Below are positions 1 through 33,132 of a stretch of DNA of 33,132 nt, one piece after another. This DNA comes from a virus (Duplodnaviria > Caudoviricetes). The stretch lies in the IMG/VR virus record IMGVR_UViG_3300012987_000016, positions 1 through 33,132 of that record, one strand, 5' to 3'. Below the pieces are notes generated by a model that was not told the origin of the DNA, did no database searches, and was given only the letters and a program-made list of their open reading frames with translations. Position numbers and translations under genes: made by a program. The stretch's first letter is position 1. Every line of letters begins with the position of its first letter.

Positions 1-737
1 AGAGTACCAGTGCCGCTCATGTTCAATGTCACGGTCAGTCCCAAAGCCTGAGTCAAGCTACTAGCGAAACGCATGATTTCCTGTGTCCCTGTCGTGCATC
101 CACTATTGCTGTATGTGCGCAGATAAACGGTGCCTGCTTGACCGCTTGCCAACGTCGATTGAGTGGCAATATCAACCGCATAAACAACCCATGCATCACG
201 TGTGGAACTCACTTGGAAACAAGTATTCAGTGAGCGAGTCATATAACTAAAGCTGCGAGTCGGCGATGTGCCTGCCGGACCTTGTGGGCCTTGTGGTCCG
301 ATCAGGGAAGTCAGCCATTGCGGCTGAGTGCCAGAGAAGCCATTATTGACGGCGACTTGATATGCGCTATCACCGGCCACGCCTTGATTACCCTGCGAGC
401 CTTGAATGCCTTGATTGCCCGTGTTTCCTTGTGGCCCCTGAATACCTTGAATGCCTTGTATACCCTGCGGACCTTGCGGACCAGTTGTCACAGGTACGTC
501 AATAACGCCACCGGAGATTACGAAAGCACCGCTCAGTTTCAAACAGCTTGGCGTAGCACCAGCGGAAATGGAATCCATCGAGGCCATGCAAGCCACAGTG
601 GTATCAGGCGGCATAAACTTGCTCAGATAAGCAGTATTTGCCGCGTTACGTTGATCAAGTCGCCAGGCGTAGGCAGTCTGCGCCTGCGCGGATACGCTAG
701 CAGCAATCAGCAAACCAAGTGCGATGATCTTTTTCAT
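1..737 (-). CDS. Collagen-like (Gly-X-Y) protein with N-terminal signal peptide, runs off the window edge; absent from the ORF track
   Basis: Own translation: RBS AGGAGA, then MKKIIALGLLIAASVSAQAQ...TTGPQGPQGIQGIQGIQGPQGNTGNQGIQGSQGNQGVAGDSAYQVAVNNGFSGTQPQWLTSLIGPQGPQGPAG... Open to position 1. The SAYxxAVxNGFxGTxxxWLxSL motif is typical of phage collagen-repeat proteins. Confidence 0.85.
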   Translation of the reverse strand, partial: MKKIIALGLLIAASVSAQAQTAYAWRLDQRNAANTAYLSKFMPPDTTVACMASMDSISAGATPSCLKLSGAFVISGGVIDVPVTTGPQGPQGIQGIQGIQGPQGNTGNQGIQGSQGNQGVAGDSAYQVAVNNGFSGTQPQWLTSLIGPQGPQGPAGTSPTRSFSYMTRSLNTCFQVSSTRDAWVVYAVDIATQSTLASGQAGTVYLRTYSNSGCTTGTQEIMRFASSLTQALGLTVTLNMSGTGT

Positions 738-745
738 GTGTTCTC

Positions 746-1060
746 CTAACAGTCTTCCAGAGGAACAACGTTGACCGTACCTGCTGCCGAGTCCTGAATA
801 GCTGCCACATTGGTATAACCACGTGGGCATTCCAGAATCAGAGATTCGCCAGGCACAACCATTGCATCAGTAGATAGCGCAGTCAGACCAACCGGGCCAA
901 TACGAACATGAGCATTTGCCGTGCAAGTAAAACGGTAATAGCGCGCCACTTCACCACTGGAAGCATTGGGCAGCGCAGACGATGCCGAAGCAGCGCCAGT
1001 CGTGATATTCACACCGGTTGCAGTGATCATCACGCTACTGGTATTTGTGGAGCGGTACAT
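746..1060 (-). CDS. Small beta-rich virion/structural protein (104 aa)
   Basis: RBS AAAGGA; T/A/V-rich composition; position in the head module. Confidence 0.6.
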   Translation of the reverse strand: MYRSTNTSSVMITATGVNITTGAASASSALPNASSGEVARYYRFTCTANAHVRIGPVGLTALSTDAMVVPGESLILECPRGYTNVAAIQDSAAGTVNVVPLEDC

Positions 1061-1075
1061 AGTTTATCCTTTGCT

Positions 1076-1099
1076 AAAAGACAGCCCCGAAGGGCTGCC
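1076..1099 (-). terminator. Intrinsic terminator with UUCG tetraloop
   Basis: Minus strand GGCAGCCC-TTCG-GGGCTGTC-TTTT just after the decoration-protein stop. Confidence 0.75.
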
Positions 1100-1106
1100 A
1101 TGCTGA

Positions 1107-1574
1107 TCAGATCAGATAGTAGTGAATGTAGATGTTCGACACCAAGCCTGCAGTAGTAGCAGAACCCGTCGCAGTCACGAACTGAGAAGTCGTCATTTTC
1201 TGAACAGACTTGCCGTTAGCACCTTTGTCGTCAATGTTATTGACCACTTTTTCAGTACCACCAATCGCATAAGTATCGATCAGATTCGCACTGGAAGTTG
1301 TGCCATTGGCTGCTGTACCGATGCTTACGTTTGCCGCACCAGTCGATTTCGTCAGAACGTCTACCTCAATACGGTCAATGATGATCGCGCTGTTTTCTGG
1401 ATTAGCCCATGCAAGCAAGCCGCCGCCAGAAGTAGAAGCAACGCCATTCATGGCAACCTTAGCAATCTTCATATTGGCAGCACCAGTGCCGCCAACTTTG
1501 AAGATCTCCGACGAAGTATCGTCTTCGACAAATGCCATGCCGCCATCAGAACGCTGTACTATATTTGTTCCCAT
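1107..1574 (-). CDS. Probable head decoration/cement protein (155 aa)
   Basis: Directly after the major capsid gene; strong RBS AAAGGAGG; G/A/T/S-rich beta protein. Confidence 0.6.
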   Translation of the reverse strand: MGTNIVQRSDGGMAFVEDDTSSEIFKVGGTGAANMKIAKVAMNGVASTSGGGLLAWANPENSAIIIDRIEVDVLTKSTGAANVSIGTAANGTTSSANLIDTYAIGGTEKVVNNIDDKGANGKSVQKMTTSQFVTATGSATTAGLVSNIYIHYYLI

Positions 1575-1592
1575 AATGTCCTCCTTTATTAG

Positions 1593-1610
1593 TCGGGGCC
1601 GAAGCCCCGA
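1593..1610 (-). promoter_or_regulatory. cUUCGg stem-loop after the major capsid gene (no U tract; mRNA stabiliser or weak terminator)
   Basis: TCGGGGC-TTCG-GCCCCGA on the minus strand. Confidence 0.6.
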
Positions 1611-1619
1611 ACAGATTAA

Positions 1620-2546
1620 TTACAGGATATCGGCGATCAGGCCATTACCATTCGGATTGCGAGCTTCAAGCGTATACTCGCCCAACAGTTGACGGCGGAT
1701 GCTATCGCCAGTCTTCGCCAGTTCCCAAGAGGTGATCGGACGTAGCCAGGAAACGGCCCACAGCGACGTATCCAGCACCCATACATCGCGAGCGCGTTGG
1801 AAGCGGTTAGGAACGGCCTTCAGCGTTCCGAAGTCGCTCACATAAACGTCAACCGCTGCGGTAACTTCCTTGTCTTCAGCCTTGTCAAAGCGAGTCGCAT
1901 TGCCAGTGAAGGTCGAGAAAGTCTGCTTAGCCAGCGGGCCGAGCATGATCACGTTAGGATTGCCACCGCTGGTGTAGACCTTCTGCGCTACATCTTTCAG
2001 CAGAGCTTCAGTGAAAGCACGCTGGGTACCGTCAGTCTGAGCAACGTTGGTGATGAAGTTCGGAGCCACATAGCCAGCACCTGCGTTAGTGTTGGCAGCT
2101 ACAGCCCAACCCACCAGGCCACGAGAACGACGCGGAGCAGTAGCGGTGACGTTGTTCTGAGTCAGACCTACCTCAATGTCACGCTTCAGCTCTTTCGACT
2201 TCAACGCCATCTGGTAAGCCATTTCAGAATCACGGCCAGCTTTGTCCACCGATTCCTGAGTGCCGGCAACCGACACGGTTTTGGACGAAATCTGAGTGCG
2301 GTTACCCAGACGAACAGTTGGCGTAACAGCCACGGCTACAGCGTCATCGCCTTCAGCCTGTTCGTTGTTGGCAGCAGCAGCCAGGTCTTGGGTTTGCCAT
2401 TCATGCAGAGTCGCAGTAGCTTTGCCTTTAGCGATCATGCTGAAGAATGGCGTTTCAGTTGGAGCGATGTTGTAAATAACATCGGTCAAGTCCTCACGAT
2501 TACCAATCGCGGCGGTCGTGAGGAAAGTATTGGTTGGTGCAGTCAT
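1620..2546 (-). CDS. Major capsid protein (DUF5309/SU10-like)
   Basis: GNREDLTDVIYNIAPTETPF, HEWQTQDL, RLGNRTQIS, YVSDFGTL, LAKTGD, EYTLEARNP motifs; follows the scaffold gene. Confidence 0.92.
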   Translation of the reverse strand: MTAPTNTFLTTAAIGNREDLTDVIYNIAPTETPFFSMIAKGKATATLHEWQTQDLAAAANNEQAEGDDAVAVAVTPTVRLGNRTQISSKTVSVAGTQESVDKAGRDSEMAYQMALKSKELKRDIEVGLTQNNVTATAPRRSRGLVGWAVAANTNAGAGYVAPNFITNVAQTDGTQRAFTEALLKDVAQKVYTSGGNPNVIMLGPLAKQTFSTFTGNATRFDKAEDKEVTAAVDVYVSDFGTLKAVPNRFQRARDVWVLDTSLWAVSWLRPITSWELAKTGDSIRRQLLGEYTLEARNPNGNGLIADIL

Positions 2547-2564
2547 TGCAATCTCCTTTGCGCT

Positions 2565-3596
2565 TTAGCGCAGAACTTGTAGAAACGCTGCCGCTGCGTC
2601 ATCGAGAGAACCGGAACGTGCCAAGTTCTTCATTGCTGCCGTACGGCCATCAGTTGGTTTTACTTCCGCGACACCAGGGCGCTCTACCTTAGTAGGCGCA
2701 GCGTTGACTTTCTTACCCGCAGTCGCAGCGCGGGCCAGCAAGTCACGGTATTTCATGGCGTCATTAGCAAGCAGCATTACGCGAGCATCAAGCACCATGG
2801 GGCCATCATTCGCATTGAATCCGCGCTCGCCCATGAAAGTCTCAAGTGTCTCAAGACCTGCTTTCATCTTCGCCGCATCTTTCCACTCAGGCAGCTTGTC
2901 AAGCAACGCTTGGTGCTGGTTCTGAAGGTATTGGCGGTGAGATTGCTCTCGTTCCTGCTGATGCTCCTGATTAATGCGCTGCAGTTCCTGATATGCTGCC
3001 TGGGATTGCTGCTGGCGTGCTTCTTTGCCTTGCGTGTAGACGAGATAGCCGACAGGGTCGGATTCAATCATGTCTTGCGTCCATGGCGTCTGCTGCTGCT
3101 CAACGTGCTGATTTACCATCAGGATTTGCTGCAGGTTCTGCGCATAAACATCACGCTCGGTCTTTGCTTTTTGAATCTCCGACTCAGCAGCCTTGCGAGT
3201 TTCTGCTACTTCCTGAGTCTTTTGCGTATAGTCCTTTTGACGCAGACCGCTCTTGTGCAGTTCTGCCAGTTCAGTCTTGGTCAAAGTGACTGGCTTACCA
3301 TCGACTTCAAACGTTACTGCCTCATCGGCAGGCGCCTGAGCTTCCTGGCTAGCCTGTTGCTCGCCATCTTTCTGCTGATTTTGGTTGGCGTTTGCTTCTT
3401 CCGAAACAAGACGCTCCGCAGCAGCTTCTGGCGATTCTTCTTTAGGCGGTTCAGCTTGTGCAGGAGACGGATCACCACCACCGAGATAGGATGCGAACGA
3501 AGCCATAGCCCCGCTCATACCGCCATCACCAGCTTCAGTAGCGCCATCGCGATAAACCTTGCCGCGAGCCAGAATTGCCTTCAGATACCTATTCAT
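2565..3596 (-). CDS. Capsid scaffolding protein
   Basis: Acidic/Q-rich; VDGKPVTLT-EL-KSGLRQKDYTQKTQ motif; lies between portal and capsid genes. Confidence 0.88.
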   Translation of the reverse strand: MNRYLKAILARGKVYRDGATEAGDGGMSGAMASFASYLGGGDPSPAQAEPPKEESPEAAAERLVSEEANANQNQQKDGEQQASQEAQAPADEAVTFEVDGKPVTLTKTELAELHKSGLRQKDYTQKTQEVAETRKAAESEIQKAKTERDVYAQNLQQILMVNQHVEQQQTPWTQDMIESDPVGYLVYTQGKEARQQQSQAAYQELQRINQEHQQEREQSHRQYLQNQHQALLDKLPEWKDAAKMKAGLETLETFMGERGFNANDGPMVLDARVMLLANDAMKYRDLLARAATAGKKVNAAPTKVERPGVAEVKPTDGRTAAMKNLARSGSLDDAAAAFLQVLR

Positions 3597-3607
3597 GATT
3601 ACCTTTC

Positions 3608-3633
3608 TCGGGTTCCCTCACGGGATTATCCGA
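3608..3633 (-). promoter_or_regulatory. Structured leader motif CGGATAAT-hairpin-GAACCCG upstream of the scaffold RBS
   Basis: TCGGATAATCCCGTGAGGGAACCCGA; the same motif recurs before terS (8218-8244). Confidence 0.55.
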
Positions 3634-3643
3634 ACAGCTTTGG

Positions 3644-3994
3644 TTAAACTTCGATTACTTCACCAGTGGTCAACTGGTATGCAGCTTTGCCTTGCTTCAC
3701 TTCAATGCCCGATCCATTCTTTGCATGGATCAGATGAACTTTCGCCTCAGGATGCCAAATGCGTACTACATGGCCGTCTTCAGCATGAGCGATCGAAACT
3801 AGCTCATCAAAACTCACCAGCCCAAAGTTTGTTTGGCTCGATCCTTCAGCGTCTGCTGATGTTTCAATCCTTCCTTCGCCAATCGGCCCGTCTCCAGGCT
3901 CGTGCGAAGCGTCACTTCCAATTTGTCCGCCAACTTCAGTAGCTGAAATAGCTTTTCGCGGCCTTCCTGGTCCCTTGCGGGGCTGTTCGTCCAT
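3644..3994 (-). CDS. Hypothetical protein with N-terminal AT-hook-like motif; overlaps the upstream ORF by 181 nt (alternative GTG start near 3817)
   Basis: MDEQPRKGPGRPRK; AGGAG RBS upstream of the ATG. Confidence 0.55.
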   Translation of the reverse strand: MDEQPRKGPGRPRKAISATEVGGQIGSDASHEPGDGPIGEGRIETSADAEGSSQTNFGLVSFDELVSIAHAEDGHVVRIWHPEAKVHLIHAKNGSGIEVKQGKAAYQLTTGEVIEV

Positions 3995-4104
3995 GATTCG
4001 GTAATCTCCTGTTTGATATCTGCAAGCGCCTGCTCAAATGCCGGATTCTCAAGCACTAATCGAGCCTGGTCAGCGTCATAAATGCGTTGTTCTGGCGATT
4101 TCAT
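3814..4104 (-). CDS. Small helical head-module protein downstream of portal (96 aa)
   Basis: ATGA-coupled to the portal stop; A-LVLENPAF...W-NSP-RD-EGREKL pattern seen in this position in P22-like podoviruses. Confidence 0.75.
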   Translation of the reverse strand: MKSPEQRIYDADQARLVLENPAFEQALADIKQEITESWTNSPARDQEGREKLFQLLKLADKLEVTLRTSLETGRLAKEGLKHQQTLKDRAKQTLGW

Positions 4105-6410
4105 TGTGCTGATCCCAAATTGGCGTTATCTTCTGCTGCTTGCAGGGTTGGATCGTTGATCTGTTTCGCGCTGATCTGCGCGGCAACGATCTTGGTCTGT
4201 GCATCCAAATCAGCCTTGTATGTATCTGCTGCAATGCGTTGACGTTCGATATCCAAGCGCTGCAATTCCTGCTCATGTGCGTAAGCTGCTTGTTGAGCAT
4301 CGAGTTCGGCCTGCTGACGTACACGCAATGCCTGCTGTTCTGCTTCCAATTGCTGACGATTGCGATCAACTTCCATCTGAGCATTGGCTTTGATGTTCGC
4401 CTCAGCGATTTGGGCTTGGCGATCGAGTTCTGCGTTCTGCTGTTTGAACTGCAGTTCCTGAGCGAATCGCTGCTGATCGAATTGCAGCTTCTGCATATTC
4501 GGGTCTGGCGCAGGCGGCTTAGGCGGCTGCTGCGCTGGGTCACTGAAGAACTGGCTAGCATCCTTGAATCCAAGTGCTTCTGCGAGTTTCACATTGGCAT
4601 TGAATAGATTCTGAGGCGTACTGATGCCAAGTTGCAGACCTTCAGCCTGCTTCTGGCTCAGTAATGCAAGATGATTGACCAATTGATCTTTGTTGCCAGT
4701 TCCCAACCCGACATTGATCGTCAGCGAGAACTGGTTTGTCCATTCGCGAGGATCAATCGTTACCCACTTGCCATTGAGCTTGATCTGTTCTGCCTTGTTC
4801 TGATACTGAGTGACCAGTTTCAGGATTTTGTTGCCCAAATCAGTAAAGCCAGTCTCAGCCATGTGACGGCTGATCAACTCGATACGCGAATCGGCCCGGT
4901 TGGTAATGATGTTCGCTTGCGTAGCTGTTTGCTGAAGCTGCAATCCATTGCCACCTTGTGTCTGTCGAGTCCAGCCGGTAGCCTCTTCTGCTGCCTGTTG
5001 ATGCCATTCCAGAAGTTGCAGAGCAGTTCCGATATCCCCTGTACCTTGATCCAGGCGTCCGACAGCGGTAGGCGACTTCACGCGCACCACGCCCCCAGGC
5101 GTAGAGTTCAGCAGATCATCGAGATTAACCTGATCGCCTACAGCGAAGTAACGACCATTCGTCTGCAGGTAGGTATTGTCGAGAGCAGCACGAAGCAGAG
5201 CTGTACGCACGCGCTGAGGCTCAATAGCCAAATCAGCGGGGCACAAACCATAGAACTGGTGAGGTAAAGGGATCGAGCCAAGATCAACGAAAGGATGGCC
5301 GTCACATTCTTCATTGGAGAAGATGTGATTACCAGCCTTCAGAACCTTGCGCCATTCCTGGATACCATCGCCGTCCCAATCTACTTTGACATAAGCCTCA
5401 AGCAACCAGACTTCACGCGATGCCGGGTCAGAAGTCTCATATCGCTGAGAGTTCTGGAACAAATCATGTTTGAACTGATCTGCTTCGATGCGGTCGACAT
5501 TGTTTTCAGAGATATCGACATCGCTTGGCAGGTTATCAGGGACTTGATAGCCGCAAGACTTCAGGTAGCTTACGCTTCGACGGAAGCGATGCGCACAGAA
5601 TGGCGACTCTTGCAGACGCAGAGTTTGCTTACTGGCGATGAATTCCCAAGGCGGCACATTCTCGATGCATAGTTTTCCGCCGTCTTTGACGCGCTTGCAA
5701 GTAACGTCATAAAGCTTTGGAACTGGCTGAGCCTGAACCTGCTGGAGTTGTTGCTGAAGTTGCTGGACAGCTTGAGCGTCTTCCTGATCCTGAACGCCAA
5801 TCTGCTGGGCCTGCTGAAGCGTCTGCGTCAATTGCTGAACAACCTTATCGCGCTGTTTAACAGCCTCTTCATCGTCATATGACTTCTGAGCGACAATCTC
5901 AATCTCAGGATCATCCAGCAAGATTGTGATCTGCTCAATGGTCTGGCCGCGATATTCCTCTTTCGTCTCGATCAGTGAGTCATCCCACCAGACTTTTACG
6001 ATGCCTTTCTTGACCTGCAGAGCGTCACGAATCCAGGTACTGATGACCTGATAGCCAGGGTTGCGCTTTCGCAACAGGTAGTTGACGTAATCGGAGACTA
6101 ATGGCGCCTGTTCGGCATCCTGTGGCTTGGTTTCCTCGAACTCAAAGACGTTTTCTGTCCCGCAGAATGTCTTGATGAGCGGCGCTTCCATGCCGAGAAC
6201 AGTATCGCGAACAGTTGTATCCACCACACGCGAACGCCCATCGATATCAGGAGGCGAGAGATCACCAATCGGGCGAGCGAAGAAGTAAGCTTCATTTCGT
6301 GCGCGTTCTGCCTCAAGCTGGCCTTCGCCGTAGCCATAAGACTGATTCGCTTCCATATCAATGAGAGCAATCAGATCGTCTTCGGACAGGCGTGGTTGTT
6401 TAGTGGCCAT
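4101..6410 (-). CDS. Portal protein (P22-like, with long Q-rich C-terminal coiled coil)
   Basis: GRSRVVDTTVRDTV, DALQVKKGIVKVWWD, HPFVDLGSIPLPHQFYG, INVGLGTG motifs; downstream of terL. Confidence 0.93.
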   Translation of the reverse strand: MATKQPRLSEDDLIALIDMEANQSYGYGEGQLEAERARNEAYFFARPIGDLSPPDIDGRSRVVDTTVRDTVLGMEAPLIKTFCGTENVFEFEETKPQDAEQAPLVSDYVNYLLRKRNPGYQVISTWIRDALQVKKGIVKVWWDDSLIETKEEYRGQTIEQITILLDDPEIEIVAQKSYDDEEAVKQRDKVVQQLTQTLQQAQQIGVQDQEDAQAVQQLQQQLQQVQAQPVPKLYDVTCKRVKDGGKLCIENVPPWEFIASKQTLRLQESPFCAHRFRRSVSYLKSCGYQVPDNLPSDVDISENNVDRIEADQFKHDLFQNSQRYETSDPASREVWLLEAYVKVDWDGDGIQEWRKVLKAGNHIFSNEECDGHPFVDLGSIPLPHQFYGLCPADLAIEPQRVRTALLRAALDNTYLQTNGRYFAVGDQVNLDDLLNSTPGGVVRVKSPTAVGRLDQGTGDIGTALQLLEWHQQAAEEATGWTRQTQGGNGLQLQQTATQANIITNRADSRIELISRHMAETGFTDLGNKILKLVTQYQNKAEQIKLNGKWVTIDPREWTNQFSLTINVGLGTGNKDQLVNHLALLSQKQAEGLQLGISTPQNLFNANVKLAEALGFKDASQFFSDPAQQPPKPPAPDPNMQKLQFDQQRFAQELQFKQQNAELDRQAQIAEANIKANAQMEVDRNRQQLEAEQQALRVRQQAELDAQQAAYAHEQELQRLDIERQRIAADTYKADLDAQTKIVAAQISAKQINDPTLQAAEDNANLGSAQ

Positions 6411-6479
6411 GTTTAATGAGGACGCTTCGCAGCGGTGCCCATGTGAAAGTTACATTTCTCGCGATTCTACTACGAAATA

Positions 6480-6683
6480 TTAATCCGCATCCATTATTTC
6501 ATGTAGCCACGAAATTGGCACGAAATCATGCTCATGCTCGTTCTGATCTTCAGCTCTGATTAGCGCAATATTGCCAGAAATCTTCAAAACTTGGCATCTT
6601 TTCCCGTTGTGTCGCGCCTCCATGAGACAGGTTATGCCAGGGAATCGCGTATTAATGGAATATGGGACTTTGATCTTATGCAT
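6480..6683 (-). CDS. Small hypothetical protein (67 aa, MHKIKVPYS...) between terL and portal
   Basis: ATG overlaps the last terL codons; the longer start in the ORF track is less likely. Confidence 0.5.
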   Translation of the reverse strand: MHKIKVPYSINTRFPGITCLMEARHNGKRCQVLKISGNIALIRAEDQNEHEHDFVPISWLHEIMDAD

Positions 6684-7926
6684 AAGATAGCCGAGGAATG
6701 TTAAGCGTTCCGCCCCATGTTTCATTGCTCATGGAGTCAGCATTCACGCAGATGTAGCGCAAATTATCCGCACCATGGCTCCATTCATCGTGAAGCGGGC
6801 CACCAGGCTCATTCGTCTGTTGATTGATCGACCGACGGTAACGCTTGGCACATTGAACCAGACGCTCGCATTTCTCTTTATCGATGTACATCCTTGGGAA
6901 AGTCATGCGAACAAGCCGGATACCGTCTTCAATCGGGATATTAGGCGTGATTTCAACTTCCCATCCAAGCGCTTCCATGATTTCCTGGGCACTCTTGCCT
7001 GTCTTGAAGTCCTTATTGCGTCCATCATGCGGCAGATAGACTTTGCCCCAATTCAGATTCTTCTTCCGAAGTTCTGCTGAGTAGTGGTCAAGCGTTTTGT
7101 GCGAATCCTCGATGTATTCAATGACGCGCAGCTCGGAAGATTGCTTCTGAACTAGCGAAATGGCCATTGCATCATTCCAGCCCAAGTCGAATACAACCTG
7201 GACTTTGAGCATTGGGTCGTATGGGACATCACGGATTCGCTTGCTTTCCTCTGCAGAGGCCACCTCATCGTAATAGATGGCGCCAGCGACAGCCGGTAGA
7301 CATTTACCTTCCCAAATCTGCGCATAGCCTTTGGGATCGCGACGAAGCGTATCCAGACGCTCTGCTTCTAGGATATCTGTGAAAAATGGATTCTGATCGT
7401 AGTTGACCTGGATGATGACAGAGTTCTCTGGAGGATTCAGGACAAAGCGCTGATAAGTCTCATCGCTTTCCAATTCGGGATTGAACGTTACCCAAATCTC
7501 CGAGCCATCCTTACGAATGGTTGGCGTCAGAACGTCCCAAGATCGTTTAGAAACAGACTGGCCCTCTTCCACCCAGCAGATATCGCAGTTAGCGAATGAC
7601 TTGATGGATTCGACAGTATGACTAGCTAGTCCAGCGAAAACGAACAGTGTCCCATTCTTTCCGCGAATCTCTTTCTCTAGCGATTCGTAGAACGAACTAA
7701 AGCCCATTGCCTCGATTTCGTCATCTAGCAGGGCTTTAACGGAATCCTTGATGGACTTTTGAACTTCACGCGTGCAGAGAATGCGAAGCTTGTTCTGCAT
7801 TCCCATGATCAAGAGTGCTTTGACCACGTTGACGCTCTTGCCTGAGCCTCGGCCACCGTGAAGAATCTTGTAGCGCTTCGGCTCGAAGAGCGGAGCAAAG
7901 ATCTCTGGAATGCTGACTTCGCTCAT
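6676..7926 (-). CDS. terL: Terminase large subunit (PBSX/SPP1-type)
   Basis: Walker A HGGRGSGKS, CTREVQKSIKDS, WVEEGQ, PTIRK-GSEIWVTFNP, nuclease DLGWND and HDEWSHGAD. Confidence 0.96.
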   Translation of the reverse strand: MSEVSIPEIFAPLFEPKRYKILHGGRGSGKSVNVVKALLIMGMQNKLRILCTREVQKSIKDSVKALLDDEIEAMGFSSFYESLEKEIRGKNGTLFVFAGLASHTVESIKSFANCDICWVEEGQSVSKRSWDVLTPTIRKDGSEIWVTFNPELESDETYQRFVLNPPENSVIIQVNYDQNPFFTDILEAERLDTLRRDPKGYAQIWEGKCLPAVAGAIYYDEVASAEESKRIRDVPYDPMLKVQVVFDLGWNDAMAISLVQKQSSELRVIEYIEDSHKTLDHYSAELRKKNLNWGKVYLPHDGRNKDFKTGKSAQEIMEALGWEVEITPNIPIEDGIRLVRMTFPRMYIDKEKCERLVQCAKRYRRSINQQTNEPGGPLHDEWSHGADNLRYICVNADSMSNETWGGTLNIPRLSYA

Positions 7927-8210
7927 TTCTTGGCTTTTGCCCGAACGAAGTTCACTGTGATATTCGAATTGACGGTGTGCTCGCCATCATCGCCCGGTCC
8001 CAGAATCATCTGAGCCGCTTTGCCATCCATCCGATCACCAATCTCGCGGATAGCCATAATATTGCCCTCTTCGGCCATATCGATGAGTTTTTCTGCGATT
8101 GCACGCAGTTTTTTAGCATCAGATTGCACTAATGCACGACGAATTGTATCCGTCCATAACCGATTGGATTGACTAGAGTTTTTGTTACCTTTTGGAGCGC
8201 CTGCAGGCAT
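7923..8210 (-). CDS. terS: Terminase small subunit
   Basis: GAPKGNKN N-terminus, AIREIGDRMDGKA motif; ATGA-coupled to terL. Confidence 0.85.
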   Translation of the reverse strand: MPAGAPKGNKNSSQSNRLWTDTIRRALVQSDAKKLRAIAEKLIDMAEEGNIMAIREIGDRMDGKAAQMILGPGDDGEHTVNSNITVNFVRAKAKK

Positions 8211-8217
8211 ACAGTTT

Positions 8218-8244
8218 CCGGGTTCGCATTACGCAATTATCCGG
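8218..8244 (-). promoter_or_regulatory. Structured leader motif CGGATAAT-hairpin-GAACCCG upstream of terS
   Basis: CCGGATAATTGCGTAATGCGAACCCGG ending 7 nt before the ATG. Confidence 0.55.
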
Positions 8245-8257
8245 CCTCATGTAAGTT

Positions 8258-9073
8258 TTATGGAATGCGGCGGAAGAGAATGCCCTCCCATGAGCCGCTG
8301 AGAATAACGTTTGTATTGCTAGTATAACTGCATCGCAGTTGAAAGTCAGTTCCTGCAGTAACTAGGATACGTGTCTTGGGATCGAGATTCTTTGCTTGCG
8401 TGTCAGTTGCAGAAAGAGCACGAGGCATCCGAACTGGTGCTGTAGCTGCTGACCCCCTGAAATATAGAAGGCAGTCAGCACCACGCGCCGCTCCACCGGC
8501 TGATCCGTTTAGCTGCAGGTCGATATCGTAGATCAACAGCGAATGACCAGCAGGAACCGTATATTGGCTTCCCTTGCTTACTCCTGGCGACAGATCTGCA
8601 ACGCTAGAGATTGGGATAACCGATCGAACTGTACCGCCTCCAGCATCCCTTACGCTGATCGTGCCAGCATTGCGCAGACCAGAGCCAACAGCGCCTAGGC
8701 CGACAGAATTGATCCGATAATAGAGATTGGTCAGCGCGACAGCAGTAGTGCCATTCGTGGCTTTCGTCTCGGAGATTTCATTGCCTGCGAAGTCAAGGCC
8801 ATTGACTGTAACAGTCTGTGCGCCAGTTCCCGCAGCAGTATCATTTGCGCTCGTGGAAACAAATTCCATGGCGATTGCAGCACCACCAGTCACCCATGGG
8901 TAAATGCCGCCATTGGGCCAGATATCATTAGCTGCTACGCCAGAGCCTGCAATGGTTACTTGGCCCAATCCAGTTACTCGACGGATAATCGCGCCTGGTG
9001 CTGTGCCACCGTATAAACCTAATGAGATATCTGCGAGGATATCACTCTTAGTACTTGTGACGTATTCCGTCAT
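8258..9073 (-). CDS. G/A/T-rich putative virion (head-associated) protein placed upstream of terS
   Basis: STSANDTAAGTGAQTVTVNGLD and NGTTAV motifs of a recurrent phage structural family; RBS AGGAAGG. Confidence 0.55.
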   Translation of the reverse strand: MTEYVTSTKSDILADISLGLYGGTAPGAIIRRVTGLGQVTIAGSGVAANDIWPNGGIYPWVTGGAAIAMEFVSTSANDTAAGTGAQTVTVNGLDFAGNEISETKATNGTTAVALTNLYYRINSVGLGAVGSGLRNAGTISVRDAGGGTVRSVIPISSVADLSPGVSKGSQYTVPAGHSLLIYDIDLQLNGSAGGAARGADCLLYFRGSAATAPVRMPRALSATDTQAKNLDPKTRILVTAGTDFQLRCSYTSNTNVILSGSWEGILFRRIP

Positions 9074-9122
9074 GGTCTTGCCTTCCTATGAGCGCCATCA
9101 CGGCGGATCAATTGATGAGGCA

Positions 9123-9151
9123 ATGCTATAGGGCTTACCTCTTGGTAGCAA
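9123..9151 (-). promoter_or_regulatory. Sigma70-like promoter TTGCTA-17-TAGCAT
   Basis: Hexamers and 17-nt spacer counted from the sequence; intergenic. Confidence 0.5.
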
Positions 9152-9153
9152 GC

Positions 9154-9297
9154 TTATTTCGACTTCTTCTGAGGCTTTTTGACGCCTTCAGCAGCTAGCT
9201 TCTTGGCAGTCGCTTGCGGGATGCCTGCGCTCTTAGCGATCTTCGGATCATGAGCCGCAGCTCGGAACAGTTTGTTCTGCTTGGCTGTGTAAGGCAT
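9154..9297 (-). CDS. Small Lys/Ala-rich protein (47 aa, MPYTAKQNKLFRAAAHDPK...)
   Basis: Starts 1 nt after the previous stop; strongly basic. Confidence 0.7.
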   Translation of the reverse strand: MPYTAKQNKLFRAAAHDPKIAKSAGIPQATAKKLAAEGVKKPQKKSK

Positions 9298-9298
9298 A

Positions 9299-9505
9299 TC
9301 ATTTGCCTTTTTTGAGGACTTTGTTTGCCTTTGCATCGATTTTCTGCATGGCGGATTTACTCAGGTTGCCAGCATTGTATTGCTGCGAGGCGCGTGCTTT
9401 TGCATTGGCCGCGTGGCTGCGATCAGGGACGGGATAAGACTTACCAGGGCCTGCGAATTCAGATTTAGGAAGCGCTTTACGCGAAGAGGTAGTCAGCTTA
9501 GCCAT
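9299..9505 (-). CDS. Small basic protein, DUF6582-like
   Basis: RKALPKSEFAGPGKSYPVPDRSHAANAKARASQ resembles DUF6582; RBS GGAG. Confidence 0.7.
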   Translation of the reverse strand: MAKLTTSSRKALPKSEFAGPGKSYPVPDRSHAANAKARASQQYNAGNLSKSAMQKIDAKANKVLKKGK

Positions 9506-9516
9506 GATTTCTCCAT

Positions 9517-9545
9517 AAAAAGAACCCGGCAGGGCGCCGGGCTTT
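9517..9545 (-). terminator. Intrinsic terminator directly before the first late gene
   Basis: GCCCGGC-GCCCT-GCCGGGT-TCTTTTT abutting the RBS. Confidence 0.75.
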
Positions 9546-9605
9546 AAGATCGCTGCCAGGGCTGGTATCTGGCTAAGCCTTCAGAGAGAAGATGAATCTG
9601 GAGTT

Positions 9606-9634
9606 AGTGTAGTGCTTGTTGAATGGCAATGCAA
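9606..9634 (-). promoter_or_regulatory. Sigma70-like promoter TTGCAT-17-TACACT (pR'-like position)
   Basis: Good hexamers with a 17-nt spacer, just downstream of the tRNAs. Confidence 0.65.
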
Positions 9635-9639
9635 GAGAG

Positions 9640-9712
9640 CGCGTCATGAGCGATTCGAACGCCCGTTTATCGGACTAGAATTCCGATGCCTCATCCTCTC
9701 GGCCAATGACGC
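9640..9712 (-). tRNA. tRNA-Arg(UCU), no encoded CCA, atypical A32/G38
   Basis: Cloverleaf: acceptor GCGTCAT/ATGACGC, anticodon stem TCGGA/TCCGA with loop ATTCTAG, T arm GGGCG-TTCGAAT-CGCTC; A20 after the D-loop GG fits Arg identity. Confidence 0.82.
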
Positions 9713-9720
9713 ATTGAAAC

Positions 9721-9808
9721 TGGCGGTGAATGCAGGATTCGAACCTGCGCAACCTTTCGATTGGACGGTTTAGCAAACCGCTGCCTTCGGCCTCTCAGCC
9801 AATTCACC
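9721..9808 (-). tRNA. tRNA-Ser(GCU) with long variable arm and encoded CCA
   Basis: GGTGAAT/ATTCACC acceptor, GCGGT-TTGCTAA-ACCGT anticodon arm, variable arm CAATC-GAAA-GGTTG, TTCGAAT loop, 3' GCCA. Confidence 0.93.
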
Positions 9809-9930
9809 ATACGACTGCTGACTCCCTTGTTGGGAAATACTGGCGGAGGCGCCAATTGATTTCAAGAATCAGCATGCGTGTAGCCACTCCTTACGGGAGT
9901 GAATCGCTGGTTGCCCAGAGTTCCAGCGGT
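9809..9930 (-). ncRNA. Structured non-coding segment (three hairpins) 5' of the tRNA pair
   Basis: Stems CGCTGG/CCAGCG, CACTCC/GGAGTG and a long interrupted hairpin TGCTGATTC/GAGTCAGCA enclosing TGGCG/CGCCA. Confidence 0.5.
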
Positions 9931-9947
9931 GAGAGGACTTCAGTCTA

Positions 9948-10223
9948 TCATGATTTCTCTCTTGCGAGCATCATTGCATCAGCCCATTTGTAGCAAAGTT
10001 CTGCATGCCTATGGAAAAGATCTGAATCAAGATCTTGCCACATCCTTTGAAGCTCAAATCGAATGTCCCTAGCAAAGCATGCATCCGCCAAATGTTCAAG
10101 CGTAAGTGGCGCATTCATTGCGAAAGCATCCCGCATAGTCAGCCCTCGATTGCCAGGAAACAGATTTCCATTAGGAAATGCGCTAGGCATCTCGCTTTGC
10201 TTCTTCTCAAGTTCATCAATCAT
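9948..10223 (-). CDS. Conserved phage hypothetical protein
   Basis: GLTMRDAFA...YKWADAMMLAR motif common in proteobacterial phages. Confidence 0.75.
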   Translation of the reverse strand: MIDELEKKQSEMPSAFPNGNLFPGNRGLTMRDAFAMNAPLTLEHLADACFARDIRFELQRMWQDLDSDLFHRHAELCYKWADAMMLAREKS

Positions 10224-10224
10224 G

Positions 10225-10329
10225 CTATAGCCCCAAAAGATCGAAGATGAAATCGGTCACATAAATCCCCGCAATGCCGCCAATAAAAGCTGCACCTAGG
10301 AATATGAGCACATCGCCAATGTCATTCAT
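10225..10329 (-). CDS. Small membrane peptide (34 aa, MNDIGDVLIFLGAAFIGGIAGIYVTDFIFDLLGL); absent from the ORF track
   Basis: Fills the gap exactly, coupled to both neighbours; one hydrophobic segment. Confidence 0.55.
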   Translation of the reverse strand: MNDIGDVLIFLGAAFIGGIAGIYVTDFIFDLLGL

Positions 10330-10693
10330 GTGGCGCCCTCCCGACGAACTTCAGTTGTTCAATGTAGTTAGTAGGAACCGCGACGAGATATCCATTCTCG
10401 ATCCCATGACGGATTGCAGCATCGGCGATTCCACGCCATCCCTTTTCAGTCTCACCACTGGCTGCATGGAAAGCCTTTTTCAGCTGCTGATTGGTCATCT
10501 TGGAAGATGGAAATTTTGCTTCATCAGGCTTGATTCGATATTCCAAAACATCATGCCACTGTCCACTGAATGGCTTCCATCGATCATGCTGAGGGGGGGA
10601 ACTTGTTAGGACAATCCGTGGATCACGCCATTCAATCTCTTTCCCTTCGGCCCAAGCCTTTATGAAATAAGCGTGCTTATGTGGTTTGTTCAT
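10322..10693 (-). CDS. Phage hypothetical protein
   Basis: HKHA-FIKAWAEGKEIE...EYRIKP motif frequent in phage nin-like regions. Confidence 0.75.
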   Translation of the reverse strand: MNKPHKHAYFIKAWAEGKEIEWRDPRIVLTSSPPQHDRWKPFSGQWHDVLEYRIKPDEAKFPSSKMTNQQLKKAFHAASGETEKGWRGIADAAIRHGIENGYLVAVPTNYIEQLKFVGRAPHE

Positions 10694-11121
10694 GCCGCCT
10701 CCCCAAACAATGCTGCAACCAATGGATCACGTTTCTTTCCTTCATTTCGTGCCGGCAGGACTGAAATCCTTCGCTGTTCACCCTTCTCATATTTCCCAAT
10801 AGCGCCAGGTTGATTTGCTGGTCGCCCGATCTTCTTTCCCGTTGCCCTCGATGCCTCTGGCGGATTAATCGGCTTAGGAACATAGAAATCAGTCGCGTCA
10901 GGCAGAATGCTGTAGATCCGCGGCGTTTGATGGTCCATCTGTGTGAATGTCAGTTTTCCGCAGTCGCATAGATGCTTCATGTACTTCCGCGTCTGATTGT
11001 GTTCCATGTGAATTGCTTGAGCTACTTCCTCACATGTCAGATCTTCGCGCCGAAGATGAGCCATGATTGCATTCATCCGCGCATAGCCGATGCCAGCGCC
11101 TTTGTATTTGCCCTGGTTCAT
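10690..11121 (-). CDS. Winged-helix/HTH DNA-binding protein
   Basis: LTCEEVAQAIHMEHNQTRKYMKHLCDCGKL; C-terminal RDPLVAALFG. Confidence 0.7.
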   Translation of the reverse strand: MNQGKYKGAGIGYARMNAIMAHLRREDLTCEEVAQAIHMEHNQTRKYMKHLCDCGKLTFTQMDHQTPRIYSILPDATDFYVPKPINPPEASRATGKKIGRPANQPGAIGKYEKGEQRRISVLPARNEGKKRDPLVAALFGEAA

Positions 11122-11294
11122 TTCTTCTCTCCATTCTGTGCGCGTCGATCAGCCAATGTTCCATAAAGTTCGCATGCCGATGTAATGATCTGCTTCAGCG
11201 CAAAGGCTCCGATAAGTGGCAAGCTGCAAATGAACGTCCAGGCGATAATCTGGTCTGCTTGCATGCCGTTTAGATGGTCAAGGAAGTTTCTCAT
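11118..11294 (-). CDS. Small single-TM protein (58 aa, MRNFLDHLNG...); absent from the ORF track
   Basis: RBS AAGGAG; ATGA coupling to the next gene; hydrophobic IIAWTFICSLPLIGAFAL. Confidence 0.6.
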   Translation of the reverse strand: MRNFLDHLNGMQADQIIAWTFICSLPLIGAFALKQIITSACELYGTLADRRAQNGEKK

Positions 11295-11314
11295 TGGTGT
11301 TCTTCTCCTTCAGG

Positions 11315-11506
11315 TTATTGTGCTTCGATCTTTGGAACTCCCATATCAAGCGCTTGGTATGCAAAAAGGATTTGCACCCAGAGTAAGCTTTTATCGCGGC
11401 GCTCAGCGCGATAAACAATTCGTTTGGCCCATGCTTTGTAATCGCATCCATTCGTGGTCTGAGTTGGATATTTCGCTTCAGCCTCATATTTGAGTTGATA
11501 GCTCAT
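11315..11506 (-). CDS. Hypothetical protein (63 aa)
   Basis: ATGA-coupled; DYKAWAKRI...A-QAL motif seen downstream of phage replication genes. Confidence 0.65.
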   Translation of the reverse strand: MSYQLKYEAEAKYPTQTTNGCDYKAWAKRIVYRAERRDKSLLWVQILFAYQALDMGVPKIEAQ

Positions 11507-12156
11507 TTCACAGCCCTCAAATCAGCAAGCAATGCTTTCACGGCAGCTTTTCCTTGCTCGCTCGGGCCAGCTAGCAATGGGTGATTCTTGACGCCAGCCA
11601 TCTTTACAATCTCTGTCGCGCATTCAGGCTTCCATTCCAACGCCGCGTTAAGGCTTACCTGACCCGTCTGCACGGCCTTGGCGAGCATAGAAACGACTCC
11701 GTGACGGTCTGTGCCGTACGACGGAAAATAACGCGGCTGGCGGCCTTCTAGTTTGGCTCGATCGACTAGGCGCGTATAACAGTCCTTGAACGCCATGCGA
11801 GCTGCTACGCGGTCGCCAGCTTCGATAAGCGGCGTGGCAGCCGCGATAGCTTGTGCAATCTCGTCTGTCAGCATGGCCGATTCATGCTCGGACTTCGGCA
11901 TCAATGCCCAGGCTTCATCCGCACCGAGCCATTGCCCATCGAGCTGAGCGGCGCAAAGCTTTGCGATGTCAGCAAGTTGTGGCTTGAAGTGACTCGACTT
12001 CAGATGCTGAGTTGCAGCAGCCATAACGGCGCCATCAGGGAATGCTCTTAACGCTTCCCACCACATTTCCAGACGGGGACCGACTACTTCGCCCATATCC
12101 GCATATTCGGCTTGTAGGACTGCGATTGCATTGCTGAGTTCTTGCTTTGTCGTCAT
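11503..12156 (-). CDS. Helicase loader/inhibitor-like replication protein (lambda P position)
   Basis: WWEAL...V-AA--HLKSSHFKPQLADI motif; ATGA-coupled to the initiator. Confidence 0.65.
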   Translation of the reverse strand: MTTKQELSNAIAVLQAEYADMGEVVGPRLEMWWEALRAFPDGAVMAAATQHLKSSHFKPQLADIAKLCAAQLDGQWLGADEAWALMPKSEHESAMLTDEIAQAIAAATPLIEAGDRVAARMAFKDCYTRLVDRAKLEGRQPRYFPSYGTDRHGVVSMLAKAVQTGQVSLNAALEWKPECATEIVKMAGVKNHPLLAGPSEQGKAAVKALLADLRAVK

Positions 12157-12947
12157 GGTTGAGCCATCCATTCGTTGAGTGCATCGATCTGTCTTTGCAT
12201 CCGGCTGTCAATGCCTGGGATCACATTAGGCTTGTCAGCATGGGCTATGAACTTGTCCACCCTTGGTCCATCACGGCAGATCAGCTCAATGTCGTTGTAA
12301 AGCGTGCTCCGATCATTCTTACCCATGCTGAATGGATCTTTCCTGCATCCGTCAATCGCCTTGCAGAGTTGTTCTGGCGTATAACCATCCTTTAGCCTGC
12401 CAGCAATCGCTTTCTTGCGCTTAGCATCCAACTGAGCGCGTGGCTTTTCCATAATCTGCTGCCAATAGGCGAAAATCCGAGCGGTCGGGCCGTCAGGCTC
12501 GACAGTGCTTTTGACTTTATCTATTGGTTTATGGTTAGTGGTTAGTGGTTTATGGTTAGGTTGCTCTGTGGTGCTACTTTCGTGCTCTTGTGGTGAACCA
12601 TTCGTGCACGAATCGTGCTCTTTTCGTGCTTTCTTTTTGTTTTCCCTATCGATTGCGATCTGACGATTGATTTCAGCACGACCGCGATAAGAGGCTAGTT
12701 CTTCTTCCACGCGAGCTTGTGAGTAACGTTCGCCATCGAAGACAAAGAACTCATCCAAGATTCCAAGCACAGCCTGTTTCTCGTCTTCAGTGCGCGCTCT
12801 AGCCCAACGAGTCGCTTCTAGCAATGTTGGTGCCAGTTCGCGATCATAGTAAGCATGAAGGATAAGCAGATAGATACCATGCTCAAGCGGCGGCAGGTGG
12901 CCTGTCTTCTTTGCATAATCGCCAACATGGATTTTGAAATAGTACAT
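12153..12947 (-). CDS. Replication initiator, YdaU/DUF1376 family
   Basis: MYYFKIHVGDYAKKTGHL-PLEHGIY-LIL--YYDRE N-terminus, iteron-bearing linker, C-terminal helical domain. Confidence 0.88.
   Translation of the reverse strand: MYYFKIHVGDYAKKTGHLPPLEHGIYLLILHAYYDRELAPTLLEATRWARARTEDEKQAVLGILDEFFVFDGERYSQARVEEELASYRGRAEINRQIAIDRENKKKARKEHDSCTNGSPQEHESSTTEQPNHKPLTTNHKPIDKVKSTVEPDGPTARIFAYWQQIMEKPRAQLDAKRKKAIAGRLKDGYTPEQLCKAIDGCRKDPFSMGKNDRSTLYNDIELICRDGPRVDKFIAHADKPNVIPGIDSRMQRQIDALNEWMAQP
12524..12640. repeat. Putative replication origin inside the initiator gene
   Basis: TCGTGC at 12580, 12602, 12613 and 12624; palindrome ATTCGTGCACGAAT; adjacent TGGTT(T/A) tandem repeats at 12524-12562. 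Confidence 0.7.
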
Positions 12948-12951
12948 AGTT

Positions 12952-13115
12952 CTTTCCAGGCGCGTAGGGTGGGTTCTTGGCAGAACCCTGCGGAAAGGTC
13001 AGGGAGGACTTCTATGTCCCACCCACCCTACGCGCCCCTATCCGTTGCAGTAAATCCAGTCTCGGTCTGCCAAGATTTTCGACTGGTGCTTAGGCATCAG
13101 CGCATTGCGCGCTAA
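12952..13115 (-). ncRNA. Structured cis-regulatory leader of the initiator (potential pseudoknot or kissing loop)
   Basis: Perfect 16-bp inverted repeat 12959-12974/13021-13036, plus a perfect 10-bp complementary pair 12975-12984/13066-13075. Confidence 0.7.
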
Positions 13116-13122
13116 CACGTAA

Positions 13123-13151
13123 ATTATCGCTCTCGTAACTAATTCCCGCAA
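13123..13151 (-). promoter_or_regulatory. Sigma70-like promoter TTGCGG-17-GATAAT
   Basis: 17-nt spacer; directly upstream of the structured leader. Confidence 0.6.
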
Positions 13152-13190
13152 GCATTTACTTGTTAAATCTTACGGAGCGTTGCTTAACGT

Positions 13191-13529
13191 TTACTTGAAA
13201 CCTTCTGAGGCATACCAGCTTCCATCTTTGTCGATGCAGAAGACGCGGATTACTTCACCGCCATCTCGGCCATATCTTTCAGCGAAGCCATTTGTCCCAT
13301 ATAGGAAGGCAAATCCCATGTTGCGAGATGAACATTTCAGCTTCTCAATGGCCACTTCTTCGCGAGACATGAAGGCATGATGGCATCCAGATACGGCCAG
13401 CCATACCCATACCAAAGGAATCCAGCACGAGAACGCGATAGCCCAGCCAATGATGCGCTTAGCCTGGTTGCGGCGATCTTTGGTATAGGGAAGATAGCCG
13501 CGCAGAGTGTTGTAGATTAGCTGCATCAT
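13191..13529 (-). CDS. Single-TM hypothetical protein
   Basis: ATGA-coupled start MMQLIY; hydrophobic IIGWAIAFSCWIPLVWVWLAV. Confidence 0.55.
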   Translation of the reverse strand: MMQLIYNTLRGYLPYTKDRRNQAKRIIGWAIAFSCWIPLVWVWLAVSGCHHAFMSREEVAIEKLKCSSRNMGFAFLYGTNGFAERYGRDGGEVIRVFCIDKDGSWYASEGFK

Positions 13530-13702
13530 GATTTGGCCTTGAATAAGCTGGCAGGTAAGCAAACCTTCGGGCAGCGACACCACGAAGTCAGTGTTCCGAC
13601 TAGAGAATTCGGAGGGATAATCACCTCATTGCAGGTCAGACAAATGTCCAATTTCTGATCAGACTGTTTTGGCAATCGAGCGGTAAATCCTTGGTCAATC
13701 AT
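13526..13702 (-). CDS. Small Cys-rich protein (58 aa, MIDQGF...)
   Basis: ATGA-coupled; CLTC...CRC motif. Confidence 0.5.
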   Translation of the reverse strand: MIDQGFTARLPKQSDQKLDICLTCNEVIIPPNSLVGTLTSWCRCPKVCLPASLFKAKS

Positions 13703-13995
13703 TCTCTTTCTCCTATCAGTTTCTTCACAAGCTCTACAGCTTGATAAATGCTGTTCACAACATGCACTGGCGCTCGCCATTGACTATGCCAATCCACTTG
13801 ATCTGATGTCAGAGCTTGCTTACTTGGTGGCTGAATTCCATCCTTAACTTCGACTAGGAAGTTAAGTCCTTGAATCGCGCACAGAAGGTCAGGACAACCT
13901 TGACCAACAGAATGCAGATGCTGAACGCTGCATCCCATTGAACGCAGCGCTTGGACGATTTCGGGCTGGTTTCTGTCGATCTTTGCGGCTCTCAT
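13699..13995 (-). CDS. VRR-NUC-like PD-(D/E)XK nuclease / junction resolvase
   Basis: MRAAKIDRNQPEIVQALR, GCPDLL, LVEVKD, LT-DQ--W motifs. Confidence 0.85.
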   Translation of the reverse strand: MRAAKIDRNQPEIVQALRSMGCSVQHLHSVGQGCPDLLCAIQGLNFLVEVKDGIQPPSKQALTSDQVDWHSQWRAPVHVVNSIYQAVELVKKLIGERE

Positions 13996-14468
13996 CCGAT
14001 CACCCCAGCTAAGACGCAATCAATAGCGGCATGGTCGCCATGCAAACGACGCTCAGCGTCAAATCGCACATTACAGGCAACCTCAAAATCATCATAGCGA
14101 CCAAGACTATGAGTTTTCTTGTTTGCTGTTATCTGTACACTCCATTTCATGCGTTTATTGTCCCAATAGACACCTCGGACCCCGGTTATATTGTTCTTTC
14201 GAAGACGGGCGTTATAAGAGTTTTGCTGCTGACTGCATACGCGGAGATTGCTTCGACGCAGGTCAAGTTTGACTCCGTTGATATGATCCACGATATCTTT
14301 CGGGCCAGCCTTCAAAATTTCCCTGTGCACATAAGCATCACCGGGCCAATCGTGAGACTGGATGCCAAGATATCCATTGGACCTCATTGTTATAGCTACG
14401 CCAACAAAATGGAGAGCATCCTCCAAGTCCATCTGGTATTCAACTCCAGCTAGCGTCTTAAATTTCAT
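13992..14468 (-). CDS. HNH-AP2 homing endonuclease
   Basis: VDHINGVKLDLRRSNLR, then TGVRGVYW...KWSVQI...LGRY (AP2); start MKFK coupled to the upstream stop. Confidence 0.9.
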   Translation of the reverse strand: MKFKTLAGVEYQMDLEDALHFVGVAITMRSNGYLGIQSHDWPGDAYVHREILKAGPKDIVDHINGVKLDLRRSNLRVCSQQQNSYNARLRKNNITGVRGVYWDNKRMKWSVQITANKKTHSLGRYDDFEVACNVRFDAERRLHGDHAAIDCVLAGVIG

Positions 14469-14836
14469 GCAATAAGTCCCTTCCGTTTCAAAATCGCTTG
14501 GCTGGTAATTCGGGCCAAATCGAAATATGTATCCACTAAGCTTCGCGGCATTTTGCCTGCATAACCACCATCGAGCCACGCATGGCAGGCACTGCATCCA
14601 TAACAACCCTCTTCATCGCGAGCTTTCAGGCCGGCCCCTTTACCATCCCGGCTATGATTCGAATGGCACCAGACCGTAGTTTCAGGATCAAAGTTACAGC
14701 ATGGAAAGCGTAGAGTGCATTCCTGTAGCCGAGCGCTCTTACGGATCGGCGTCATCTTTGGCTTAGATGCCTTCATAGGCTTGCCAGAACGCTTCATAGG
14801 CGCTTTTCTCTGGATAATTGACCTCTTCATCGCCAT
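14465..14836 (-). CDS. YbcO/DUF1364 family zinc-binding putative nuclease
   Basis: RKSAR-QECTLRFP-CNFDPETTVWCH...GCSACHAWLD. Confidence 0.85.
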   Translation of the reverse strand: MAMKRSIIQRKAPMKRSGKPMKASKPKMTPIRKSARLQECTLRFPCCNFDPETTVWCHSNHSRDGKGAGLKARDEEGCYGCSACHAWLDGGYAGKMPRSLVDTYFDLARITSQAILKRKGLIA

Positions 14837-15045
14837 CAGATTTCCTTATCAGACTTCGGGCAAGCCTGAGCCAATCGAGCCAACGTAGTGCGGCCACGCA
14901 GATCCATCAGCGCATAGTTCGCAACAATCGACTGAAGAAGCGGATCATTGAGAATATTCGACATGATCGCGTCATCCAGGCGTCGTTGATTGCTGCGTTC
15001 TTTCCATTGGCCGACTGCCGCCAGAATTTGAGCATCGTGTTTCAT
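14836..15045 (-). CDS. Hypothetical protein (69 aa)
   Basis: Coupled at both ends. Confidence 0.6.
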   Translation of the reverse strand: MKHDAQILAAVGQWKERSNQRRLDDAIMSNILNDPLLQSIVANYALMDLRGRTTLARLAQACPKSDKEI

Positions 15046-15503
15046 TTTGTCACCTCATTTGGGTTAGCGTGAAACTCAACTCCTAGATTGGCTCCGAAGG
15101 CATAGACTTGCTCCAAATACCATGCAAAGCCTTTGACCGTGAGCAGCGTTGTACTTCCGATTAGAACGCGGTCGCCTTTCGGAGTAAATGTCCACTTCTG
15201 ATAGCCCTCACGGCAGTAATCAGGATTGAAGTCTTCAGGCAGAAATTCTCGTTTAAAGAGTTCTGCCCACGCCTCAGCGCTGAACTTCTTCCCGTCAATC
15301 CATGCTTGTTCTGAGATGTCCTTGAGCGGTCCGGCCCACATAAGCGCATTCTGATCTGGCTTGCGTGGCGGCTTGTAATCGCTCACAACGACCTGTAAAG
15401 GTTCATCGGCATCCATTGGAAGATTGCCGATCAAAGCCAATGCACGCTGACGCTGTTCTTCTGCTCGCAGCACGATAATGCGCTTTTCGAATGGTTGCCT
15501 CAT
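15042..15503 (-). CDS. ninB: NinB/Orf family recombination protein
   Basis: R-PDQNALMWA-L-DISEQ...GKKFSAEAW, GSTT-L-VK-FA-YLEQVYAFGA. Confidence 0.88.
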   Translation of the reverse strand: MRQPFEKRIIVLRAEEQRQRALALIGNLPMDADEPLQVVVSDYKPPRKPDQNALMWAGPLKDISEQAWIDGKKFSAEAWAELFKREFLPEDFNPDYCREGYQKWTFTPKGDRVLIGSTTLLTVKGFAWYLEQVYAFGANLGVEFHANPNEVTK

Positions 15504-15712
15504 TTCCGAATCCTCACGTAGACTGGGCGCCGTTCGACCTTTTCAAAGCCAGCATCTTTAAGCATCTTTTCGTTCGGCTCGCGGTCACCGCTGACCACAT
15601 AGGACACGAATGCTTTAGAGCATCCCCAATGCTTGGCTGCTTCTGTCTGGGTCTTGTACTTTCGTGCGATGAATGCTCGCATTTCCTCTTGGATGTCTAC
15701 TGGCTTGCTCAT
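15500..15712 (-). CDS. Cro-like XRE HTH regulator
   Basis: TQTEAAKHWGCSKAFVSYVVSGDREP; first gene of the leftward operon; RBS AAGGAG. Confidence 0.85.
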   Translation of the reverse strand: MSKPVDIQEEMRAFIARKYKTQTEAAKHWGCSKAFVSYVVSGDREPNEKMLKDAGFEKVERRPVYVRIRK

Positions 15713-15736
15713 CTAGTTCTCCTTATCGATGGCTAG

Positions 15737-15770
15737 ATTATTGCCCATATAGATAACTTGTGCAAGTTAT
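15737..15770 (-). promoter_or_regulatory. Leftward promoter TTGCAC-17-AATAAT with palindromic operator over the -35
   Basis: ATAACTTG-TG-CAAGTTAT at 15753-15770 is a perfect 8-bp inverted repeat. Confidence 0.7.
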
Positions 15771-15789
15771 TTTTGTTGACGTAGATCGG

Positions 15790-15818
15790 TTGACACGAAG
15801 ATTTCTTTGGGCTATGAT
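15790..15818 (+). promoter_or_regulatory. Strong rightward early promoter TTGACA-17-TATGAT
   Basis: Consensus -35 and a one-mismatch -10. Confidence 0.85.
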
Positions 15819-15864
15819 TCATCCATCAGCAGCGCATCCTGCGTTGCAACTAACGGAGAAGAAG

Positions 15865-15972
15865 ATGAACAAAAAAATCCCCACGAAACGCAGCATCCCG
15901 GCCAGCATCTGGCTCATCATGCTGATCGTTGCTGGCTCTGTAGCTGGCTGGGCAGTGATGGCATGGGCGTGA
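15865..15972 (+). CDS. Small membrane peptide (35 aa, MNKKIPTKRSIPASIWLIMLIV...)
   Basis: RBS GGAG; first ORF after the early promoter. Confidence 0.6.
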   Translation: MNKKIPTKRSIPASIWLIMLIVAGSVAGWAVMAWA

Positions 15973-16175
15973 TTCAAGAGCGCCAGGATCGCGTAGCCGA
16001 GGAATCAGAAGCGACTTGGTATGAAGCCCTTTGCCTCGCACGCTGGTTCGCATGGAACGAGTATCAAGAACAGTTCGGGCCAGAAGCTCAGATGGCGTTT
16101 TCGCTGACTAATCTGAGGTTCGATCCGAACTCGCATGAAATTTTTTGCGAAGCCGATAGACTTCTGCATGGTTAG
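15963..16175 (+). CDS. Hypothetical early protein (70 aa, MGVIQERQ...)
   Basis: Overlaps the previous stop; acidic/aromatic composition. Confidence 0.55.
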   Translation: MGVIQERQDRVAEESEATWYEALCLARWFAWNEYQEQFGPEAQMAFSLTNLRFDPNSHEIFCEADRLLHG

Positions 16176-16186
16176 CAACAAAGTGC

Positions 16187-16215
16187 TTGCAGTCAAGTTT
16201 GCCGTACTGCATAAT
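16187..16215 (+). promoter_or_regulatory. Sigma70-like promoter TTGCAG-17-CATAAT
   Basis: 17-nt spacer; predicted start near 16222 coincides with the first paired base of the RNA structure. Confidence 0.65.
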
Positions 16216-16221
16216 CTGTCC

Positions 16222-16612
16222 CATCTATGTGACGGCGTAGATGTTCAGCAGCGAATCAGAGGTCTTGATTCTCTTCTTTCTAGGGTTAAATCCCAACTAG
16301 CCGTCACTAGGAAAGCAGAGAATCAAGACCTTTTTTGCTTTCTACGCATCGCATAGATCGTGCTCCACACGATAGACAGGGGACTTAGTGCTACCCGCGT
16401 GGAAGGAATGGCATGCGCTTACTGGCAAGACGGCGCAGCGAGCATTTAACGGTGACTCGCACGAACAGGCAAATGGGTTGATGGTACGTTGGCCGCGATA
16501 AGGCGCCTGGAAGAAGAAACGTTAGCTTATGGCAGTAGTAGTGTAAGCGAGTAGTCTTTGACTTACATGGCTAGAGAGCGGGATATCAAACCCTCTTGTC
16601 TTGCCTATTCTC
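16222..16612 (+). ncRNA. Large structured non-coding RNA or leader (~390 nt)
   Basis: No credible ORF; nested long-range pairings (see findings). Confidence 0.7.
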
Positions 16613-16623
16613 TGGAGAAAAGA

Positions 16624-16848
16624 ATGAAAAGTATTGTTGTATTAGCGGCGGCCATTTTACTTGCTGCTTGTGATGAGCGAAAGGCTGAGCAACTTGGTCA
16701 GCATACAGTGCAAGTAACTACTGACGGTTATTCAGCATCTGTAAGGATGATTACTACCACTGATGGAACTCGGTGTGCGATCCTGGTTGGTCTTGAACGA
16801 GGCGGAATAACCTGCGACTGGGAAGGAACTCGAAAGGAAAAGCAATGA
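16624..16848 (+). CDS. Small lipoprotein (74 aa)
   Basis: RBS GGAG; MKSIVVLAAAILLAAC lipobox; GTRCA...GGITCDW. Confidence 0.8.
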   Translation: MKSIVVLAAAILLAACDERKAEQLGQHTVQVTTDGYSASVRMITTTDGTRCAILVGLERGGITCDWEGTRKEKQ

Positions 16849-17048
16849 CTCTCACTGAACTACAGCAAGTAAAGAAAGACATCGACAACAATGTGATCGT
16901 GAGCAAAACTGTTTGGCTGAAAGTGCTGGAAACAGCAATTGAGTTCTATCCAGAGAAACAGAGGCAATCTGCCGAAAATGGGTTCATGCAGGCTCCAACA
17001 TGGAAGCCTTCCCCTACGATGCTTCTTCGTTCGGAGGAAGGAGAATGA
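16845..17048 (+). CDS. Hypothetical protein (67 aa)
   Basis: ATGA-coupled; RBS AAGGA. Confidence 0.6.
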   Translation: MTLTELQQVKKDIDNNVIVSKTVWLKVLETAIEFYPEKQRQSAENGFMQAPTWKPSPTMLLRSEEGE

Positions 17049-17158
17049 TACAGATTCTTCCAATCGATGAAGCCCGTAAGCGCCAGCATCATCAAGAATA
17101 GTTGTACAATCCAATCCCCAACCCTAACGCTGCCATAGTCGCAGCAGAAAGGCATCAA

Positions 17159-17923
17159 ATGAGCAACGCTCTCGTAGTAAAGCAAGTCAACCAGCTCGCA
17201 GAACAATTCGGCATTCCTGAGTCAGATGACCTAACGGTCGTTCTGAAATCCACCGCATTTAAAGGCAATGTCAGTGATGCGCAGATGTCGGCTTTGTTGA
17301 TCGTCGCCCAGCAGTATGGACTTAATCCCTGGACGAAGGAGATTTACGCTTTCCCAGACCAAAACAACGGCATCGTTCCCGTAGTCGGCGTCGATGGTTG
17401 GTCACGAATCATCAACTCCCATCCCCAGTTCGACGGTATGGATTTTGAGCAGGATGACGAATCATGCACCTGCATCATGTACCGCAAAGACCGCTCGCAT
17501 CCTGTTCGTGTGACAGAGTACATGAGCGAGTGCAAGCGCGCCGTGAAGCCGTGGCAGAGCCACCCTAAGCGCATGCTCCGCCATAAGGCCATGATTCAGT
17601 GCGCGCGATTAGCTTTCGGTTATGTCGGTATCTTTGATCTGGACGAAGCCGAACGAATCATCGAAGTGAATCCAGCGCCAGTTCGACAGACACGTCGAAC
17701 TGCTGCGGACATCGCCGAAGCAACCACGGTTGAATTTACGGCCGAACACGCTGATATCCTAGCCCACCTTGAAGAAGTCGCAGATACAGGCTTGGCTAAC
17801 CTGGAAACTGCATGGGGAGCCATCACCGAAGAACAGCGATCTGCGCTTATTCCAAGCATGAAGATGCTGAAACAGCGTGCCGATGCAGCCGACAAAAAAG
17901 GACAAGGTGACGTCAATGCTTGA
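17159..17923 (+). CDS. bet: Red-beta single-strand annealing recombinase
   Basis: LIVAQQYGLNPWTKEIYAFP, GIVPVVGVDGWSRIIN, PWQSHPKRMLRHKAMIQCARLAFG match lambda Bet; start MSNAL preferred. Confidence 0.95.
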   Translation: MSNALVVKQVNQLAEQFGIPESDDLTVVLKSTAFKGNVSDAQMSALLIVAQQYGLNPWTKEIYAFPDQNNGIVPVVGVDGWSRIINSHPQFDGMDFEQDDESCTCIMYRKDRSHPVRVTEYMSECKRAVKPWQSHPKRMLRHKAMIQCARLAFGYVGIFDLDEAERIIEVNPAPVRQTRRTAADIAEATTVEFTAEHADILAHLEEVADTGLANLETAWGAITEEQRSALIPSMKMLKQRADAADKKGQGDVNA

Positions 17924-18554
17924 GCGTGCATCTAACCAAGGCTCTGATGATTGGCTGCGTGCACGCGCAGGTCATGCTACTGCATCTCGCTTCTGCGATA
18001 TCCTTGCTGTATCAAAAAAGGATGGCAAGCCGCTCAAGGCGCGCGATGATTACCTAATGGAATTAGTAGTCGAGCAGATCACAGGAGAGGCTATATTTTC
18101 GGCCAGCAGCTACGCAATGCAATGGGGTACAGACTCAGAACCTTATGCGCGTGCCGCTTACGAACGAACAACCGGCTCTCTGGTGCGCGAAATTGGCTTC
18201 GTAAAACACAAGACGCACGCATGGGTCGGCGCATCCTCTGATGGCCTGGTGGGTGCTTCTGGCGGCATCGAAATTAAGTGCCCATTTAACAGTGCAGTTC
18301 ATCTTGCAACATGGGAAAGCGGCATGCCTGAGCATCATCAGGCCCAAGTCTACGGACAGATGTGGATTCTTGATCTGGAATGGATCGACTTCTGCTCTTA
18401 TGATCCGCGCATGCTTGGAGATGGGCAGCATCTACAACTCTATCGCCAACGGATCGAACGTGATCAGAAGTACATTGATGAACTTGAAGACAAAGTTCTC
18501 AACTTCCTAGCAGAAGTCGAAGCAAAGGTTCGATTGTTCATGTCTAAGAAGTAA
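17916..18554 (+). CDS. exo: YqaJ / lambda-exonuclease family
   Basis: QGSDDWLRARAG-ATAS, MQWGTDSEP-AR, GASSDGLV, IEIKCP, DFCSYDPR. Confidence 0.93.
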   Translation: MLERASNQGSDDWLRARAGHATASRFCDILAVSKKDGKPLKARDDYLMELVVEQITGEAIFSASSYAMQWGTDSEPYARAAYERTTGSLVREIGFVKHKTHAWVGASSDGLVGASGGIEIKCPFNSAVHLATWESGMPEHHQAQVYGQMWILDLEWIDFCSYDPRMLGDGQHLQLYRQRIERDQKYIDELEDKVLNFLAEVEAKVRLFMSKK

Positions 18555-18558
18555 CCAC

Positions 18559-18586
18559 AAAAGCCGGTAGAAATATCGGCTTTTTT
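18559..18586 (+). terminator. Intrinsic (likely bidirectional) terminator
   Basis: AAAAGCCGGT-AGAAAT-ATCGGCTTTTTT. Confidence 0.85.
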
Positions 18587-18588
18587 AC

Positions 18589-18617
18589 TTGCAATCTTTG
18601 CGCGCATGATTTACCAT
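18589..18617 (+). promoter_or_regulatory. Sigma70-like promoter TTGCAA-17-TACCAT
   Basis: Immediately after the terminator; 17-nt spacer. Confidence 0.65.
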
Positions 18618-18646
18618 GTTTTTACTTACTCAACAGGGAGAACGAA

Positions 18647-18811
18647 ATGGCTGGTAAGCCAACAAAAGCAAACGAGAAAGGTGAAAAATACCTTCGCAAC
18701 AATCCTTTCGCAACGATGGAAGAGATTGCAAAGCATTGCGGTTTGAGTGTATCTGCTGTGCAAAAAGCTATTTGGTGGAAAACGCGTTTCGCTAAGGAGG
18801 CAAAGAAATGA
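18647..18811 (+). CDS. Small HTH protein (54 aa); absent from the ORF track
   Basis: RBS GGGAG; MAGKPTKANEKGEKYLRNNPFATMEEIAKHCGLSVSAVQKAIWWKTRFAKEAKK; ATGA-coupled to the next gene. Confidence 0.8.
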   Translation: MAGKPTKANEKGEKYLRNNPFATMEEIAKHCGLSVSAVQKAIWWKTRFAKEAKK

Positions 18812-19341
18812 GCTTCGACAAATACAGCGACAAGGCAGCCGAAGCAATCGCACTGATCCGCGAGTTTGCGAAAGTGGAATACTGGGACTACTTCAAAGGC
18901 GATCCTGAGCAAGCTTTGGAGGCTTTCTGCGCAATGCAGGATGCTGCAGAAGAAATGGGCCGAGTGAAAGCTGGTGAAATCGCGCAGAGCCAGCAAGCAG
19001 CCGGAGAACTGCCAGTGGTGAAGACTTGGCAGGAGCGCTTGCCACTCTGCCCATCAAAGGATGAAATGGTTGCATGCGTCCTTGCTGAGGTTGTTGACCT
19101 TCGCGCCGCTCTCCGCGCATACGGACAGCGAGCAGCAGTGCCAATCATGGACGGCAAGCACAAGCAATTCGAGGCGTGGGCAAAATCCAACGGCTATTGC
19201 GTGGACATGAAGGGGAATCAAAAAGCATACCCTTCTGCAAATACCCAGAGCGCTTGGGAAATCTGGCAAGCCGCCATCGACACCCAATACAGCGTGCCAG
19301 GGATCTCGAAAAACATCGCTGAAGGTGGCAAAGATGCTTGA
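18808..19341 (+). CDS. Mosaic early hypothetical protein
   Basis: RBS AAGGAGG; FEAWA...AWEIWQAA module. Confidence 0.7.
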   Translation: MSFDKYSDKAAEAIALIREFAKVEYWDYFKGDPEQALEAFCAMQDAAEEMGRVKAGEIAQSQQAAGELPVVKTWQERLPLCPSKDEMVACVLAEVVDLRAALRAYGQRAAVPIMDGKHKQFEAWAKSNGYCVDMKGNQKAYPSANTQSAWEIWQAAIDTQYSVPGISKNIAEGGKDA

Positions 19342-20137
19342 TCCAAAACTGAACGTGAAATTGCACGAAGAAATTTATGGCTCAATCACAAAAATTATCT
19401 TTGACCGCTATCCACGAATCAAAGGTGCACATTGCGCGTCTATCGCATACGGGATCATCGATTTCATATCGGATCGTGAAGCTGCCACCCCATCCCAGCC
19501 CCAGGACGGACAGCGAGCAGCAGTGACGCAAGAGCAGGTAGCAGAGATGCGCGCCAAAGTGCTAGAAGATCGCACCTTGCCGTCGATGACGTTCAACGAA
19601 CTGATACACAGTCAGGCGTTTAAATACACACTGGAATCGCTTGCTGATGGCGGCAACAACCCGAAGCATCGCCGTTCGCTGGTGCGCGAGGTGCGCGAGG
19701 CTATCAAGGCGTGCGCCGAGGCCCAGCGACAGGCTAGCGTGGCGGAATTGTACGGCACTGAAAAATGGATTGGCCTCGATACGGCGATGCCGGAGCCTTA
19801 CGAGGAAGTGCGGATTTTGGTGGATGGCGTAACCCGCATTGGTCGTCTGAATCACCGACGCGAATATTTCCAGCTCTGCACTTTCGCCGACAGTTGCAAG
19901 GGGCAGTACATCGCATCGTTTGACCGTGTAGCAGGCTGGCAGCCTCTTCCTACCGCCCCATCCCAGCCCCAGCAAGAAGCAGTACCGGCAGAGCCGAGCG
20001 AGCAGGAGAAGCTGCTGAAATTACTGGTCAGCCAGCACGCGAGTTCTATCCGGCGCATGTTCTGCGATGGAGTGCCTGTTGGCGCTCAATTGGTGGCCGC
20101 TATCATCCCTCAAATGGAAGGCAACAGCCATGAATAA
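19334..20137 (+). CDS. Mosaic early protein with DUF551-like module
   Basis: WIGLDTAMPE...VAGWQPLPTAP. Confidence 0.65.
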   Translation: MLDPKLNVKLHEEIYGSITKIIFDRYPRIKGAHCASIAYGIIDFISDREAATPSQPQDGQRAAVTQEQVAEMRAKVLEDRTLPSMTFNELIHSQAFKYTLESLADGGNNPKHRRSLVREVREAIKACAEAQRQASVAELYGTEKWIGLDTAMPEPYEEVRILVDGVTRIGRLNHRREYFQLCTFADSCKGQYIASFDRVAGWQPLPTAPSQPQQEAVPAEPSEQEKLLKLLVSQHASSIRRMFCDGVPVGAQLVAAIIPQMEGNSHE

Positions 20138-20336
20138 AGCTCTGGAATTTATCGACAATGTCGCTCCATACCATGACCAAACCGGCTGTGATGATGCAAA
20201 CCCAGGCTCCGAGGCGCGTTTCGCGCCGGATGACTTTGGCGGCTGCTATCGCTGCACGATCATGAGAGCCGTTGAACTGGCCGTCGAAGTAGAACGCACC
20301 GCTATTGCCATGAGTGCAGCGAAGGAGCCGTCGTGA
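20130..20336 (+). CDS. Small Cys/His protein (68 aa, MNKALEF...)
   Basis: APYHDQTGCDD...CYRC; overlaps the previous stop. Confidence 0.6.
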   Translation: MNKALEFIDNVAPYHDQTGCDDANPGSEARFAPDDFGGCYRCTIMRAVELAVEVERTAIAMSAAKEPS

Positions 20337-20710
20337 AGCCAACTATTATCCGGATCTATGGCGAGCAACATGCAGATTTTGCAGCCAGTCAGGCTGGGAA
20401 ACCATACCAGCCATGTAACGGAACTGAGGGCCTTGTTTTCACCGACGCATGGTGCGGCTCATGCGCGCGAGACAAAGCCATGAGCGAGGGCAAACCAATC
20501 GAAGAATGTGACGACGATGAGAAGTGCGACATCATCGCTCTCAGCATGGCCTACAACATTGGCGATCCTCAATACCCGAAAGCATGGGTATTCGCGCACG
20601 ACGGCCAGCCTTGCTGCACAGAGTTTGTGGAAGTCGGCCAGCCTATCCCGCCATCGCCCGATACCATGACTGGCGACCTTTTTGAATTCGCAACTGGAGT
20701 AAAGCCATGA
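20333..20710 (+). CDS. Cys-rich hypothetical protein
   Basis: YQPCNGTEG--F---WC--C motif; GTG start with AAGGAG RBS. Confidence 0.7.
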   Translation: MKPTIIRIYGEQHADFAASQAGKPYQPCNGTEGLVFTDAWCGSCARDKAMSEGKPIEECDDDEKCDIIALSMAYNIGDPQYPKAWVFAHDGQPCCTEFVEVGQPIPPSPDTMTGDLFEFATGVKP

Positions 20711-20961
20711 GCCGCGAACTGACCGACAAGTACAAGCGCATCCCGGTTTCAGATGCCATCGAGCCGCCGAGTGGCTTTTGCGAGGTCTACAAGAACTATT
20801 GGTGGTGCGTCACACCAAGCGATGAAATCCTCATGTACAAGGGCACTTCGCCGCAATGCAACATTAATCGCCAGATCGTTGACCACTTGATGCCGGAAGG
20901 CTGCACGGCGCGGCAACTGCCTGTGGTCTTCATCAAGCGCAGCCCACACGATTACGCATAA
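20707..20961 (+). CDS. Hypothetical protein (84 aa)
   Basis: ATGA-coupled; SPQCN motif. Confidence 0.65.
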   Translation: MSRELTDKYKRIPVSDAIEPPSGFCEVYKNYWWCVTPSDEILMYKGTSPQCNINRQIVDHLMPEGCTARQLPVVFIKRSPHDYA

Positions 20962-21002
20962 CCACCCCGCCTCCCACACAGAGGCGGATAAAGGAAGGAC
21001 AC

Positions 21003-21248
21003 ATGAGCAACGATGAAACTATTTGGCTCGTAGAAATAAGAGTGAAAGATTGGGTCTTCATCCCTAAACACAAGCCGCGGGTATTTGACTATGAAGAGGT
21101 GGCGGCTGGTGACGAAATCAGTGCGCGGCTGGCAGGATTCGAGCAGTTCAAACGTCGCATTCAATACGAGCCGGCGATGAAGATGAAGTTTCAGAAAGCG
21201 GCATTGGAAATACAAGACTTTTGCGCGCCCGACGCTGTTCAAATCTAA
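21003..21248 (+). CDS. Hypothetical protein (81 aa)
   Basis: RBS AAGGA. Confidence 0.6.
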   Translation: MSNDETIWLVEIRVKDWVFIPKHKPRVFDYEEVAAGDEISARLAGFEQFKRRIQYEPAMKMKFQKAALEIQDFCAPDAVQI

Positions 21249-21273
21249 CCGCCCACACCCACCAGGAATAATC

Positions 21274-22152
21274 ATGAATGCACAAGAATTGCAGAAACTG
21301 AAGGATGCGCTGGAGATTGGCCGCGACGCCGCGCACGAGGTCGCCCAGCGCTTCCATGAAGAAATGAAGGGCTACCGCGAAGCCGAGCACAAGCAGGTGG
21401 ACAAGGACGTTGCCGACATCAACGAAGCAATCGCGATGATCGAACGCACCTCTTCCGCAGGCTCTGCTGCACAAGATAGCGTCGAGGCTAGCTGGAACAT
21501 TTACGACCCAAGCGGCAGGGTCAACGACTTGCGCAAGGCGTCTAGTTGGTTGCTTGACGTTGCAAGCTCCGAGGTATCTGTTGGCGATGAATCCGAGCTT
21601 GCCAAGGCCACCGCTGCTGTAGACGACGCTCTAGCCGCTTGCATCGGCAATATTGCCGCAGGCTCTGCTGTGGTGATGAACGAAGATCAAGAGCGCCCAG
21701 CGTTTGAAGCGTGGGCACGCATCGCTTGCAACATGCCTTCGTATGCGAGCGTGAACTGGGAAGCTCTCTGGACTAAGCAAGCATGGGAAGGGTGGCAGGC
21801 ACGTGCTGTCCTTTCCGCTGCCGCAGCACAGACAGCAGCCGTACAGGCGGAGAACCAAGCATCGCAGGATGTGTTGGCCGAGCGCAAGCGCCAGATGGAA
21901 GCGGAAGGTTGGACGCCAGCGCATGACGACCAGTACCAGAACGATGAACTGTCTTTGGCTGCGGCTTGCTACACAATCGCGTCCGACACTGCGCCTCAGG
22001 CATCAATTCCCCAGATGTGGCCGTGGCCTGACTACTGGTGGAAACCTACCACCGAGCGCCGCAACCTTGTGAAAGCTGGCGCCCTTATCCTCGCTGAAAT
22101 CGAACGCTTGGACCGCGCTGCCATGTCCTCTGAAGGGGGAGCGAATGGCTGA
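21274..22152 (+). CDS. Ea22/Ead-like mosaic early protein
   Basis: DVLAERKRQ-EAEGWTPAHDD...WPW---WWKP---RRNLVKAGALILAEIERLDR C-terminal module. Confidence 0.75.
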   Translation: MNAQELQKLKDALEIGRDAAHEVAQRFHEEMKGYREAEHKQVDKDVADINEAIAMIERTSSAGSAAQDSVEASWNIYDPSGRVNDLRKASSWLLDVASSEVSVGDESELAKATAAVDDALAACIGNIAAGSAVVMNEDQERPAFEAWARIACNMPSYASVNWEALWTKQAWEGWQARAVLSAAAAQTAAVQAENQASQDVLAERKRQMEAEGWTPAHDDQYQNDELSLAAACYTIASDTAPQASIPQMWPWPDYWWKPTTERRNLVKAGALILAEIERLDRAAMSSEGGANG

Positions 22153-22438
22153 GCGATATCAAGATCGTCCGGCGCGCTCGGTGGTCTGTGCGGCGAACAA
22201 ATACGGTGACCTGGTGTTCGTCGGCGTGCGCCACTTCTGCCCGGTCATGCAGTTCAACATGCGCGGCCACGATATCCCGGCGCTGCGCAAAGAGCGCGGC
22301 GAGGTGCAAGGCTTCATCGACCAGTTCGGCGTCTTCATGGACCGGCAAGAGGCGGCGATTGTCGCCAAGGAATCAGGCCAGCTCGCGCGGTACGGTGACA
22401 CGTTCCCGACCGTTCTGTTTAGCGAAGACCTGTACTAG
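22145..22438 (+). CDS. Conserved phage hypothetical protein
   Basis: VVCAAN, GVRHF, QGFIDQFGVFMDRQEA, LFSEDLY. Confidence 0.8.
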   Translation: MAERYQDRPARSVVCAANKYGDLVFVGVRHFCPVMQFNMRGHDIPALRKERGEVQGFIDQFGVFMDRQEAAIVAKESGQLARYGDTFPTVLFSEDLY

Positions 22439-22466
22439 GCCGCCCCCACCCCACTCGGAGAGAGAG

Positions 22467-22646
22467 ATGACTGACCCGAAGAAACCCTCAAAGAAAGACA
22501 AGATCATTCTTCGTCTTACCGGCCCAGATGGGAAATATCATTTCATCTGGGGCGATGATTATGCTGGGTTTTGCCTGCAAGATGCTTTGAGCAAACTCGC
22601 TGCTCTTGAAGCAGAAGTGGCTGCAGCTAAAGGCAATGTTCAATAA
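22467..22646 (+). CDS. Hypothetical protein (59 aa, MTDPKKP...)
   Basis: RBS GGAG. Confidence 0.55.
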   Translation: MTDPKKPSKKDKIILRLTGPDGKYHFIWGDDYAGFCLQDALSKLAALEAEVAAAKGNVQ

Positions 22647-22663
22647 ATAAAGGAGCCGACTGA

Positions 22664-23542
22664 ATGAACGATACGACTAAACCCGCTGACGCGCTGGAGC
22701 CTTGCCCGTTTTGTGGTAGCGAAGCAGCTATGCAAACTCAATACGGCGTAGATTTCTGGGCACAGTGCATGAATCCAGAATGCGGCTGCACAAATGGAAA
22801 AGTCTATCAAGGCAGCTCACAATATGCTGCTCGTGCATGGAACCGCCGTGCACCGAAGGCAAGCGCAGTACCGGAATACGAGGCCACGTTCCGCGAAGGT
22901 GTCACCGCATTGGTGATGCGCCACATCGACCGCATGAACGACATCTGCGATGAAGATCCAGCCGAGCGCATCATCGTGAGCTTCATTAAAGGCTTTGACC
23001 CGCTGCGTGACGCTTACTGGGCCGAGAAATTCCCTGGCCGCGATATCGCCGCTGCACCACAAGCAGAGGAAGCGCCAGCCGTACCGACCGTTGAAGAATT
23101 CCTAGCGCGCCTGTTGCCACCGCCTGGCTATGAAGGCCACAAGGTCATAGAGCGGGAAGGAAAGCTGATGTTCTGTAAGCCGGAAGATATTCGGCCAGAT
23201 GACGGCCTGTGCTTCTACGACGGCGACATGCGAACCGTTGCCATTCCGGAGTGCGTACAGCCAAGCGTCGCAAATGACCCTGAATTCATCCAGCTTGTGG
23301 ATAATATCGGCTACGCCTACAGGGATGCTGGCGATACTGACGAAGAGGGGAAAACAGCGGCGCTGGTCGCATTCTTCGACGCCAAGCTGACCCAGGCCCG
23401 TCTTGAAGCAGTTCGATCCGCCGACAACTTCAGGCAATTGGTATCCGACAGCGATAGTGCAGAAATCAAGGAATGGAAGACTCGCTGTTTCGCCGCTGAA
23501 GAGAAGCTGGCCAGCATACAGGCGATGCTAGACAAAGAGTAA
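22664..23542 (+). CDS. Lar-family (restriction alleviation) zinc-finger N-terminus fused to mosaic modules
   Basis: LEPCPFCG...C---C...AARAWNRRA. Confidence 0.75.
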   Translation: MNDTTKPADALEPCPFCGSEAAMQTQYGVDFWAQCMNPECGCTNGKVYQGSSQYAARAWNRRAPKASAVPEYEATFREGVTALVMRHIDRMNDICDEDPAERIIVSFIKGFDPLRDAYWAEKFPGRDIAAAPQAEEAPAVPTVEEFLARLLPPPGYEGHKVIEREGKLMFCKPEDIRPDDGLCFYDGDMRTVAIPECVQPSVANDPEFIQLVDNIGYAYRDAGDTDEEGKTAALVAFFDAKLTQARLEAVRSADNFRQLVSDSDSAEIKEWKTRCFAAEEKLASIQAMLDKE

Positions 23543-23603
23543 GGAATTGTGTTTTAGTAATACCGTCCTGGCGGTTCCAGGTTAAAACTAGGGAGCTTTA
23601 CAA

Positions 23604-24059
23604 ATGAAGAAGGCAATTTTTGCAGTATTTGCAGCACTGACTATGATGGCGACTTTTGGCGTTTCTCAAGCCGCTACTCTGTCTCAGAATTTCACCGATA
23701 TCAACGGTACTAACTTCTCTGTTGAGAATGCCGTACGCGTGAAGAAGGTTACCAACGGCATCACTGTGACCAAAGCGACTGTCGATAACACCGGCACAAC
23801 CGTGTTCACTTCGCGTGCTTACGTGGACAACTCTTCCGGTCTGATCTGGGGCAAGTTCGTTTCCATGGCTAGTTCTACTGGCCTGTTTCTGCAGATTGGC
23901 TCGACTACTGAATACGTTGGCGCAGAAGCTCCAGTCGAAACACGTTGCTTTAGCCCATCCACCCAGCTTTTCTATCAAATTGGTTCTGTCCAATATGTAG
24001 ATAGCATCAATGACGGCTGCGTGATCTGGCAGGGTATCAAGGCAATTTCCAATCCTTGA
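23604..24059 (+). CDS. Secreted/periplasmic beta-rich protein
   Basis: Signal peptide MKKAIFAVFAALTMMATFGVSQA; two Cys; RBS GGGAG. Confidence 0.75.
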   Translation: MKKAIFAVFAALTMMATFGVSQAATLSQNFTDINGTNFSVENAVRVKKVTNGITVTKATVDNTGTTVFTSRAYVDNSSGLIWGKFVSMASSTGLFLQIGSTTEYVGAEAPVETRCFSPSTQLFYQIGSVQYVDSINDGCVIWQGIKAISNP

Positions 24060-24076
24060 TCGTCATCGCATAAGAG

Positions 24077-24103
24077 AAAGCCCGCTTTCTGCGGGCTTTT
24101 TTT
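24077..24103. terminator. Terminator between the convergent early and late operons
   Basis: AAAGCCCGC-TTTCT-GCGGGCTTTTTTT. Confidence 0.88.
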
Positions 24104-24620
24104 ATTTCTTCTGAGCTTCGGCGATGATCGCTGTTTTTCGATCACTACCACTGGAACTACCGAAATAATAGGCGACTACTTGCTCACATTTCGCAGAGAT
24201 GTAACCAATGAGTGTACCTGCCATGACGGAATCTACCTTTCCCCAGCCACCCAGCACGGCCACAGTCACCGAGATAAAGGCCACCACGATCAGATAGGCC
24301 AGTACACGCGGCGTCCAGTCCTGAACCGAAGCCTCACGCTTGCGTGCGCTGTCGCGGTCCTGCATCGCTAGTTCGGCCAGTTTCTGCTCATTGGCAAAGC
24401 CAAGTTCCTGCATCCTAAGTGCAAATGTCTGGTCAGCAGTCTTCAGCGCTAGCATCTGCTCTGGCGTGGCGCCAGAAAGGGCCGCCTTGATGGTCGCCTC
24501 GGTCTTTTCGGACAGGCCAAATGCATCACCAATTGCCGATACAGCCATCCCGCCTAAAGGACCTCCTAAAGCTGTACCGAGCCATGGAGCTACTGTGCTA
24601 ACAAGAGATTTCCAGTCCAT
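24102..24620 (-). CDS. Holin-like protein (3TM / GTA-holin type)
   Basis: MDWKSLVSTVAPWLGTALGGPLGG, DRDSARKRE, YYFGSSSGS; follows the endolysin. Confidence 0.8.
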   Translation of the reverse strand: MDWKSLVSTVAPWLGTALGGPLGGMAVSAIGDAFGLSEKTEATIKAALSGATPEQMLALKTADQTFALRMQELGFANEQKLAELAMQDRDSARKREASVQDWTPRVLAYLIVVAFISVTVAVLGGWGKVDSVMAGTLIGYISAKCEQVVAYYFGSSSGSDRKTAIIAEAQKK

Positions 24621-25057
24621 TATGCAATCCCCGCTACGTAAGTGGTTCCAGACGATCCGAAATGTGCAGTCGATACTTGGCGGCGCGGGACTTTCTCCGA
24701 CAGTCCGACATGCACCCATGTTCCTTCGAAAATGAGTTGGTCGAACAAGATCGTGCTTGCCGCAATCATCTGAGCCAGATCATGCGCAGAGAGGCCCACA
24801 GCGTTAATATCAGCAGCCAGACCATTGACATGTGCACTCTTGGCTGCGCCGCCTACAGCCACATTTAAAGCCGGAGAACGGTAGCCGCTGGAAATGACGA
24901 TTGGGCGTTTTACTAGTTCTCGCACTTGCTCTAGCATTTCTGCAACACGCTTGAGGTTTTCGATTACCTGCGGCGCTGGCGTATTGTCCAGTCGGCGTCT
25001 GATAGCGATTTGCGAATCCGTGAATTCTTCCAGACTGAAATGTTCTGTCAATCTCAT
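24620..25057 (-). CDS. Endolysin, peptidase M15 family
   Basis: LTEHFSLEEF, ISSGYRSPALNVAVGGA-KSAH-NGLAADI, FDQLIFE, WVHV. Confidence 0.92.
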   Translation of the reverse strand: MRLTEHFSLEEFTDSQIAIRRRLDNTPAPQVIENLKRVAEMLEQVRELVKRPIVISSGYRSPALNVAVGGAAKSAHVNGLAADINAVGLSAHDLAQMIAASTILFDQLIFEGTWVHVGLSEKVPRRQVSTAHFGSSGTTYVAGIA

Positions 25058-25098
25058 GACTATGCCTTTTATGGGAAATATAAAACAAACACGATGTG

Positions 25099-25107
25099 TG
25101 CTATAAT
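25099..25107 (+). promoter_or_regulatory. Extended -10 promoter TGcTATAAT for a leaderless HNH transcript
   Basis: ATG at 25114 begins 7 nt after the -10; no RBS. Confidence 0.6.
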
Positions 25108-25113
25108 TTTTTC

Positions 25114-25749
25114 ATGAAAACACAAAACCTAACTGGCCTCCGCTTTGGCCGACTCGTAGTCAAAGAAATTGCGGAAACAAATAAGATGCGCACTCGATGG
25201 ATTTGCCAATGCGATTGTGGAAGGCAGTCCATAGTAGTTGCCTATTCGCTTACTTCCGGCAAACAAATAAGTTGCGGCTGTTTTAAGCGCGAGCGACTTG
25301 GAAAGAGCTCTAAAAAGCACGGTCATTCTGTAGGAAGGAAAACAACAAGAGAATATCAATCTTGGTCTGGAGCAAAGAAAAGATGTTGCGATCCTAAAAA
25401 TGATAAATATTCTATCTATGGTGCTAGAGGAATTTCCATATGCGACCGATGGAAAGATAGTTTTGAGAATTTCTTTTTGGATATGGGAGCCTGTCCACCG
25501 GGGCATTCCATTGATCGGATAAACAACGATGGAAATTATGAGCCTGGTAACTGCCGCTGGGCCACTGCAAAAGAGCAAGTGAGGAATCGATCCAACACCA
25601 TTCGCATGGAATGGGATGGAAGATTGATGACGATTGCCGAGATATGCGAAGCAGAAGGAATTCGATACGGAGCTTTGTACAAAGCCGTATTCCTTCGCGG
25701 AAATCCACTTAATGAGGCTATAAAACGGCTTCATGGAAGTAAGGGCTAG
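25114..25749 (+). CDS. Free-standing HNH homing endonuclease, antisense to the lysis cassette
   Basis: LTGLRFGRLVV, WICQCDCG, SCGC, YGARGISICDRW, SIDRINNDGNYEPGNCRWAT. Confidence 0.92.
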   Translation: MKTQNLTGLRFGRLVVKEIAETNKMRTRWICQCDCGRQSIVVAYSLTSGKQISCGCFKRERLGKSSKKHGHSVGRKTTREYQSWSGAKKRCCDPKNDKYSIYGARGISICDRWKDSFENFFLDMGACPPGHSIDRINNDGNYEPGNCRWATAKEQVRNRSNTIRMEWDGRLMTIAEICEAEGIRYGALYKAVFLRGNPLNEAIKRLHGSKG

Positions 25750-25803
25750 ACGCCATTGTTTTCCAATAAATATACAAAGCAATCATAAAAAGAAGTAATC
25801 ATG

Positions 25804-26052
25804 TTAGTCCTTTAAGCTCTCTTTATCCTCTCGCATTCGCTTGTAAATCTGCGCCTTGATATGCAAGATATACAACGTATATAGACCTACAAGGCATCCG
25901 ATAGCGAGCGAAATACTGCTCAGAATGAAATGAATGTCACTCATCAGTCCCGCGGCACCTGAAGTGCCTGTAATCGCAGCAATGATGCTAGACACTTTGG
26001 GGTTACTAAGCGTCGTTTCGACTGCTGCTTTGACGTTTTCTTGATCGCTCAT
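25804..26052 (-). CDS. Probable holin (1-2 TM, basic C-terminus)
   Basis: Hydrophobic segments, charged tail, upstream of the endolysin. Confidence 0.65.
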   Translation of the reverse strand: MSDQENVKAAVETTLSNPKVSSIIAAITGTSGAAGLMSDIHFILSSISLAIGCLVGLYTLYILHIKAQIYKRMREDKESLKD

Positions 26053-26075
26053 TGATTCGTCTCTTAAGGATTAAA

Positions 26076-26471
26076 TTACGCGCCCATGAAACGAGGACGG
26101 CGAACCAGATCACACCCCAGATCGTTAGCATCATGGCGGTCAACCATAAATAGTCTAGCCAATTGCACATAGCCCAAAATCTCCATCGTAGTGTTAAAAA
26201 ACACTGGCGGGAGGTAGGCCAGGTAAAACGCCCATCCTAGGGCATTACCGACAATAGAGACAAGACATAGGGTCTGCATGTCGTCGCACAGTTTTGCCTC
26301 AAGGAATCGAGGTGCGCTGTACACTAGAAAAAGATCGACAGTTGCTGCGCTTCCGTGAAATAGCAACATTGCTTCAGGGGTGTTAGGAAGCGTTGCCGTT
26401 ACATCTGCATGTACATACCACGCTAGCCAAACGACTAGCGCAAATAGCACACGGAAGCGCAACAAGTTCAT
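26076..26471 (-). CDS. Membrane protein with about 4 TM segments, unknown function
   Basis: Four hydrophobic stretches; ATGA-coupled to the upstream peptide. Confidence 0.75.
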   Translation of the reverse strand: MNLLRFRVLFALVVWLAWYVHADVTATLPNTPEAMLLFHGSAATVDLFLVYSAPRFLEAKLCDDMQTLCLVSIVGNALGWAFYLAYLPPVFFNTTMEILGYVQLARLFMVDRHDANDLGCDLVRRPRFMGA

Positions 26472-26560
26472 TTCTTTTTCGGCTTTGGTTGCACTGCTTT
26501 TTGCTCAGTAGGACGCTGCTTACCACCACCAGTGCCAGTAGCCATGTTCAGTTTCTTCAT
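26468..26560 (-). CDS. 30-aa peptide MKKLNMATGTGGGKQRPTEQKAVQPKPKKK; absent from the ORF track
   Basis: RBS AAGGGA; the stop overlaps the next start (ATGA). Confidence 0.65.
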   Translation of the reverse strand: MKKLNMATGTGGGKQRPTEQKAVQPKPKKK

Positions 26561-26613
26561 TTCATTTCCCTTTTACAGTTAGAATAAGGAAATCAATTTC
26601 TGATTTCCAACAA

Positions 26614-26691
26614 ATGATACATGATCCGATTTTGATAGGCTATTTCATTGCTTATCTTTTCAACACTTGGTATTGGTCACGGCAAGCCTAA
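26614..26691 (+). CDS. Possible 25-aa hydrophobic peptide MIHDPILIGYFIAYLFNTWYWSRQA
   Basis: Convergent with the ejection gene; no clear RBS. Confidence 0.3.
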   Translation: MIHDPILIGYFIAYLFNTWYWSRQA

Positions 26692-28815
26692 TGCTCTGCG
26701 ACGTCGTTGGTCATCAGTCTCAATGCCAAGCAATGCAGCAGGAGACAGAGCTACACTAGCGCGTGGTGCTGTCAATTGAGATACAGGACCGCCAGGCAGG
26801 CCAATCAGCGCATTAGGAGCGTTCAAAGCACGCCCTGCTTGTTGGCTGATGACGATGTTCTGCAACGGCTCACCAATCGCCGCACGACCAAGCGGAATCT
26901 TGCCCAACAATGGGCTAGCGCCGATGCGCTCCAGAATCCCACCGATCCCGCCAGCAGTATTCGAATTGTTTACCGCTGAGCCTGCAGGTTGCACCTGTTC
27001 ATAACTAGCAACACGGCCAATAGCTTTCAACCGTGCAATTTCATCAGGTTGGAAGAACAATTTCAGCTTGCTATCACCAATGCCGGTAAGCGCCTTGTTA
27101 TAGGCCGATTGGCTGAAATTGGCCACTTCATCCGCTGCACCGTTCGTTGCGCGAGTCTTCAGATAAGCCGTGATCTGATCTTTGATCGACTGAAGCGCAT
27201 CAGGATTATCCCGGATAGCATTCTTCAATTGCGCCAAATCCATGATGTTCGTCTTTGGTCCGCTGCCTGTGATGTAGTCCTTCACGAATTTATCTGGTTC
27301 GATACCGTCACGGATTGCTTGCAAAGCAGGAGTGCGCTCAACAGTTTGCGCCCACTGCTTATTGAGTTGACGAGCTGTATTGAAAGCGTCGATCGATTCT
27401 TGACCGATTTGCTGACCAGGCAATAGCGGAGTGTTGTCAAGTGCATTGCGAACCAAGCCGATTGCTTTACGCTCAGCAGCGTCATTCGATGCTCGCTGAA
27501 GATCGCCAAGGCGAGTCTTGAACTGCTCAGCAACGTCAACAGTCAGCGGGATTTTGCCTTGCGCAGTCCCATTCAGAAGATTGCGCACATCGCTCGGAAG
27601 TTTGCCGCCTAGCAGAGCTTCATCAAGTGCATCATTGGCTTGCCGAGTGAACACGGACGGATCTAGTGCCGCCGCACGCCCATTCGTATCACGGGCCGCT
27701 TGATAAGCAGTATCGATCGCACTCTTTGCCTGTTGATTACGTGCCGAGAGTGCGCCCATAATACGCTGAGCAGCATCGACTTGATCTGTCGCCTGTGCTG
27801 CGCCAAGATCATTCAGATTCTGCGTCAATGCTTTGTTATTTGTATTCTGGACTTCTGCCAATTGCTGAGCAGCAGCATCCGAACTATTTGCGCCAAGCTT
27901 TGCGAGGTTCTTCTGTCGGGTGATGTCAGAAGGATTCAGCGTCAAGCTTGCACGTGTAGGAGTCAGGCCAGTCAAACGATAGTCAGTCAGACGACGCACA
28001 GCATCATCAGCCAGATTAGGGCTTATCTGAAGTGCTTGACCGACATCATTGCGAATACTTTGCGCTACATCTCCAGGCAGATCGGAAAGATTCAGACCAC
28101 TATCACCAAGCGCATTGTTAATCTTGACATCGATCTGAGTTGCTGGGACAGCGCGAGGAACAGCAGCATTGCGAACGGCATTTACGGCGCGATTTGCACC
28201 AGCCAATGCAAATGGCGTCCCCACACCAGCAGCCAAGGACGCCAGAAGCTGAGATGTATCATTGCCGCCAGTTTCGCGTGTATAGCCCCCAGCAGCACCA
28301 GCAGCGCCAGCACTTGCCAATTGCTGAGCCGGATTAGCAGCCAAAGCACGGCCTACATTAGCTATGGTTCCTGTGCCACGTGCCGCCAAGCCAGCACCAG
28401 CAGCAATTGGAATGGCTCCGCCTGCTACTAATCGTGTAGCATCACCAATGATTCGCTCGCTAGAATTCTGAGGCCGTGGCAGACCAATAGTATTTGCCAA
28501 TGCTTCGCCAGAATTGCCTTGGATATTCGCCCCAAGCGAATTCAGTCCTGCTCGAATAGGAGAGGCCAGTGTATCCAAAACGCCGCCAACACCCTCAAGG
28601 CCATAGCGAGCAGTAAGACCTACTTGACGCGGCACATCTGCAACGAACTCATTGAGTTGCTGACCAAAAGGCTTCGATGGCGCAGCCTGCTTAGGCGCGG
28701 CCGCCATCTTGAAAGACTTCTGAGCGAATGCCAGAACTTCATCCTGTGTTGCGCCTTCAGGTGCAGTCACATCATAGCTTTGGCCATTCGGATCTTGAAT
28801 GCGATATGTTGGCAT
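26677..28815 (-). CDS. Large DNA ejection / internal virion protein (712 aa)
   Basis: A/Q/G-rich helical protein; N-terminal Y-I--P-G--YDV-APEGAT module; last of three ejection genes. Confidence 0.75.
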   Translation of the reverse strand: MPTYRIQDPNGQSYDVTAPEGATQDEVLAFAQKSFKMAAAPKQAAPSKPFGQQLNEFVADVPRQVGLTARYGLEGVGGVLDTLASPIRAGLNSLGANIQGNSGEALANTIGLPRPQNSSERIIGDATRLVAGGAIPIAAGAGLAARGTGTIANVGRALAANPAQQLASAGAAGAAGGYTRETGGNDTSQLLASLAAGVGTPFALAGANRAVNAVRNAAVPRAVPATQIDVKINNALGDSGLNLSDLPGDVAQSIRNDVGQALQISPNLADDAVRRLTDYRLTGLTPTRASLTLNPSDITRQKNLAKLGANSSDAAAQQLAEVQNTNNKALTQNLNDLGAAQATDQVDAAQRIMGALSARNQQAKSAIDTAYQAARDTNGRAAALDPSVFTRQANDALDEALLGGKLPSDVRNLLNGTAQGKIPLTVDVAEQFKTRLGDLQRASNDAAERKAIGLVRNALDNTPLLPGQQIGQESIDAFNTARQLNKQWAQTVERTPALQAIRDGIEPDKFVKDYITGSGPKTNIMDLAQLKNAIRDNPDALQSIKDQITAYLKTRATNGAADEVANFSQSAYNKALTGIGDSKLKLFFQPDEIARLKAIGRVASYEQVQPAGSAVNNSNTAGGIGGILERIGASPLLGKIPLGRAAIGEPLQNIVISQQAGRALNAPNALIGLPGGPVSQLTAPRASVALSPAALLGIETDDQRRRRALGLP

Positions 28816-30158
28816 TATTCACCTACTTTCGTGATTGACCATCCACTAGTAGAAGGAGCAGTTAGCTTAGCTTTTCCAGCATTAGCTTGGAGCGCCTGAA
28901 CTGCTAATTGCCGGTTACGCTGTTTCTGATCGATAACAGGCTGGCTATCTCCAGGCTGAGGGAAATACTGCTTACGTGCGTTATCAAACTCTTGCGCACC
29001 GATCGCGGCACCGGATTCTTGACGCAAGATCGCATTCACAAAATCTCGCTGCGCTTGCTCAGCGCGCTGATCATTTTCTGATAATGCCTTATTGGTTGCA
29101 GCGCCAAGAATTCCACCAACCAATGGCGTTCCTTCAACAGCCAATTTACTGTTGATAGCTGAAGGGCTATAAGCCCCTTGAAGATTATTCAGTGTTTTAT
29201 TTGCCTCATCAGCACGCAAACCAAATGCGGCAGACTTACCTTGGAATTCGGTTGGCGCCTTGCCTTGAACACCCGGAATATTGATCAATCCACCTTGCGG
29301 ATTAGCCTTATTAACAGGCAGGATATAGCCGCCAGCTTCAGCATTGAAGGCTGGGCGGTTAGCCTGACCAATATCAAATGCGAGGCGATTCGCAGCCGTG
29401 CTTGCAGTAAGTCTTTCGCCAGGCGTAGCGCTTTTAGTGGTCGATGTAACAACTTGACCAGTGAAAGGATTCACTAGCTGTTGTGCACCACCAGTATCAA
29501 CCTGTTGTAGCTTCTCGGCCACATCTAAAGGAACTGGTGCGCCGCTAGTACCATCTTCAAAGAATGGAGCAAACAGAACTCGCCCACCAACATTCACCTT
29601 CTGCCAGTCCTTAATCTTTGGCTGGAATTTCAGTGCAGCAGCCTCGCGAGCATCTGCTTCTGGCCCGAAGCCAGCGGCACGCAACGCTTGTGCCTCTTGA
29701 AGATTCTGACGGAACAAATCTTGCGTACCAACACCGCCAATAGCAGGCGAAGCAGGGCTAGGCAAAGCATTAGCATTCGCGACTGTAGGAGCGAGATCGG
29801 CAGTCTGACCTGCCGGAACTTGTGTAGCAGGATTAGTTGGCTGAGAACGATTCAGATAGAAGTCCTGCAAAGCTTTCGCACGTTGGCGATTCGTTGCTTG
29901 GTTCTGAATATCAGATTCTTTGTCCTGAATATTCAGCCCAAGCAGTTTTGCATTCAATGCTTGGTTCTGCAGTTGAGCACGACGTTGCTCAGCATCTGAA
30001 ATACCTTGCTGGAAAGCCTGTAGCCCACCGCCCAATGCTTGGCCGAAACTAGTAGGACGAAGTGAAGGACCACCAGCTTGCAGTAATTGTGCAGCGGCGG
30101 CCAGCAGCCCTTGATTCTGATCAGGCGTCAGGTTTAGCAAAGAGTCGAAAAGTGCCAT
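28815..30158 (-). CDS. DNA ejection / internal virion protein (447 aa)
   Basis: QAQRDFVNAILRQESGAAIG--EF-NA-KQYFPQPGDS motif. Confidence 0.75.
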   Translation of the reverse strand: MALFDSLLNLTPDQNQGLLAAAAQLLQAGGPSLRPTSFGQALGGGLQAFQQGISDAEQRRAQLQNQALNAKLLGLNIQDKESDIQNQATNRQRAKALQDFYLNRSQPTNPATQVPAGQTADLAPTVANANALPSPASPAIGGVGTQDLFRQNLQEAQALRAAGFGPEADAREAAALKFQPKIKDWQKVNVGGRVLFAPFFEDGTSGAPVPLDVAEKLQQVDTGGAQQLVNPFTGQVVTSTTKSATPGERLTASTAANRLAFDIGQANRPAFNAEAGGYILPVNKANPQGGLINIPGVQGKAPTEFQGKSAAFGLRADEANKTLNNLQGAYSPSAINSKLAVEGTPLVGGILGAATNKALSENDQRAEQAQRDFVNAILRQESGAAIGAQEFDNARKQYFPQPGDSQPVIDQKQRNRQLAVQALQANAGKAKLTAPSTSGWSITKVGE

Positions 30159-30167
30159 ATTGAATCC

Positions 30168-31454
30168 TTAGAAGATCAAGCTGCTACCGAGAGAACCACC
30201 AGAGCCAGAGCCAAATAGGTCAAACAGGCCGCCAGACGAACCTCCGCCGCCAATGCCCTTGAATTGGTTATACAAGCCCAATGCAGTACCAGCAGTACCA
30301 AGAGCATTAGCGGTCGGATTGGAATACAGAGGTTGGCTGCTAGTGCTAGTCTGATTCACATTCGTAAATGGACTCAGGATGCCGCCGACTTGTCCTAACC
30401 GGTTCAACGCAGCACTATTGTTTTGATTCGCATAGGCGTTTGCCTGATTCAGCAGATTACCGCTCAAGCCAACACCTGCAATATTGCGTGCGTCATTTTG
30501 GGCATTCGTCTGATTGATCAATTGCGCATTGGATGTATCGCGAGTCAGATTTCGGTTCGCATTCTGCTGAGCATTTTGCTGGTTCGCCAGAGCAGCCTGT
30601 TGAGCCAGTTGTGCGTTCAAATTGGACGTTCCATATTGCTGACCGCTCAGAGTGTTCAGCGCATTCAGTGCGCGATCTTGCCCCTGGTTGAACGCATTGG
30701 ACTGAGCACCAGTCGTCGCCGAGATATTCGCCAAGCCTTGCTGATTCGCAGCATTGGCAAGTTGTTTCGTGTAGTCAGACAGAGCTAGACCTTCGGCGAT
30801 ACCTTGGCGAGAGCTACCAAACTGACCCGCCGCGATGGAATTGCTACGCAATCCAGGCAATACCTGACGTTGCAGGGCATTCGTGATATCGCCAACATTG
30901 GTTTGGAACGCCTGGTTCGACTGGTTGATGCCTGATTGAAGCGCACTATTCAGGTAAGGATTTGCACCGGCATTGCCATAAATGAAGTTCTGGTAGGCAT
31001 TCTTCAAATCTAGGCTGTTTTGGCTAGGAGAGTTAATTTGAGCCGCGTTCACATTGCCTGCATCGCCAGACCATCCAATTTGAGGCGCCTGACGCTGGAT
31101 ATCCTGTAGACCTTGTGCCGCTTGCTGAGCGCGATTGAACGAGTCTGTGCCATAGTTGCGCAGATAGTCATTGATGCCATTGCCGAACGCGATTTGGCCT
31201 GAAGACTGAGGTTGATTTGCTTGGGCAGCAACTTGGCTCAGAAAACCATTATCACCATTCGAGCCATAGAGAATCGAGGCAAATCGGGGGTCAATTTGCT
31301 GTTGCTGTGTAGTGGTCTGCGTACCTGATTGCTTAGTTCCTGAGCCGCCCAATGCGCTACCAAGAGCGCCACCAATAGCACCACCGATGCCAGGCGCAAC
31401 GATATTGCCCACAACAGCTCCAGCTACAGGCAGAAGGCTGCTCAAAAATCCCAT
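30168..31454 (-). CDS. DNA ejection / pilot protein (P22 gp7 position, 428 aa)
   Basis: Gly-rich hydrophobic N-terminus, NPYL, AGQFGSSRQGIAEG, Q/N/A-rich. Confidence 0.75.
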   Translation of the reverse strand: MGFLSSLLPVAGAVVGNIVAPGIGGAIGGALGSALGGSGTKQSGTQTTTQQQQIDPRFASILYGSNGDNGFLSQVAAQANQPQSSGQIAFGNGINDYLRNYGTDSFNRAQQAAQGLQDIQRQAPQIGWSGDAGNVNAAQINSPSQNSLDLKNAYQNFIYGNAGANPYLNSALQSGINQSNQAFQTNVGDITNALQRQVLPGLRSNSIAAGQFGSSRQGIAEGLALSDYTKQLANAANQQGLANISATTGAQSNAFNQGQDRALNALNTLSGQQYGTSNLNAQLAQQAALANQQNAQQNANRNLTRDTSNAQLINQTNAQNDARNIAGVGLSGNLLNQANAYANQNNSAALNRLGQVGGILSPFTNVNQTSTSSQPLYSNPTANALGTAGTALGLYNQFKGIGGGGSSGGLFDLFGSGSGGSLGSSLIF

Positions 31455-31492
31455 CTTATTCTCCTAACGCCTCACGGCGTATTAATGCCAAC

Positions 31493-31774
31493 TCAACCTA
31501 AGAAAATCCAAGCAACTGCTACAGAGTCATACCGATAAAGACCACGACCAGAGCCAGGATTCCACAACGTTCCATCTGCATAGCGTCGATCACCATCCCT
31601 CGGCTTGGTAGGAGGCGCATAAATCACTTCATCATGCCCCGCCGCCAGCAAACTAAGCGCAGCCGCGACCCGGCTTTCAAGATCTGCAATATATCGTGTT
31701 GCATCTTCTAGTGTCCTGATTTCACCAGGATTTCCCACAGAGAATTGTACGCTTCCAATTGTAGGAGTGCGCAT
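31493..31774 (-). CDS. Small tail-associated protein (93 aa)
   Basis: PTKPRDGD-RYADGT-WNPGSGRGLY motif; coupled to the nozzle gene. Confidence 0.7.
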   Translation of the reverse strand: MRTPTIGSVQFSVGNPGEIRTLEDATRYIADLESRVAAALSLLAAGHDEVIYAPPTKPRDGDRRYADGTLWNPGSGRGLYRYDSVAVAWIFLG

Positions 31775-33132
31775 TAAAATTCTCCTTCCTCATCAACATT
31801 GATGTCAAAAGAGTCAACACGTGCGAAATATGCGCTTCCGCTCTCAATCCTAACTGCAATATATCTGCCAGATACGAATGTGTCGCATGCCAATGTAGTA
31901 CCAATGACATGTTCAACAGCCGTGTTATAGGTCGGGTCTTCATATGGATCGTCAGATTGACCAACCTTAACCATCACCGTATCGCCATCAGCGCCAGAAA
32001 CACGCAGACGAATACCGCTCACGAATTTCCTGACTTCTGGATTGCCGAAATCCAATCCAACACGTTCCATGAACCAGAAAGGTTTGACACCATCAAAACT
32101 CGCAGATGTATCTAGTAGATATAGCTTCTGATTGTTCGACGCCATCAACACCCGAGTCGTATTCGGTGTGAAATCTGGACCATTCCAGGCCGTCAAATCG
32201 GAATTCCAAGGGTCACCATCGGAGTCCCATGTATCACCGAGAGAACTATCCACAGCGCCAAAGTTAGCATGATGGATCGACGGGATGTCACGATAAGAAA
32301 CCGTGCGATCCCGATAGTTCCAGACCAAAGCCTTATTTGGAATGCTGTTACCAGCCTCCGGATAGCAAACCCAAATCTCGTTCAGGAATGGATTTTTGAA
32401 GACGAATGCTCGATCGATTGCACTGGCATCGAAGCTTTGGAACAAAGCACGACGCGACTGCTTATCTAGGATTGAAGTGACGTTTTGCCCATCATGAATG
32501 ATTACATCTGAACCGGTCAGGACGAAGTGATAGGTGTCATTCTCCACGATGCAATTGCGATTCAATGCGCCCGATGTGCCGGCAACTTGCTGGAAACTCA
32601 TCACAGCAACGCCACCGATATAATTCATGCGCCAGATTGCATCTTCCTTATATATCATGAAGGAGTCGCGCAATTGCAGACCGTCGATAATCTCACCCGG
32701 GCTAGAGGCTAGATCATTTTCGCCTGCGTCCTGCGTAGGGTCAGATGGGTCCCATGTCGATGGAACCGCGCCAGGCACAGCAGGCGTTGACCATTTCACC
32801 ATGTGACGGAATTGAGTACCTGACTTTGTCACGTTCAGAGCTACAAGGAAGTTCTTGAACGACCGCATCGCCTTGCAGAACGTATTTGCAGGCCAATTCG
32901 ACAATACAGTCATACGGTCCGCAATGTTCAGATCCCATTGCTGTGGGGGATCAATCGTATTTCCAGCGTTCAGAATCGGGATGCCCGATAGAAGGCAACT
33001 GGTCCATTGATTCGGCGTACCTGTATAGTCAACATCAACGCCTATAGTCTGCCGAGTCAGATTGGTATGTGTAGCAACGCCACCATTGATCGTAGTTGCG
33101 TAGATCTTTGCTGCGCCTGCATAAAGCCAATA
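31774..33132 (-). CDS. Tail nozzle / DNA stabilisation protein (P22 gp10-like), 5'-truncated
   Basis: Frame stays open from 32913 to the window end (YWLYAGAAKIYAT...); beta-propeller-like segments, NEIWVCYP, VSGRYIAVRI. Confidence 0.8.
   Translation of the reverse strand, partial: YWLYAGAAKIYATTINGGVATHTNLTRQTIGVDVDYTGTPNQWTSCLLSGIPILNAGNTIDPPQQWDLNIADRMTVLSNWPANTFCKAMRSFKNFLVALNVTKSGTQFRHMVKWSTPAVPGAVPSTWDPSDPTQDAGENDLASSPGEIIDGLQLRDSFMIYKEDAIWRMNYIGGVAVMSFQQVAGTSGALNRNCIVENDTYHFVLTGSDVIIHDGQNVTSILDKQSRRALFQSFDASAIDRAFVFKNPFLNEIWVCYPEAGNSIPNKALVWNYRDRTVSYRDIPSIHHANFGAVDSSLGDTWDSDGDPWNSDLTAWNGPDFTPNTTRVLMASNNQKLYLLDTSASFDGVKPFWFMERVGLDFGNPEVRKFVSGIRLRVSGADGDTVMVKVGQSDDPYEDPTYNTAVEHVIGTTLACDTFVSGRYIAVRIESGSAYFARVDSFDINVDEEGEF

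Follow-up and report, generated by a model that had tools for sequence, protein, structure and literature searches.

HK022 put RNAs and EAR are processive antiterminator RNAs. Among the systems nearest to the locus studied here, C4 (RF01695) and P4 CI are grouped with Gifsy-1 IsrK. A target hairpin is visible in rows of the published alignments of c4-a1b1 and C4 (PMC2864571), and passages on P4 CI describe premature termination via pairing with seqA and seqC of its own leader (PMC4825925). In the 2010 table of the alignment study, c4-a1b1 stands without an Rfam number (PMC2864571), so a blank Rfam result is no test of that motif. Here we analyse a soil phage record of 33.1 kb (the whole stretch is referred to as the window; estimated completeness 87%) and describe in it a real non-coding cassette with two separable modules, a leader (16222–16358) and a cargo (16359–16605).

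Results

Genome setting of the cassette

In the window, the portal, terminase and capsid genes occupy the minus strand, a cro-like helix-turn-helix (HTH) gene and ninB run leftward from 15712, and bet and the exonuclease gene form a rightward operon with a strong predicted promoter at its start (15790–15818, + strand; sigma70-like, 11/12). The cassette lies inside this operon, between orf68 (15969–16175, +; homologues at 85–88% in L215–L217), which flanks the slot on its upstream side, and a predicted lipoprotein of small size with a lipobox-like LAAC (16624–16848, +; phrog_3641, E 6e-5; two homologues). The PHROG scan and locus comparison place orf67 (16845–17048, +), followed by bet and exonuclease, as the downstream flank. 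The lipoprotein gene directly follows the RNA in one of 11 carriers, the window itself. Transcripts from the promoter at 15790–15818, upstream of the cassette, would by inference enter the leader terminator too.

The original prediction put the feature near where cI or N would sit. This is borne out for position only, as neither a tyrosine integrase nor an S24 repressor domain was detected in any of five carrier records including the window (two complete; G003 and G004 partial). N- or Q-like proteins gave no match among 57 window ORFs scanned with the best five families per protein, and no antirepressor appeared among the PHROG matches of ORFs downstream of the cassette.

Other elements of the window deserve mention. 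Divergent promoters lie next to the single cro-like HTH gene (15500–15818). A conserved hairpin at 17127–17160, immediately 5′ of the bet ribosome-binding site and similar in L002–L008 and L016, is a possible translational control element. A Lar-like restriction alleviation domain (22664–23542, +) is encoded within the same early operon as the cassette. Rfam returned two tRNAs only over the window, tRNA-Arg(TCT) at 9639–9712 (−) and tRNA-Ser(GCT) at 9721–9808 (−), both with ordinary anticodons.

The predicted cassette promoter, TTGCAG-17-CATAAT (16187–16215, +; predicted start near 16222), gives an 8/12 match and falls under the promoter scanner's cut-off, while sites of at least 8/12 occur upstream of 23 of 33 related leaders, compared with 6.6% of random windows. 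Contigs in runs X5 and X7 match the window from 16222 onward and diverge upstream. The expectation that the region lacks a credible ORF was sustained: a 73-codon ORF over domain 1 of the original prediction had no PHROG match, and a conserved small ORF in the cargo was rejected, none being kept across 11 cargo sequences.

The leader is a predicted terminator with a covarying X/X′ pair

Domain 1 folds far beyond chance, with a minimum free energy (MFE) of −63.6 kcal/mol compared with −30.4 ± 3.7 for shuffled sequences (z −9.0; 0 of 100 shuffles as good). All complementary segments named in the original prediction, for this and the other domains, are present about where they had been placed. On the + strand, a 5′ hairpin, HP1 (16223–16242, −7.5 kcal/mol), displays the target X (16229–16236) in its loop, as do most leaders. 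A 17-nt linker separates HP1 from a long terminator-like hairpin (16260–16337) which, in fold predictions, has ~19 bp, a three-way-junction cap and a U run at 16331–16337. Hairpin B (16297–16310) carries in its loop X′ (16300–16307), which is complementary to X (X:X′ duplex, −13.9 kcal/mol). Finally, a post-terminator arm (16341–16358) pairs back onto HP1 in the read-through RNA, as judged from predicted folds and leader comparison.

For comparison, we assembled 26 leaders of Betaproteobacteria-1 type (RF02932), nine cargo leaders and that of L046, 36 in all, of which 33 remained below 90% identity. A leader was defined by a terminator rod upstream; the longer leader of L228 escaped this rule and was spotted separately, and the L232 cargo has no leader. 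When the 3′ half of each hairpin was compared with its own upstream 45 nt, 30/33 non-redundant leaders, but only 99/1056 swapped pairs, showed a perfect X/X′ match spanning 7 nt or more, in altered sequence. The alternative pairing proposed for domain 1 is thus confirmed by covariation. For the post-terminator arm, matches of 7 nt or longer occur in 10/33 leaders versus 70/1056 swapped pairs, and L211, L216 and L217, as well as runs X5 and X7, hold a nearly full second copy of X′ in this arm. Leader designs like that of the window, with changed letters, occur in L003 and L004, among 86 loci around bet/ninB relatives. Leader stems span 16–30 bp, and in many leaders X is merely 7–17 nt from the stem base.

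In L209, L213 and L251 the cargo is 98% identical, whereas the leaders share only 59–64% identity; leader turnover is therefore much faster than that of the cargo, which fits a specificity code. In a crude scan of the + strand from 15800 to 24100, the leader hairpin was the sole hairpin of −10 kcal/mol or below before a U run. As the sole strong intrinsic terminator there, it would gate bet and exo too.

No Rfam family covers the leader in the window or 20 further loci, and weak miRNA-type matches over domain 1 (E 1.8–8) were set aside as chance. The same leader type precedes other, unassigned structured-looking sequence in L046 (2735–2856) and in L090 (~255 nt upstream of an RF02932 core). 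Near a ninB relative, L082 (6125–6199) has a long terminator rod of another kind, whose junction bears two hairpins.

The cargo is a single multi-junction RNA

Exact and loosened pattern scans recovered ten distinct cargo homologues, seven at 76–85% and three at 57–60% identity. Conservation begins at 16359 and stops at 16605, which moves the end of the element from the 16610 first proposed. L210 and 16 of 24 loci from the loosened scan proved to be chance matches and six more were repeats of known contigs; a pattern scan of genome contigs gave two matches, both chance. Blastn returned no match for the region, L255 or L003 against named phages, or for the cargo against plasmids.

Folding better than shuffles, clear for domain 1, did not extend to the remainder of the feature: single-sequence z scores were −0.7 for domain 2, −0.8 for domain 3 and −0.2 for both together. 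With values this near zero, single-sequence folding would dismiss these domains, and it was the homologues that decided. Across the alignment, a 52-pair structure is paired in 95.2% of 559 cells, compared with 33–45% for slid-partner controls. Two-sided change was seen in 23 of the 52 pairs (shuffles 7.2 ± 2.1; 0/500 reach this count), and the consensus alignment energy gave z −7.1 against column shuffles. These pair counts lean in favour of the structure, since eight of the 11 aligned sequences are closely related and this same alignment served to choose the helices; the invariance of search-pattern bases was selected and carries no evidential weight. P3, P4 and P5, derived from seven close sequences, were also maintained, by way of compensatory changes, in L232 and L228, both of which were retrieved with a pattern leaving these stems free. 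Collectively, the cargo is almost certainly a conserved structured RNA, and the proposal of a structured RNA of ~250 nt without an Rfam family after an attenuator-like leader is supported.

The fold itself differs from that originally drawn. The 5′ domain (16359–16417, +) comprises P1 (16359–62/16414–17), with one-sided changes only, P2 (16364–67/16400–03), inner helices and an A-rich bulge. The main domain (16424–16605, +) is closed by the long-range helix P3 (16424–31/16598–605), and domains 2 and 3, previously regarded as separate, are therefore one unit. Within P3, the alignment supports P4 (16438–60), P5 (16466–70/16505–09) with inner hairpins, a small hairpin near 16525–33 and P6 (16536–47/16562–73); P7 (16574–97) comes from single-sequence folds only. 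Coded as 32 pairs without P4, the earlier structure is paired in 81.4% of cells, with its outer domain-2 stem broken: its CGTGC/GCACG closing helix is paired in just 60% of cells. The proposed domain-3 closing stem, with a GGCAA/TTGCC core, is 91% paired but lacks any two-sided change, and rival helices on the same bases do compensate. In addition, a 5-bp helix (16414–18/16433–37) is pairable in 11/11 sequences, never varies and competes with P1; it is possibly a pseudoknot beside P3, or a switch.

Rfam 15 ribozyme, riboswitch and intron families gave no match to the cargo in the window, eight carrier loci, L251 and L255. We found no description of either the leader or the cargo in the literature, where motif supplements of some RNA surveys could list either; motif searches in part of the supplements of PMC10690425 and PMC8632094 found neither.

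The cassette is optional and probably mobile

In eight close carriers, the cassette either directly precedes orf67 or has one gene in between, and the gene that comes next varies. It is near the start of a long operon in 8/11 carriers; L232 and L255 are not among these, and the placement of L228 is ambiguous. The slot is without the cassette in L215, L005, L002 and L001, all of which retain the operon: L005 joins orf68 straight to orf67, and L215 has a different non-coding insert. Downstream of the cargo, the carriers show at least five unrelated genes, a tRNA (8 nt away in L232) and a new promoter-like site (L255). In run X7, one low-depth contig passes from a window-type leader into different sequence. 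In 89 other loci, the cargo model gave no match. The five carrier records (G003 and G004 partial) have no protein in common, and a dedicated protein partner was rejected on this ground. A joint with the element removed was sought in eight DNA runs and did not appear, a result that says nothing about RNA. No RNA run was listed among 23 runs with the sequence, a blank without bearing on expression. A phrog_1328 search gave no matches, and its controls likewise gave none.

L215 (2701–2963) and L001 (3880–3995) share a stem and sequence that mark a third non-coding element, which sits in the slot or before bet; Rfam has no match to it.

The same leader type precedes the Betaproteobacteria-1 RNA

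In L003 and L004, RF02932 directly follows the leader (73.3 and 58.2 bits), just upstream of bet. A motif pattern scan found at least 120 loci, with at least 50 distinct RF02932-like loci among the matches listed, and Rfam confirmed 19 of 19 further loci tested. Among the matches listed, 26 of 50 RF02932-like loci have a terminator rod upstream, and the other 24 either lack one or are truncated.

The cargo is like RF02932 in being a phage-borne orphan structured RNA under the same leader type; the leaders of L255 and L228 are 79–80% identical to those of the RF02932 carriers L117 and L109, and the total sizes are near each other when a ~90-nt extension of RF02932 is counted. However, the helix layout differs, and a covarying direct repeat of RF02932 is missing from the cargo. 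Membership of the cargo in RF02932 was rejected, with no match in either direction. The RF02932 model, which scores true members at 58–103 bits, found nothing in the window (E ≤ 10), in eight carrier loci or in L251 and L255; the cargo model R1, run against 64 loci (49 RF02932-like), reached at best 10.6 bits, with no match over an RF02932 element.

The extension is conserved 3′ of the Rfam model in L092, L095, L137, L188 and others. It includes a short variable stretch that is repeated directly ~45 nt further on, in a form that differs between loci; the repeat is shared over at least 5 nt in 27/29 loci with both anchors compared with 109/812 swaps and could mark a template, a guide or a switch. 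Leaderless RF02932 copies (L089, L094, L096, L127, L129, L133, L177, L198 and L204) follow the end of a gene of primase-like appearance by eye.

Discussion

Proposed mechanism

Based on these data, we propose that the locus is a mobile, protein-free cassette, combining a kinetic attenuator and its trans feedback with an accessory, protein-binding RNA of 250 nt; taken whole, this reading has an even chance of being correct. The starting point is the covariation of X and X′ across leaders. X is predicted to capture X′ before the 3′ arm of the terminator exists, so that the hairpin is blocked and the polymerase reads through; prior occupation of X would let the more stable terminator form and yield an RNA of ~115 nt. 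For transcripts ending at 16310–16318, the X:X′ fold is the predicted MFE structure, and in a transcript ending at 16337 the terminator is ahead by ~16 kcal/mol (−47.5 vs −31.1). A terminator so much more stable means that the switch needs kinetics, and MFE snapshots can suggest such kinetics at most. X/X′ pairing very probably governs termination.

After read-through, the post-terminator arm may zip onto HP1 and liberate the loop X′. The MFE structure of a transcript ending at 16358 is the long rod, with X paired to the post-terminator arm and the X′ loop of hairpin B free. Accumulated leader RNA would then capture X on new transcripts and turn off the cassette together with bet and exo, giving an early pulse and exclusion of phages that share the X code. 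We rate such feedback in trans as about equally likely to operate or not. Cis pairing alone would also account for the X/X′ covariation, and since the post-terminator arm is clear in only 10/33 leaders, this step may hold for a subfamily.

In the cargo, covariation shows the maintenance of one multi-junction fold. The last step is the least certain: the cargo may work in trans, scaffolding a host protein or serving as a decoy for one, rather than controlling the next gene.

Function of the cargo and alternative readings

A trans-acting accessory role for the cargo is our first choice, ahead of antitermination and then catalysis. The accessory role is likely, given that the cassette is optional in relatives, the next gene varies and no protein is shared by the five records. 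An essential role in put-like antitermination or in replication, as first suggested, is argued against by the optional occurrence among close relatives and the variable next gene. The cargo lacks its own terminator, and nothing in the preferred reading accounts for its release from the mRNA, which counts against that reading. A CsrA/Rsm sponge was considered and rejected, as the GGA closing P2 changes to CCA in L228 and L255.

The strongest competitor, though a doubtful one, is that the cargo is a processive antiterminator in cis, of HK022 put, EAR or conAn2 type, which would bind RNA polymerase and protect the early operon. In the eight close carriers, its place close to the start of the bet/exo operon, without a terminator of its own, would suit such a role, as would the lack of N- or Q-like matches among the window ORFs within the scope given above; moreover, in pLS20, according to passages on that plasmid, an attenuator lies ahead of a processive antitermination system that includes an RNA component (PMC13401043). 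Yet four close relatives retain the operon without the cargo, and what comes after the cargo is a tRNA in L232 and a promoter-like site in L255. Beyond the leader there is no further strong intrinsic terminator to be overcome on the + strand at 15800–24100, in a scan for intrinsic terminators, and Rfam gave no epsC/EAR match.

A cargo that acts as a ribozyme or as a processing element, cutting the transcript, freeing itself and leaving a new 5′ end for the mRNA or tRNA, is rather improbable. The multi-junction fold with sharp ends, the possible pseudoknot or switch at 16414–18/16433–37, the mobility without a protein partner and the nearby tRNA in L232 could be understood in this way. No ribozyme or intron family of Rfam matches, however, and the invariant helix shows no covariation; the missing element-removed joint in the DNA runs also counts against it, though it is silent on RNA.

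Slightly less probable still is a leader that does not switch, in which a constitutive terminator yields a small RNA of ~115 nt with an X–X′ kiss and the cargo is made by fixed leak-through. The lead of the terminator in predicted energy accords with this scheme, and the linker in the window might allow HP1 to reach loop B with the stem intact, if the inferred geometry holds. But in many leaders X is so near the base of long stems that an intramolecular kiss would be strained, and a second X′ copy after the U run matters after read-through only. A role for the cargo as riboswitch or as translational leader of the lipoprotein or next gene is very unlikely, for although in most close carriers a ribosome-binding site lies 9–25 nt beyond the end of P3, the downstream sequences are unrelated genes, a tRNA and a promoter-like site, and the ribosome-binding site is outside the conserved fold.

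Implications

The cargo adds a new RNA family that Rfam 15 does not contain; its fold is backed by covariation and its ends are defined. The orphan motif Betaproteobacteria-1 turns out to be a phage RNA of ~210 nt, often under the same leader type, and the shared leader type makes the two orphan RNAs testable together. If the leader acts in trans, RNA immunity of C4/CI type would extend to phages without a detectable repressor or integrase, and nature would provide a set of orthogonal attenuators.

More speculatively, and with doubt outweighing belief, dozens of X/X′ keys for exclusion or timing might form an interchangeable, RNA-only leader code placed on unrelated RNAs, the cargo being a catalytic or anti-defence RNA, with no phage protein needed. 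The unrelated, ribozyme-sized RNAs in question would comprise the cargo family, Betaproteobacteria-1 and one or more others, in one early-operon slot.

Comparison with known systems

GOLLD and ROOL, multi-junction RNAs like the cargo, have no known function and occur in prophage regions and near tRNAs (PMC5737381). They are much larger than the cargo, for which Rfam has no match, and the passages on them mention no comparable leader (PMC5737381).

The leader is reminiscent of pLS20 cATT/conAn, where, according to the passages on that system, a weak upstream hairpin is complementary to the terminator region and an attenuator precedes a long operon and a structured RNA (PMC13401043). There, however, the partner is the terminator's 5′ stem plus loop, zipped through an intervening long stem, and the ConAn1 protein is needed (PMC13401043), whereas no partner gene travels with the window cassette. 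Here the match is a short loop–loop one, with X′ in the junction atop the terminator and no intervening stem.

The closest resemblance is to C4 and CI, and the likeness to the c4-a1b1 leaders of P1 and P4 noted in the original prediction is supported. Both have a three-way junction on a closing stem and a target in an upstream hairpin loop, here with the X/X′ matches of 30/33 leaders against 99/1056 swaps. Pairing within the leader's own RNA to control termination, as predicted here, is shared with P4 CI. A second pair, nested in the C4 a/b order, occurs in 11/33 leaders, and several leaders use a GUGGAA/UUCCAC pair present in the published alignment rows (PMC2864571).

The differences are equally clear. 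There is no RF01695 match in the window or 20 loci, nor in any of the five records at E ≤ 1, where the controls also stayed below the cut-off. The window leader has a single X/X′ pair. A downstream a2/b2 or seqC target is missing, matches of at least 6 nt being found in 9/30 own and 269/870 swapped comparisons; a C4-like a2/b2 pairing of loops A and B with 16444–50 and 16429–34 was rejected, as these matches stay fixed while the leader loops change. Unlike in C4/CI, the leader would gate a non-coding RNA rather than an antirepressor, in carriers without an integrase or S24 repressor, and its closing stem doubles as a terminator of 16–30 bp. The leader is built like a C4/CI module without being a member of that family.
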